A stretch of DNA of 47,074 nucleotides from an uncultured Chlamydiae bacterium (GTDB taxonomy: Bacteria; Chlamydiota; Chlamydiia; Chlamydiales; Parachlamydiaceae). A program made the position numbers and the translations under genes. How positions within the stretch are numbered: the stretch's first letter is position 1; every line of letters starts with the position of its first letter. Below are positions 1-47,074 of the stretch, one piece after another. The notes below the pieces were generated by a model. That model was not told the origin of the DNA. It was given only the letters and a program-made list of their open reading frames with translations, and ran no database searches. The stretch is from assembly GCA_963830365.1 (NCBI GenBank), contig CAWHMU010000028.1:1-47074 (forward strand). Direction: 5' to 3'.

Positions 1-80
1 TTTTCATTAAAAATACTTTACACTCTTCATGCCGCCCCTGCGGGTACAAGCTGCGCTTGATGCTCTAGGCCGGCAGTCGT

Positions 81-1290
81 CTACTCGAGCTGGTAAACCT
101 CGCTCCCGCTGCTCACTTCCTTGATAAACTTGTTTAACAGTTCAAGCACATAGTGATCATTCCACATTGCCTTGCGTTGTTTTGATGCCAAACCGCGTCC
201 TTGCACTGTTTCCTGTTTTAAAATGCAATAGGCCATCCGTCTAAAGAGACCTAGATTCTCCGCTGCATGGCCAGTATTGGCCCGGGAGATATCATCACCG
301 AATAACACATCTAAAACCCAATGAAGATTATTCTCAATCCCCCAGTGTGAGCGAACAGTGCTGTTCGCCATCTTCGCAGTCATATCCTTGCTGGAAATGT
401 AGTAGCGAAGTTCTTCTGTAGATTTACCCTTGATCGTCCTAGTGGATTTCACTTCTATCAGCATCTTAAGATCCCGCCAATCACTTCGACAATCCAGCCA
501 ATTGAGATTTTTGGTGATTGTCACCTCTCGCTTCTCTAGCCTGCCGTGTCCTTCATTGGTCGCTTCATACTTTTTACACTTAGCCCCCTTATAATCAGCT
601 GCTCTGGCTTGATCAAAAAAATTCTGGGCCTCAGCATGTAGAGTGTCTTGGTTTCCTTTTAAGGCAATCACATAATGCCCTCCGCGCTCCCTGATGTCAT
701 TTACAATGCCTTTTTGGCACCCCATCGCATCAATTGTGACCGTCGCATCCTTGACATCGATTACCTTTAGCAACTCTGGAATTGCCGTGATCTCATTGGA
801 TTTTTCCTCTGTTTTCACTTGACCAAGCAGAAGCCCACTTCCAGACTCGTATCCGCTCACGTAATGAACAAGATCCTTTTTGGCACCTCTCAGAGTTTTC
901 CCGTCGATAGAGATTTTTTTTCTCAGTGCCGCCCAAGGTGTCAGCCACCAACTTAATCCATTTAATGAATGCCTGGTTCAAGATTTCAGGGTTTGTTCGC
1001 GTCAGGATCCACCAAAAGGCGGTATAGGAAGGGTGTCGTTCGAGATTAAGTAAAGGGCATAACATGGCAGCTTTTTCCTTTCCATACTCGTAAATACCAC
1101 TGATGGACTTTGCGCCTGCAAGAATACCCGCCAGAATCGTTAGCAGAAGTCCATAGAATGGATATTGCAGATTATCTGCGACGCGCGGATCCTGAACGTC
1201 CGCAAAAGCATGTTTTACAGCATCCTCGTAAGAGTGAATATCGACATTTTGATCGTGTTCGTCGTAGATGAATTTCTTTCTTACTGACAT
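81..1290 (-). pseudogene. ISAs1-family transposase, frameshifted in an A8 run
   Basis: ORF 793..1632 carries the ISAs1 N-terminal motif (FADVQDPR...YPFYGLLL...AGA). ORF 81..860 carries KSNEITAIPELL, TIDAMGCQ, LKGNQ, GHGRLEKR and RSHWGIENNLHWVLDV. Removing one base from the T8 run at 914-921 joins them through ...EKKISIDGKTLRGA. Probable internal start ATG at 1290. Confidence 0.88.
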
Positions 1291-1632
1291 GTTTTCGCCC
1301 TCAAAATCCCCCGTAGCAATTTGAAGATCTCCAGTATCGGGATCCTGAGAATTCGCTGTCAACTTATTAGCTTCGACAAGTGAAGGACTGGAGTCACCTG
1401 AAGGATTAGGGGCTGTCTGAGAAATTGCCTTGCGCCGTTTTTTTGCGTCTTTCAGCGTCTGACGCCAGAATACGACTTCCTCATTAGTGAGTTTACCCAA
1501 TTTAAGTACGATTTCTTTCCGGCATGAGCCGTTTGTCCAAATGGATCTAGCAAGGCTATAGGAGACATACTTCTTGCCCTTAGAGGTAAATGCACCCCAG
1601 TTTAGATGTAGATCTACCAGATTCATCGACAT
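1291..1632 (-). mobile_element. N-terminal fragment resembling an IS1634-type transposase, in frame with the ISAs1 ORF
   Basis: KGKKYVSYSLARSIWTNGSCRKEIVLKLGKLT resembles the N-terminal beta-domain of IS1634 transposases (recognised by eye). Confidence 0.5.
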
Positions 1633-1811
1633 ATTAGACCAGATATTTATTTAAAACACCTTGTAATATACGTGATAAATAAAGTCAATTGTTTTTTTAT
1701 ATATTAGGCTAGATATATGAGAATAAAAATGGCGAAATCGCCTTAGAGCTGGCTGTGAGTGGAATTTTTGGTGTTAAATTTCTTTAATGAAAAAGCCCTG
1801 GGTCCAGTGCC

Positions 1812-2561
1812 TTGGCAGTCGGCTATTGTCTTTTGGGATATAATCAAGTTGGATTGATGCTTGGTTTGGTAGGCGTCATCTCAACAGTTGTATTTACTTA
1901 TACGTTATTTTGCACACTTTTCTTTCATATTCAAGTTCCCATTCAAACAATCAGTCCTTTTTGGCTATTGTTAGCTATTACATGCAATTCTTCAGGTATC
2001 GTGATTACCACATTTTTTGAAAATAAATTGCTTGCAAATGATGTGTTTTTATTATTAGCATTCTGTTTTTGGACTTTTGGAGTTTTTATTTATTTAATTT
2101 TTATGACATTAAATATTTTCAGAATGCTTTTCTATCCTTTTAATGGCCGAGACATGGATCCCTGTTATTGGACATGCATGGGTGCTGCTGCCATCGCGGT
2201 TGTAGACGGAAGTCTGCTTGTTGTTATGCAAAATCCGCCGCTGTTTCTTACGACAATAACACCATTCATTGAAGGCATGCTGGTGTTTTTATGGGGATGG
2301 GGAACAGCTTGGATTCCTATCTTATGTTTAATGGAATTATGGAAAGTGTTCTATTTTAAAATACCATTTCATTATCGACCCTCCCTTTGGGCTATGGTTT
2401 TTCCTATTGGCATGTATACGGCAGCTACGGATTTGCTAAGTCGTAGTGTTCATATAGATATTCTTCAAGGAGTGGTTCCTATTTGCCTTTGGATGACATT
2501 TTTTGCATGGTGTTTGGTCGCATGTATGAGCCGGCTTAATCCCTTCTCAAATCCTATCTGA
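1812..2561 (+). pseudogene. TDT/SLAC1 (tellurite-resistance/C4-dicarboxylate transporter) family protein, 5'-truncated
   Basis: Multi-TM protein with ISPFWLL, PCYWTCMGAAAI and PSLWAMVFPIGMY motifs. It is only 249 aa from a TTG, and IS sequence lies directly upstream. Confidence 0.7.
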
Positions 2562-2858
2562 CAGATACCAGCATCTCATTGGAATTTCGCATATGGATAT
2601 AGCCAAAGCCCGGTATTGAACGATCGATCATGACCCAATATTAGATTAGTGAAAAAGGGTGGTGCTGCAACGCATTGCCACGCGATATCTTCTCAATGCG
2701 CCGGGTCATGATCGCAGGCAGGCCTGCACTTGATCCCGACCCTTGGTTGTGAAAGGATGAAATTGGTTGAGATTTATGGCACTTTGCAGCAAGTTGTCAT
2801 TACTGCCGGGTATGAACTTTTATTCTTTATCAGCAAAATTTAATTTAAGGAAAACCAT

Positions 2859-3389
2859 ATGTCTTTTATGTGGCGTGTTGGGGCCGTGCTTCCCCGTGTA
2901 TTAACCCAGCCAGCCGTTGGTTCAAAATTGGTCAGTTTCCAAAAAACTATTGTCCCGGCTATCGAAGCCATCAATTCATCCGGCCGTCAGTATTGCAAGA
3001 ACCCTGTGAGAGCGTATTGCCGGAGAGGGGATTTAGATGACTTTCCATTGCAGCCGACTATTAGATGTCCTCAAGGCAATGCTAAAAATGGAAGTTTTGT
3101 GCTTCCCTATGCCGCTTCGACGGATGCGGGTAAGGCGCCTGTCAAAGAAAGTTTGCGGACCAAGATCCAGAATGTCATGGATCAATTTTCTTCTGATACT
3201 AAGGCAGCTGTGAGCGCGCTATTAGCAGACTATACTTCAGAAACAATGCCGCATATTGTCGATACAGGGCTGCCGCAAATATTATGGCTGGAGATATATT
3301 GGGCTAAGCTAGCAGAAGAACAAGGATCACCTCTTACTGCCCAGCAAAAAGCACGTCACATTCCACCAAAGTCTTTTTATTTTGGTTAG
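2859..3389 (+). CDS. hypothetical protein, candidate secreted effector
   Basis: 176-aa ORF with an AAGGA RBS; basic, acid-poor N-terminus. Confidence 0.75.
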   Translation: MSFMWRVGAVLPRVLTQPAVGSKLVSFQKTIVPAIEAINSSGRQYCKNPVRAYCRRGDLDDFPLQPTIRCPQGNAKNGSFVLPYAASTDAGKAPVKESLRTKIQNVMDQFSSDTKAAVSALLADYTSETMPHIVDTGLPQILWLEIYWAKLAEEQGSPLTAQQKARHIPPKSFYFG

Positions 3390-3518
3390 CATGATTCGAT
3401 GATCGGGGTTTAAGCCCGGCCCGATCAATCTGAACAAATATGAAAACACCACCGGGTCAGTGATGCAAGAGCCTTCCGGTAACCATCATCGTTCAATAAG
3501 TGATGGCGGTCCGGTCGA

Positions 3519-5525
3519 TCACCGCTTTGATAAGGTCTGTTGTGAAGTAATCAAGGAAGGTTCAGAGGCGGCAGGCCTCACTTCAGCCAAGGAATCAAAA
3601 TGATTATCATCAATGATCAAGGCACCAAACCCGTTGACTGAAGTCTCTTGTGTTTTGCTATCGTTCGTGTCCTGACGAGAGGCGATGAGTGCTGCATTTT
3701 CAGGCGCGAAAATGAACATCCCGCCGTTAAACAGGTTGGCGGCGCGAGGGGATGGGCGGTCTATTTGTTTCACTTCATCCATAGAGTCGATGTTTTGTAG
3801 GGCATTATTTAGTGATTGAGCTAGGTCTTCTCCGGCGACGGCCATTGGTAAACCACTATCCGGAAATTTCTCTTCATTTGTGATCGTTATCAAAGGGCCG
3901 TTTAGATGGCTGATAAAGCTCATTTGCTCGGGTTGTTGCATCAAAGTGCTTATTAAATCTTTTGTTTTGAATGTCGATTTAATTGCCAGGGCTGCGATTT
4001 GATGGATGGCGCTGGCGACGAATTGAGGGGTGACAAAATCCAAGTAGGTAAAAAGGACAAAATTATTTGCATCGAGGAGGATGTCCTGCTCTTCGGAGGG
4101 GGTGAGTTCGGCAGTCAATTTTTTATAGTTCGACAAGGTAAAAACAAGGTAGTGAAAGAGGTATATTTCAATGATATCTTTTAAGTAAGGCGCTTGTTTT
4201 TCAGCGAGCAGAGACAAGCCGATGACCTCTACTTCAAGTTCCTGAATCTTAGAGATGATTTTGTTTGATAATTCTTTTATATCGATATTATTTAAAAACA
4301 ATTCGATAGTGGCTTGAAAGAGCTGTTCAGTATAGCCAGGATGTTGTTGGACTTCAGCTTTGATGGCATTCAAAAGTTTTGCTTTGCAAGTCTCCCGCTG
4401 CAGATCGGAATCTAAGTAGGACTCTCTGAACTCGTTATGTGCCGTCCTTACAGCGTCAGAGGTGTTTAAGGTCTGAGTATATTGGTGGAACGATCTTAAA
4501 GCGATAGTAAGATATTGATGCGTGTTATCAATGAGTAATCCGATTCCATTTTCAACGCATACCTTAAGCCCTTTTTCAACCAGCGAAGGCAAAACGTCGA
4601 ACGTTGAAACAAATTTCTGAGCCATTTCCTTTTTAATTGAAGGAGAATGTTTAGTTCCATGAAATCGAGTCGTAATAATCTCTACCACAAGAGGTGTGAA
4701 GGTGTTTTTGGAAAGTCGTCTGGCTTGAAAGGTGCTTTTGATGAAAGGTATGAAGGCATTTGAACTGAAGGCCAGGGTTTGCAACAGGGTGCGGGTGATT
4801 AGGCGAGGCAAGCCAATGATAATTTTTGCGCAAGGAGTAGAAGGGCTGTTGATGCAGGTGTCGAAGAGGGCGCCGGTGCCTAAATAGCGCAGCATACTTA
4901 TCGAATACGAATCCCAAGGATTATGGCTATCCCACAAAGTCGCCTTGCTGCCAGCTGATGACAGGCCTTGATAGCCTGCTAAGATAGTGCCGGCGATACT
5001 GCCAAAATTATCTCCTAGTATCTGTCCGGCAGAACCGCCGAAGTCTGATAATTGATCAAAAGAGAAGGTCAGCAAAAGAGTTACAGAAGTTGCTGCAACC
5101 ACGGTAAAATGAAATCTTGTGGCATCTGATGTCTTTGCGGCTAGCGAGTAAATGGCATAAGAACCGCCAACTATTGCCCCGCCAAGTCCTAGGATCGGTG
5201 CGATAGATTGTCCAATGCGCGCGGTAATATGGCTGCAGATGGACTTTGCAACTTTTTCTCCAACATAGGCTCCGGCACTTTCAGCGACAGCACATTTCAC
5301 CACCTTTCCGGCAAGGCTGTTGGAGATTTGCTGCGTTTTTCCAGCAAGGCTGTCGAAAAGTGCGCTTGAAAACACTTTGGTTTTTGCGGCTAGATTTTTT
5401 ATTGTTTCCCAAGAGGCGCCGATGATGATATTGAAGCCTTTAAAAATATCACACTTGCGCTTCTGAAAGGGTCTTGGACTATGGATGTTTTGGGGAGAGC
5501 ATCCCGGGGGATTTAAGTTTATCAT
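3519..5525 (-). CDS. hypothetical membrane-associated protein (candidate effector/Inc-like)
   Basis: 668-aa ORF with Gly/Ala-rich hydrophobic segments around aa 100-190; no recognised domain. Confidence 0.75.
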   Translation of the reverse strand: MINLNPPGCSPQNIHSPRPFQKRKCDIFKGFNIIIGASWETIKNLAAKTKVFSSALFDSLAGKTQQISNSLAGKVVKCAVAESAGAYVGEKVAKSICSHITARIGQSIAPILGLGGAIVGGSYAIYSLAAKTSDATRFHFTVVAATSVTLLLTFSFDQLSDFGGSAGQILGDNFGSIAGTILAGYQGLSSAGSKATLWDSHNPWDSYSISMLRYLGTGALFDTCINSPSTPCAKIIIGLPRLITRTLLQTLAFSSNAFIPFIKSTFQARRLSKNTFTPLVVEIITTRFHGTKHSPSIKKEMAQKFVSTFDVLPSLVEKGLKVCVENGIGLLIDNTHQYLTIALRSFHQYTQTLNTSDAVRTAHNEFRESYLDSDLQRETCKAKLLNAIKAEVQQHPGYTEQLFQATIELFLNNIDIKELSNKIISKIQELEVEVIGLSLLAEKQAPYLKDIIEIYLFHYLVFTLSNYKKLTAELTPSEEQDILLDANNFVLFTYLDFVTPQFVASAIHQIAALAIKSTFKTKDLISTLMQQPEQMSFISHLNGPLITITNEEKFPDSGLPMAVAGEDLAQSLNNALQNIDSMDEVKQIDRPSPRAANLFNGGMFIFAPENAALIASRQDTNDSKTQETSVNGFGALIIDDNHFDSLAEVRPAASEPSLITSQQTLSKR

Positions 5526-5867
5526 AAATTAAAACTTCCTGCCTAATATAAGGATACGCGTCGACTGCATCTCATTTGCGAGAGGTCTTAGAAAGTAAAT
5601 TTTTAATAAATTGTGATCTAGTCAACTCATATCAATAAAGTTCATTTCAACAAAGATCATTCCATCTGCGCAGTTGCGCTCTAAAAATATAAACTTGGTG
5701 GTTGAAATGGGGAAAATCGTTACGGGCCGCTCAGGGGCAGTGTCAACATAGAGATTGGGGTGCTTTGGCGCTATCTAAGACAGAAAGTGCCGGCAACAAG
5801 CTGAATTCATCTATGACCCCATTTGCAATGCAATGAGAAGCGATTTTTCTTGTCAGTAGGGGATAGC

Positions 5868-6803
5868 CTAGCAGAGGCTTTTTTTAACCGTTTTTTTGCA
5901 AAGGGTTTCCTTGGCGCTATTGACCAGCTGCGTAACCTCGTTGGCTAATCGGTCAGCTTCTTTTATTGTCGGCGCTTCAGGGAACGGTTTTTTATCGGGA
6001 TGGACGTGCAGCATCGCTTCGCGATGCCTAGTTTTGACGTATGCACAGCCCTGTTTGCAATAGAGATCTTTTTCAAAAGGTTTTACATAGGAAAGGGCAT
6101 CCATCGCGTCCTGGGGGTCTTGACCATCCAGCCCGGATTCAAGGATCTGCTGGGGGATACTCTTGAGAGCTGCCTGGGCCGGCTGCTTCCAGACCCTATG
6201 CGACAGCCAGGAAATGGCAGACCCTACATAATCTTCCCCTGCATACAGGCGCTTGGTGTAGACGGTGTTCCAGTCATTTCGCAAACTGTCGAACGCCTCG
6301 AAGCACTTTATTTGGAAGGAGGCTTTTGCCTCCGTGATCTTGCAGTCCATCCACGGGTTTTCCTGCAGGCACCCTTCCTCACTCCATTGATCCAATAGCG
6401 GTTTGAACTGGCCATTCGTCCGGCAGAAATTGACATAGGCAGAGCGGTCCTTTTCGAATAGGCCGTTCAACTTGTCTGCAGTGGCTGCTGTCTCTTTGTA
6501 AGCTGCTATGGCAGGATCATTATAGGCTTCCCATTTAGCCCTTCCATCATCGATGACGGACTGGATCCTGGCTGGCCAAAATTTTAGAATTTCCGCATTG
6601 GCAGTTGTGCAGTTGCTGATAAGATCGTTGGATGAAGATTGGGAGGAAAGGAAAACGATCGCAGCCGCGGCTGCCACGCTCGTAGCGATGGCGGCAACGG
6701 TGTTTTCGCCGATGGTGGTGTTGAAAAAAGAATTCAATATGCCGACGGCTGAAGAGACAAAGTTCGGGTACTGGCTGGCTGAGAAATTAAGGTTTATAGT
6801 CAT
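5868..6803 (-). CDS. protein with a hydrophobic segment and a C-terminal DnaJ(J)-like domain
   Basis: C-terminal HREAMLHVHPDK...TQLVNSAKETL matches J-domain helix II-HPD-helix III. ATG at 6803 preferred over TTG at 6815. Confidence 0.7.
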   Translation of the reverse strand: MTINLNFSASQYPNFVSSAVGILNSFFNTTIGENTVAAIATSVAAAAAIVFLSSQSSSNDLISNCTTANAEILKFWPARIQSVIDDGRAKWEAYNDPAIAAYKETAATADKLNGLFEKDRSAYVNFCRTNGQFKPLLDQWSEEGCLQENPWMDCKITEAKASFQIKCFEAFDSLRNDWNTVYTKRLYAGEDYVGSAISWLSHRVWKQPAQAALKSIPQQILESGLDGQDPQDAMDALSYVKPFEKDLYCKQGCAYVKTRHREAMLHVHPDKKPFPEAPTIKEADRLANEVTQLVNSAKETLCKKTVKKSLC

Positions 6804-6973
6804 TCGAATTTCCAAAGTTTTACGAGATTTTGGTATAGATCGATAGTTGTAATTATGTTACATCGCTTATATCATATAGTTTAAGTTTTTGTAAATTAAA
6901 ACGTTGTGATCAAAGTATGGTACGTTTTACTTGCATCTTCGGATGAAGAGGCAAGTGCTGATAACAGCTTTAA

Positions 6974-7212
6974 AGCCTCGATAGAGGCGGAAGCATGTAG
7001 CCACATGCGTCAGCGTGTGGTAATCGAATATTTAGAAACAAAGCCGTGAATACGGCGACAGCAATGACTAAAGGATATTATATGTTATAATAATAGCATC
7101 TAATTCAGTTTTTCTCGAAGTTGCTGTCGCCGTATTCACGGCTCTCTTTATGCTACATATCATTCCATAGGTTGCCACCTATGGCTACATGTCTTCCGCC
7201 TCTACCGAGGCT
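6974..7212. repeat. ~240-bp palindromic REPIN-like repeat (family A core), copy 1
   Basis: AGCCTCGATAGAGGCGGAAGCATGTAGCC...AGCCGTGAATACGGCGACAGCAA / TTGCTGTCGCCGTATTCACGGCT...GGCTACATG..CCGCCTCTACCGAGGCT; recurs at 14704, 25305 and 45513. Confidence 0.9.
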
Positions 7213-7302
7213 AACTAGACCTTCGGTGATAGAATGTCGCTTTGTTTCAAAGAGAACCGTATAAATATATTGTTACTTCTCTTTTTTCAACCATCAATTA
7301 CT

Positions 7303-7511
7303 GGTTCATCACGCAAATGAGTACCTAATTAACAAAATCATAAGAGCAATCTCCATTTTTCTTCTCTGTGCCTCGGTGTCTCGGTGGTGAAGCTTTCCGT
7401 AACACTCTGATTGATAAGACTATACATCCAGCAAGCAGATTTCACCACAGAGGCACAGAGTCACAGAGAAGGTCGGGAAAACCTCATGGGTACTCATTTG
7501 CGTGATTAGCT
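7303..7511 (-). mobile_element. ~200-bp MITE (family B), reverse-orientation copy
   Basis: TIR GGTTCATCACGCAAATGAGTACC ... GGTACTCATTTGCGTGATTAGC; near reverse complement of 14895-15095 and 28187-28387. Confidence 0.85.
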
Positions 7512-7678
7512 TTAATAAATTGTCTGCTTCTCTTTTTCAACTAGTCTAAACTAGGTCCTTTTCTCCGTTCTCCTCGGTCAGGTACTCATTTGCGCGTGGT
7601 ATACCACTCTTGTCAAATACTCTAAATATATGATAGGATGATGGCTTTTGAAGTGCAGTGAGTACATAAGGTTTTTCC

Positions 7679-8038
7679 ATGCGAGAGTATCACCATTTGG
7701 GCATCCCTACTACTGAGCGCAATGAGGGAGAGAAATACGTCCCGCATTTAAAAATTTACGTTTGGGGATATGATACCAGCGAGTACCGCATTGAGTGGGT
7801 GCGATTTGCTGAAGGCGCAGAGAGTTTTTATCATCCGCTCATGCTAAAACTTCCGCACGTGGCTTTTAAAGTAGACGATCTCCAGAAAGAGCTGGAAGGT
7901 AAAAAGTTAATCTGGGGACCGTATGAGTCTTTGCCTGGATTCAAGGTGGCGTTCATAGAGGAAAACGGGGCGCCTGTCGAGTTGATTGAAACCAGATTAA
8001 CGGAAAATGAAATTCTCGATATTGTTAAAGATCGCTAA
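7679..8038 (+). CDS. VOC/glyoxalase-family protein
   Basis: YHHLGIPT, PHVAFKVDDL and FIEENGAPVELIE motifs. Confidence 0.8.
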   Translation: MREYHHLGIPTTERNEGEKYVPHLKIYVWGYDTSEYRIEWVRFAEGAESFYHPLMLKLPHVAFKVDDLQKELEGKKLIWGPYESLPGFKVAFIEENGAPVELIETRLTENEILDIVKDR

Positions 8039-8137
8039 TGGCAGGTTTATGGTGTGCAATTTCAATTGCTTTGCTTGTGGTATTGTTTTAATATTTCACA
8101 TTGCAGGCCTTACCATTTTTATTTTATCAAAGCCAAC

Positions 8138-10321
8138 ATGACGACACAAAATCTTTGCCCCGCAGCCCCCTTGGAAGAGCAACTCAAAGCTTTTTTTGGT
8201 TATAATGAATTCCGGCATAATCAAAAGGATATCATCAGCGCGATTTTAGCGCGTAAAGACGTCTTGGCAATTTTGCCGACGGGTGCAGGCAAGTCGATCT
8301 GCTACCAGCTGCCGGCCATGTTGCTGCCGGGTATTGCGGTGGTGGTTTCGCCTTTGATCTCGCTGATGCAGGACCAGGTCGTCAGCCTCACCAAAAACGG
8401 CATTCCGGCGGCCTTTCTGAACAGCAGCCTGCATCCCCAGGATGCGCGCATGCTGCTTAACTCCCTGGTCGACTATAAGCTGCTGTATGTCGCGCCTGAA
8501 CGCTTTGCCGATCCCAATTTCATTCAAAGTCTGCAAAACGTGTCGGTATCCTTTTTCGCTATCGATGAAGCCCATTGCATCTCGCAGTGGGGGCATTCCT
8601 TCCGTCCGGAATACCGCCAGCTGGCAGCGCTTAAGACGACCTTCCCTACCAGCTCCATGGTGGCTTTGACGGCGACGGCGACCAAGGAAGTGGAGCAGGA
8701 TATATCTTCACAGCTGGCGATGCAATCGCCATACACTGTCAGGGCAAGTTTTGACCGGCCGAATTTAACCTTTCTGATCAATGCCAAAGCCGATATCGAA
8801 CTCCAATTGCAAAATTTCATCAGCAAGCATGAGCATGAGTCAGGCATTATCTATGCTTCAACCCGCAAGACGGTGGATCAGGTGTTTGCCAGCCTGCAGC
8901 AGCAGGGCTTTAAAGTCGGTAAATACCATGCCGGCATGAATGATAGCGAGCGCACCAAGGCCCAGCACGATTTCGTCTATGGCCAGCTGAACCTCATGGT
9001 CGCTACCGTAGCTTTCGGCATGGGGATCCATAAACCCGATATCCGCTATATTGTGCACCATGATATGCCGCGTACGATCGAACAATACTACCAAGAGATC
9101 GGCCGCGCGGGCAGGGATGGCTTGCCGGCGGAATGTTTGATGTTGTATTCGGCGCAGGATTTGATGATCTATAATTCCTTTTTAAAGGATGTCGACGATC
9201 AGGCTTTGCGCAAAATCACCAAAGCCAAGACGGACAAGATGTATGCGTTGTGCCGTTCGCTATCGTGCCGCCGCAAGGAACTGTTGCATTATTTCTCCGA
9301 AGAGTACCCTTCCACCAATTGCAACGGCTGCGACAACTGTTTGGACAATACTGAAGTGGTCGATGAAATCATTGTCGCCCAGAAAATCCTCTCCTGCGTG
9401 GCGCGTGTCGAGCAGCGCTTTGGTGCCAAATATGTGATCGATGTTTTGCGTGGTTCCAGAGGGAAGGTGATTTTAGAAAGACAGCACGATCAACTGTCTA
9501 CGCATGGTTTGATGCGCGAATATTCCGAAGGCGATTTGCACTACTATGTTGATGCCCTCATCGATTTGGGCTATCTGAAGAAGACTGAAGGCGACTATCC
9601 CATCCTGCAATGGACCGATTCCTCAAAAGACGTCATCGGCGCCAAGGTGAAGGTCATGCTGCGCAAAAAGACCCGCCAAATGGTTCATAAGAAGGATTCC
9701 CAAGGCCTGGAATACGACCGCGGTCTATTCAACGAGCTGGTGGCCCTGCGTCTCAAATGGGCGCAGGACACCCAAGTGCCGGCGTTTGTGGTTTTTGGAG
9801 ACCGCACCCTGATCGAGATGGCTACGAGCTATCCCGCCACACGTGAGGCTATGTTGACTGTCAACGGCGTCGGGCCCACCAAATGGGAGAGATATGGCCA
9901 ATCATTCATGGATGTTATAGCCAACTACTGCACAAGAAATGGCATCGATCCAATTCGCCTGCCACAGCCTGTCAAAGCACCCTTGGCAAGGGCTGTCTTA
10001 AAGCCCGATGGGCAGGCGCGTCTGGCATCTTCCAAGCAGACTGTGGACTTGTATTTGCAGGGGCATGGCATTGCGGAAATAGCCGGCTTGCGGGATTTGA
10101 CCTCCCATACGATTGTGGATCATCTTGTCGAGCAAATCCAGTTGGGCAGAAATCTTGATGTCACGCCGCTGGTATCGCTTGAGAAGCAGGCGGCCATTAA
10201 ACAAGTCATTGCCAAAGTCGGCGCCGAAAAATTGACGCCTATTAAGCAGGCTCTTTCTGAGGACTTCACCTTTGAAGAAATCCGGCTGGTGGTGGCTTTC
10301 TTCCGGCGCGAGCATTGCTAA
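8138..10321 (+). CDS. recQ: ATP-dependent DNA helicase RecQ
   Basis: LPTGAGKSICYQLP, IDEAHCISQWGHSFRPEY, ATVAFGMGI and QEIGRAGRDG motifs; Zn-binding CRR..C..CDNC, RQC, HRDC and C-terminal HTH. ATG at 8138 preferred. Confidence 0.97.
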   Translation: MTTQNLCPAAPLEEQLKAFFGYNEFRHNQKDIISAILARKDVLAILPTGAGKSICYQLPAMLLPGIAVVVSPLISLMQDQVVSLTKNGIPAAFLNSSLHPQDARMLLNSLVDYKLLYVAPERFADPNFIQSLQNVSVSFFAIDEAHCISQWGHSFRPEYRQLAALKTTFPTSSMVALTATATKEVEQDISSQLAMQSPYTVRASFDRPNLTFLINAKADIELQLQNFISKHEHESGIIYASTRKTVDQVFASLQQQGFKVGKYHAGMNDSERTKAQHDFVYGQLNLMVATVAFGMGIHKPDIRYIVHHDMPRTIEQYYQEIGRAGRDGLPAECLMLYSAQDLMIYNSFLKDVDDQALRKITKAKTDKMYALCRSLSCRRKELLHYFSEEYPSTNCNGCDNCLDNTEVVDEIIVAQKILSCVARVEQRFGAKYVIDVLRGSRGKVILERQHDQLSTHGLMREYSEGDLHYYVDALIDLGYLKKTEGDYPILQWTDSSKDVIGAKVKVMLRKKTRQMVHKKDSQGLEYDRGLFNELVALRLKWAQDTQVPAFVVFGDRTLIEMATSYPATREAMLTVNGVGPTKWERYGQSFMDVIANYCTRNGIDPIRLPQPVKAPLARAVLKPDGQARLASSKQTVDLYLQGHGIAEIAGLRDLTSHTIVDHLVEQIQLGRNLDVTPLVSLEKQAAIKQVIAKVGAEKLTPIKQALSEDFTFEEIRLVVAFFRREHC

Positions 10322-10603
10322 GGGCTGTGCCTAATCCTCACTAGATCATGGTATACTTCACGTCCTTGGCCTTCACAACGTCCTGGCCTGCAAAGCCGGA
10401 TGATCCGATTTTACTAAAAGACAACACAATCTTTATAAAAGCTTAATACGCGTCTGATTAGATGTAGCTTCTGACAATGAAATATTTAGTTAGATTTAAA
10501 AATTAAATAAACCGGCCAACCAAGAGATGCTGACCGTCAGTTTAAGTCTCAGTCTCTTACAAATTTGCCAGATAAATTAAAAAAATAAATCAAGGATGTA
10601 ATC

Positions 10604-11755
10604 ATGTTTCCTAATTCAAGCTACGCTTATCCACCTTCAGCGCCACCAGAATACGAGATGAACTGGGAGCAGCCATCTCCTCCATCGCCGCCACCCTCAT
10701 ATTCGTCCCATTTTCCACCGCCAAAACCGGCGGGGAATGCGACCTTTGGACGTGATATAAATCTAAAAGATGATTGCGTCATCTGCTTGAATCAGCTGTC
10801 TGCCCGTGCTGAAGATGATCCATCGACAAAGCTTGAAGTCGCGCAGCTTAAATGCAAGCACGTCTTCCATAACTTCTGTATCCAAAACAATATGAAGAAT
10901 GGACAACCCGGCTCCAAAGACAATTGTCCGCTGTGCCGCGCAAAGATTGATAAAGTCGCCCTGGCTGTGATTTCGCTAGGCAACGCACCAGCGCCAGTGA
11001 AGCCGGCGCCGGCTCAAAAACCGCCTGCGCAGCCAACTTTTGGTCGTGATATAAATCTAAAAGATGATTGCGTCATCTGCCTGAATCAGCTGTCTGCCCG
11101 TGCTGAAGCTGATCCATCGACAAAGCTTGAAGTCGCGCAGCTTAAATGCAAGCACGTCTTCCATAACTTCTGCATCCAGAACAATATGAAGAATGGACAA
11201 CCCGGCTCCAAGGATAACTGCCCGCTATGCCGCGCAAAGATTGATAAAGTCGCCCTGGCTGTGATTTCTCTGGGCAACGCGCCAGCGCCTGTGAAGCCTG
11301 TGCAGCCTGTGCCGGTAAAGCCGATACAGGCACAGCCAAAACCTGCTGCCGATGAAGGGGTAAATCTTGCAGAGATAGCAGGAAATGCTCTTTGGGGCAT
11401 AGGAAAAGGTCTATGGTGGGGGTTAAAAGCGGGCGGAAAGGCTGTGGCTTTTGTTGGATCCACCGCCATCGATGCTTTAACGCCTGCGCCTAAAACCGTC
11501 AAATCGGTCGAAGAGCATAGCGTTAAAGTTGTCAGGACCGTCCAGACCGCCCATAAAGACATGCTTAGGTTGCTGGGTACTCAAAAAGAGCGTATCGAAG
11601 TATTGGTAGCTCAAGTGCTTAGTTTGGCTGCCAGAGATCCTGAAGGCGCCGATCAGCTGCTGACAGAGATCGACCGTGAAATGTATCAATGTAAACAAGC
11701 CGTAGTACTGGCCAATGATGTATTTGAGAGGAATTTGTCTAAGAAGTTATCCTAA
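10604..11755 (+). CDS. tandem RING-H2 finger protein with PPxY motifs (candidate E3 ubiquitin ligase effector)
   Basis: Two copies of C-x2-C...C-x-H-x2-H-x2-C...C-x2-C; N-terminal PPEY and PPSY. Confidence 0.88.
   Translation: MFPNSSYAYPPSAPPEYEMNWEQPSPPSPPPSYSSHFPPPKPAGNATFGRDINLKDDCVICLNQLSARAEDDPSTKLEVAQLKCKHVFHNFCIQNNMKNGQPGSKDNCPLCRAKIDKVALAVISLGNAPAPVKPAPAQKPPAQPTFGRDINLKDDCVICLNQLSARAEADPSTKLEVAQLKCKHVFHNFCIQNNMKNGQPGSKDNCPLCRAKIDKVALAVISLGNAPAPVKPVQPVPVKPIQAQPKPAADEGVNLAEIAGNALWGIGKGLWWGLKAGGKAVAFVGSTAIDALTPAPKTVKSVEEHSVKVVRTVQTAHKDMLRLLGTQKERIEVLVAQVLSLAARDPEGADQLLTEIDREMYQCKQAVVLANDVFERNLSKKLS
10742..11299 (+). repeat. intragenic direct duplication, period 294 bp (RING domain x2)
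   Basis: 10742-11005 aligns without gaps to 11036-11299. Confidence 0.95.
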
Positions 11756-11783
11756 ATAATAATTTGATAAAATGCATAGCCTG

Positions 11784-11819
11784 AGGCAAGGATATCACGT
11801 TGATATGCTTGCCTTTTTT
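11784..11819 (+). terminator. Rho-independent terminator
   Basis: AGGCAAG-G-ATATCA cgt TGATAT-G-CTTGCCT followed by a T run, ~30 nt after the stop codon. Confidence 0.75.
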
Positions 11820-11927
11820 ATTAAGAAACAGCAGTTGCCGTTTATATGATAAAAGGTGCACTATGATTTTTTTGAAAGACGGGGAGCGAAAGCTGCCGCC
11901 ATGCAGAATATCTAGTGGAGCGATTAC

Positions 11928-14255
11928 ATGCTAAGTAACTTGTTCAGACAACTCCCTTGGCAGGGTTTTTCAAAGCACGATATAAAAAAAATCGGGCTGG
12001 TATATCTGATCCTAATGCTTCCAGCCATCGGATTTGTGCTCGGCCTAAGTTCAATCAATGCCATGCTGATTAAGCGCTTAGGCGTCCAGTATATGCCATA
12101 TAGCTATATCACGCTGGCTTCTTGCAATATTTTCGGAACGTTCTTCTTTTTGCAGTATGCCGACAAGATTTCGCGTTTAAAGCTGCTGGGAATCTTAGCT
12201 GGATGTGCCGGCCCTATTTTGCTCTTTGCCAGATTTTTGGCCCCCACCATGGCGGTAGATATCACCGGCTTTACCTGGGGTTTGCTTGCATTTTTTGGCC
12301 TTACCTATCTTGTGCATGGCTTTTTCACCTCGGCTTTAAATGTCCAGGCGTTGTCGTTGCTAAATGATATATTCAGGCCCAGTCAGCGCAATCGACTATT
12401 TGCTTTTTTCAGTTCGGCCTGGGTCATCGGCGGCATGACCGGAGGCTTTTTAATCCGCCTGTTAGTGCCGTTGGTGGGTGTCGTCAACATCATCCCGCTG
12501 TGGGGTTGCCTGTATTTGTGCATTATTCCCTTGGCATGGGTATTTCATCGAAATTATGCTGGAGAGTTGCGCTGGAGTCCTCCCGCTAGAGATGCGAAGA
12601 ATAAGGGACATCAGCTGGACCAACTAAAAGATGCTTTCCGCTACATCAAAAGTTCCAAGATCTTATGGTATATCGTTGCAATGCCGTTGTTGTACAATAT
12701 TGTAAATGCGATGCAGGACTATCAGTTCAGCCAGGTGATGAATGCCTCATATGATACGGAGGCGGCGCTGACCCAGTTTTTCGGTTCATATACGATCTTG
12801 TGGAATGTTACAGCCATCATATTACAGCTCACCATAGCTTCTAAGGCGTTACTTTGGATCGGCATCTTCCGGGGTTTTTTTGTGTTGCCGGCAGTGACGT
12901 TGTTAGCCTTTGTTTTTTTGCTGGTCAATTTCGGCTTTTGGGAGGGGTTGTGGCTGCGTTATGGGTGGAATATACTCAGTGTGACGATATATTTCAACGC
13001 CATCCAACATTCCTATTCGGTCATCCCTCAAAATTTCCGCGGGCGCATACGGGGCTTTAATAGCGGTATTGTCAATTCGATAGGCACCGTATGCGGAGCT
13101 TTGATTCTGATTATTTTTCATCTCGTGTTTATGGCAGGGACTTTTTGGCAACACATCATACCAACCCTTGGCGGTATCGCCTGCTGCGCGATATGGCTGT
13201 ATGTGGTGATGCGTGGACGCGGTGTCTATATCCAAACACTGATCAGCAATCTCTATCAAAAGGATTACAATACCAGGGCAGAAGCCTTGGAATCGATGGA
13301 AGAGAGAAGGGAGCCTGTCATTCATGAGGCGCTTAACTCGATCCTGTTGAATCCCGAGGAAAGCGGTAATATAAAAATCAAATCGAAAGCCATGAAGGTG
13401 CTGTCGCGGCTAAGCAATTCAGATTCGTTGCGCACGCTATCTTTATTTCTTAAGGATCCAGAACCCCAACTGCGCTTGAATGCCATCAAAGCCATTTCCC
13501 TTTTTAAGAAGATATCGAATTATCCCTTTGCGTTGCATTATCTGATGTCGGAGATACAAGAGATTTTCCAGCACGATCCTTCCCATCATGTACGTATTGA
13601 GGCCGGCAGATTTTTGCTTAATTTCCTACCCAAAGATGAGCAGCCGAAATTTATCGAAGAAATACTCAATCACGCTGACCGCAGCATCCGCATCATGGCC
13701 ATACAAAATATCGATCTATTAAATATCGAACTCATTGATATGATGGTCATTGGGAAATTGAATGACCCGGATGTCGCGGTACGCAGCGAAGCGATTATGG
13801 CGCTTTGGAAATTTACCAACTATAGGTTGATTACCTCTGCTGCCATCCGCCGCTTATTGCAATCGCAAGATACCGAAGAGGTGAAATATGGCCTTATCAC
13901 GCTGATACGGCTGGGCACACCGGCAGAGTATTTGATGGAAGTGCAACCGCTGGTAGCGATTAAAAACCATTTAATTAAAAGCTTAGCCTGCATTTTTTGT
14001 TTGTCTTCGCTGTCTCCAGGAACGGAAGAGTGGCAGGCCATGCAAAATGCCTTGATTGAAACGCTGGCCGATCCTAGCTATCCGGAAGCTGACCGCAAGC
14101 AATTTGTGGGCTATATCCCCAAATTCAAAGATGAAGCCATCGATGCCATTTTAGAGGGTTTGCAGGAGCTCAGCATGGAGAAGCGCGCCATCGCGACGGC
14201 AGGCATCGAGAATTTTGCCGAGTTGCTCTATAAAAAAATCATCAACGAGTCTTGA
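11928..14255 (+). CDS. NTT/TLC-like MFS transporter domain fused to HEAT repeats
   Basis: About 12 TM helices with NDIFRPSQRNRLFAFF and YSVIPQNFRGRIRGF, followed by HEAT-like repeats (LKDPEPQLRLNAIKA, LNDPDVAVRSEAIMAL). Confidence 0.75.
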   Translation: MLSNLFRQLPWQGFSKHDIKKIGLVYLILMLPAIGFVLGLSSINAMLIKRLGVQYMPYSYITLASCNIFGTFFFLQYADKISRLKLLGILAGCAGPILLFARFLAPTMAVDITGFTWGLLAFFGLTYLVHGFFTSALNVQALSLLNDIFRPSQRNRLFAFFSSAWVIGGMTGGFLIRLLVPLVGVVNIIPLWGCLYLCIIPLAWVFHRNYAGELRWSPPARDAKNKGHQLDQLKDAFRYIKSSKILWYIVAMPLLYNIVNAMQDYQFSQVMNASYDTEAALTQFFGSYTILWNVTAIILQLTIASKALLWIGIFRGFFVLPAVTLLAFVFLLVNFGFWEGLWLRYGWNILSVTIYFNAIQHSYSVIPQNFRGRIRGFNSGIVNSIGTVCGALILIIFHLVFMAGTFWQHIIPTLGGIACCAIWLYVVMRGRGVYIQTLISNLYQKDYNTRAEALESMEERREPVIHEALNSILLNPEESGNIKIKSKAMKVLSRLSNSDSLRTLSLFLKDPEPQLRLNAIKAISLFKKISNYPFALHYLMSEIQEIFQHDPSHHVRIEAGRFLLNFLPKDEQPKFIEEILNHADRSIRIMAIQNIDLLNIELIDMMVIGKLNDPDVAVRSEAIMALWKFTNYRLITSAAIRRLLQSQDTEEVKYGLITLIRLGTPAEYLMEVQPLVAIKNHLIKSLACIFCLSSLSPGTEEWQAMQNALIETLADPSYPEADRKQFVGYIPKFKDEAIDAILEGLQELSMEKRAIATAGIENFAELLYKKIINES

Positions 14256-14539
14256 TTTATCTTCTGTCTTGCGGCTTATATCTGGTTGTTTCCGGGTTGT
14301 AGTTGGGCTCGCAATCGCCAGCTTTATTCAAGTGATGATTATCGGGGCACCAGGCGCCGCCATTGACTTTGGAGAGCTGTTTCTTGCTGAGTTTTGTGAT
14401 TTTTATTTTAGCCATAAAAATACCCGCCTTATGAAATATTTGCCTCTTTCTGCATTATAGCATATCCCCATTATTTAGCTTCATGCTGCGAAATTATTAT
14501 CACTTACTTTAGGTCCTTGTCCTTGACCTGTAAAAAGCA

Positions 14540-15291
14540 GGTTTATCAGTCAAATGAGTACCTCGCCTTATGGGAATTTGGCGAGGACGTTGCAAAAACA
14601 CATCATACATAATGGCAAATTGCACGTTTGCTCCTGTGAAGGCAGGAGTTGAGCTAGTGCTGCCATATAAGCGACAGGGCGCAAGCCATGAGAACATTTT
14701 TAGAGCCTCGATAGAGGCGGAAGCATGTAGCCACATGCGTCAGCGTGTGGTCCATCGAATGTTTATAAACAGAGCCGTTAATACGGCGGCAGCGATGACT
14801 AAAGGATATTATATGCGATAATAATTGTATCTGATTTAGCTTCCCTTGAAGTTGCTGTCGCCGTATTCACGGCTCTCGTAATGTTACATTTTATGGCTCA
14901 TCGCGCAAATGAGTACCCATGAGGTTTTCCCGACCTTCTCTGTGCCTCTGTGGTGAAATCTGCTTGCTGGATGTATAGTATTATCAATCAGAGTGTTACG
15001 GAAAGCTTCACCACCGAGACACAGAGGCACAGAGAAGAAAAATGGAGATTGCTCTTAGGGTTTTGTTAATTAGGTACTCATTTGCGTGATGAACCCATTT
15101 TATTCCATAGGTTGACACCTATGGCTACATGCTTCAGCCTCTATCGAGGCTGACTAGACCTTCTGTGCTAGAATGTCGATTTCTTTCAAAGACAACCTTA
15201 CTAATATGTTTTTAATTCTCTTTTTCAACCATCTATGACTAAGTCTTTTTGACAAATCCTATCGGATAGGTACGCACTTGTGTGATGAGCC
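14540..15291. mobile_element. MITE family A (~545 bp native) containing the REPIN core and a nested family-B MITE
   Basis: TIRs GGTTTATCAGTCAAATGAGTACCT / AGGTACGCACTTGTGTGATGAGCC; colinear with 45342-45881. Confidence 0.8.
14895..15095 (+). mobile_element. 201-bp MITE (family B) with 8-bp target-site duplication
   Basis: TIRs GGCTCATCGCGCAAATGAGTACC / GGTACTCATTTGCGTGATGAACC; CATTTTAT at 14887-14894 and 15096-15103; a single CATTTTAT at the empty site near 45695. Confidence 0.92.
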
Positions 15292-15402
15292 TAAAATCAG
15301 AAAACTATAATACAAAGTACTATTTGTTTGTGGATGTTCTGTGTTGAAGTAAAATGTATGTTATTGTAAAATATTACTTTATAAATAAATGAGTGGTGCG
15401 TA

Positions 15403-16020
15403 GTGAGTGTGATTAATAACACATATTCTTCCAGTAGCACATTGGATGTGGTTCAAGTCCAGCCGTTAAATAAATACGCACATGCCCAGGAAAACATCGC
15501 CACATGCTTTAATGACATCTTTGATTCTCAGCAATTCCAAGACAAGGAAAAGCTTGAGGGGTGGAAACCGTTTGTATTAGGTCTTGTCAAAAAGTATCAG
15601 GAGTCGCCAGGCGAGGTTAATGACGTTAACACGATGATCCATATTGCCACATTGAACGAACGTATTATTGGCTATATCGTTGCATTTTTAAAAAAAAATG
15701 AGCATTCGGCCTATGTCCCGGTATTTGCTGTGCATAAAGCATTCCATGGGAAGAGCGTCGGTTCTAAGCTGATGAATGCTTTATTTGAAAAAATGAGCCG
15801 CTATCCAAACTCCACCGTTTCTCTGCATTGCTTAGCAAATGATAAAAAAGTCGTTAGATTTTATCGTAGCCGTCCTGAGCTTTGCAGTGAAAAGCCTAAT
15901 GGCAACTATAGCTCGGGTGAACCAAAATTAGAAATGCTGTTTAAAGTCCATACGCCCAAGAGTTGCTTGGGAAGATTTAATGCAGTTTGTGGCCGTTTGG
16001 TACGGGCTGTTCTGGGCTGA
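15403..16020 (+). CDS. GNAT-family acetyltransferase
   Basis: IIGYI, FAVHKAFHGKSVGSKLM (motif A) and N..VVRFY motifs. Confidence 0.8.
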   Translation: MSVINNTYSSSSTLDVVQVQPLNKYAHAQENIATCFNDIFDSQQFQDKEKLEGWKPFVLGLVKKYQESPGEVNDVNTMIHIATLNERIIGYIVAFLKKNEHSAYVPVFAVHKAFHGKSVGSKLMNALFEKMSRYPNSTVSLHCLANDKKVVRFYRSRPELCSEKPNGNYSSGEPKLEMLFKVHTPKSCLGRFNAVCGRLVRAVLG

Positions 16021-16309
16021 CCAATACAATTTCATTTGCGGCATTGGATAGTCCCAGAACTAGGACTTCCGACATGAACGACCCGATCTGTTTGGGAGGA
16101 AAGTTGACGACTGCCAGCACCTGCCGGCCGAGGAGATTTTCGTTGGCATAGAGATGGGTGATTTGGGCGGAAGTCTTTTTGATTCCCATTTCCGGTCCGA
16201 AATCAATCATGAGTTTAAGGGCCGGCTTTCTGGCTTCAGGGAACGCTTCGGCAGAGATGACGGTGCCAACGCGGATGTCTACTTTTACAAAATCGTCGTA
16301 TGAAATCAT
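15977..16309 (-). CDS. csaA: CsaA / tRNA-binding OB-fold protein
   Basis: ISYDDFVKVDIRVGT, FPEARKPA, SAQIT and VVNFPPKQIG..MSEVLVLG motifs. Confidence 0.92.
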   Translation of the reverse strand: MISYDDFVKVDIRVGTVISAEAFPEARKPALKLMIDFGPEMGIKKTSAQITHLYANENLLGRQVLAVVNFPPKQIGSFMSEVLVLGLSNAANEIVLVSPEQPVPNGHKLH

Positions 16310-16476
16310 TTTATATCCTCATCAGGTGCGTTTTCACAAGTGGCATGCCATCATAGGCAAGCCAGGGATTAATTTTCAATTCAGATTATAATGTGAATAA
16401 GGTCTATATTTCCGGTGCATCGCACAAATTGAGTGGTTGGTTTAGCCATCATTATCATACCCGCTCAAAGTTTTTA

Positions 16477-16654
16477 GGCTGAAAGCCTGCTATAGGAAAG
16501 CCTAGGGCAACGCCCTAGGTACATGAAAATAAAGTTGCAGGCCGTAGGCCTGCTCCATAGCGACTTATAAGGCAGGCCTACAGCCTGCGATCTATTTTAA
16601 AGTCTACTTAGCGCGTTGCCCTGGGCTTATATAAATGAGGCGTGCGTACAGCCT
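16477..16654. repeat. REPIN-like nested palindrome
   Basis: AGGCTGAAAGCCT..AAGCCTAGGGCAACGCCCTAGG ... GCAGGCCGTAGGCCTGC / GCAGGCCTACAGCCTGC ... GCGTTGCCCTGGGCTT..CAGCCT. Confidence 0.7.
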
Positions 16655-16656
16655 CC

Positions 16657-17820
16657 TTAGCTCGGCACCAAATAGAAAAGCGTCGAGGCGGCAAAGGTCA
16701 AAAATACCGGCCATTTCAAGGGGGTTAAACCCGTCATCTTGTGCGCGATATTCAAAAACGTCAGCACAATAAGGCCTGGATAACATATCTGCAATACCGG
16801 CCACAGGAAGGCTGAAATGCCGGTGAATTCAAAGGTCGAGACGAAGAAGGTGAGCAGCAGGGCGCCGATCAAAGTGATCTCATAGCCGATTTTTTCTTTG
16901 AAGACTTCCTTTTGCATGAAATCGGTGAAGGCCGAGATCAAAGCGATGGCTGTCGTCAGGCATGCCAGGGCGATGGCGATACAAACCAGCGTGCCGGCAT
17001 AGGCGCCGGCAATTTTCAAGGTGATGGCCGCCAGCAGCTCCTCTTTGCCGTTGATGGCAAGGCCGTCTCCGTGGAAGGAGGAGATGTAGCTGAACCCTAC
17101 ATAGATGGCCGCCAGCAGGCAGGCCCCGACGATGCTAGCTTGCAGGGCTGTTTTGAGATAAACCTCTTTCTTGCTGCCGTCTGCAGCGCAGCGCTCGCGA
17201 AGAATATGAATGATGGTGGAGGAAAAGAAAAAGGCCGCCAGGAGATCCATCGTATTATACCCTTCGTTAAGGCCATGCAGGAACATGCTTAGATTTGTAT
17301 GCGCAACGCTTGAAGCTTCGGTGGCGGTCATCAGGCCGATGGCGATGATGATGATGAGCGCAGCAAGCAAAGCGGGCGTTAATATCCAGCCGAGGAGCCC
17401 TAGAATATGCTTCTTCTTTGCCGTGAACAGGAAGATGATGCCGCAGGAGAGCGCACTGAACAGATAGAAGGGCATATCCAGAAAAGAGCCCTTTAATGTG
17501 GTATATGCCAAAGCGATGCACCTCGGCGTCGATCCCAAAGGTCCTAGCAGCGATATGATTGTCAAAGCCACAAGGAAACCCGGCAGGCGGCCGAGCCTGC
17601 CAAAAAACTGGCGGTAGTTGCCATCAAATAGTATCATGGCAATGACGCCGGCAATGGGCATGATGGCGGCCGTGATGATCAGTCCGAGCATGGCAAAGAG
17701 ATTCTTATCGCCGGCATATTGGCCGACAGCCAGCGGGTAGATGATATTTCCCGCGCCGAAAAACATTGAAAACATGGCGAGTCCAATGGACAACGCCTCC
17801 GATTTGAAAAAAGTCCGCAT
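16657..17820 (-). CDS. brnQ: branched-chain amino acid transport system II carrier protein
   Basis: GLAMFSMFFGAGNIIYP, GPLGSTPR, GYNTMDLLAAFFF and LACLTTAIAL motifs; ATG at 17820. Confidence 0.95.
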   Translation of the reverse strand: MRTFFKSEALSIGLAMFSMFFGAGNIIYPLAVGQYAGDKNLFAMLGLIITAAIMPIAGVIAMILFDGNYRQFFGRLGRLPGFLVALTIISLLGPLGSTPRCIALAYTTLKGSFLDMPFYLFSALSCGIIFLFTAKKKHILGLLGWILTPALLAALIIIIAIGLMTATEASSVAHTNLSMFLHGLNEGYNTMDLLAAFFFSSTIIHILRERCAADGSKKEVYLKTALQASIVGACLLAAIYVGFSYISSFHGDGLAINGKEELLAAITLKIAGAYAGTLVCIAIALACLTTAIALISAFTDFMQKEVFKEKIGYEITLIGALLLTFFVSTFEFTGISAFLWPVLQICYPGLIVLTFLNIAHKMTGLTPLKWPVFLTFAASTLFYLVPS

Positions 17821-17877
17821 GATTAATACCTTATTAAACACATCTAAAGTCACTATAGGCCGAAGTCTTGTGCGCTG

Positions 17878-17900
17878 AAAAAAGCGCCTTTAGCCGCTGC
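17878..17900 (-). terminator. putative attenuator terminator in the brnQ leader
   Basis: Minus strand GCAGCGGCTAAAGGCGCTTTTTT (short GC stem plus U tract) between the leader stop and the brnQ start. Confidence 0.5.
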
Positions 17901-17949
17901 TATCTTTGGTTCCCTTTCGGGGTAAACAGGAAAAATGTAAGAGGAGGGA

Positions 17950-18129
17950 TTATATGTGCGCGCAGCGCACGACGACGACAGATGAGACGACGACAGATGA
18001 GGCGACTTTTGAAACGGCGATTGAAAGCAAACGGGCTATAGGCGCAAAGCAGCTATTAGACATTAGTCTTGGGCTGGCTTGGCCGATGTGGTGACAGGTG
18101 GCGTCACGGTTTGTTTCAATAAACGACAT
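17950..18129 (-). CDS. putative branched-chain amino acid attenuator leader peptide (59 aa; 37 aa from ATG 18063)
   Basis: Translated by hand: ...MSNSCFAPIARLLSIAVSKVASSVVVSSVVVVRCAHI*. It is below the ORF-track cutoff and lies directly upstream of brnQ. Confidence 0.7.
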   Translation of the reverse strand: MSFIETNRDATCHHIGQASPRLMSNSCFAPIARLLSIAVSKVASSVVVSSVVVVRCAHI

Positions 18130-18154
18130 GTATAAAGGGGTTATGTTTTACTTA

Positions 18155-18184
18155 ATCATAGCATATTTAGGATAATTTATACAA
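18155..18184 (-). promoter_or_regulatory. sigma70/sigma66-type promoter for the leader-brnQ unit
   Basis: Minus strand TTGTAT-N18-TATGAT with a TG extension, ~25 nt upstream of ATG 18129. Confidence 0.55.
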
Positions 18185-18271
18185 GCTAAGTTCTTTAGAA
18201 AAACTGCCGACAACCCTTAACCAGAAAAATTCAACGCAAAGAAACAGCCAAGCGGCGCAAAACAAGGCAAT

Positions 18272-18408
18272 TCACCACAGAGGCACCGAGACAAAGAGAG
18301 AGACAAGTTGCCTATAACAAGATGGTAGGATAGATAGGATAAATGCAGCTTTAAGAAAGGATGATAGCCTCAAATTACAACCACAGCGTCATGGCTAAGG
18401 CGGCAAGC
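18272..18408 (+). repeat. ~137-bp inverted repeat, left arm
   Basis: Reverse complement of 20140-20275 with scattered mismatches. Confidence 0.88.
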
Positions 18409-18565
18409 GCCATTCTTTGCGCCTTGTGCCGTTTCTTTGCATTGGATTGTCCTTTGCTTTGACTTGCTCTGCCGGCATGCAATGGGATGCCGGCGTAAGC
18501 TTTCGGTTGCCACCTGGCGGCTCGGCATGCTATATACCAGGATCTAGTTAACAGAGACGGCGTAC

Positions 18566-20068
18566 ATGCATAAATATTATCTGATATTCCTATTTTTACT
18601 GGTGTGCGTTGGCTGCCGTCTGGGGCCCAAATACAAGCTGCCCGAGACGGAGACGCCGGCGGCATGGAAGAATGACCGCCAGGAAGGTTGCTGTGAGGCT
18701 CCCTGTTTCACCGGCCTTTGGTGGGAAGTCTTTGCTGATAGCGTGCTCGATGGCCTTGAGACATGTGCCATAACCAATAATCCCAATCTGTATGCCGCGC
18801 TGGACCGTGTGGCCCAGGCCCGGGCGATAGCCGGCGCCGACAAAGCCGCGCTCTATCCGCAGATTGCGCTTAATCCCGGTTACAGCAATATGGGGACGCT
18901 TTTTAAGATCTACCTGCCAACGGGGGTTTTACCGGGCGTGACAGTGCTGCAGAATTCGTTTCGCGTGCATGAATTGCAATATTCATTGCCATTCACCATG
19001 AACTACGAGTTGGATTTATGGGGCAAGTTGGCGGGGCAGTACGATTCGGCCTATTACAACGCCCAGGCGCAGGCCGACAACTTCCAAACAGCCCTCCTAA
19101 CGCTTACTGCCGATGTCGCCAGCAGCTACTTCCAATTGAGGTCGCTGGACGGACAGATTGCCTATTTGCAAAGAAATCTCGATTGGCTGCGCAAAAATGA
19201 AAAGCTTGTGCAGTCGCGCTTTAGTAAAGGCCTGGTCAATTACCAGGATGTCGCCGGCGCTGTGCAGCAGCTTGCCACCACCGAAGCTGCCTATTATGAC
19301 GTGCTGCGCCAGCGTGCGCTGCAGGAGGATGTGGTGGCAACGCTGATCGGCATGCCGGCGTCAGAATTTTGTCTCGAGGCCAACCCTCTGGCAGGAGAGC
19401 CGCCCTGCATTCCGCCGGGGTTGCCAAGCGAAGTGTTGGCGCAGCGCCCTGACATCGCCGCTGCCGAGCGCAACATGGCCTCGGAACATGCTTTGATAGG
19501 TGTCGCCTATGCTTCATTTCTACCCTCCATCCAGCTTACAGGCTTGTTGGGGTATTACAGTCCGCAGCTTAACGACTTCATGCATTGGAAAAGCCGATTG
19601 TGGTCCATGGCCGCCAATGCCGCCCTGCCGATTTTTGATGCCGGACGCAACCAGTCCAATCTGGATCTGTCCTATGCCCATTTCAAGGAGTCTTCGCATG
19701 CCTATCAGCAGACCGTGCTGACGGCCTTTCAGGAGGTTGAAGATGCGCTAGTGAACCTGGATCTGCAGCACCGGGAGTATGAAAGCTACCGCCGCGCTGC
19801 CGAAGCTTCTGAGAAAAGGATACAGCTATCCAATAGGCGCTATTTGCAAGGGTTGGTGGGGTATCTGGAAGTCATCGACAGCGAGCGCACAGGCATTGAG
19901 GTGGAAGTCAGCAAGATCGCCATGTTGGGCGCGCGCTATATCTCCACCGTCCAGCTCATCAAAGCCATCGGCGGCCCTCTCTGGGGCCTTTATGAAGCCA
20001 GGCAAGAGAGTGTGGATAGTCAGTGTGAGGATTCTTCATCACCGAGCGATTCAGGCATAGAGAAGTAA
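18566..20068 (+). CDS. NodT/OprM-family efflux outer-membrane lipoprotein
   Basis: Lipobox VCVGC; WWEVFAD, YELDLWGK, PSEVLAQRPDIAAAER and VLTAFQEVEDAL motifs. Confidence 0.93.
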   Translation: MHKYYLIFLFLLVCVGCRLGPKYKLPETETPAAWKNDRQEGCCEAPCFTGLWWEVFADSVLDGLETCAITNNPNLYAALDRVAQARAIAGADKAALYPQIALNPGYSNMGTLFKIYLPTGVLPGVTVLQNSFRVHELQYSLPFTMNYELDLWGKLAGQYDSAYYNAQAQADNFQTALLTLTADVASSYFQLRSLDGQIAYLQRNLDWLRKNEKLVQSRFSKGLVNYQDVAGAVQQLATTEAAYYDVLRQRALQEDVVATLIGMPASEFCLEANPLAGEPPCIPPGLPSEVLAQRPDIAAAERNMASEHALIGVAYASFLPSIQLTGLLGYYSPQLNDFMHWKSRLWSMAANAALPIFDAGRNQSNLDLSYAHFKESSHAYQQTVLTAFQEVEDALVNLDLQHREYESYRRAAEASEKRIQLSNRRYLQGLVGYLEVIDSERTGIEVEVSKIAMLGARYISTVQLIKAIGGPLWGLYEARQESVDSQCEDSSSPSDSGIEK

Positions 20069-20139
20069 ACCGACAGAGAAGCCAGCCGCATGTAACAGGA
20101 TGGCAGGATAGTCAGGATAAACACAATAGATGGGTCGAA

Positions 20140-20275
20140 GCTTGCCGCCATAGCCATGACGCTGTTGCTGTAATTTGAGCTTGTAATCTTCTCTAAAGCT
20201 GCATTTACCCTATCTATCCTACCATCCTGTTATAGGCAGCTTGTTTCTCTCTCTGTCTCGATGCCTCTGTGGTGA
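20140..20275 (-). repeat. ~137-bp inverted repeat, right arm
   Basis: Reverse complement matches 18272-18408. Confidence 0.88.
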
Positions 20276-20292
20276 TGACTTGTTCGTTGCCG

Positions 20293-21402
20293 TTATGACA
20301 GGCGGTGGCGGAAGAACCAGGTTGAACAGCTAAGGGTGAAGAGGGCGATGAGCATCATCGGCCAAATATTATTGAAGACGATATCGGCCGGCAGGGCCTT
20401 TAAGAAGATCCCCTTGGCGATGATAAGGTAATAGCGCAAAGGGACCAGATAGGTGAATGGCTGCAGCCACGGGGGCATATTTTCGATGGGAGTGGCAAAG
20501 CCTGACAGGACGATGGAGGGGCTCATGAACAGAAATGAGCCCAATACGGCCTGCTGCTGGGTATTGGCAAGCGTCGAGATGAACAGGCCGATGCCGATGA
20601 TGGAGCAGACAAAGACAAACAAGCTCAGATACAGCCACAGCAAAGAGCCCGTAAAAGGCACCTGGTAAATGAGCACTCCGACAGCCACTATGATGGAGCC
20701 TTCCATCAGACTGATCACCACCGCCGGCACAGTCTTGCCGATGAGGATTTCAAAGGGCGTAGCCGGCGACACCAGCAGCTGGTCGAAGGTGCCCATCTCG
20801 CGCTCGCGCGCCACCGACAGGGCCGTCAGCAATACCGCCACCAGCATCGTCAAGATGCCGCTCAGGCAGGGGATATTGTACCAGGCGTAGATCAGGTTGG
20901 GATTGTACCAAAAGCGCGTGATGATCTGCGTATTCTGCTGCCTGATATGCGCCTGGATGGAGAAATCCTGGCTGAATTTTTGGATGATCGCCGTGGCATA
21001 GCCGGCCACAATCTGGGTGGTGTTGGACTTTCTGCCGTCTAGGATCAGCTGCACAGCCGCCGGCAGGCCGGCTTCGATATTGCGCGAGAACTGCTCGTCC
21101 AGCGAGACCACCATCACGCCCTGCATGTTATCGATGAAAGGGGTGATCTCCTCGACGGAATTTAAATTGACGATCTTGTCAAAGACCGGCGAGCCGCGCA
21201 AGCGCTGCACCAGCTCAAAGCCTTGCTTGCCGTTATCGCGGTTTAAAATCCCTATCGGCACATGGCGCACATCCAAGGTGGCGGCATTGGTGAAAATGAA
21301 AAGCTGGATGAGGGGCGGCAGGATGAGCACGGCGCGGCTTTTCTTATCGCGCCAGATGGCCAAAAATTCTTTGTAGATCAGGCTTAAGATGCGATTTAAC
21401 AT
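20293..21402 (-). CDS. ybhR: ABC-2 type permease, YbhR-like
   Basis: LILDGRKSN, WYNPNL, SVAREREMGTFDQLLVSP and LSGFATPIENMP motifs. Confidence 0.88.
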   Translation of the reverse strand: MLNRILSLIYKEFLAIWRDKKSRAVLILPPLIQLFIFTNAATLDVRHVPIGILNRDNGKQGFELVQRLRGSPVFDKIVNLNSVEEITPFIDNMQGVMVVSLDEQFSRNIEAGLPAAVQLILDGRKSNTTQIVAGYATAIIQKFSQDFSIQAHIRQQNTQIITRFWYNPNLIYAWYNIPCLSGILTMLVAVLLTALSVAREREMGTFDQLLVSPATPFEILIGKTVPAVVISLMEGSIIVAVGVLIYQVPFTGSLLWLYLSLFVFVCSIIGIGLFISTLANTQQQAVLGSFLFMSPSIVLSGFATPIENMPPWLQPFTYLVPLRYYLIIAKGIFLKALPADIVFNNIWPMMLIALFTLSCSTWFFRHRLS

Positions 21403-21416
21403 GATAGGTGCCCGGT

Positions 21417-22565
21417 TTAATCCAATCGTTTGACGGTGATGCGTGCGGTGAGTACAAAGAAAACACCGCCGATGAGGAGCATAGGGAGGATATTCTTAAG
21501 CAGCAGCGGCCAGTTGTCGCCGACTAAGAAGATCGTCTGCAAGCAGGTCACAAAATAGCGCGCCGGCAAAAGATAGGTCAGCCACTGGATAGCTGGCGGC
21601 ATGCTGGCAATCTCGAAGATAAAGCCCGACAGCATATAGGCCGGCAGGAAGGCTGCCGTCATCGCAGCCTGCGAGGCGGCAAACTGGTTGCGCGTCAGCG
21701 TCGAGATGAAAAGTCCCATCCCCAATGCCGAGGTGAGGAAGCTGGCGGCGACGAGTGCCATGGCCAACCAGGAGCCCCTTTGCGGCACGGCATAGCCGTA
21801 GGTGATGATGAGCACGCACATCGCCATGGAAAGCATGCCTAGGATGAAATACGGGACGAGTTTGCCTATCAACAGTTCTAGGATGCCGATCGGCGTGGAC
21901 ATCAAAGCCTCCATGGTGCCGCGTTCCCATTCCCTGGCGACGACCAGGGCGGTCAATAGCGTGCCGATCAGCGCCATGATGATGCCGAGGGAGCCGGGCA
22001 AGAGGAAGTTGCGGCTTTCCAGCTGCTCATTGTACCAAAAGCGCGGCTGCACGCCGATCAAAGGCAGGCCGGAAAGGCTGCTGCTGATGGATTCCTGCTG
22101 CAGCCAATTCAGCCAGGCGCCGGTGACATAATTCTGGACGAAGTTTGCCGTATTGGGTTCGCTGCCGTCGGCGATGAGCTGGATGGGGGCGATGTTGCCC
22201 TGACGCTGCCTGAAGGCTGAGAAATAGGATGGGATGACGACCATGCCGCGCAGCGTGCCGGCCAATATATCATGCATGAATTCGCGCCGGTCGCGGGCGA
22301 TCTTGACATCGAAGTAGGGGGAATCGGTCAGGGATTTGGCAAAGCTTTGGGCGTCTGGAGCGGTATCTTCCATGACCAGGCCGATGCGCAGGTGTTTGAT
22401 ATCCAATGACATGCCGAAGCCGTAGAGGAACAGCAGGATCAACGGCAGCACGACGGCAATCAGGATGCAGCTTGGGTCGCGGATGATCTGGAAGGATTCC
22501 TTGATGATCAGCGCTTTGATGCGCCTAAGGCTGTCTTTAGATGGATAAAAGCCGTTATCTGCCAT
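21417..22565 (-). CDS. ybhS: ABC-2 type permease, YbhS-like
   Basis: KESFQIIRDPS, DGSEPNTANFVQNY and VVAREWERGTMEAL motifs; start taken at ATG 22565. Confidence 0.88.
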   Translation of the reverse strand: MADNGFYPSKDSLRRIKALIIKESFQIIRDPSCILIAVVLPLILLFLYGFGMSLDIKHLRIGLVMEDTAPDAQSFAKSLTDSPYFDVKIARDRREFMHDILAGTLRGMVVIPSYFSAFRQRQGNIAPIQLIADGSEPNTANFVQNYVTGAWLNWLQQESISSSLSGLPLIGVQPRFWYNEQLESRNFLLPGSLGIIMALIGTLLTALVVAREWERGTMEALMSTPIGILELLIGKLVPYFILGMLSMAMCVLIITYGYAVPQRGSWLAMALVAASFLTSALGMGLFISTLTRNQFAASQAAMTAAFLPAYMLSGFIFEIASMPPAIQWLTYLLPARYFVTCLQTIFLVGDNWPLLLKNILPMLLIGGVFFVLTARITVKRLD

Positions 22566-24345
22566 TTTTTTCACCGGCATCATATTGTTCAATCAAGCTG
22601 ATGAAGGCATCTTCGAGGCTTGGATTTTTATTCTGCGGCGTCCTGGCGGCGGCTTTTAAGGCCTCGGGGGTGCCGATGTTGATGATTTTGCTGCGATAGA
22701 CGAGCGCGATGCGGTCGCAGTATTCGGCTTCATCCATGAAATGCGTCGTCACCATGATCGTCATGCCCTTTTCGACCAGCCCGTTGATATGATTCCAGAA
22801 TTCGCGCCGCGTGATGGGGTCGACGCCGGAGGTGGGCTCATCCAGGAACAGCACCTGCGGGTAGTGCATCACCGAGCAGGAAAGGGCCAGCCGCTGCTTG
22901 AAGCCGAGCGGCAGCGCCTCGGCATTGACGTTTACATAATTTTTCAGATTAAAGATATCGATCATCTGGTGGATCATATCCTGCTGCTGCCTGCCCGCCA
23001 GGTTGTAGATGCCCGAAAAAAAATCCAGGTTCTGGCGTACGCTCAAATTGCCATATAAGGAGAATTTCTGCGCCATATAGCCCACCTGGGCCCTTCCTGC
23101 ACTTGGCGCCACCTGCAGATCCAGTCCGTTGACAAAAGCTTCACCCGCCGTCGGCTTCAATAGGCCGCACAGCATTTTGAAGGTCGTCGATTTGCCGGCG
23201 CCATTGGGACCGAGCAGGCCGAAAATCTCTCCCTTGCGGATGCTGAAGGTGATGTCGTCGGCGGCGGTGAAATCGCCGAATTTCTTCGTCAGATGGCGGG
23301 CTTCGACGACATTTTCAAGGCTGCCGCTGCGCGGCGGCGTCTTCTCTGCCAGCAGCGAGCGGCCGCCAGGACCGCCGCCCAGAATATCGATGAAGGCGTC
23401 TTCAAAGCGCGGCGCCACCGCGATGAGCTTCAGCTGTTGGCCGCCATCCAAGGCGGCAAGCGCAATGGGGGGGGTGGCGGCCTTTTTGACGACGATGCGC
23501 ACATTGCTGCCCTGGAGGGTGGCGTCCAGCACATTAGCCTGCTGCAGGGTTTTTTGCAGCACCTCGCGCCTGTTGCCGGCAATATTTTCTATCAGGAAGC
23601 AGCGGCCGTCCACGCGCCGGCATAGCTCGGCAGGGGAGCCATGGTAGAGCAGCTTGCCCTCATTCAGCAGCAGCACGTTATCGCAGCGTTCGGCTTCATC
23701 GAGATAGGCCGTGCTCCACAGCACCGAGATGCCATCGGCCAGCAGCTCGTGCACCATCTTCCACAGCTCGCGCCGCGAAATGGGGTCAACGCCGACACTG
23801 GGCTCATCCAGTAGCAGCACCGTAGGCTTGCGGATCAGGGCGCAGGCCAAGCCTAGCTTCTGCTTCATGCCGCCAGACAGCGCCCCCGCCAGGCGAGCCG
23901 TAAAAGGTTTCAACGTGGTGAAGGCCAGCAGCTTGTCGAAGGTAGCCTCGCGTTCGTGGGCAGGCACGCCGCGCAGCTCGGCATAGAGATTCAGATTCTG
24001 CAGCACCGTCAGGTCCTCGTACAGGCCGAATTTTTGCGGCATATAGCCGATGAGGTTATGGATGGCGGTGGCGTCTTTGATGGTGTCGTAGCCTGCTAGG
24101 GTGATGGTGCCGGTGGTCGGCAGCAGCAGGCCGGCGATCAGGCGCAGCAGCGTCGTCTTGCCGGCGCCGTCTGGCCCGGCGATGCCCACCATCTGCCCTT
24201 TGGGGATGGCGGCATTGATGCCCTGTAAAGCCGGCGCTGCAGTGGGTTCGAATATTTTGGATAGATCATTGATAATGATAAGCGCTGACGATAAGGATGG
24301 CGACAAGGATGGCGACAAGGGGCGTGGCTGCATCCTACTGTGCAT
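22555..24345 (-). CDS. ybhF: double-domain ABC ATPase, YbhF-like
   Basis: GPDGAGKTT, LSGGMKQKL and DEPSVGVDP in the first domain; GPNGAGKST, LPLGFKQRL and DEPTSGVDP in the second. Confidence 0.92.
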   Translation of the reverse strand: MHSRMQPRPLSPSLSPSLSSALIIINDLSKIFEPTAAPALQGINAAIPKGQMVGIAGPDGAGKTTLLRLIAGLLLPTTGTITLAGYDTIKDATAIHNLIGYMPQKFGLYEDLTVLQNLNLYAELRGVPAHEREATFDKLLAFTTLKPFTARLAGALSGGMKQKLGLACALIRKPTVLLLDEPSVGVDPISRRELWKMVHELLADGISVLWSTAYLDEAERCDNVLLLNEGKLLYHGSPAELCRRVDGRCFLIENIAGNRREVLQKTLQQANVLDATLQGSNVRIVVKKAATPPIALAALDGGQQLKLIAVAPRFEDAFIDILGGGPGGRSLLAEKTPPRSGSLENVVEARHLTKKFGDFTAADDITFSIRKGEIFGLLGPNGAGKSTTFKMLCGLLKPTAGEAFVNGLDLQVAPSAGRAQVGYMAQKFSLYGNLSVRQNLDFFSGIYNLAGRQQQDMIHQMIDIFNLKNYVNVNAEALPLGFKQRLALSCSVMHYPQVLFLDEPTSGVDPITRREFWNHINGLVEKGMTIMVTTHFMDEAEYCDRIALVYRSKIINIGTPEALKAAARTPQNKNPSLEDAFISLIEQYDAGEKNGR

Positions 24346-24346
24346 G

Positions 24347-25183
24347 CTAGTCTTTCCCGCGGAGGTTGAGCTTGACAGTTACCGGCATGCCTTGGCGCAA
24401 GCCCTCATCGGGGTTGTCGGCATAGATTCTTAGGCGGTATACCAGGTCGGTGCGCAGCTGTGCCGTTTCCACGGTTTTGGGTGTGAATTCGGCTACCGGC
24501 GAGATGAAGCCGACTTTGCCGGTGTAGACGCGTCCATGGGGGGTGTCGGTCGTGATTTCGGCCGTCATGCCGGGGCGGACATCGCCCAAATGGATTTCAG
24601 AGACGAAAGCGCGGATCCATACGGGGGAGGTGATGGATAGGGTATAAATGGAGTCGCCGGGATTGACCACGCTGCCGGGTTCGCGGATGCGCGTCAAGAT
24701 GGTGCCTTTGGTGGGGGCATAGACCTCGGTGAAGGCTATATTCGTCTCAGAGACTGCCAAGGCGGCGTGGGCGCTCAACAGGTTGGCTTCCAGCACGATT
24801 TTATTGGCCAGGGCATTATCGAGATCTTCTTGTCCGATGCTGCCATCGGAGATAAGCTCCTGGCGTCTTTTTAGCATGATGTCGGCATTTTTCAGGGAAG
24901 CTTCGATAGAGGCGGCATTGGCTTTGGCTTGGCGCACCTGGTCCAGATAGGGTTGTTTGTCCAGGATGCCCAGCAGGCTGCCCGGCTCTACCAGGTCGCC
25001 CTCTTCGAAATAGATCTCATTGACGCGTCCGCTGACGCGGAAGCCGAGATCCACCTGGCGCACATCGACATTGCCATAGAGGGTGAGGGTGTCGGTGGGG
25101 GCTTCGATGCGGTTGAAATAGGTATAGGCGCCGATGGCGATGACAATAAGCAGCAGGATGAGGATGATAGCTTTGCGTGGCAT
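24347..25183 (-). CDS. ybhG: HlyD-family membrane fusion protein, YbhG-like
   Basis: N-terminal TM; LYGNVDVRQVDLGFRVSGR and GFISPVAEFTPKTVET..LRTDLVYRLRI motifs. Confidence 0.88.
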   Translation of the reverse strand: MPRKAIILILLLIVIAIGAYTYFNRIEAPTDTLTLYGNVDVRQVDLGFRVSGRVNEIYFEEGDLVEPGSLLGILDKQPYLDQVRQAKANAASIEASLKNADIMLKRRQELISDGSIGQEDLDNALANKIVLEANLLSAHAALAVSETNIAFTEVYAPTKGTILTRIREPGSVVNPGDSIYTLSITSPVWIRAFVSEIHLGDVRPGMTAEITTDTPHGRVYTGKVGFISPVAEFTPKTVETAQLRTDLVYRLRIYADNPDEGLRQGMPVTVKLNLRGKD

Positions 25184-25304
25184 ACGTTTCTTTTTGATAT
25201 GGGATGATCAGCCCTTATAGTTTTTTCAGACCGCGATGTCAAGCAGATGAGTCTGCAAAGTCCACACACTTTAAATTTGTGGCAGTTATACCATGCGCGG
25301 TATC

Positions 25305-25541
25305 GCCTCGCTAGAGGCGGCAGCAGGTAGCCATAGGTGTCAACCTATGGAACAAAATGTGGAATATAAAGAGCCGTGAAGACGGCGGCAGGAATTACTC
25401 AGGAGGTTGTATTAGAAAATAATCACATTGAATTTAGCTTCTCTGAAAATTGCTGTCGCCGTATTCACGGCTCATGATATTTTACATTTCATTCCATAGG
25501 TTGACACCTATGGCTACATGCTGCCGCCGCTATTCGCGGCT
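25305..25541. repeat. stand-alone REPIN-like palindrome (family A core)
   Basis: GTAGCCATAGGTGTCAACCTATGGAA ... TTCCATAGGTTGACACCTATGGCTAC plus GAGCCGTGAA..GGCG / CGCCGTATTCACGGCTC. Confidence 0.88.
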
Positions 25542-25604
25542 ATAAAAAAAGACCCTCGTTTGACGGATGAAATGAAAAGAATTTTTATCACCCATGCTAA
25601 GCTA

Positions 25605-27281
25605 TCAGGAAGCCACAGCATTCTCGGAATCTTCGGTATTTGGGGCGTTGCCGCCGCCGGAGACGGTGTTGACGCCCACGGCAGCTTTGAGGGTGACGAC
25701 GAGCTCATAGGCCTGGCTCATGAGCTTCCTTTGCAAGTGGTTGATATTGACGCCGTTTGCACCGCTAGGCTTCATGCTTACGGTCTTTTCGACTTCGTTG
25801 ACCACTTTGACGACTATTTTGATGACTTCTTTTAGCGTTTCTTTGGTATGAGGCATTTCTGCTATTTTTGTGACAGTGCCCTTAACCGTAATCAAGTCCA
25901 GCAAGCTTGCGTTTTTGATTTGGTCTCCATTTAAGGCCGCCTTAAGATTTTCTTCTTTATTGCGGTCGGCTTTGATGAATTTTTCCAGCTTTGCCATCAG
26001 GATTGCGATGGCTTTTTCTTCATGCTTGATGCGATCTTCGATTTTTCTTTCTTTTGTCAAATTCTCAGTTTTTATGCTCTCTTGTCTGATAACTGCGGCA
26101 TTATCGCCTGCTTTGTCAGCATACTTATCTGTTCTGTCCACATTAGGCCTAGTGGCAGATAGCGGCGGGGGAGGGGTGTGTACGCTCGTATGATGGCCGC
26201 CGCCATGCCCCACTTCCTCTGGCTTGCCACCCATATTCTGTGCCTGCAATGCAGCCGTGGCTTGCATCCGCTGGTTGTAGTTTGTTATGGCTAGGCTAGT
26301 CGCCTGCGCCCACACTTCCTTAGAATAGTTTCCAATTCTATGAGCCTTTCGCTCGCCGGTTACAGAGTTGACAGTATATACTATACCATTTTGTGGCCTA
26401 TTTTCTCTGATTTGATTTGCTAAGTCTTCCTTGCTTAAATCTCCTGCCAATGTTTTAAAGGAACCATCAGAACGTTCAACCTCAATGTATGTATTTGGTT
26501 CTTCAGAATCCGAAATTATTTGAGATAGTTTTGATGCCAGAAGAGCAACTTCTTTGTCATTTATGCTCACTTTATTAATTTTCGCTTGTGCAATTGGTTC
26601 AGTATTGTCTATAGTTTGAGCGAAATTTTTGTTAATCTCTGAATCTGCCTCTTTAGTTTTTTTAAATGATGTGTTTTCAGCAATGGCGGCTGCTGTTTGA
26701 ACTTTGACATCAGCTTTTATATTTATTAGAACCTTTTCTTCATTATTGACATCAGATTCTTCATCTATAACAACATCTTCCTCTTCTAGAAGAACATCTT
26801 CCTCGTCATCTAGCATAGCCAGTGCTAGACGTTCTTCCGCGGTTAAATTAGCTAAACTAAATCCTAAATCGGCCTCATCGTTTGGTATTTCTTTAAGCTG
26901 TATAGTGTCAGAATTGGCTGGATGATCTGATATGTCATTAGAAGAAGCTTTTTGAACATCCAAATCAGCCTTCCGTTCTCCATTTATAGCAGGAGTCGAT
27001 AGTGTCTTTTGAAATTTCGCAGTAATTGTTTCTGCGACACTAGTAGCCTTGAGTGGTAAGGAAATACTGCCCCTACCCTTAAAATGATCTGCTGGCTGCT
27101 GTTGTAAATCTTTCAAAGGTTGCATCCCCACTTCCAGGCTTTGAGCGGCTACTTCGCTGGTCTTTTCTCTAATCGCATTTTCGGCCGTTTGGGCTGAGCT
27201 GTCATTTTTTTTAGCTGTTCCAGCTCTTGGATCGAAATAAGGAGCCTGTCCTGAAATGTTAGTGATATTATTTTCAGCCAT
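25605..27281 (-). CDS. hypothetical hydrophilic protein with an acidic tract and coiled coil
   Basis: 558-aa ORF; GGAGG RBS; DDEEDVLLEEEDVVIDEE tract. Confidence 0.8.
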   Translation of the reverse strand: MAENNITNISGQAPYFDPRAGTAKKNDSSAQTAENAIREKTSEVAAQSLEVGMQPLKDLQQQPADHFKGRGSISLPLKATSVAETITAKFQKTLSTPAINGERKADLDVQKASSNDISDHPANSDTIQLKEIPNDEADLGFSLANLTAEERLALAMLDDEEDVLLEEEDVVIDEESDVNNEEKVLINIKADVKVQTAAAIAENTSFKKTKEADSEINKNFAQTIDNTEPIAQAKINKVSINDKEVALLASKLSQIISDSEEPNTYIEVERSDGSFKTLAGDLSKEDLANQIRENRPQNGIVYTVNSVTGERKAHRIGNYSKEVWAQATSLAITNYNQRMQATAALQAQNMGGKPEEVGHGGGHHTSVHTPPPPLSATRPNVDRTDKYADKAGDNAAVIRQESIKTENLTKERKIEDRIKHEEKAIAILMAKLEKFIKADRNKEENLKAALNGDQIKNASLLDLITVKGTVTKIAEMPHTKETLKEVIKIVVKVVNEVEKTVSMKPSGANGVNINHLQRKLMSQAYELVVTLKAAVGVNTVSGGGNAPNTEDSENAVAS

Positions 27282-27490
27282 ATAGACCTCCGAGAGAAAC
27301 TATATTCTTTATTATACTACTTAAAATTTGTTTGTCATATGAAATTAAATAAAATATTTGTTTTAATCCTTAAGTTATTGTTCTTGTGATGTCTGTAATA
27401 AGGTTCGCTTAAAAGTAATTTGACATTTTTTTTCCAATATTGTATTTTCATAGTTAGTTAAACTTAAACATGCCAGATAAGGAGGTCGTT

Positions 27491-27982
27491 ATGTCATCAC
27501 GAATCGATGCAGGATCAAGCCAAACACCCAGTTTTTATGGATCACCAACTAAGGCGTTATCCCCGGCTGAACAACAAAAACGTAAGAGTCATGAAGAATT
27601 GATTGCTATAGCTAAGCAGTCTTTGGCAATTTCACAAGAAACTCTTGCAAATAGTAAAGAAGAACTGGCGATGACTCTGATGACTCTAGAAACTGCTAAG
27701 CAATCCAAGGCCCTCATTTCAGCACACATAGAAGCTGTGGATGCCAAATTAAAAGAGTCAGAAGACAAACTTCAAAATCTTGGAGCCAAAAGCCAGGAAA
27801 TTGAAGCAAGAGAACAAGATCTTGCTGCTAGAAAAGTAGAAATTGAAGCGCGAAAACAAGAAATCGCCGAACGAAAGGCCAAGATTGCCGCCCAAAGAGC
27901 GATGATTATGGAAAACGCAGCAAAAAGAGCAGCGGCAAATAATGCGGCCTCCGGTGCTGTTAGCAAAGAAGGAAAAGATTAA
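27491..27982 (+). CDS. hypothetical coiled-coil protein
   Basis: AAGGAGG RBS before ATG 27491; heptad repeats (SQEIEAREQDLAARKVEIEARKQEIAER). Confidence 0.8.
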   Translation: MSSRIDAGSSQTPSFYGSPTKALSPAEQQKRKSHEELIAIAKQSLAISQETLANSKEELAMTLMTLETAKQSKALISAHIEAVDAKLKESEDKLQNLGAKSQEIEAREQDLAARKVEIEARKQEIAERKAKIAAQRAMIMENAAKRAAANNAASGAVSKEGKD

Positions 27983-28014
27983 CTCAGACTCCGGTCAGAC
28001 TCTTATTCGGACGT

Positions 28015-28126
28015 GGGGTCAGGCCTGACATGCTGACATTCGACTAGGCTGGCAGGTACAAGGCTAGAGGTTTAGGTAGGCAAAATGAGCATCGTTTTGC
28101 CTACCCATCCATTCCTAGGCATGTAG
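28015..28126 (+). repeat. GGGGTCAGG REP plus conserved long hairpin, copy 1
   Basis: GGGGTCAGGCCTGACATGCTGACATTCGACTAGGCTGGCAGG then GGTAGGCAAAATGA-gca-TCGTTTTGCCTACC; related copies near 34792 and 36168. Confidence 0.75.
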
Positions 28127-28138
28127 AATACCACAATA

Positions 28139-28405
28139 CCAAGCCTGACCCCATGTGTGACCCCATGTGCTGACCCCATGTCCTGAGGCTCATCACGCAA
28201 ATGAGTACCTATGAGGTTTTCCTGACCTTCTCTGTGCCTCTGTGGTGAAATCTGCTTTCTGGCGGTATAGTATTATTAATCAAAGCGTTACGAAAGACTT
28301 CACCACCGAGGCACAGAGGCACAGAGAAGGGAAATGGAGATTGCTCTTAGGGTTTTGTTAATTAGGTACTCATTTGCGTGATGAACCATGTGCTGACCCC
28401 ATGTC
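28139..28405 (+). repeat. tandem 12-13-bp CCTGACCCC-derived array interrupted by a MITE
   Basis: CCAAGCCTGACC CCATGTGTGACC CCATGTGCTGACC CCATGTCCTGA[MITE]ATGTGCTGACC CCATGTCC. Confidence 0.85.
28187..28387 (+). mobile_element. 201-bp MITE (family B)
   Basis: TIRs GGCTCATCACGCAAATGAGTACCT / AGGTACTCATTTGCGTGATGAACC; flanks ATGTCCTGA / ATGTGCTGA. Confidence 0.9.
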
Positions 28406-28424
28406 CAAATAAAGGAAAATTGAC

Positions 28425-29438
28425 ATGAAAGCAAAAAAACGTTCACTTGTCTTTATTATGCTGTGCATGTGCCACTATATTTCATTTTCGGTTTACGCCA
28501 TCAGCCCTTTTGAAAAACATCCCCAGGATGCTACCGTCATTTATCTTAGAGGCACGTGCTCTTCTGGCAAATCTACTCTTATTCGATCTATCGTACAGGA
28601 ATGTGATTTAGAACTTGTGGATGAAGACTCAATCATGCAGAGAAGCTACCTCGAAGCTGTTGCCCTGCGATTCCCTTGCAAATTTATCATAATTAACAAA
28701 GCAGTGGCTAGAGAAAATCTCTACCATGCACTCCGAGAAAAAGATATTCTTTTTAAAAAAACAGCTTCCCTTGAGGACTCCCAAAAAGCTAAAAATGCTT
28801 TATGTGAAATTCAAGAAGAATTAAATAATCCACAAAATTTACTTTGGAAGAAGGCATTAAGCGATGGAATCAATACAGAAGTAATACAAAGACTTAAAGA
28901 GGCTATCGAACGGCGAAAAAATGTCATTCTCGATTCTTGGTATGTCAAAGAACATCATATCCAAGAACTTTTTCCGAATGTACAAATCATCCGAGTCTTG
29001 CTATATTGTTCTCTTCCTGTTGCTTATAATCGGCTTCTTAAAAGGAATGAAGAGGCTATTGATAGGGAAAATCTTCAGGAAAAAAGGTATTTAAGGCAAT
29101 TATTTGGCAGCTTTACCGCGCTTTATCAAATCAGTGATCAGCCACTGCAACCTATTCACAGCATTTATAGGCATGAATTAGATCAGGTTTTTGACGCTAT
29201 TTTACTTCCACTCAAAGATATAGCGTACCAGAAACCTATCTTCACTTTTGAAGAAATTACACGACCACTGTTTATGAAAATGAAAATGGCGTTTTTACAA
29301 CCGTTTGACGAATGCAAATCGGAAAATTTATATATCGCTCCAAAAAACGCGCAGGATGTTATTATTGATAATACAAGTAATAATATTCAAAATGCCGTCC
29401 ATTCTTTAAAAAAAGCCCTTTCAAAGCAAAAGTCGTAG
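28425..29438 (+). CDS. P-loop NTPase/small-molecule kinase-like protein with a possible signal peptide
   Basis: VIYLRGTCSSGKST Walker A, NVILD Walker B-like, LYCSL..AYNRL..RN lid; hydrophobic N-terminus ending VYA. Confidence 0.7.
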   Translation: MKAKKRSLVFIMLCMCHYISFSVYAISPFEKHPQDATVIYLRGTCSSGKSTLIRSIVQECDLELVDEDSIMQRSYLEAVALRFPCKFIIINKAVARENLYHALREKDILFKKTASLEDSQKAKNALCEIQEELNNPQNLLWKKALSDGINTEVIQRLKEAIERRKNVILDSWYVKEHHIQELFPNVQIIRVLLYCSLPVAYNRLLKRNEEAIDRENLQEKRYLRQLFGSFTALYQISDQPLQPIHSIYRHELDQVFDAILLPLKDIAYQKPIFTFEEITRPLFMKMKMAFLQPFDECKSENLYIAPKNAQDVIIDNTSNNIQNAVHSLKKALSKQKS

Positions 29439-29699
29439 CTATACGAATCGAAGAACATTTCTAAGCAACGTCATCGGAAAAATTCTAATTCCAAACCCCT
29501 GCTTTTATACGAGCATCTAGTTGAAATTTCCCAAACGCGGGGGCAGGCCTAGGCTGTCAAAAAGCTCAATATTCTATCTCAACGACTTTTTTATATATGC
29601 GTCTGTTTCTCTTCCGTTCAAAATTGCTATCAGCATCTAAAAAAGCTGTGAAATCCAGGCAAAATGGATCCCATATGGCGGTTCAGGCCGAAAGATTGT

Positions 29700-30750
29700 G
29701 GTCAGGCTTGGTATTCGGGTATTCGTTTCTTTAGTTATTCATTCTTAGAGGATCCTGTAACCAACGGCGCATATCCTCCACGTTCTGGGCAGCTGTTGGG
29801 TTACTGATGACCTTGATTTCGAAGCGGCTTGCAAGTTGTGTTAAAGTACTTGGATCTCTCCCAAGAATATTTGCCAGGCTTGCGAATGAAATATGGTTGG
29901 TTTTTCTCACAAAAAAAGCCAATAGCGCACGTGCAAGGGAATTTTTGGCGTGCTTCCCAGGCATGCACAACTGCTCGTGAGTGATGTTATGAATTTCACA
30001 AACTTTTGTTATAAGGTCAGTTAACTCTATTTTTTTGTGTTTTATTGCGCACGTTGTTACCATAATTTCTTCGACAAATGCTCGATTACCAATCATTCCT
30101 GCAATGCAACCCGATTTAAAGTCGAATTCTGTTTCGACACCAATCCCTTTCAAAACATACCTCTCATAATTTCTGATGACATTTTTGGGTTCGATGTCGA
30201 ATTTTTTCAAAACTCGTTCCTTGGTCAGCCAACTAAATTCGTCTAGTTCAAAATAGGCTCTATGGCTACTCCAAAAGTATTGTAGAGGATCAGACACCAA
30301 TTTTGCACGGACTGGATTAAGATGGATATACCGTATAAGTTCCTTGAGATAATCCTCATCATCAATAAGAATGGATTTGAATCGCCCCTGAAATAGGTGC
30401 CCAATGCGTTTGTACTTTCGATTGATATAACGAGTATAGCGGAAAGCAAGATGCTGCATAATGCGGGAAATGCTTATATCGGCTACTCGCACCGCCAAAT
30501 GGATGTGATTCGACATCATACAAAAAGCTTCAATGCTGTGGCCAAAACGCTCAACACCTTGTTGCATGAGCAGGCACAACCTTGATGTATCTCCCTCAGA
30601 AAAGAAGATAGGTTGACCATCATTGCCCCTGAGCATCACGTGGTAGGTTGAAGTAGGGGAGTGGAATCTTTGTCGTCTTGCTATAATTCAAAGAATTTAT
30701 AGTCAAGCGGGATAGAGCGCAAGGAAAATACCCGAATACCAAGCCTGACC
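29700..30750 (-). mobile_element. RAYT-like element bounded by perfect 24-bp inverted repeats
   Basis: GGTCAGGCTTGGTATTCGGGTATT (29700-29723) is the exact reverse complement of AATACCCGAATACCAAGCCTGACC (30727-30750). Confidence 0.85.
29731..30684 (-). CDS. Y1 HUH transposase (IS200-like / REP-associated tyrosine transposase) with a C-terminal HTH
   Basis: YHVMLRGN, AFCMMSNHIHL (HUH), GHLFQGRFKS, RYIHLNPVRA (catalytic Tyr) and YFWSS motifs; C-terminal ARALLAFF..SFASLANILGRDPST HTH. The conserved N-terminus extends to an ATA at 30684. Confidence 0.92.
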   Translation of the reverse strand: MARRQRFHSPTSTYHVMLRGNDGQPIFFSEGDTSRLCLLMQQGVERFGHSIEAFCMMSNHIHLAVRVADISISRIMQHLAFRYTRYINRKYKRIGHLFQGRFKSILIDDEDYLKELIRYIHLNPVRAKLVSDPLQYFWSSHRAYFELDEFSWLTKERVLKKFDIEPKNVIRNYERYVLKGIGVETEFDFKSGCIAGMIGNRAFVEEIMVTTCAIKHKKIELTDLITKVCEIHNITHEQLCMPGKHAKNSLARALLAFFVRKTNHISFASLANILGRDPSTLTQLASRFEIKVISNPTAAQNVEDMRRWLQDPLRMNN

Positions 30751-30793
30751 CCAAGCCTGACCCCAAGTCTGACCCCAAGTGTGACCCCAAGTG
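30739..30793 (+). repeat. tandem 12-bp REP array (4.5 units)
   Basis: CCAAGCCTGACC x2, CCAAGTCTGACC, CCAAGTGTGACC, CCAAGTG. Confidence 0.92.
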
Positions 30794-31131
30794 CGTACGG
30801 ATCTGTGAGAGCTCATGAGGTGAGATTCCTTTGCGCTACTCGACGTTCTAGCGGAACTGCAATTTAGGCATCTGTTGGAGCATGAGCTTTGGCTAACGGA
30901 AACGGAGGCTAGAAAACTTTTAGTGCCACAGGCTGCCAAATCACGGGGAAGAGAGCCTCAGCTAAATCTAACGAATGCAGGTGAATCGCAGAGCTGACTT
31001 CTTATGTGTTTTATATTGTCTTAAAAAGGCTTAAGGATTAAGTTTTTATCACGGACAAGAAATAGATTTGAAAACATTTTTTGGAATTGAAAGTCAGAAC
31101 GTGACTGCATGTTTATCCAAAGGGGTCATGA

Positions 31132-31359
31132 ATGAATAGAGATGTACTAGGTAGAGCAGAACTTGAAGCGCTTAAATTAAATTGGAATCCTTGTAAAGCA
31201 GGTTTAATGGGTGGACGTTGTGCAGCCACAGGAACCTGTGATAATAGGCCAGAATATAGTGCACGAAAGATCACTAATATAGAAAATCAAAAAATTCATT
31301 TGTTAGGGTATTCAAGGAGTGCTAAAGACATTAGGCTTAAATATGGCCCATTATGTTGA
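31132..31359 (+). CDS. candidate RiPP precursor peptide (75 aa)
   Basis: AAGGGG RBS; ELEAL...LMGG followed by RCAATGTCDN; overlaps the start of the LanM-like gene. Confidence 0.65.
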   Translation: MNRDVLGRAELEALKLNWNPCKAGLMGGRCAATGTCDNRPEYSARKITNIENQKIHLLGYSRSAKDIRLKYGPLC

Positions 31360-32926
31360 TGAAATAAGTGTGCAGGATGGGTTCAGAGCTCAATTTTTCT
31401 TAAGCTCTATAGAAAAAGAATTGAGGAAAATTGAAGATGCTGTAAGTGATCTCATGATCTTTTCTAGAACCATCCAGGAGGTTTTGCAAGAGTTTTCTGA
31501 TTCTCTTGCAACCGAATTAGATCGAATCTTTTTGCCTACGGTAGTTTTTGAGCTGGAGAAGGCCAAAAGGAACGGTGATTTATCTGGAAATTCTGCAACA
31601 GCTCGGTATGAAAGTTTTTTTGTAGATGGGAATAAGTATACTAAACATACATACTCAATTTTGGAAAAATACCCTTTCCTTTTTGAATTATCTGAAAACC
31701 TAATTGTTCAAACGTTTGACTCTCTCCTCAGAAGTCTAAGGAGATATAAAGAAAATGAACTGGAGTTGAAAAAGTGGAATCAATTTCCTCCGAATATTCT
31801 AATTCATAAAATTAAGCCTCTTGATGGAGCGGATCGACATTCTTCTCAACAAACACTTCTCTTTGAATTTTCCAATGGTTTGAAGGTCATTTATAAGCCC
31901 GTTGATCTTAGGCCAGATCTTCTTTTAGCTCGTTTTATTGAAAAGTTAGAGTTACAGGACCCTTTTAATTTGAAGTCTTTAGAGGTTTTTGCCTTACCTG
32001 AATATGGATGGATTAAATTTATCGATTTTGAAAAATGCGAAAATACGCAAGAAATTGAGGATTTTTACTGTAGAACAGGTGTTTTGCTTGCGGTAGCAGA
32101 TAGTCTGAATTATACGGATGGCCACTGCGAAAACTTGTTTGCTAAAAGAGCTTTCCCTATTTTAATTGATGGAGAAACACTATTTCAAAATTACGAACCG
32201 CCTGTTATAGACGATAAAAGCATCCTTACAACCCTTTTAATTCAGAAGATAAATGATCAAGATGAAAATCGTTTTCTTAACTCTGCACTTCAAGCTCCAG
32301 ATGGGATAAAGTATGAGTATTTGAAGACTCATGCTATTCACGATCAAACAGATGATATTGAGGTGCGCTATCAAGGAATTAATGATTCTCCCCATCATCA
32401 TTGCCCTTGGTTGAATGATGAATCTTGCCCTGCTCACAAATATGTTTCTTTTATTATCAAAGGATATTGCTATGGCTACAGAAAGATTACAGAAAAGCTA
32501 GACTCCATTGTTAATGATAAAAACTGGTGGAGGGCTGTTGGTAAAGTTCGTGGGCGTGTTTTGTTACGTGAAACAATTTCTTATGTCTATTTACTGAGGA
32601 ACATACAGCTGCCGGAACAGCTTGTAGCTCGGAAAAAAGCTGAATCGATTCTATTACAAAAACTTGGATCAACCTGTTATAGCCAATACGAAGCGGATGA
32701 TCTTTTGTCATTAAATATTCCGTATTTTTATCAAATTCCAAGAAAAAAACATCTTTATGATAGCAAAGGGTACAAATACCCAAACGTTTTTGGAGAAACA
32801 GCTATTGCTAGATTGAAAAAGCAATTCCTACAGCGAAGTGACAAAAAAATGAATTTTGGTTGCGATATTCTATCTCGACATTTGGTACCGCCTTTTATGG
32901 AAGAATTGGAAATGTCATCAATATGA
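31343..32926 (+). CDS. lanM: LanM-type dehydratase domain (DUF4135) protein lacking the LanC cyclase domain
   Basis: GADRH, VIYKP, YGWIKF, TDGHCEN, ILIDGETLF, RVLLRETISY and NIPYFY motifs; ends at ~527 aa. Confidence 0.9.
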   Translation: MAHYVDEISVQDGFRAQFFLSSIEKELRKIEDAVSDLMIFSRTIQEVLQEFSDSLATELDRIFLPTVVFELEKAKRNGDLSGNSATARYESFFVDGNKYTKHTYSILEKYPFLFELSENLIVQTFDSLLRSLRRYKENELELKKWNQFPPNILIHKIKPLDGADRHSSQQTLLFEFSNGLKVIYKPVDLRPDLLLARFIEKLELQDPFNLKSLEVFALPEYGWIKFIDFEKCENTQEIEDFYCRTGVLLAVADSLNYTDGHCENLFAKRAFPILIDGETLFQNYEPPVIDDKSILTTLLIQKINDQDENRFLNSALQAPDGIKYEYLKTHAIHDQTDDIEVRYQGINDSPHHHCPWLNDESCPAHKYVSFIIKGYCYGYRKITEKLDSIVNDKNWWRAVGKVRGRVLLRETISYVYLLRNIQLPEQLVARKKAESILLQKLGSTCYSQYEADDLLSLNIPYFYQIPRKKHLYDSKGYKYPNVFGETAIARLKKQFLQRSDKKMNFGCDILSRHLVPPFMEELEMSSI

Positions 32927-34701
32927 AAACTATATATTCTGCATACAAAACTTTCTCGTGGTCGCTCAAGCAGCTTTTCAATGCAGCACCATATGAAACC
33001 AGTTTTCTTTTGATATTTGTATTTTTTCAGGGATTGATTCCTGCCGCATCTCTCTATGCGATAAAAGGAATTATCCAGTGGGTAAATTCATCTTTTACAT
33101 TTCCACTTTTATTTGTTGCTCTCTGGGGAGGGATGCTATTAGCGGATATTGTCTTGAGTCCGGTTATTGCTGTAGTTCGGCTTCATTTAAATGAAAAAAT
33201 ATTAAGTTTTTGTAATGTTTTGCTAATGGAGAGGGCACACACAATTCAAGGCTTGAGTTCATTTGAAAACCCAAAGTTCTACGATGAAATCCAATTTTTA
33301 AAAAATGAATCTTCAAAACGTCCGTTAAATCTTGTCTACGTTCTTACTGGGTTCTTGAAAGAAGGTATAGCTCTGTTGTCAGTACAGATAGTTTTAAGTA
33401 CCCTCGAGTGGTGGATTCCGATTGCTATGCTCTTAGCTAGCCTACCTCATGCCTTATCGACTCTTTGGTTTGAAAAGCAGTCATGGGATCAGATGCTTTT
33501 TCGCAGTCCAGAAGCGCGAAAACTAGCTTGGATTGGTTCCTTATCATTAGATGATCATGTTGCAAAAGAAGTCCGTCTGTTCGGTTTTGGGGATTTTTTA
33601 GTACAGCGATATAAAGAATTAGCCAAATCAATGCATCAAGCATTGTCTAAGGCAAGATGGAAGAAATCTGCAGCTTCAGTTTTTTTATCTTCTTTGACTG
33701 TCATTGGTTATGTTTTTATTGTGAGTGTTGTTCTGCTCCAAACAAAAGATAAGAATTTGGAAATAAGTGGTTTAGTTGTTATTATACAATCGCTTGTTAT
33801 GACTCAATCTCAACTGATAGGTTGTATTTCATACCTAGGTATGACAACTCCGATTCTACTTTTTTTTTCCAAGTTACGCTTATTCCTTTTTTCATCGGTT
33901 TGCTCTATTCCAGAAAATCAATCAATGATTTGTCCTGGGTTTCAGCATGAAATTTGCTTTGAAAATGTTTCGTTTTCATATCCGGACGGCCGAGAAGCTC
34001 TTCAGAATGTGAGTTTCAAAATTCAAAAAGGGGAAAAAATTGCTATTGTGGGTCCAAATGGCGCAGGTAAATCTACAATAGTAAAACTCATATTGCGTTT
34101 TTACGACCCCTCAACAGGTTCTATTACTGTGGATGGGCATGACTTAAAGGATATAGACATAATGGCTTGGCGTTCGGTTATAAGTGGTGTTTTCCAAGAT
34201 TTTGGACGCTATCATTTTACGGTGGGTGAAAATATTGCTTTAGGAAATATTAATGCCTCTGAAGAACAGATTTGTCATGCAGCAAAAAAGGGAGGTTTTA
34301 CTCCTATTTTAAAGCAATTGCCCCAAGGATTAAACGCTCTTTTAGGAAAAGAATTTGGAGGAACGTCACTTTCAGGAGGAGAATGGCAAAAATTGGCTAT
34401 GTCACGCGCCTTTCTCCGTGAGGCAAAGTTCTTAATCTTGGACGAGCCAACATCGTCACTTGATCCAGAAAGTGAATTTGAAGTTTTTAATAAATTTGCA
34501 GATGCAGTGCAGGGGAAAACGGCTCTTCTGATCACCCATCGTCTTGGTTCAGCAAAAATGGCTGATAGAATTCTGGTCTTTAAAAATGGTCGTCTGATCG
34601 AAACAGGCTCTCATCAGACGTTACTTAATACACAAAGCGAGTATGCGCTGCTTTATATGTTACAAGCCAATCAGTATAAGCATACAACCAAATCAGTATA
34701 A
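32923..34701 (+). CDS. ABC exporter (TMD+NBD), NisT/LanT-like without a C39 peptidase
   Basis: AKEVRLFG, GPNGAGKST, LSGGEWQKLAMSRAF, ILDEPTSSLD and ITHRL motifs; ATGA overlap with the upstream stop. Confidence 0.92.
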   Translation: MKTIYSAYKTFSWSLKQLFNAAPYETSFLLIFVFFQGLIPAASLYAIKGIIQWVNSSFTFPLLFVALWGGMLLADIVLSPVIAVVRLHLNEKILSFCNVLLMERAHTIQGLSSFENPKFYDEIQFLKNESSKRPLNLVYVLTGFLKEGIALLSVQIVLSTLEWWIPIAMLLASLPHALSTLWFEKQSWDQMLFRSPEARKLAWIGSLSLDDHVAKEVRLFGFGDFLVQRYKELAKSMHQALSKARWKKSAASVFLSSLTVIGYVFIVSVVLLQTKDKNLEISGLVVIIQSLVMTQSQLIGCISYLGMTTPILLFFSKLRLFLFSSVCSIPENQSMICPGFQHEICFENVSFSYPDGREALQNVSFKIQKGEKIAIVGPNGAGKSTIVKLILRFYDPSTGSITVDGHDLKDIDIMAWRSVISGVFQDFGRYHFTVGENIALGNINASEEQICHAAKKGGFTPILKQLPQGLNALLGKEFGGTSLSGGEWQKLAMSRAFLREAKFLILDEPTSSLDPESEFEVFNKFADAVQGKTALLITHRLGSAKMADRILVFKNGRLIETGSHQTLLNTQSEYALLYMLQANQYKHTTKSV

Positions 34702-34729
34702 GAAGATTGAAATGAGGTCACATTGAGAT

Positions 34730-34962
34730 AGGGTCAGGTTGGTATTTTAGTATTTTCTTGCGAGGAATATACCAAGGCTGACCTCACACTCGGGGTCAGG
34801 CCTTACATTCTGACATTTGACTAGGTTAGCAGGTGCAAGGGGCCAAGGCGATAGACATGCAAGATGAGGATCATTTTGCACACCTATCGTCTTGACCCTT
34901 TGCGTTTTTTATAAAACATTGGAAATTTGAACACGGGGCCAGGCTTTACATGCTGACATTTT
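34730..34962 (+). repeat. REP cluster with conserved hairpin copy 2
   Basis: AGGGTCAGGTTGGTAT...ATACCAAGGCTGACCT palindrome, GGGGTCAGGCCTTACATTCTGACATTTGACTAGG plus hairpin, and GGGGCCAGGCTTTACATGCTGACATT. Confidence 0.8.
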
Positions 34963-35003
34963 CCTTGTTATCATAGTCACTGCTCATTATGTTCATGATA
35001 ATC

Positions 35004-35292
35004 ATGGCAAGACGACAGAGATTCCATTCACCAACTTCTACCTGCCACGTTATGCTTAGGGGTAACGATGGACAATCCAAAACAATCCCAGGCGCGCGCA
35101 TTACTGGCTCTTTTAGTCAGAGAATACGAGGGTCTCTCGCTTGAAAGTCTTGCAAAGCTTCGAGGAAGAGATGCAAGCGGTCTGACTAAACTAGCCAACC
35201 GTTTGGAAATTAAGAGTACGCAAGATGAAATACTTGCTCAGCAAGTGACGGAAATGTGTCGTTGGTTGTTGAATTCCGCTTGCGCAGCCTAG
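35004..35292 (+). pseudogene. internally deleted copy of the RAYT-like transposase
   Basis: ATG 35004 encodes MARRQRFHSPTSTCHVMLRGNDGQ, almost identical to the intact copy's N-terminus. It is joined out of frame to the C-terminal HTH (ARALLALLVR..SLAKLRGRDASGLTKLANRLEIK) and followed by GCCTGACCCC. Confidence 0.9.
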
Positions 35293-35371
35293 AATGTCAG
35301 AATCTCATGCCTGACCCCGGGCACAAAGACTTATGGAAAAAAAATAGAACGTATAACTGAAAAGGCAGCAT

Positions 35372-35917
35372 ATGAAAGAATCGTTTAAGAAATATTGGAT
35401 ATATTATTTAGCTTTCATCTTTTTTATTTTAGGCATGTTCTATTATAGCAAAGCTTATGCATATGATCATTTCGCATATGACCATGAAGGAAATGCCTAC
35501 TGTTTTCAGCATCCCTTAGCTATAAAACACATGGATATGTATCTCGAGATGCAGCACATAGATATGCATCAGCTTCGTGCTCTTGCTCATCATGATTGCA
35601 AGACAAACGCTCAAAAAGTTCAATTTTACAATGAAAACGGAGAGCGTTGCTCCAAAGACACCAAAGATAGATGTTAGTGGTTACCAAATGTATCTGAAAG
35701 GGATAAGGCGCGTTATTGCTTTTCAACCTTCGGTATTTTAGCTACTCCAGGAGAGCCTAGATCTAAAATTATTATCGCAGTAATAAATGCCCTTATTCAA
35801 TACGGATTAGATTGTAGCGATGAATGGCACTACATAAATAATAAGCTTTATTGGAGCCAATATCACTTTGAAATGATGGAGTTTCATCAAGATCTAATAA
35901 AACACGGATATCCTTGA
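35372..35917 (+). pseudogene. hypothetical exported protein interrupted by an in-frame TAG
   Basis: Signal-peptide-like N-terminus; after TAG 35675-35677 the same frame stays open for 79 codons (WLPNVSERDKARYCF...HGYP*). Confidence 0.65.
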
Positions 35918-36084
35918 CCCCTTGTCGTTACCCACAACTATCAATCAAATAATTTAAGTTATTTTTTGCAGAGCCATTTCCATTCGATCGCGCATGTCTT
36001 GCAGTCTAATCCAGCCTTTCCAGATTTTTTGCCATCCCGGATTTCCGTCCGATTTCCGTGCTAAAAACCCTCCTAACATAGCAC

Positions 36085-36263
36085 TCGGGGTCAGGTCTGA
36101 CATTCTGACATTGAACTCGGGGTCACAACTCGGGTTCAGGCCTGGGCTGTCAAAAAACTCTGGATAAGGCCTGACATTCGACTAGGTTAGCAGATGCAAG
36201 GGCCAGGGCGATAGGTTTGCAAGATGGGAATCATTTTGCGCGCCTGCCGCTCTGGCCTTTTGT
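36085..36263 (+). repeat. REP cluster with conserved hairpin copy 3
   Basis: CTCGGGGTCAGG, CTCGGGGTCAC and CTCGGGTTCAGG, then CTGACATTCGACTAGGTTAGCAG plus hairpin. Confidence 0.8.
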
Positions 36264-36438
36264 GTGCTTGTTTTTAATAAGTTTTTGGCTCTGGCGCGGG
36301 CACGAAAAGTGGACCATATGGACTAAATAGGCTATATGGACAACAGCTAATGGACAGGCAAATGCCATATTTTGGGCACGGGCAGGCTGATACTATAGTG
36401 GAAGTCTGTGCATAATTGGAACAGGGCTGTGTGCTGCG

Positions 36439-37122
36439 TCAGTTCTTGGCGCTTTGGGCTGAGGTTACTTTGGCTTGTGCCGCGGTGAAGCGTGCTTCTG
36501 CGGCGGCGGCGCTTTCAGCCGCAGCCACGGCTTTGGCGTCGGCGTGGTCGACGGCTGAAAAAGCGGCTGCCGCTGCTTTGGCCAGGACATCGGCGGCTAG
36601 TACGTCGGCGGCAGCGGCATTAAGTTCTGCCAATGTGGCCGCGGCTTTTGCTGGGGTATCGCCTCTTCTAACGGTAGCGGCGCGGGCTTCAGCGGCAATT
36701 TCGCGCAAGGCGGCGGCGCTGACATGTATGTCGGCGGTTTCATGAGCTGCTAGGGCTCGTTTCATGGCTGCGGCAGTGGCAGCCGTTGCCATGGCTGCAA
36801 GGTCTCTTGTCTTGGCTGCGATTTCTCTTGCTGTGGCAGCGGCCGTTGCTAAGGCTGTGGCTGAGGCGCTCTCTTGGCCGGGCGCAAACGCCTTGGCCGC
36901 CAATAGGGCAATGGCGGCGGCGCAGGCGCAGCCTATTAAAGCAACTTTTGCCAGTGTGGCGATGCGGGGCTGCTGCCAGGCGGACACAGGGGTTGGATTC
37001 TTTTTTTGGTATTTTGTATTGCGAGGCCGCGCCTCATGGGGAAGACTAAAGTCAGTGGTATAAAAGCCGTCAAGACCGTTTGGGAAGCTAGCGTAAGTAT
37101 ACTGAAATGAATTAAAAGGCAT
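36439..37122 (-). CDS. alanine-rich hypothetical protein with one TM segment
   Basis: 227-aa ORF; hydrophobic VALIGCACAAAIALLAA followed by an Ala-rich helix. Confidence 0.65.
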   Translation of the reverse strand: MPFNSFQYTYASFPNGLDGFYTTDFSLPHEARPRNTKYQKKNPTPVSAWQQPRIATLAKVALIGCACAAAIALLAAKAFAPGQESASATALATAAATAREIAAKTRDLAAMATAATAAAMKRALAAHETADIHVSAAALREIAAEARAATVRRGDTPAKAAATLAELNAAAADVLAADVLAKAAAAAFSAVDHADAKAVAAAESAAAAEARFTAAQAKVTSAQSAKN

Positions 37123-37303
37123 GTATAGTATTTTGGTTGGTTGTGTCTGTGAAATTATAGTTAGTTTATTAAACTATCACATGGCTGTTTAATTTGCAAA
37201 TGTTCAGTGAGTGATAAGAATAAGCTTTGGGGAACGCCGCCTTGAGCTAACTTTTAAAAAACAATAGTGCAGGAACTCTGGGTAGATGTGTCGGCTGAAC
37301 GGC

Positions 37304-37511
37304 TTGGGGTCAGGCTTGCGATTTGCGATTTGAAAGCTGTTGGGACTTCCTGAATGCGCTTTAGGACTTTCAAATCACAAATCACAAGCCAGACCCCAAT
37401 CCTCAAACTTCAATTAGGCTGGCGATTTACGATTTGAAAGCTGCTGGGACTTCCTGAATGCGCTTTAGGACTTTCAAATCACAACTCACCGGCCAGGCCC
37501 CAATCCTCAAA
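37304..37511. repeat. tandem pair of GGGGTCAGG-type REPIN palindromes
   Basis: TTGGGGTCAGGCTTGCGATTTGCGATTTGAAAG...CTTTCAAATCACAAATCACAAGCCAGACCCCAA, followed by a degenerate second unit. Confidence 0.85.
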
Positions 37512-37633
37512 AGGATCTATGATGGAGGATCCATGATGGGCGGTTTTATAGGCGATGAAAATAGCGCTGAGCTTTGACGTTGCTAGAAAGGTTTAAATAA
37601 GCTAGGATATAGCACATTCGCTTGCTATCATAC

Positions 37634-37707
37634 GTTCTCGTAGCTCAGTTGGATAGAGCGGTTGCCTCCTAAGCAACAGGCCGCGCGTTCGAATCGCGCC
37701 GAGGACA
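37634..37707 (+). tRNA. tRNA-Arg (anticodon CCT)
   Basis: Acceptor GTTCTCG/CGAGGAC, D arm TAGCTCAGTTGGATAGAGC, anticodon arm GTTGC-CTCCTAA-GCAAC, T arm GCGCG-TTCGAAT-CGCGC; CCA not encoded. Confidence 0.96.
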
Positions 37708-37785
37708 CATTTCCAAGGACACATTTCCAAGGACACATTTCCAAGGACATATTTCTAAGGTCACATTTCCAAGGTCATATTTCCG
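37702..37785 (+). repeat. 14-bp tandem repeat x6 starting in the tRNA 3' end
   Basis: AGGACACATTTCCA x3, AGGACATATTTCTA, AGGTCACATTTCCA, AGGTCATATTTCCG. Confidence 0.93.
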
Positions 37786-37793
37786 GGGGGTAG

Positions 37794-38558
37794 CTATTTT
37801 TCGGCAAGAATGTTCTGTTTTGCCAGATAATCTTGAATCCCTTGTGCAATGCCTAAAGCCAGGTTTTTTAAATAGCCGGCATCTTTCAGTTTTTCCATTT
37901 CGCTGCTGTTGGTCAAAAAGCCCCCTTCGATGAGGATGGCGGGCATGGTCGTTTGGCGAATCACGGCATAGTTGCCGTGCTTGACGCCGCGGGATTTGGC
38001 GTTGGTATTGCGCAAGACTTTATCGAGAACGGCCTGTGCTAAAGCTTTTGATTTAACCATGCGCGTCTTATCATCTTCATTGCGATAGTAAAAGACTTCG
38101 ATGCCTTCGGCTTCCTTGCTTGGGGCCGAGTTGTAATGGATGCTGACAAAGAGGATTGGATTTTGAGCATTGGCAAATTTGGCGCGGTTGTCAAGCGAGA
38201 TAAACGTATCGTCTGTGCGTGTCAGGACGACTTTATAGCCGTATTGCTGCAGGAAGTTCTTCACCATCTGCGTGGTGGACATATTTAGATATTTCTCCTG
38301 GTATTTAGGAGAGCCAAGCGAGCTTGTGCCGAAATCTTCGCCGCCGTGACCGGCATCAAGCACGATGACCTTTTGATCAGCTGTTTTTGGTCTGAAAGGC
38401 AGCGTGGGCATGGCGATTTCTTGCGGACGGCCCTTGAGTGATTCCGGGATGGGTTTGGAAACTTTTACGGGGACGACTTTGGCAACGGGCATGCGTGGCG
38501 CACAGCCGGCCATCAGCATCAATGTCATCAGTACGCAAAATAGAAGGGCGCGTTTCAT
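37794..38558 (-). CDS. amiA: N-acetylmuramoyl-L-alanine amidase (Amidase_3), lipoprotein
   Basis: IVLDAGHGGED, EKYLN, FVSIHYNS and PAILIEGGFLTN motifs; lipobox LMAGC; downstream of murE. Confidence 0.92.
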   Translation of the reverse strand: MKRALLFCVLMTLMLMAGCAPRMPVAKVVPVKVSKPIPESLKGRPQEIAMPTLPFRPKTADQKVIVLDAGHGGEDFGTSSLGSPKYQEKYLNMSTTQMVKNFLQQYGYKVVLTRTDDTFISLDNRAKFANAQNPILFVSIHYNSAPSKEAEGIEVFYYRNEDDKTRMVKSKALAQAVLDKVLRNTNAKSRGVKHGNYAVIRQTTMPAILIEGGFLTNSSEMEKLKDAGYLKNLALGIAQGIQDYLAKQNILAEK

Positions 38559-38610
38559 GAGGTGTGTTGCCTTAAAGTTATTTCCTAGGGAACTATACAA
38601 GTATTGATTC

Positions 38611-40128
38611 TTAATAAGAAATCACTTTGTTTTGGCACAGTTGCCTTGCCATCTTGCGGTCGTCGAATTCTATCGTCTTGTGGGCAAAGATCTGGTGTGT
38701 TTCATGACCCTTGCCGGCGATGAGGATGACATCGTCGGGAGTGGCCATGTCGATAGCCTTTTCGATGGCGGCCTGGCGGTCGAGTTCAACCATATAGCTT
38801 GCGCCCTTACGGCTGCTATCGTGGGGTGAGGTGGAAAAGCCGGCGACGATCTGGCGGGCGATGTCGGAGGGATCTTCATGGCGCGGATTATCGCTTGTGA
38901 CGATGACGATATCGGCATGAGATTCACAAACTTTGGCCATTCTTGGCCGTTTGCTGGCATCCCGGTTGCCGCCGCAGCCGAAGACGACGATGAGGCGTCC
39001 TTTTTTGAATTCATTGAGGCATTCCAGGATATTTTTCAGGGCATCATCGGTGTGTGCGAAGTCGACATAAATCTTGAGGCCGAGGGGGTTGGGGATGACT
39101 TCCAGGCGTCCGGGCACGGCCGGGACTGAGGCAAGGGTTTTAGCGATGCTGTCTAAGGGCAGTTGGCGGCTTAAGCCGACGGCGGTGGCTGCCAGGCAAT
39201 TGTAGATGTTGTATCTGCCGACCAGCGGCCAATCCAGCCGGGCTTTTTGGCCGCGGTAGTTCAGTACCAGTGTGGTGCCTGAGGAGGATAGTTCGATATT
39301 TTCGGCTTTCAAATCGGCATCGCTGTCGATGGCAAAGGTGATGATGCGGGCTTTGCAGCCTTCCAGCATGCGCTTATGCCAATTGCTATCGGCATTGACG
39401 ATGGCAGTCTTGCCAAAGGGGTTAGCTTTCTTGTGTTTGGAGGGGTCTAGCCTGAGGAAAAGCTTATGCTTGGCTTCAGCGTAGTTTTCCATGCTCTGAT
39501 GGTAGTCGAGATGGTCAAGGGTCAGGTTGGTAAATACGGCGGTGTCGAAATCGATCTGATCGACGCGGTTTTGGTCGAGGGCATGGGAGGTTACTTCCAT
39601 GACGGCGCTGCGGCAGCCCTGCAGCACCATTTCGCGGAGCATTTTCTGTGTAGAAGCCGCATCGGGTGTTGTGCGGGTGGCTTGGTAGCGGTGCTGGCCG
39701 GTGATGTATTCGATGGTGCCGATCAGGCCGCAAGCGCCATCGATATTATCCAGGATGTGTTTGACCAGGAAGGAGGTGGTGGTTTTGCCGTTGGTGCCTG
39801 TGATGCCTACCATGAACAGCTCTTGACTGGCAAAGCGGTAATAATTGGCGGCAATCAGTCCTTCAAGGATGGTGATGTCGGGATGGATGACTTGAGTGAC
39901 ATGTTTGCTCAAGAGGGGGTCGTAAATATCTGAAACTACGGCCACAGCGCCTGCGGCAACGGCTTCAGGGATGAAGAAAGAGCCGTCCTTGGCCTTGCCC
40001 TTGCGAGCAATGAAGAGGTTGCCCGGGGCGACGAGTTTGGAATTGGCGCAGACGCCGGTGATATCAAGGTCCTTAGACCCTTTGATTTGGGTGACAGGGA
40101 TGTCTTTTAATAGTTTATTCAGTTTCAT
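38611..40128 (-). CDS. murE: UDP-MurNAc-tripeptide synthetase MurE
   Basis: GITGTNGKTT, MEVTSH, TNLTLDHLDYH, DFAHT, FGCGGNRD, DNPR (mDAP-type) and AGKGHE motifs. Confidence 0.97.
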   Translation of the reverse strand: MKLNKLLKDIPVTQIKGSKDLDITGVCANSKLVAPGNLFIARKGKAKDGSFFIPEAVAAGAVAVVSDIYDPLLSKHVTQVIHPDITILEGLIAANYYRFASQELFMVGITGTNGKTTTSFLVKHILDNIDGACGLIGTIEYITGQHRYQATRTTPDAASTQKMLREMVLQGCRSAVMEVTSHALDQNRVDQIDFDTAVFTNLTLDHLDYHQSMENYAEAKHKLFLRLDPSKHKKANPFGKTAIVNADSNWHKRMLEGCKARIITFAIDSDADLKAENIELSSSGTTLVLNYRGQKARLDWPLVGRYNIYNCLAATAVGLSRQLPLDSIAKTLASVPAVPGRLEVIPNPLGLKIYVDFAHTDDALKNILECLNEFKKGRLIVVFGCGGNRDASKRPRMAKVCESHADIVIVTSDNPRHEDPSDIARQIVAGFSTSPHDSSRKGASYMVELDRQAAIEKAIDMATPDDVILIAGKGHETHQIFAHKTIEFDDRKMARQLCQNKVISY

Positions 40129-40169
40129 GTTTCAGCCTTAATCCTTGTCTTTTTCTCTGATACCGGGAT

Positions 40170-42194
40170 TTACTTATGGGTATGGTTATTCCATTTTTCG
40201 TATATTTCTTGCAATTGGCGGATTTCAGGCAACCAATCCGCCTTCTTCGGGTCATAGCGCGGATCGCCTGAAGGATAGCCATAGGGGTCATCGGGGGCAA
40301 TACCCAGATATTCCAGGGCGCGTTTGGAAATTTCTCGGAAGACGGGGGCAGCGCATACGCCGGCATGGTGTTTTTTGCCGATACCGGGGGCGTGGCCATA
40401 TTCCGGCTCGTCGATGGCGACGACAAGCACAAAGGCGGTGTTCTTCGCGGGGGCAAGTCCCACAAAAGAAGAGCATACATATTCCGGACAATATTTGCCA
40501 TTAACGGCTTTATCGCCGGTGCCGGTCTTGCCGGCTTCGGTATATCCCCACACATTGGCGCGGCGGGCCGTGCCACCAATCTTAGTGGTGAATTTCATGG
40601 CGGTGACAATTTCCTGCGCGATTTCAGGGCTGATGATGCGTTTTTTATGTTCGGCGGGGTTGTTTTCCAGCAGTATTTCCTGGGAGCCATCGGGTAGAGG
40701 TTTGACGATTTTGCGTACGAGGGTGGGTTTGACGAGGTAGCCGCCGTTGGCAAAGACGGCATAGGCGCGCAATATCTGCAGGCTGCTGGTTTGGATGTTG
40801 TGGCCCATGGACAGGGTGTATGGGGTGCCGGCGGACCATTCCATGGTGCCATTTTGGTGTTTCTTGCCGGGAGTCGGCAGCAGGCCGGCACTTTCGGAAG
40901 GCAGTTCGATGCCAGTTTTTTGGCCGAAGCCGAAATCATAGAGGGCTTGGCGGTACCATTTGCTGCCGAGCTGCTGGATGATTTTCTCGGCCAGTCGGGC
41001 CATGTAGATGTTGGATGATTTTTGCAGGGCCATATTCATATTGAGGAAGCTGTGCATATGGGTGTCTTTCAAAGGCTTCTTGCGGCCGGGAAAGTGGGTG
41101 TTGGAGGTGGGCATCATGGCGTTGGGATCAAAGATCGGTTTGGCGTTGCGCAGGGAAAGCTCGTCGTTGGCTTTGAGGGCGATGGCAAGCGTGATGGGCT
41201 TCATGATAGAGCCTGGCTCATTGGCGTCGGTGATGGCTTTGACTTTGGTGCGTTCGATCAGCAGGGCATCATTGAAGTAGCTTTGGTAGTCGGCAGGGGA
41301 GAAGAAAGGGTATTGGGCCAAAGCCAGAATTTCACCGGTATGGGGGTCCATCATCACCGCCCAGCCGCTTTTGGCATGGACTTTCTTGACACCATTGGCG
41401 ATTTCCTCTTCGGCAATGGCCTGTAGGTAGTGATTGATCGTCAGGTGGACATTTGCGCCATGTTGGGGGAAGGCGATGATCTCGCCGGTTTCCAGGGCAT
41501 TGCGCGGGGAACGCATGAGGCGTCTTTTGCCTTGTTTGCCTTTGAGAATGCCGTTGAAATAGAGTTCCAGGCCGCCGGTAGGTAGTGCTTGGGAGGTTGC
41601 TTCATCTTTGACATTCTGGATGGTGTGCAACACCTGTCCGAGCAGCTTGCCAAAAGGGTATGAACGCTGGTAGTCGGCAACAAAAAAGAGGGCGTTGCGC
41701 GGGATCTTGTTGGCGCCGGCAAAAGGCCCCCACCATTTGAGGATGGCGGCATGCCGTTCTCCATCGAGCCACATGGCAAGTTTGCGGCTGCGGCTTTTGC
41801 GGTCGAATTGACTGCGCAGAGCTTGTTTTTCTGCGGCATCAAGATCGAGGATGTTGGCAAGGACCTTGGCAACAGCCTCGCGATGGGCTTCGGGGATGGA
41901 TTTGGGATCGGCATAGAGGTGGAATTTTTGGACGTCAATGACAAAGCTCTGTGGTGCTTCAGGGTGGCCTTTTTTGATGCTGGTATTGGAGATGAAGATG
42001 CCGCGCATGAAAGGTTCTTTGACGATGAAATAGTGCTGCTTGTCGGCTTCTTTGGACCATTTATCGCCTTCGATGATCTGGATGTCATAGAACTGGGTGA
42101 TGAGCAGGGCGTAAAGGGCAAAGATGGACAAAGAAAGGCAGAGGAGCCGTTTGCGGTCGAGAGAGTTGGTGGGAGTTTTGTTTTGTTCAGCCAT
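40170..42194 (-). CDS. ftsI: penicillin-binding protein 3 (FtsI)
   Basis: EPGSIMK (SxxK), SSN and AGKTGT motifs; N-terminal TM; between ftsL and murE. Confidence 0.95.
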   Translation of the reverse strand: MAEQNKTPTNSLDRKRLLCLSLSIFALYALLITQFYDIQIIEGDKWSKEADKQHYFIVKEPFMRGIFISNTSIKKGHPEAPQSFVIDVQKFHLYADPKSIPEAHREAVAKVLANILDLDAAEKQALRSQFDRKSRSRKLAMWLDGERHAAILKWWGPFAGANKIPRNALFFVADYQRSYPFGKLLGQVLHTIQNVKDEATSQALPTGGLELYFNGILKGKQGKRRLMRSPRNALETGEIIAFPQHGANVHLTINHYLQAIAEEEIANGVKKVHAKSGWAVMMDPHTGEILALAQYPFFSPADYQSYFNDALLIERTKVKAITDANEPGSIMKPITLAIALKANDELSLRNAKPIFDPNAMMPTSNTHFPGRKKPLKDTHMHSFLNMNMALQKSSNIYMARLAEKIIQQLGSKWYRQALYDFGFGQKTGIELPSESAGLLPTPGKKHQNGTMEWSAGTPYTLSMGHNIQTSSLQILRAYAVFANGGYLVKPTLVRKIVKPLPDGSQEILLENNPAEHKKRIISPEIAQEIVTAMKFTTKIGGTARRANVWGYTEAGKTGTGDKAVNGKYCPEYVCSSFVGLAPAKNTAFVLVVAIDEPEYGHAPGIGKKHHAGVCAAPVFREISKRALEYLGIAPDDPYGYPSGDPRYDPKKADWLPEIRQLQEIYEKWNNHTHK

Positions 42195-42592
42195 CAGGGG
42201 GCTCTCTTGGAAAAAACTTGTATATCTTCGCTTAAGGGTGCAGCTTTGGGCAGGAAGATTTCGTCCTTTAGATATGGGAATTTCAGATGGCTGAATTCCG
42301 GTTTGCGCATCAATTCAATCAGATGGATGGGGCTTTCGAAGCGTTCAATTTCATAGCGCAGGCGGATATTTTCCTCTTGGATGCTTTTGACCTCTTTGCT
42401 TAACGCTGGGATGGCGAGGCGCAATTCGGTGAGATCGTTCTGTTTGTCGATATAAAGAAAGAGTGTCAGACCTGCAATGCCGATGCAGAGGAAAAGGCGC
42501 AACACGATATGATGCTGCCGGTGTTGTCTAGTGGCCAAACTAGTGGGTAAGGTTGCAGGTTTATGTGGTGTGCGGGTCGGTGTTGATTTCAT
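42194..42592 (-). CDS. ftsL: cell division protein FtsL-like
   Basis: TM plus coiled coil (YIDKQNDLTELRLAIP...ESPIHLIEL); between rsmH and ftsI. Confidence 0.8.
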   Translation of the reverse strand: MKSTPTRTPHKPATLPTSLATRQHRQHHIVLRLFLCIGIAGLTLFLYIDKQNDLTELRLAIPALSKEVKSIQEENIRLRYEIERFESPIHLIELMRKPEFSHLKFPYLKDEIFLPKAAPLSEDIQVFSKRAP

Positions 42593-43527
42593 CGCTTTTC
42601 AATTACGCGCAGCTTGGCGCTGCGGCTTCTGGGGTTCTTTTCTATTTCTTCGCTACTGGCCACGACAGCTTTCTTGGTGATCATATTCACTTCAGGCTCT
42701 TTATCCAAAAATAGGCCGCCGCCAAGGCCTGAGGTGTCCATCTTATCGCTGGCAGCAAAGCGAGTGAGGTTTTTTACGATGCGGTCTTCCAGGCTGTGGA
42801 AGCTGATGATCCCCAAACGCCCGCCCGCTGCCAGGTGGCGGATGGCTGCAGGCAGGGCGGTTTCGATGGCTTGCAATTCCCCATTGACGCAGATGCGCAA
42901 GGCTTGGAAGATAAGCGTGGCAGGATGTATGCCTTTTTTGTGCTTGGGGATATAGAGGGTCTGGCGCAGGAAGTCGCCGAGCTGCAAAGTGGTGGTGAAA
43001 GGCTGCATTTGGCGCGCCTGCACAATGGCGCGGGCGGCATAGCGCCAGCGTTTTTCCTCGCCGTAATCGCGGAAGATGCGGGCTAGGTCGCCTTCTGGCC
43101 AGGTGTTGACGATTTCGGCGGCGGTGAGAGGGTTGGCAGGGTCCATGCGCATGTCGAGGGGTCCTTCGCGCATGAAGCTAAAACCCTTTTCGGGCTGGTC
43201 CAGCTGCATGGAGGAGACGCCGAGATCGAAGATGATGCCATCGACCTTATCGATGCCTAGCTGTGAAAGGTGTGTCTCCAACGTAGAGAAGTTGCCGGGG
43301 ACAATGCGCACGCGTTCCTGCCAGGGGGCTAGGCGTTTGGCGGCGATATCTCTGGCGACGGGGTCCTGGTCGATGCCGATGAGGAGTTCGATTTCCGGGT
43401 GGGCCTTGAGGAATGCTTCGGAATGGCCACCTGCGCCCAGGGTGGCGTCGACGAAGTAGCGTAGCTGGCGTTGATCAAAATAATGTAGCAGCTCGTCAAG
43501 GAGCACCGAAGCATGAGGGATGAGCAT
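42589..43527 (-). CDS. rsmH: 16S rRNA m4C1402 methyltransferase RsmH (MraW)
   Basis: DATLGAGGHS, DLGVSSMQLD, GPLDMRMD, SFHSLEDR and NPRSRSAKLR motifs. Confidence 0.97.
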   Translation of the reverse strand: MLIPHASVLLDELLHYFDQRQLRYFVDATLGAGGHSEAFLKAHPEIELLIGIDQDPVARDIAAKRLAPWQERVRIVPGNFSTLETHLSQLGIDKVDGIIFDLGVSSMQLDQPEKGFSFMREGPLDMRMDPANPLTAAEIVNTWPEGDLARIFRDYGEEKRWRYAARAIVQARQMQPFTTTLQLGDFLRQTLYIPKHKKGIHPATLIFQALRICVNGELQAIETALPAAIRHLAAGGRLGIISFHSLEDRIVKNLTRFAASDKMDTSGLGGGLFLDKEPEVNMITKKAVVASSEEIEKNPRSRSAKLRVIEKR

Positions 43528-43928
43528 TATCTTCCTTGGTATGGAAATATTTACTGTAGAGTGAGTTTATCATAGCGCAGAAGGCAGAAAGAAAAAAGAA
43601 AAAGCATGTTAAAGATTTAGGAATCTAAAAAGCGCATATTTTGGGCAGAGGCAGTAGCTGAAGTATTAAAATAATATGTGCTTGCCAGGGTGGGCTTGCA
43701 TACAGAAAAGTCAACGCCAACAGGCAGCCAACAGGCAGCCAAGAGGCGCAAAGACGCAAAGAATACCGGCCGCAAAAGTTAAGAGAACAGGATGGCAGGA
43801 TAGACCTGCCCCTCAGAATTGCCTAAGCCACCCGAGGGGCAGGTCTATCCTGTTTTTCCCTTACATCTTGAGCTGACACCACTGAGAGGTGCGTGCTCAA
43901 TAACGCCTGGCACAGCTTTCGGCAGCAT

Positions 43929-44002
43929 GGCTTGCGATTTGAAAGGCTTTGGGCTTTTTAGTCCATTTGGGACTTTCAAATCACAAGCCGGACCCCAATC
44001 CT
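43929..44002. repeat. degenerate REPIN related to 37304-37399
   Basis: GGCTTGCGATTTGAAAG...CTTTCAAATCACAAGCCGGACCCCAATCCT. Confidence 0.75.
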
Positions 44003-44185
44003 TTAGGATCCGATCACGCCAACTCGCTACAAGAGATGGGTTTGACTATGGCTTGCCAAACCGAATGAGCCTTAATTTTATTTTTCTATTTGCAGTTTCA
44101 ATTCTTCGGTATATAATTAGGCATAGGTGTAGTTCTGCATGTGAAGGACTACCCTCAGAAAGAACAACGAGAGTGAGGTACTACC

Positions 44186-44824
44186 ATGAGTCGCAAATCT
44201 AAAGCCGCTGAGTTTCTGCAGGATGTGTACAATATTTCTGTCACAGGACGCAATGTGGTGGTGACGGAAGCTATAAAAGATTACGCGATAGAGAAGATTT
44301 CAAAAATTGAACGCTTTAGCAATCGCATCATTGATGTCATAGTGACGATGGACATTCAGAAGATCGAGCACCGTGTGGATATCGTCGTTCAAGTCGATCA
44401 CATCAAAATTAAAAGCCATGCCGTCAGCGATGACATGTATGCTTCGATCGACAAGGCCGTCGATAAGCTCGAAGCCCAATTGCTGCGTTATAAGAGCAAA
44501 ATCCAAGACCATCATGCTAAAGGCGTCAATAGCGTGGATATGAACGTCAACGTGTTGCGTTCGACGCTTGATTCCGAAGTCGTCGATGTGAATGATGAAA
44601 TCGAGGACGAAAATCGCCGCCGCCTGCTGGATAAATACCGTTCGCATAAAATCATCAGCCGCGAAAAACATGCGCTTAAAACGCTGACCGATGGCGAAGC
44701 GTTGATGAAGATGGACTTGTCAGGCGATGCCTTTCTTATCTATCGCAGTGAGGAAAGCCAGCGTCTTAAAGTCATGTATCGGCGCAATGATGGGGATTTT
44801 GGCGTCATTGAACCTGAAGCTTAA
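44186..44824 (+). CDS. hpf: ribosome hibernation promoting factor, long form (RaiA/HPF)
   Basis: ISVTGRN..VTEAIKDYA.EK and DMYASIDKAVDKLEAQL motifs; C-terminal EALMKMDL...VMYRRNDGDFGVIEP. Confidence 0.92.
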   Translation: MSRKSKAAEFLQDVYNISVTGRNVVVTEAIKDYAIEKISKIERFSNRIIDVIVTMDIQKIEHRVDIVVQVDHIKIKSHAVSDDMYASIDKAVDKLEAQLLRYKSKIQDHHAKGVNSVDMNVNVLRSTLDSEVVDVNDEIEDENRRRLLDKYRSHKIISREKHALKTLTDGEALMKMDLSGDAFLIYRSEESQRLKVMYRRNDGDFGVIEPEA

Positions 44825-44839
44825 TCAGTTGGGTTTTTT

Positions 44840-45310
44840 GTGACTTCGCAACAGAGTCTTTTTTGTCCGATCCGTAAGACCTGGATAGCCGCGCTGCCTG
44901 AGGAATTCGTCAGGCAGCGCGTCTTAAGCCATATGATCGAAGAGCAGGGTTTCCCGGCTGCTTTGATCGTTGTAGAACAAGCGGTACGCCAGCTGCCGCA
45001 TTTATCCGTCACGGACCGGCGGCTTGTGCCCGACAGGCGGGCCGACGTGGTGTGCTTTGCCAAAGATTTGGCGGCGGTCAGCGATCTTTATCCCTTGCTA
45101 ACGATAGAATGCAAAGCCGTAAGGCTGACGCCAAGCGTGATCAGCCAAGTGCTGGGGTATAATCATTATATCAGGGCTTGTTTTATCGCCATTGCCAATC
45201 AAACAGATATCCGCACCGGCTGGTATGACCCTGCTAAAGGGGAGTACGTTTTTGTGGATTACCTGCCTTCCTATACGGCGCTTTGCGCATCTGTCCAGCA
45301 TAAAGCCTGA
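44840..45310 (+). CDS. stand-alone HsdR N-terminal-like PD-(D/E)XK domain protein
   Basis: CPIRK.W...PEEFVRQ, RRADVV, IECKA and QVLGYN motifs. Confidence 0.8.
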   Translation: MTSQQSLFCPIRKTWIAALPEEFVRQRVLSHMIEEQGFPAALIVVEQAVRQLPHLSVTDRRLVPDRRADVVCFAKDLAAVSDLYPLLTIECKAVRLTPSVISQVLGYNHYIRACFIAIANQTDIRTGWYDPAKGEYVFVDYLPSYTALCASVQHKA

Positions 45311-45341
45311 GATGTTTCAAAAATCCATGGTGCAAGTTTCG

Positions 45342-45881
45342 GGTTCATCGCACAATCGCGTACCTCCCCATATGTAAACTAGATCATGGTATAATGGAGG
45401 ATGTTAAATAAATCATACATAATGGCAAATTGCGCGTTCGATCCTGTGAAGTAAGGATTTGAGTTGGCACTGCCTATAAGAGATAGGGCACAAGCCATGA
45501 GAACATTTTTACAGCCTCGATAGAGGCGGAAGCAGGTAGCCACATGCGTCAGCGGGTGGACATCGCATGTTTAGAAACAAAGCCGTGAATACGGCGGCAG
45601 CAATGACTAGAGGATAGTATAGACTATAATAATTGCATCTAATTCAGCTTCCATAGAAATTGCTGTCGCCGTATTCACGGCTCTCTTTATACTACATTTT
45701 ATTCCATAGGTTGACACCTATGGCTACCTGCTTCCGCCTCTATCGAGGCTAACTATACCTTCTGTGCTAGAATGACGATTTGTTTCAAAGAAAACCTTGC
45801 AAATATATTGTTAATTCTCGTTTTTCAACCAGCTATTATTAAGTCTTTTAATGAATCCTCTCGGACAGGTACGCGATTGTG
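45342..45881. mobile_element. MITE family A copy without the nested insert; right TIR truncated
   Basis: GGTTCATCGCACAATCGCGTACCT ... AGGTACGCGATTGTG; REPIN core at 45513-45750; colinear with 14540-15291. Confidence 0.82.
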
Positions 45882-46282
45882 GCTCATCACACAAATGAGT
45901 GGTTGACTTAGGGTTCATCCAGTTATGCAGGACAAAGATGCATAGCATGACATAGGCGAAGCCCATCTCTTTGTAGCCCGTCAGCTAAGGCTTGCGAGCG
46001 CAGCGAATGCAGCCGCAGCTACGGGACAGCAAGAAAAGTGCTCTACCCCCTAAGAGACAATTGCATAAGTGTTTTGCGTTTTATACAGCGATTTTGCGCC
46101 GGAAAAGTTTTATAATTTTCCAACGATGCGATTCTAGATGCGTTAGAACGCAGAAAATATGGGGTCGTTCAAGGGGACAACTGCAAAATAATTTATGAGG
46201 CTTGTCTATGGGGAGATTTTGACTGTTTTTGAGCAGGAGGTATCCTTGTCGATATCCAGCACAAACGCATCGCTTTTATTGC

Positions 46283-47074
46283 TTAAAGAAAGCTTATGAT
46301 TGTCGAAGCAGCAACGGTTAAAATGCCAAACATTACATGGCACGACACCTTGGCGTGGCCTCTATAAAAGATGGATCGTCCTCCATTGTAGTCTTTGTAC
46401 AAGGCGTTGAAACGTTCCTTTGGTAATCTTTCCCGGTATCTTTTTTCCTCTGCCGTTTTGAAGTTTATAAGCCTTCTTCGTTCTTGTTCCGTTTCCTTCT
46501 CAATTTTTTGTGCACTGCTGTGAGGGCATTGATCAATCAAAGGAACATGTCCAAGGGAAATACTATGTTCTTTTATTTCAGGATGATCATATGCAGCATC
46601 CATTAGATCATATAAATTTATCACAACTTGGTGTGATTTCAATGCTAATGGTATCGCTGCTTCGCAGTCATTTAAAGAAGCTGATGTAATAATAACTGCC
46701 AAGGGAACACACTGATCATCTACAGCAACATGTAATTTGTATCCTTTCCAAATCATTGTATAACCCTGAGCGCTCTTTTTCATACCTTTGTCACAATGCT
46801 TTGGTAGGTCTCTCGTCATGTGGTCTAAATTATTTTCTTTTAGTTGTTTTTGCCTACGGTTTAGTTCCCCTGCTTTTTTTGCCTTGCGCCTTATATCCTT
46901 CAATTTACGTTTTTTTATGGAAGCTTTTTTAAAATGTTTTTCACGAACCTCTAAGGGTGTTGAATCTATAACTACGTGACCGACTATCTGGTCTTTATAT
47001 GTTGCTTTGATTAGTGATTGATGAACTTTATCTGGTAATGTCGTACTAGCAAACTCTTTAAAAGCCCTCGAGAA
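46283..47074 (-). mobile_element. IS5/IS1182-type DDE transposase, 5' part outside the window
   Basis: Frame is open to the window edge: FSRAFKEFA, HVVIDST, WKGYKLH, LMDAAYD and ERFNA motifs. Confidence 0.85.

What the first reader, a model, noticed from the sequence alone, without database searches (positions are those of the whole stretch)
28015..36263. RAYT/REP-delimited cassette island: possible Y1-transposase gene-capture system
Seen: more than 15 GGGGTCAGG (F) / CCTGACCCC (R) motifs are concentrated here. F...R pairs enclose the intact transposase, the deleted copy and small palindromes. AT-rich cargo lies between an R and the next F: the kinase gene starts ~25 nt after R; the RiPP operon ends ~30 nt before F; the 35372 gene starts ~55 nt after R and has another R-like motif at its stop. 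The two transposase copies point outward on either side of the RiPP operon. Known: RAYTs cleave at REPs and spread REPINs, but are usually described as non-mobile and cargo-free. Inference: REP-bounded cassettes accumulate here in an integron-like or composite-transposon-like manner.
Basis: partly seen in the sequence, partly recalled or inferred. Interest (0 to 1): 0.78.

Follow-up and report, generated by a model that had tools for sequence, protein, structure and literature searches.

The report
TIRtron graveyard beside imported genes
The repeats are the inverted ends of a known but barely studied mobile element (a tyrosine-transposase "TIRtron") whose whole, broken and miniature copies pile up between imported genes; the element likely moves on its own, and it may sometimes drag neighbouring genes along, which is hinted at in other loci but not shown here.

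Summary
The motif cluster is real: 7 exact and 17 near-exact copies in 8.2 kb, the densest stretch of the genome. The motifs are not hairpin REPs. They are GGGGWSAS terminal inverted repeats of TIRtrons (TIRYT, RAYT group 1/subclass 2.1.2), described in 2013 and met by this scan in 13 earlier findings on other DNA. The island holds one full element, a deleted element of a different lineage, mini-doublets, and pieces of three unrelated IS/MITE types. It is neither an integron nor a composite transposon. None of 47 loci with cargo homologues has a TIRYT within 1.5 kb, and DNA similarity between genomes stops at the repeats. Against the literature, TIRtrons do appear to move as units: 98-99.6% identical copies at separate sites, and empty alleles in sibling species. 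In six other loci (one in this genome), a 194-784 bp duplicate of host DNA starts right outside a repeat array, and five enclose passenger genes. That suggests occasional one-ended capture. The window has a similar but old and ambiguous ~100 bp triplication. No close relative or reads were available to test it.

The parts
28015..28118 (+). Module A copy 1: type-A arm (GGGGTCAGG + GACAT-type heptamers) followed by a long hairpin
   Evidence: 76% to 34792-34888; folds, z -5.2 for 28010-28155; only three copies in the genome, all here, and only the arm matches in 7 of 72 family genomes
28119..28186 (.). Type-B R arm with tandem end array; direct copy of the full element's 5' end
   Evidence: 82% over 63 nt to 30719-30780
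28187..28387 (.). ISL3-type MITE inserted in the R array, with a 9-bp target duplication (one mismatch)
   Evidence: 230 such ends genome-wide; the same ends enclose an ISL3 transposase on C37; duplication read from the sequence
28388..28406 (.). Last unit of the R array, displaced by the MITE
   Evidence: 21-nt direct repeat with 28163-28183
28425..29438 (+). P-loop kinase-like gene (AAA_33), low GC
   Evidence: in 14 of 400 genomes of the order, G000 included
29539..29692 (+). Half repeat followed by the end of an unrelated IS (GGCTGTC.. ends) that inserts at the centre of the repeat
   Evidence: related C1 element is a DDE_Tnp_1/DUF772 transposase, best NCBIfam match IS1182, below cut-off
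29696..30792 (-). Full TIRtron, type B: 28-nt inverted ends, Y1 transposase with DnaA_C-like tail (29731-30681), tandem array at the 5' end
   Evidence: motifs NHIH and YIHLNP present; first codon ATA
31132..34701 (+). RiPP-like operon: 75-aa precursor candidate, stand-alone DUF4135 (LanM N-terminal half), ABC exporter
   Evidence: same order in G035 without repeats
34730..34785 (.). Degenerate type-B mini-doublet (F...R, no gene)
34792..34930 (+). Module A copy 2, starting 6 nt after the mini-doublet's R
   Evidence: (z -5.6)
34935..35318 (+). Internally deleted TIRtron, type A: 24 N-terminal codons joined out of frame to a C-terminal remnant
   Evidence: C-terminal part closest to type-A elements L023/L024/L027
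35372..35917 (+). Pseudogene of a 176-183 aa family of unknown function (premature stop at codon 102)
   Evidence: no Pfam or NCBIfam match for the intact G010 homologue
35918..36080 (.). End fragment of an unrelated IS/MITE (about 48-bp end found in many inverted pairs about 490 bp apart)
   Evidence: 90% match beside a transposase-like ORF in G011; IS4-like is my recollection, no Pfam match
36087..36263 (+). Module A copy 3, with an end array and a short IS-end insert
   Evidence: 86% over 76 nt to copy 2
37296..37511 (.). Two type-C doublets of the genome-wide family, just 5' of tRNA-Arg(CCT) 37634-37708
   Evidence: 60 type-C arms in the genome

Best explanation
The island is a variable stretch of a likely chlamydial chromosome holding one full, one deleted and several miniature TIRtrons between low-GC accessory genes, and these IS-like elements likely hopped in beside genes that probably arrived by other routes. 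Shown: the element is a HUH/Y1 transposase gene with a DnaA-like DNA-binding tail between ~28-nt inverted ends; relatives occur as near-identical copies at separate sites with ends at the repeats; ends are tandemly amplified; unrelated IS and MITEs insert into the repeats. Inferred mechanism: the enzyme binds the heptamer repeats inside each end, nicks single-stranded DNA a few bases outside the GGGG, and joins that end to a second position at variable distance. A short jump would give the 11-13 nt end arrays, a longer jump the duplicated ends and internal deletions, and paired cuts a move of the whole element. R-gene-F then arises for any gene between two such elements.
For: Y1_Tnp + Bac_DnaA_C and GGGGTCAG = GGGGWSAS match the TIRYT description. 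Matches in 38 of 400 genomes of the order, often 3-5 per genome, most with 24-40+ nt inverted ends. Copy pairs of 99.6% (G274), 99.5% and 98% (G221) end at the arrays. The second G274 copy sits at a site without a TIRtron in 4 of 4 sibling species mapped. Of 15 matches (>=75%, >500 nt) among 52 elements, 13 end at the repeats, at a duplicated end or inside the element; one was the same contig held twice, one a split hit. Cargo homologues: 0 of 13, 0 of 14 and 0 of 20 loci have a TIRYT within 1.5 kb; 3 of 47 have a bare motif, 1 with real context (an IS end); control 23 of 30 TIRYT loci positive. The two window transposases are different lineages. Cleavage more than 400 nt from the binding site and strand transfer are shown for E. 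coli TnpAREP (PMC3333891 passages), not for TIRYT.
Against: This is the densest cluster in the genome and all 4 type-A arms lie here. Three diverged copies of module A divide the island into two blocks; copy 2 begins 6 nt outside an R and ends just before an F. This resembles six loci where a long host duplication starts at an R array. The cargo homologues tested are distant (best matches about 42-64% amino-acid identity to the queries, many lower), flanks were at most 1.5 kb, and cassettes can lose their vehicle. All near-identical copy pairs are within 5.5 kb of each other, and two of the genomes have few contigs (7 and 10), so assembly error is possible.
Confidence: 0.6

Rival explanations
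1. One-ended capture. The enzyme cuts just outside an R end and joins it to a point upstream, making a circle of end + neighbouring genes + a piece of host DNA. The circle integrates by homology and leaves host piece - cargo - repeat - host piece. The island would be two such insertions, each duplicating module A.
For: Six loci in three genomes have a 194-784 bp direct duplication (88.7-99.2%) whose second copy starts within about 10 nt of the last array unit: G274 (406, 323 bp), G409 (236, 194, 652 bp), G000 C45 (784 bp). Five enclose passenger ORFs. For each, the chance of an end that close is 0.02-0.08; a seventh, older case (C36) fails. The 323-bp case (two TIRtrons + a 154-aa ORF) is empty in G072, with repeats at both junctions. 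In G091 a 4.1-kb insert (TIRtron + 2 ORFs) splits an efflux operon that is intact in 2 of 2 siblings; one junction is about 40 nt from the repeat, the other is not at a repeat. In the window, module A copy 2 starts 6 nt after an R.
Against: Such duplications also arise without these repeats: 11 of 12 low-copy duplications examined in G000 have no repeat motif between the copies, and the G035 homologue of the 35372 gene lies in a 252-bp duplication with none. Loci were chosen for holding repeats. Module A itself starts with a repeat arm, so its copies may be independent minis; they are only 76-86% alike. The left block starts with an R, not an F. No cargo was seen with TIRs at two sites.
Confidence: 0.27
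2. Composite transposon or integron-like array: paired outward ends define discrete cassettes that the enzyme excises and inserts precisely at a dedicated site.
For: R-gene-F recurs in G000 C20, G274 and G221. In G035 the transposase gene itself lies between two identical doublets. G002 has two 97.7% minis around five ORFs. All three cargo blocks here are on one strand.
Against: The flanking transposases differ (46% in the C-terminal part) and carry different arms. No short target duplication was found around the elements. No integrase among the island ORFs scanned. Cargo edges are not tight. 0 of 47 homologue loci are TIRYT-linked.
Confidence: 0.08
3. The repeats are mainly passive targets: host recombination and unrelated IS elements that aim at the palindromic repeat centre built the island, and the Y1 enzyme played little part.
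For: IS ends follow the repeat centre at 29552 and 36145, on C1 and C41, and in three 99% copies in G409. 28 of 60 type-C arms lie in or beside ISL3-type MITEs. REP-targeting IS are known (PMC1525189, search listing only).
Against: It does not explain type-A and type-B arms that track transposase clades, nor whole-element copies ending at the repeats.
Confidence: 0.05

Closest known systems
TIRtron / TIRYT (Di Nocera, De Gregorio, Rocco 2013, PMC3733652; passages and section 16 read) = TnpA-Y1 subclass 2.1.2 (Quentin et al. 2018, PMC6006769; passages, sections 20 and 30 read) = RAYT group 1 (Bertels et al. 2017, PMC5581495; passages read; equivalence as stated in 10.1101/2020.03.09.984088)
   Same: HUH/Y1 core, C-terminal DnaA_C-like HTH, inverted ends with GGGGWSAS, dispersed repeat doublets and clusters. 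Bertels found group 1 the most IS-like RAYT group (6.3% duplicates).
   Different: Those papers state no evidence of mobility for class 2 genes and describe no cargo or flanking duplications in the passages read. Here relatives show near-identical copies, empty alleles and long duplications at the ends.
REPtron / RAYT groups 2-3 (E. coli TnpAREP; PMC3333891 and PMC8266576, passages read)
   Same: Same enzyme superfamily; local amplification of repeats; distant cleavage and strand transfer give a model for the arrays.
   Different: No GTAG-tagged hairpin REP; longer protein with an HTH tail; several copies per genome.
IS91 / ISCR one-ended capture (review PMC9330008, passages read)
   Same: HUH enzyme that can take flanking DNA when the second cut is displaced; a functional analogue of the rival model.
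   Different: Y2 enzyme with ori/ter ends, not inverted repeats. The link to target duplication by homologous integration is my recollection of the ISCR1 model.
[quoted passage not shown]
   Same: Accessory genes between two long copies of the host junction.
   Different: Described with no other mobile element; in six loci here one junction falls at a TIR array.
TnpAREP-prochlorosin association (bioRxiv 10.1101/2020.03.09.984088, whole text read)
   Same: Same subclass beside RiPP genes, with many truncated copies.
   Different: No inverted repeats found there, and the authors' added note finds no strong evidence for or against causation. Here the RiPP link occurs once (0 of 20 other DUF4135 loci).

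Membership tests
TIRtron/TIRYT (subclass 2.1.2) | HUH motif and catalytic Tyr of Y1 transposases | tested here: met
   Y1_Tnp E 5.5e-13; NHIH and YIHLNP; NF047646 71.7 bits, cut-off 80
TIRtron/TIRYT (subclass 2.1.2) | Gene framed by terminal inverted repeats rather than hairpins | tested here: met
   28-nt arms, 96%; a single arm does not fold
TIRtron/TIRYT (subclass 2.1.2) | GGGGWSAS in the repeats | tested here: met
   GGGGTCAG at the 5' end; the 3' end has one change
TIRtron/TIRYT (subclass 2.1.2) | C-terminal Bac_DnaA_C-like HTH | tested here: met
   E 3.8e-07, 30.5 bits, 1 bit under the curated cut-off; DnaA models match residues 200-306
TIRtron/TIRYT (subclass 2.1.2) | Placement in a tree with the published subclass 2.1 references | not tested
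   The tree held only relatives fetched here; the papers' supplements were not seen
REPtron (RAYT groups 2/3) | GTAG-tagged hairpin REPs beside the gene | tested here: not met
   Flanks are non-folding inverted arms
REPtron (RAYT groups 2/3) | Element does not move as a unit | tested here: not met
   98-99.6% copies ending at the repeats, and empty alleles in siblings
Composite transposon | Two near-identical IS copies flanking the cargo | tested here: not met
   46% amino-acid identity in the C-terminal part, different arms
Composite transposon | Short target duplication around the unit | tested here: not met
   None at the window's element or consistently at about 50 loci screened
Integron | Adjacent tyrosine recombinase (IntI) | tested here: not met
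   No integrase domain in the 10 ORFs of the island and its flanks
Integron | attC sites | not tested
   No attC model was run; Rfam gave only the tRNA above threshold
Integron | Cassette genes recur with their site in other arrays | tested here: not met
   0 of 47 homologue loci TIRYT-linked
IS91/ISCR | Y2 transposase with ori/ter ends | tested here: not met
   Y1_Tnp, no Y2_Tnp
IS91/ISCR | One-ended uptake of adjacent genes (works-like test) | tested here: inconclusive
   Signature in six other loci; ambiguous in the window
IS91/ISCR | Circular single-stranded intermediate | not testable with these tools
   No sequencing run was listed

The most novel reading that the evidence does not exclude
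TIRtrons are an unrecognised family of true mobile elements whose Y1 enzyme cuts just outside a GGGG end and joins it at variable distance. Lone ends and mini-doublets then act in trans as one-ended capture sites that circularise neighbouring genes with a piece of host DNA and build accessory islands, this one included, by insertion with long target duplication. This would be an ISCR-like gene-capture route and an enzyme for a scar so far without one.
Probability: 0.3. Interest if true: 0.78.

Novelty: new member of a known kind. Interest (0 to 1): 0.45.

Why it matters
RAYT-like Y1 enzymes are described as domesticated and immobile, and no biochemistry of the TIR-flanked subclass turned up in my searches. 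The relatives examined here give filled and empty sites, near-identical copies, and six precise junctions that predict a cut position a few bases outside the GGGG. This makes both unit mobility and one-ended capture directly testable. The window itself is an old, cluttered example and does not prove capture.

Tried and rejected
Reads: no sequencing run was listed for 27400-37300, so no circle or joint test was possible.

Empty allele of this island: G000 is the only genome of its genus in the sample. None of 12 family loci around the conserved amidase gene holds homologues of the island's flanking genes in place, and the region 5' of tRNA-Arg differs among them.

tRNA-att island: rejected for the window, which has no second copy of the tRNA 3' end.

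Module A as a known RNA or a widespread element: no Rfam family; beyond the arm, not found in 72 family genomes apart from a weak 57-nt match in G409.

Plasmid copies: no match at E 1e-30 in 72,556 plasmids.

Short target duplication: none consistent.

A fused empty palindrome (F directly joined to R) is absent from G000.

The 35913 and 31122 motifs were rejected as repeats.

The first duplication count (9 of 15, expected 0.82) was too generous. I dropped 5 rows that are parts of the elements or their arrays, leaving 6 of 10, of which 5 are unique host DNA and 1 is an IS91-type end.

The automatic arm labelling mostly failed; arm types come. The tree is the quick version. G117 was not scored.
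Full report
Setting. The window is contig C28 of G000 (2.73 Mb, 48 contigs, 82% complete). The named records nearest to the transposase are Chlamydiae/Parachlamydiales MAGs, so a chlamydial host is inferred. Names of backbone genes below (recF, rpsI, yqgE, kdsD, nhaD, amidase, Rhs, CRISPR type) are my recognition from sequence unless a call is cited.

Observation. There are 7 exact and 17 near-exact motifs in 28015-36263, against 0.21 and 1.5 expected from the genome mean; it is the densest window of the genome. The motif is also dispersed: 68 exact copies. A looser count of 141 includes 60 of a type-C arm, 28 of them in or beside ISL3-type MITEs. All 4 type-A arms are in the island. Cargo genes are in the lowest 0.5-2% of ORFs for GC, though the left flanking genes are also AT-rich.

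What the element is. The ORF at 29731-30681 has Y1_Tnp and Bac_DnaA_C domains, NHIH and YIHLNP motifs and 28-nt inverted ends that do not fold alone. This is the TIRtron/TIRYT of Di Nocera 2013 (GGGGWSAS), which Quentin 2018 says probably corresponds to subclass 2.1. Its first codon is ATA and its 3' end has a changed G, so it may be decaying. The deleted copy (34935-35318) belongs to another lineage: its C-terminal remnant is 46% identical to the full protein and closest to elements with type-A arms. The island also holds an ISL3-type MITE in an R array, two ends of an IS that inserts at the repeat centre and an end of a third IS type. That third end, together with the stop codon of the 35372 pseudogene, creates the motif at 35913.

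Does the element move? Relatives were found in 38 of 400 genomes of the order and in 18 metagenome loci, in many contexts and mostly with near-perfect inverted ends. G019, another genus, has a 79% identical element between kdsD and nhaD with the match ending at the repeats, while its amidase gene matches at 74%. G274 and G221 carry pairs at 98-99.6% whose limits are the end arrays. The site of the second G274 copy lacks a TIRtron in 4 of 4 siblings mapped, one of them with no insert at all. Among 52 elements, 13 of 15 long matches end at the repeats, at a duplicated end or inside the element; one was a duplicate record and one a split hit. Of 8 matches outside the gene, one was a shared neighbouring gene at 65% (G029/G109) and the others were element parts. 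The unit that travels between genomes is thus the element alone. This conflicts with the statement that there is no evidence of mobility for class 2 genes and fits Bertels' note that group 1 is the most IS-like. Caveat: all near-identical pairs are local, and some assemblies may contain errors.

Is the cargo a cassette? The kinase, DUF4135 and 35372 families are patchy (14, 20 and 13 of 400 genomes including G000). In 47 loci outside G000, none has a TIRYT within 1.5 kb and 3 have a bare motif, one of them beside an IS end; 23 of 30 TIRYT loci were positive as control. The homologues are distant and the flanks short, but a 14-kb view of the whole RiPP operon in G035 also shows no repeat. Closeness to genes is not diagnostic: 19 of 42 edges of 21 elements chosen by hand lie within 60 nt of an ORF, 15 of them at 3' ends. 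R-gene-F follows from placing F...R elements in neighbouring spacers.

Evidence for capture. In six loci a long duplicate of host DNA starts at the outer edge of an R array: G274 406 bp (element only, both junctions at repeats) and 323 bp (two elements and one ORF, empty in G072); G409 236, 194 and 652 bp; and G000 C45 784 bp at 99.2% around three ORFs, one with a DnaJ domain. The per-locus chance is 0.02-0.08, and one older case fails. Against this: the loci were picked for holding repeats; 11 of 12 duplications examined in G000 have none of the motifs between the copies; and a homologue of the 35372 gene sits in such a duplication without repeats. Long target duplications are a described scar, and displaced second cuts are known for IS91-type enzymes. 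In the window, a ~100-nt arm-plus-hairpin module occurs three times (76-86%). Copy 2 begins 6 nt after an R and ends just before the deleted element's F. This fits two insertions with target duplication, but also independent minis.

Mechanism. Shown: anatomy, unit copies, end arrays and duplicated ends of 82-857 bp, and junction positions. Inferred by analogy with E. coli TnpAREP, which cleaves more than 400 nt away and transfers strands: cutting a few bases outside the GGGG and joining at variable distance. I found no biochemistry or cargo report for TIRYT in six searches. The library lacks most subscription papers, and I saw no supplements. A RiPP link for this subclass was proposed in cyanobacteria and left open by its authors. 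This scan has 13 earlier findings with these words on other genomes; the 8 shown all name TIRtrons, most without shown capture. These are unchecked notes and were not used as support.

Verdict. A new member of a known, poorly studied kind. The integron and composite readings are not supported. Unit mobility is well supported from relatives. One-ended capture is plausible (about 0.3) and testable. Interest 0.45.

Noticed in passing
window 31132-34701; L011 5069-8705 (G035): Three-gene RiPP-like operon with a stand-alone LanM N-terminal (DUF4135) enzyme lacking the cyclase half, a 75-aa Cys-containing precursor candidate and an ABC exporter; about six close homologues (38-48%) in the order. Product unknown.
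   Followed up: partly
G000 genome-wide; example window 28187-28387: Large ISL3-derived MITE family (about 111 paired elements, mostly 190-540 bp) with different internal palindromic modules, including GGGGTCAGG doublets.
   Followed up: partly
G000 C41 75776-77537, C1 1633-2123; L235, L237, L239 (G409): IS elements with GGGCTG ends insert at the palindromic centre of the TIR, duplicating 4-6 bp; three 99% copies in G409.
   Followed up: partly
L254 (G000 C45 106286-110261 and 110186-122231): Two stacked long duplications: 784 bp starting at an R array, and 854 bp around about 10 kb that includes two IS91-type Y2 transposases.
   Followed up: partly
L196 (G000 C20 42700-52000): Two 92% identical TIRYT copies, each after a tRNA or its duplicated 3' part and a BIME-like array of about 226-nt units, followed by different cargo (beta-lactamase fold, AAA_28, AbiE pair; then a 142-aa ORF).
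   Followed up: partly
L236 9776-10066 (G409): A short CRISPR-like array (type I-F-like repeat by my recollection, one spacer repeated) lies directly between an R and an F array.
   Followed up: no
L025 1008-3854 (G020): An AEP-TOTE helicase ORF whose possible start codon and first codons lie inside the TIRtron's R end.
   Followed up: no
L016 5313-6388, L086-L088, L080: Variants in which the transposase gene lies between two complete palindromic doublets, or in which the GGGG points outward.
   Followed up: no
21 elements: Element edges often abut the stop codon of the neighbouring gene (15 of 26 3' ends within 60 nt, against 4 of 16 5' ends).
   Followed up: partly
window 36439-37122 (-): Ala-rich, 59% GC ORF with no Pfam or NCBIfam match, converging on the island.
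   Followed up: no
L012 5302-5553 / 6407-6658 (G035): The homologue of the 35372 gene sits inside a 252-bp duplication of a transporter gene's 3' end, with no TIR.
   Followed up: partly

Follow-up and report, generated by a model that had tools for sequence, protein, structure and literature searches.

The window analysed here, a stretch of 47,074 nucleotides from an uncultured chlamydial bacterium, carries on its forward strand three overlapping, AT-rich genes. The first (31132..31359) encodes a 75-residue precursor peptide made up of leader, internal core, linker and follower. The second (31343..32926) encodes a stand-alone LanM-type kinase/dehydratase of the DUF4135 family, 527 residues from its ATG, which has no cyclase domain, and the third (32923..34701) a 592-residue ABC exporter with a membrane domain and an ATPase, and without a peptidase domain. 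The coordinates given in a preliminary description of this DNA were confirmed, as were the overlaps of 17 nt between peptide and enzyme and of ATGA between enzyme and exporter, the exporter gene beginning at the enzyme's stop codon. The start of the enzyme is uncertain, however, and since most homologues begin near Val10 (GTG at 31370), the 17-nt overlap holds only if the upstream ATG is used. All reading frames of the cassette are intact. Among the 33 window ORFs scanned we found no LanC, C39 or S8 protein, as that description had stated, nor a YcaO protein or any other tailoring gene. Our results support the view that these genes form a genuine RiPP-like operon of minimal size, whose dehydratase is of the LanM type and has no cyclase.

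The cassette has a GC content of 36.8%, where the genome as a whole has 48.6%, and falls below all 744 same-size segments of the genome. Outside the operon to the left lie a gene resembling a REP-associated tyrosine transposase (RAYT) on the reverse strand (29731..30639; Y1_Tnp, E 5e-13; NF047646, E 2e-17, under its cut-off) and a REP-like repeat array (30719..30792; repeats D1 and I3), the repeat family being found genome-wide. Further REP-like repeats lie on the right flank (34782..35319), together with a RAYT remnant (35026-35268). A scan for promoters and terminators gave sites no more numerous than in shuffles.

The enzyme and its relatives

The enzyme had been described as stopping where the LanC cyclase would begin, and profile searches bear this out: the TIGR03897 LanM model was covered over positions 2-519 of 932 only, and Pfam gave a match to DUF4135 (E 7e-55) and none to LANC_like. 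The kinase motifs YKP, DxHxEN and IDxET and the R-x5-T elimination pair are all present, as reported, and to these we add the D164/H166 elimination pair, which was absent from the earlier list. Residues D164, H166, K185, D259, H261, N264, D276, R405 and T411 correspond to CylM D252, H254, K274, D347, H349, N352, D364, R506 and T512, and these nine phosphorylation and elimination residues are each conserved in 97-101 of 101 short relatives. Over the dehydratase half, the predicted structure (pLDDT 91) resembles those of LicM2 (PDB 6ST5; Foldseek TM 0.77) and CylM (PDB 5DZT; TM 0.74). Searching the ESM Atlas with a homologous enzyme returned DUF4135 clusters only. CylM 1-625, a LanM domain cut free, still dehydrates (PMC4550811), and further excised LanM domains also retain dehydration (PMC12537861).

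In a tree of 179 sequences, which does not include PoyF, AerF, HomMD or EmbM, 101 short proteins and one full-length LanM form a single clade (support 0.99) that keeps invariant non-catalytic positions, such as R15, D60, P65 and Y89. Of 150 listed relatives, the best 68 all have 586 residues or fewer. Judged by sequence, the clade is deep and the enzyme is not a recent truncation. Two doubts raised in the preliminary description, that the closest homologues might all carry a C-terminal LanC and that the small ORF might not be conserved beside them, are thus dispelled: the closest homologues are without LanC, and a homologous precursor adjoins the enzyme in 21 of 23 related loci. An exporter homologue directly adjoins enzyme or peptide in 17 of these 23, and LanC was found in none of them. 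This tally leaves out L010, the remnants L048/L081, L053/L082, L083, and duplicate copies of the same locus; the L010 enzyme, of 487 residues, falls outside the short-enzyme clade, and no precursor was found at its locus.

The cassette is not limited to chlamydiae. Members of the family occur on plasmids of Helicobacter pylori and Bacillus mycoides, and samples from other groups yielded little, namely 1 in 68, 1 in 3, 2 in 301 (one a full-length LanM) and 3 in 401 (one full-length). The plasmid members were found via the enzyme, a tblastn search of plasmids with one short precursor having given no match. A small H. pylori plasmid carries the three-gene unit, with no cyclase in the stretch examined. 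The viral contigs searched held no relative, and we found no description of the family in the open literature searched.

To look for a cyclase beyond the locus, as the preliminary description had proposed, we built a LanC profile from 55 LanM C-termini, which recovered 20 full-length LanM loci as positive controls. In this genome (assembly 82% complete) the profile gave nothing better than E 0.2, and a Pfam search, run without a positive control, found no LanC. Nor was LanC found in eight of nine other cassette-bearing genomes (nine of ten counting this one), the exception, G314, having a LanC domain elsewhere in its genome. Two closed LanC-free genomes carry a core-less precursor type. As to a leader protease, also proposed there, and to the earlier suggestion that the peptide may leave the cell with its leader attached, this assembly holds one unlinked C39-containing NHLP exporter and no S8 protease. 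We considered cleavage of the window peptide by that exporter at its Gly-Gly but set the idea aside, because the family does not conserve this pair, which precedes the core in only 3 of 24 cores.

The precursor and its internal core

Alignment of the precursors divides the window peptide into a predicted leader (residues 1-26; 31132..31209) with a conserved acidic/hydrophobic EL..LK..W element, a ten-position core register (residues 27-36; 31210..31239), and a C-terminal element, I..YG.L (31318..31353), which is found in 24 of 27 distinct precursors and may serve as a second recognition site. The internal core and the conserved C-terminal element had both been missed earlier. The family core is an internal ten-residue motif, [ST][ST]x-C-C-A-[ST]-G-T-C, lying between leader and, in chlamydiae, follower. 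The window core deviates from it, with Gly-Gly in place of the Ser/Thr pair at positions 1-2 and Ala in place of Cys at position 5, and keeps Cys30, Thr33, Thr35 and Cys36. The follower is conserved in chlamydial and Calidithermus-type precursors and absent from four precursors found later; three distant precursors stop 1-4 residues past the core motif. Seven Simkania-type precursors have no core and one Cys each.

Peptide dN/dS is 0.10-0.25 in 9 of 13 pairs, the other four being saturated, and comparison of the sequences indicates that both peptide and enzyme are under purifying selection. The strict core pattern occurs in 3.45 million six-frame residues only in the precursor gene and in one chance frame in a transposase region; a search of this genome for another copy of the precursor found none. 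None of 20 precursors, that of the window included, matches a Pfam or NCBIfam family over cut-off, and a homologous peptide had no ESM Atlas match above 0.75. In the AlphaFold model of the peptide, which is of low confidence (pTM 0.21), the only structural elements are two short helices (residues 8-13 and 64-71).

The core Cys are conserved across several phyla, and under a pairing scheme chosen after the data had been seen, each Cys has, in every one of the 24 cores, a Ser/Thr at its own fixed position: Cys4 with Ser/Thr9 (20/20), Cys5 with Ser/Thr1-2 (19/19), and Cys10 or 12 with Ser/Thr7 (18/18). All alternative Cys-acceptor pairings show exceptions. Nine sequences have lost an acceptor and all nine have lost the matching Cys, through three independent events only (the window's subgroup, the L003 group and L024). 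Four later precursors fit the pairing without testing it, because all acceptors are kept in them. The preliminary description had left open whether the product is linear or cyclised non-enzymatically; this pairing favours rings, and lends indirect support to (methyl)lanthionine in the window product.

Predicted modification and its alternatives

Our best reading, to which we give an even chance, is that dehydration is followed by cyclase-free formation of thioether rings between Thr33 and Cys36 and between Cys30 and Thr35. The enzyme would bind the leader (and follower) of the peptide; by analogy with CylM biochemistry, its predicted sites of phosphorylation and dehydration are Thr33 and Thr35. 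Cys36 and Cys30 would then add to the dehydrobutyrines without LanC, giving a small bicyclic methyllanthionine knot, a pattern suggested by the covariation and by known substrate-templated motifs. The sequence of the substrate would drive closure, and the dehydratase would assist by keeping the core fixed while both ends are bound. Three rings (positions 1-5, 4-9 and 7-10) would form in fully loaded members of the family. The ABC protein would export the product, and unlinked proteases would remove leader and follower, if they are removed at all. Against ring closure without a cyclase stands the reported slowness of non-enzymatic methyllanthionine formation, which lags far behind that of lanthionine, both acceptors of the window peptide being Thr. 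The substrate-templating motif, moreover, is described in the literature as steering stereochemistry in cyclase-containing enzymes. The small number of independent loss events, the seven core-less Simkania-type precursors, the 82% completeness of this genome, the core-less precursors of the two closed genomes and the LanC domain of G314 also count against this reading.

An unlikely yet serious alternative is that the core is dehydrated and no thioether forms, leaving a dehydro-amino-acid peptide whose Cys are free, disulfide-bonded or metal-binding. The failure to find a cyclase and the slowness of unaided addition to dehydrobutyrine speak for it, the known stand-alone LanM domains PoyF, AerF and HomMD only dehydrate, and a disulfide is possible because all 24 cores hold at least two Cys. 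However, it leaves unexplained the joint loss of each Cys with a particular Ser/Thr, and the identity of the two Cys shifts between lineages (4+10, 4+5 or 5+10), while there are three Cys in nine cores and a single one in the Simkania type. Distinctly less probable, in our view, is that rings do form through an unrecognised or unlinked catalyst, be it a LanC in unassembled DNA, an enzyme of the host, or some novel activity of the dehydratase domain such as direct phosphate displacement by Cys. The incompleteness of this genome, the LanC domain of G314, the sluggishness of Thr-derived acceptors and the invariant non-catalytic positions of the clade would suit such a catalyst; the nine cassette-bearing genomes without a detected LanC and the H. 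pylori plasmid do not.

We consider it quite improbable that the enzyme halts at phosphorylation, as in the phospeptin pathway of 'Ca. Eudoremicrobium malaspinii' (EmbA/EmbM). That pathway has an equally minimal layout, a precursor with a single cyclase-less DUF4135 enzyme, and sequence-based prediction of dehydration failed there, according to its report (PMC9259500). EmbM has no equivalent of His254 and has Ser for Thr512, whereas H166 and T411 are intact in the window enzyme, and the EmbA core is free of Cys and its product phosphorylated, whereas core Cys are conserved in the window's family. That the cassette is a class II lanthipeptide cluster recently truncated or in decay, and making no product, is scarcely credible and already largely refuted: some relatives are split or remnants (L007, L008, L048, L053), but the lengths of the best-matching relatives, the depth of the clade, the purifying selection and the intact frames of the window all argue against it.

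Somewhat short of an even chance, to our minds, is the broader proposal that the family represents a wholly cyclase-less lanthipeptide class, in which a LanM-type dehydratase and a ten-residue self-templating core would yield an interlocked knot of two or three rings, the follower clamping the core in chlamydiae. Mobile DNA would have carried such a class between intracellular symbionts, H. pylori and soil bacteria, and LanC-anchored mining would not see it.

Comparison with known systems

In class V lanthipeptide systems the kinase and the lyase are separate proteins, accompanied by a cyclase, whereas the window locus has one DUF4135 enzyme only. The window system shares with class II LanM systems the predicted lipid-kinase-like dehydratase fold, the nine catalytic residues, a Ser/Thr/Cys-rich core and an ABC exporter. 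It differs in that a zinc cyclase domain is missing from the protein, from its locus and from most of the genomes, in a core that is internal (with a follower in chlamydiae) rather than C-terminal after a double-Gly leader, in the absence of a clustered leader protease (C39-ABC or S8) from the window, and in a precursor that matches no Pfam or NCBIfam family. PoyF and AerF of the proteusins, and HomMD ('LanMD') of the daptide hominicin (PMC12749797), are likewise single-domain DUF4135 enzymes that dehydrate Ser/Thr. By published description they are accessory enzymes of multi-enzyme clusters, with an NHLP leader or daptide enzymes, that yield linear products, whereas the window enzyme is the sole modifying gene and its family's core Cys are conserved and paired. 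The dehydrazole enzyme LanMbC (CcaM), also a DUF4135 enzyme in a non-canonical lanthipeptide cluster, has, according to its report (PMC10676384), a class III cyclase-like domain as fusion partner and requires YcaO-made azoles, neither of which is in the window.

A large survey of lanthipeptides begins from LanC-like proteins (bioRxiv 2020.03.13.990614), and a LanC-free family would therefore escape it. If the rings form, the cassette would be a natural, selected instance of cyclase-free lanthionine formation, would bear on whether ring pattern is set by substrate or by enzyme, and could provide a two-gene tool for peptide cyclisation. Going by the exporter and by a distribution both patchy and mobile, our guess is that the product is secreted and serves as an antimicrobial or a signal directed at co-resident microbes. 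Some environmental chlamydiae shield their amoeba hosts against co-infection by a mechanism that is unknown (PMC9666466), and the cassette is a concrete secreted-peptide candidate in this group. The preliminary description held RiPPs to be untypical of chlamydiae, a view that finds no support for environmental chlamydiae: RiPP-like and lanthipeptide clusters are reported in Parachlamydiaceae (PMC9666466), and among 401 genomes sampled from the phylum we found full-length LanM in 11.

The cassette and its stand-alone dehydratase

The cassette consists of a precursor peptide gene (31132-31359, 75 aa), a DUF4135 (LanM-type) enzyme gene (31343-32926, 527 aa, start codon uncertain) and an ABC exporter gene encoding no C39 domain (32923-34701, 592 aa), joined by a 17-nt overlap and then an ATGA overlap. 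These ORFs and overlaps reproduce those of the preliminary description, which had also anticipated that the enzyme would match DUF4135 without LANC_like (DUF4135 is its sole Pfam match, E 7e-55) and that no LanC or leader protease would lie nearby; no cyclase, leader protease or YcaO protein was found among the 33 window ORFs scanned. At 31359-31372 a mini-frame, ATG-AAA-TAA, partly overlaps the peptide stop codon and ends 2 bases ahead of an in-frame enzyme GTG; given that Met-Lys begins many homologous enzymes at about this point, a small insertion may have shifted the ancestral enzyme start.

The enzyme aligns to positions 2-519 of a 932-position LanM model, and its AlphaFold model (pLDDT 91) superposes best on the dehydratase halves of LicM2 (TM 0.77) and CylM (TM 0.74), followed by PI3-kinases. 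Recent truncation of a two-domain LanM, which the preliminary description had left open, is not borne out, as the closest relatives are themselves short and form their own clade. Of 35 relatives from a search restricted by length, 30 are 498-544 aa long and align to 93% or more of the query; in an unrestricted search, the best 68 of the 150 listed relatives are all of 586 aa or less (some being fragments), with full-length LanMs ranking lower. A midpoint-rooted FastTree tree of 179 dehydratase domains unites 101 short proteins with a single full-length LanM (support 0.99), placing five short proteins outside this clade. Judged by this tree, the enzyme belongs to an old, intact, cyclase-less clade. 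The full-length LanM P0110 (911 aa, with LANC_like) is nested within the clade, and in a further protein, P0032, a partial DUF4135 is joined to the ABC exporter.

The nine CylM residues that PMC4550811 assigns to phosphorylation and elimination (D252, H254, K274, D347, H349, N352, D364, R506 and T512) correspond, by counting along the alignment, to D164, H166, K185, D259, H261, N264, D276, R405 and T411 of the enzyme, and each is conserved in 97-101 of the 101 relatives shorter than 700 aa. In the phospeptin kinase EmbM, according to the supplement of PMC9259500, the His254 equivalent is missing and Ser replaces Thr512. Given that the elimination residues are altered in EmbM yet intact here, dehydration is the expected chemistry of the window enzyme. 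PMC12537861 describes LanM dehydratase domains as the main leader-binding site and as functional when excised. Separately, many chlamydial genomes contain ORFs of 490-570 aa (L050, L052, L054-L060 and others) whose match to the family profile is confined to its kinase part (positions ~100-275, E 1e-7 to 1e-22); these possibly form a separate family of lipid-kinase-like proteins.

Precursor anatomy and residue pairing

The precursor ORF is a real gene, since dN/dS is 0.10-0.25 in 9 of 13 pairs, the other four being saturated. We collected 31 distinct precursors, 22 from loci and 9 from a protein search without gene context; their N-terminal element is EL..LK..W and their central 10-residue core motif [ST][ST]x-C-C-A-[ST]-G-T-C, while a C-terminal I..YG.L element is present in 24 of the first 27. 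Three distant precursors stop 1-4 residues past core position 10, which sets the core boundary and marks the chlamydial tail as a follower. Gly-Gly precedes the core in the window's subgroup only, and no Pfam or NCBIfam profile scored above cut-off for the 20 precursors scanned. Seven Simkania-type peptides (L005, L023, L036, P0219, P0220, P0222 and P0224) keep leader and follower but have, in place of the absent core, a variable segment with a single Cys, suggesting a leader/follower frame able to accommodate different cores.

Across 24 cores, Cys4 is accompanied by Ser/Thr at position 9 (20/20), Cys5 by Ser/Thr at 1 and 2 (19/19) and Cys10 (or 12) by Ser/Thr at 7 (18/18); an acceptor, the residue predicted to be dehydrated, occurs without its Cys six times, and a Cys without its acceptor never. 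All other Cys-acceptor pairings show exceptions in the first 20 cores. Where an acceptor is lost the matching Cys is lost too, in 9/9 sequences, although these represent three independent events only and the pairing was picked after the data were seen. The window's subgroup has lost the acceptors at positions 1-2 together with Cys5, the L003 group position 7 with Cys10, and L024 position 9 with Cys4. Four later precursors retain all acceptors, and so are consistent with the pairing but no test of it. This co-occurrence is the pattern predicted by thioether pairing. In the window peptide, whose residues 27-36 form the core, the predicted rings are Thr33-Cys36 and Cys30-Thr35; the 7-10 pair has the size of nisin ring B.

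Proposed ring closure and known systems

The preliminary description had proposed searching the rest of the genome for LanC or a leader protease. A profile of 55 LanM C-termini, which as a positive control recovers 20 full-length LanM loci, found no LanC in the window's own assembly (best E 0.2; 82% complete), nor in any of 23 related loci. Pfam LANC_like, with its positive control detected, was not found in eight of nine other cassette-bearing genomes, G314 being the sole exception; of these eight genomes, the two that are closed have precursors of the core-less type, making their support for cyclase absence weaker than it appears. The assembly has no S8 protease; it contains an unlinked NHLP-type bacteriocin export locus (L087, G000:C36 48112-57393), where a C39-ABC gene scoring over the TIGR03796 cut-off is accompanied by another ABC gene, a TolC-like gene and a pair of HlyD-like genes. 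No precursor was identified at L087.

The most likely mechanism, to which we give an even chance, is one in which leader and follower would guide phosphorylation and elimination at the core Thr, thia-Michael ring closure would then proceed without a cyclase, and the ring-closed peptide would then be exported. What speaks most strongly against it is the slowness of uncatalysed addition to dehydrobutyrine, together with two features of the window's peptide: its acceptors are both Thr, and it has lost the self-templating motif. For these reasons other outcomes stay alive: a dehydropeptide left uncyclised or disulfide-bonded is unlikely but a serious contender, and ring closure through an unrecognised catalyst is rather improbable. 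That the product is a phosphopeptide is doubtful indeed, the elimination residues being intact, unlike those of EmbM, and we give scant credence to a dead cluster. Should the predicted rings be confirmed, the family would constitute a lanthipeptide class without a cyclase, a reading to which we give a little under an even chance.

In its working the system resembles a class II synthetase reduced to its first half; it departs from that class in having no cyclase, no clustered protease and an internal core. It shares the layout of phospeptin, from which its elimination residues and core Cys set it apart. PoyF, AerF and HomMD are likewise lone domains, but serve multi-enzyme clusters with linear products, as described in PMC12749797. 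The cassette thus represents a real and, it appears, so far undescribed RiPP family whose basis is a LanM dehydratase lacking a cyclase; we found no published description in the open full-text literature searched. The earlier view that RiPPs are not typical of chlamydiae is not supported for the environmental members, as 11 of 401 sampled host-phylum genomes carry a full-length LanM, and RiPP and lanthipeptide clusters are reported for environmental chlamydiae in PMC9666466 and its supplement Data S10, where the one class II row examined is a hybrid thioamitide cluster.

Distribution and genomic setting

The small ORF proved to be conserved, as the preliminary description required of a genuine precursor: a homologue directly adjoins the clade enzyme in 21 of 23 distinct loci, the remaining two having only 175 and 0 bases of DNA upstream. 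An ABC exporter homologue lies alongside in 17; of the other six, the contig breaks off within the enzyme in two, a different type of exporter is present in one, and for the remaining three the DNA examined contains no exporter. Carriers include Parachlamydiales, Simkania, Calidithermus, an actinomycete MAG, alphaproteobacterial MAGs, a B. mycoides plasmid and an H. pylori plasmid with the peptide-enzyme-ABC order; both plasmid enzymes group with the clade at a support of 0.94 and retain every catalytic residue. The Bacillus mycoides locus (L085, 4756-7974) is divergent; it shares the Cys/Ser-Thr spacing and has a PLP aminotransferase gene downstream instead of the exporter. Plasmid pPNK of Protochlamydia naegleriophila (L084, 5622-7749) holds a cassette remnant, a short ORF and an ABC exporter gene beside an Rhs gene, which demonstrates plasmid carriage in chlamydiae. 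Distribution is patchy: in the 401 genomes the enzyme gene is unbroken in seven, split in one and a remnant in three. Splits of the enzyme into two ORFs (L007, L008) and of the ABC gene (L003) may be frameshifts or assembly errors.

The host is chlamydia-like: three of its genes match TLC ATP/ADP translocases strongly, and an OmcB-like match falls below threshold. The cassette's GC content, 36.8% against 48.6% for the genome, is lower than in any of 744 same-size windows, and the cassette lies between REP-like repeats with RAYT genes; together these point to horizontal acquisition. Between 28000 and 36270, several AT-rich inserts, the cassette among them, are enclosed by members of this REP-like family, which has 68 core matches spread over 25 contigs, together with one RAYT gene and one RAYT remnant; three more RAYT-like genes lie on other contigs. 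A P-loop kinase-like gene within the bracketed region (28425-29438; AAA_33, weak CPT match) has no counterpart next to related cassettes in those ORF lists that were examined. Elsewhere in the window, 10604-11755 encodes a candidate host-directed ubiquitin ligase with two RING fingers of eukaryotic type (Pfam zf-rbx1/zf-RING_2), and 11928-14255 encodes HEAT repeats fused to an MFS/TLC-like transporter.
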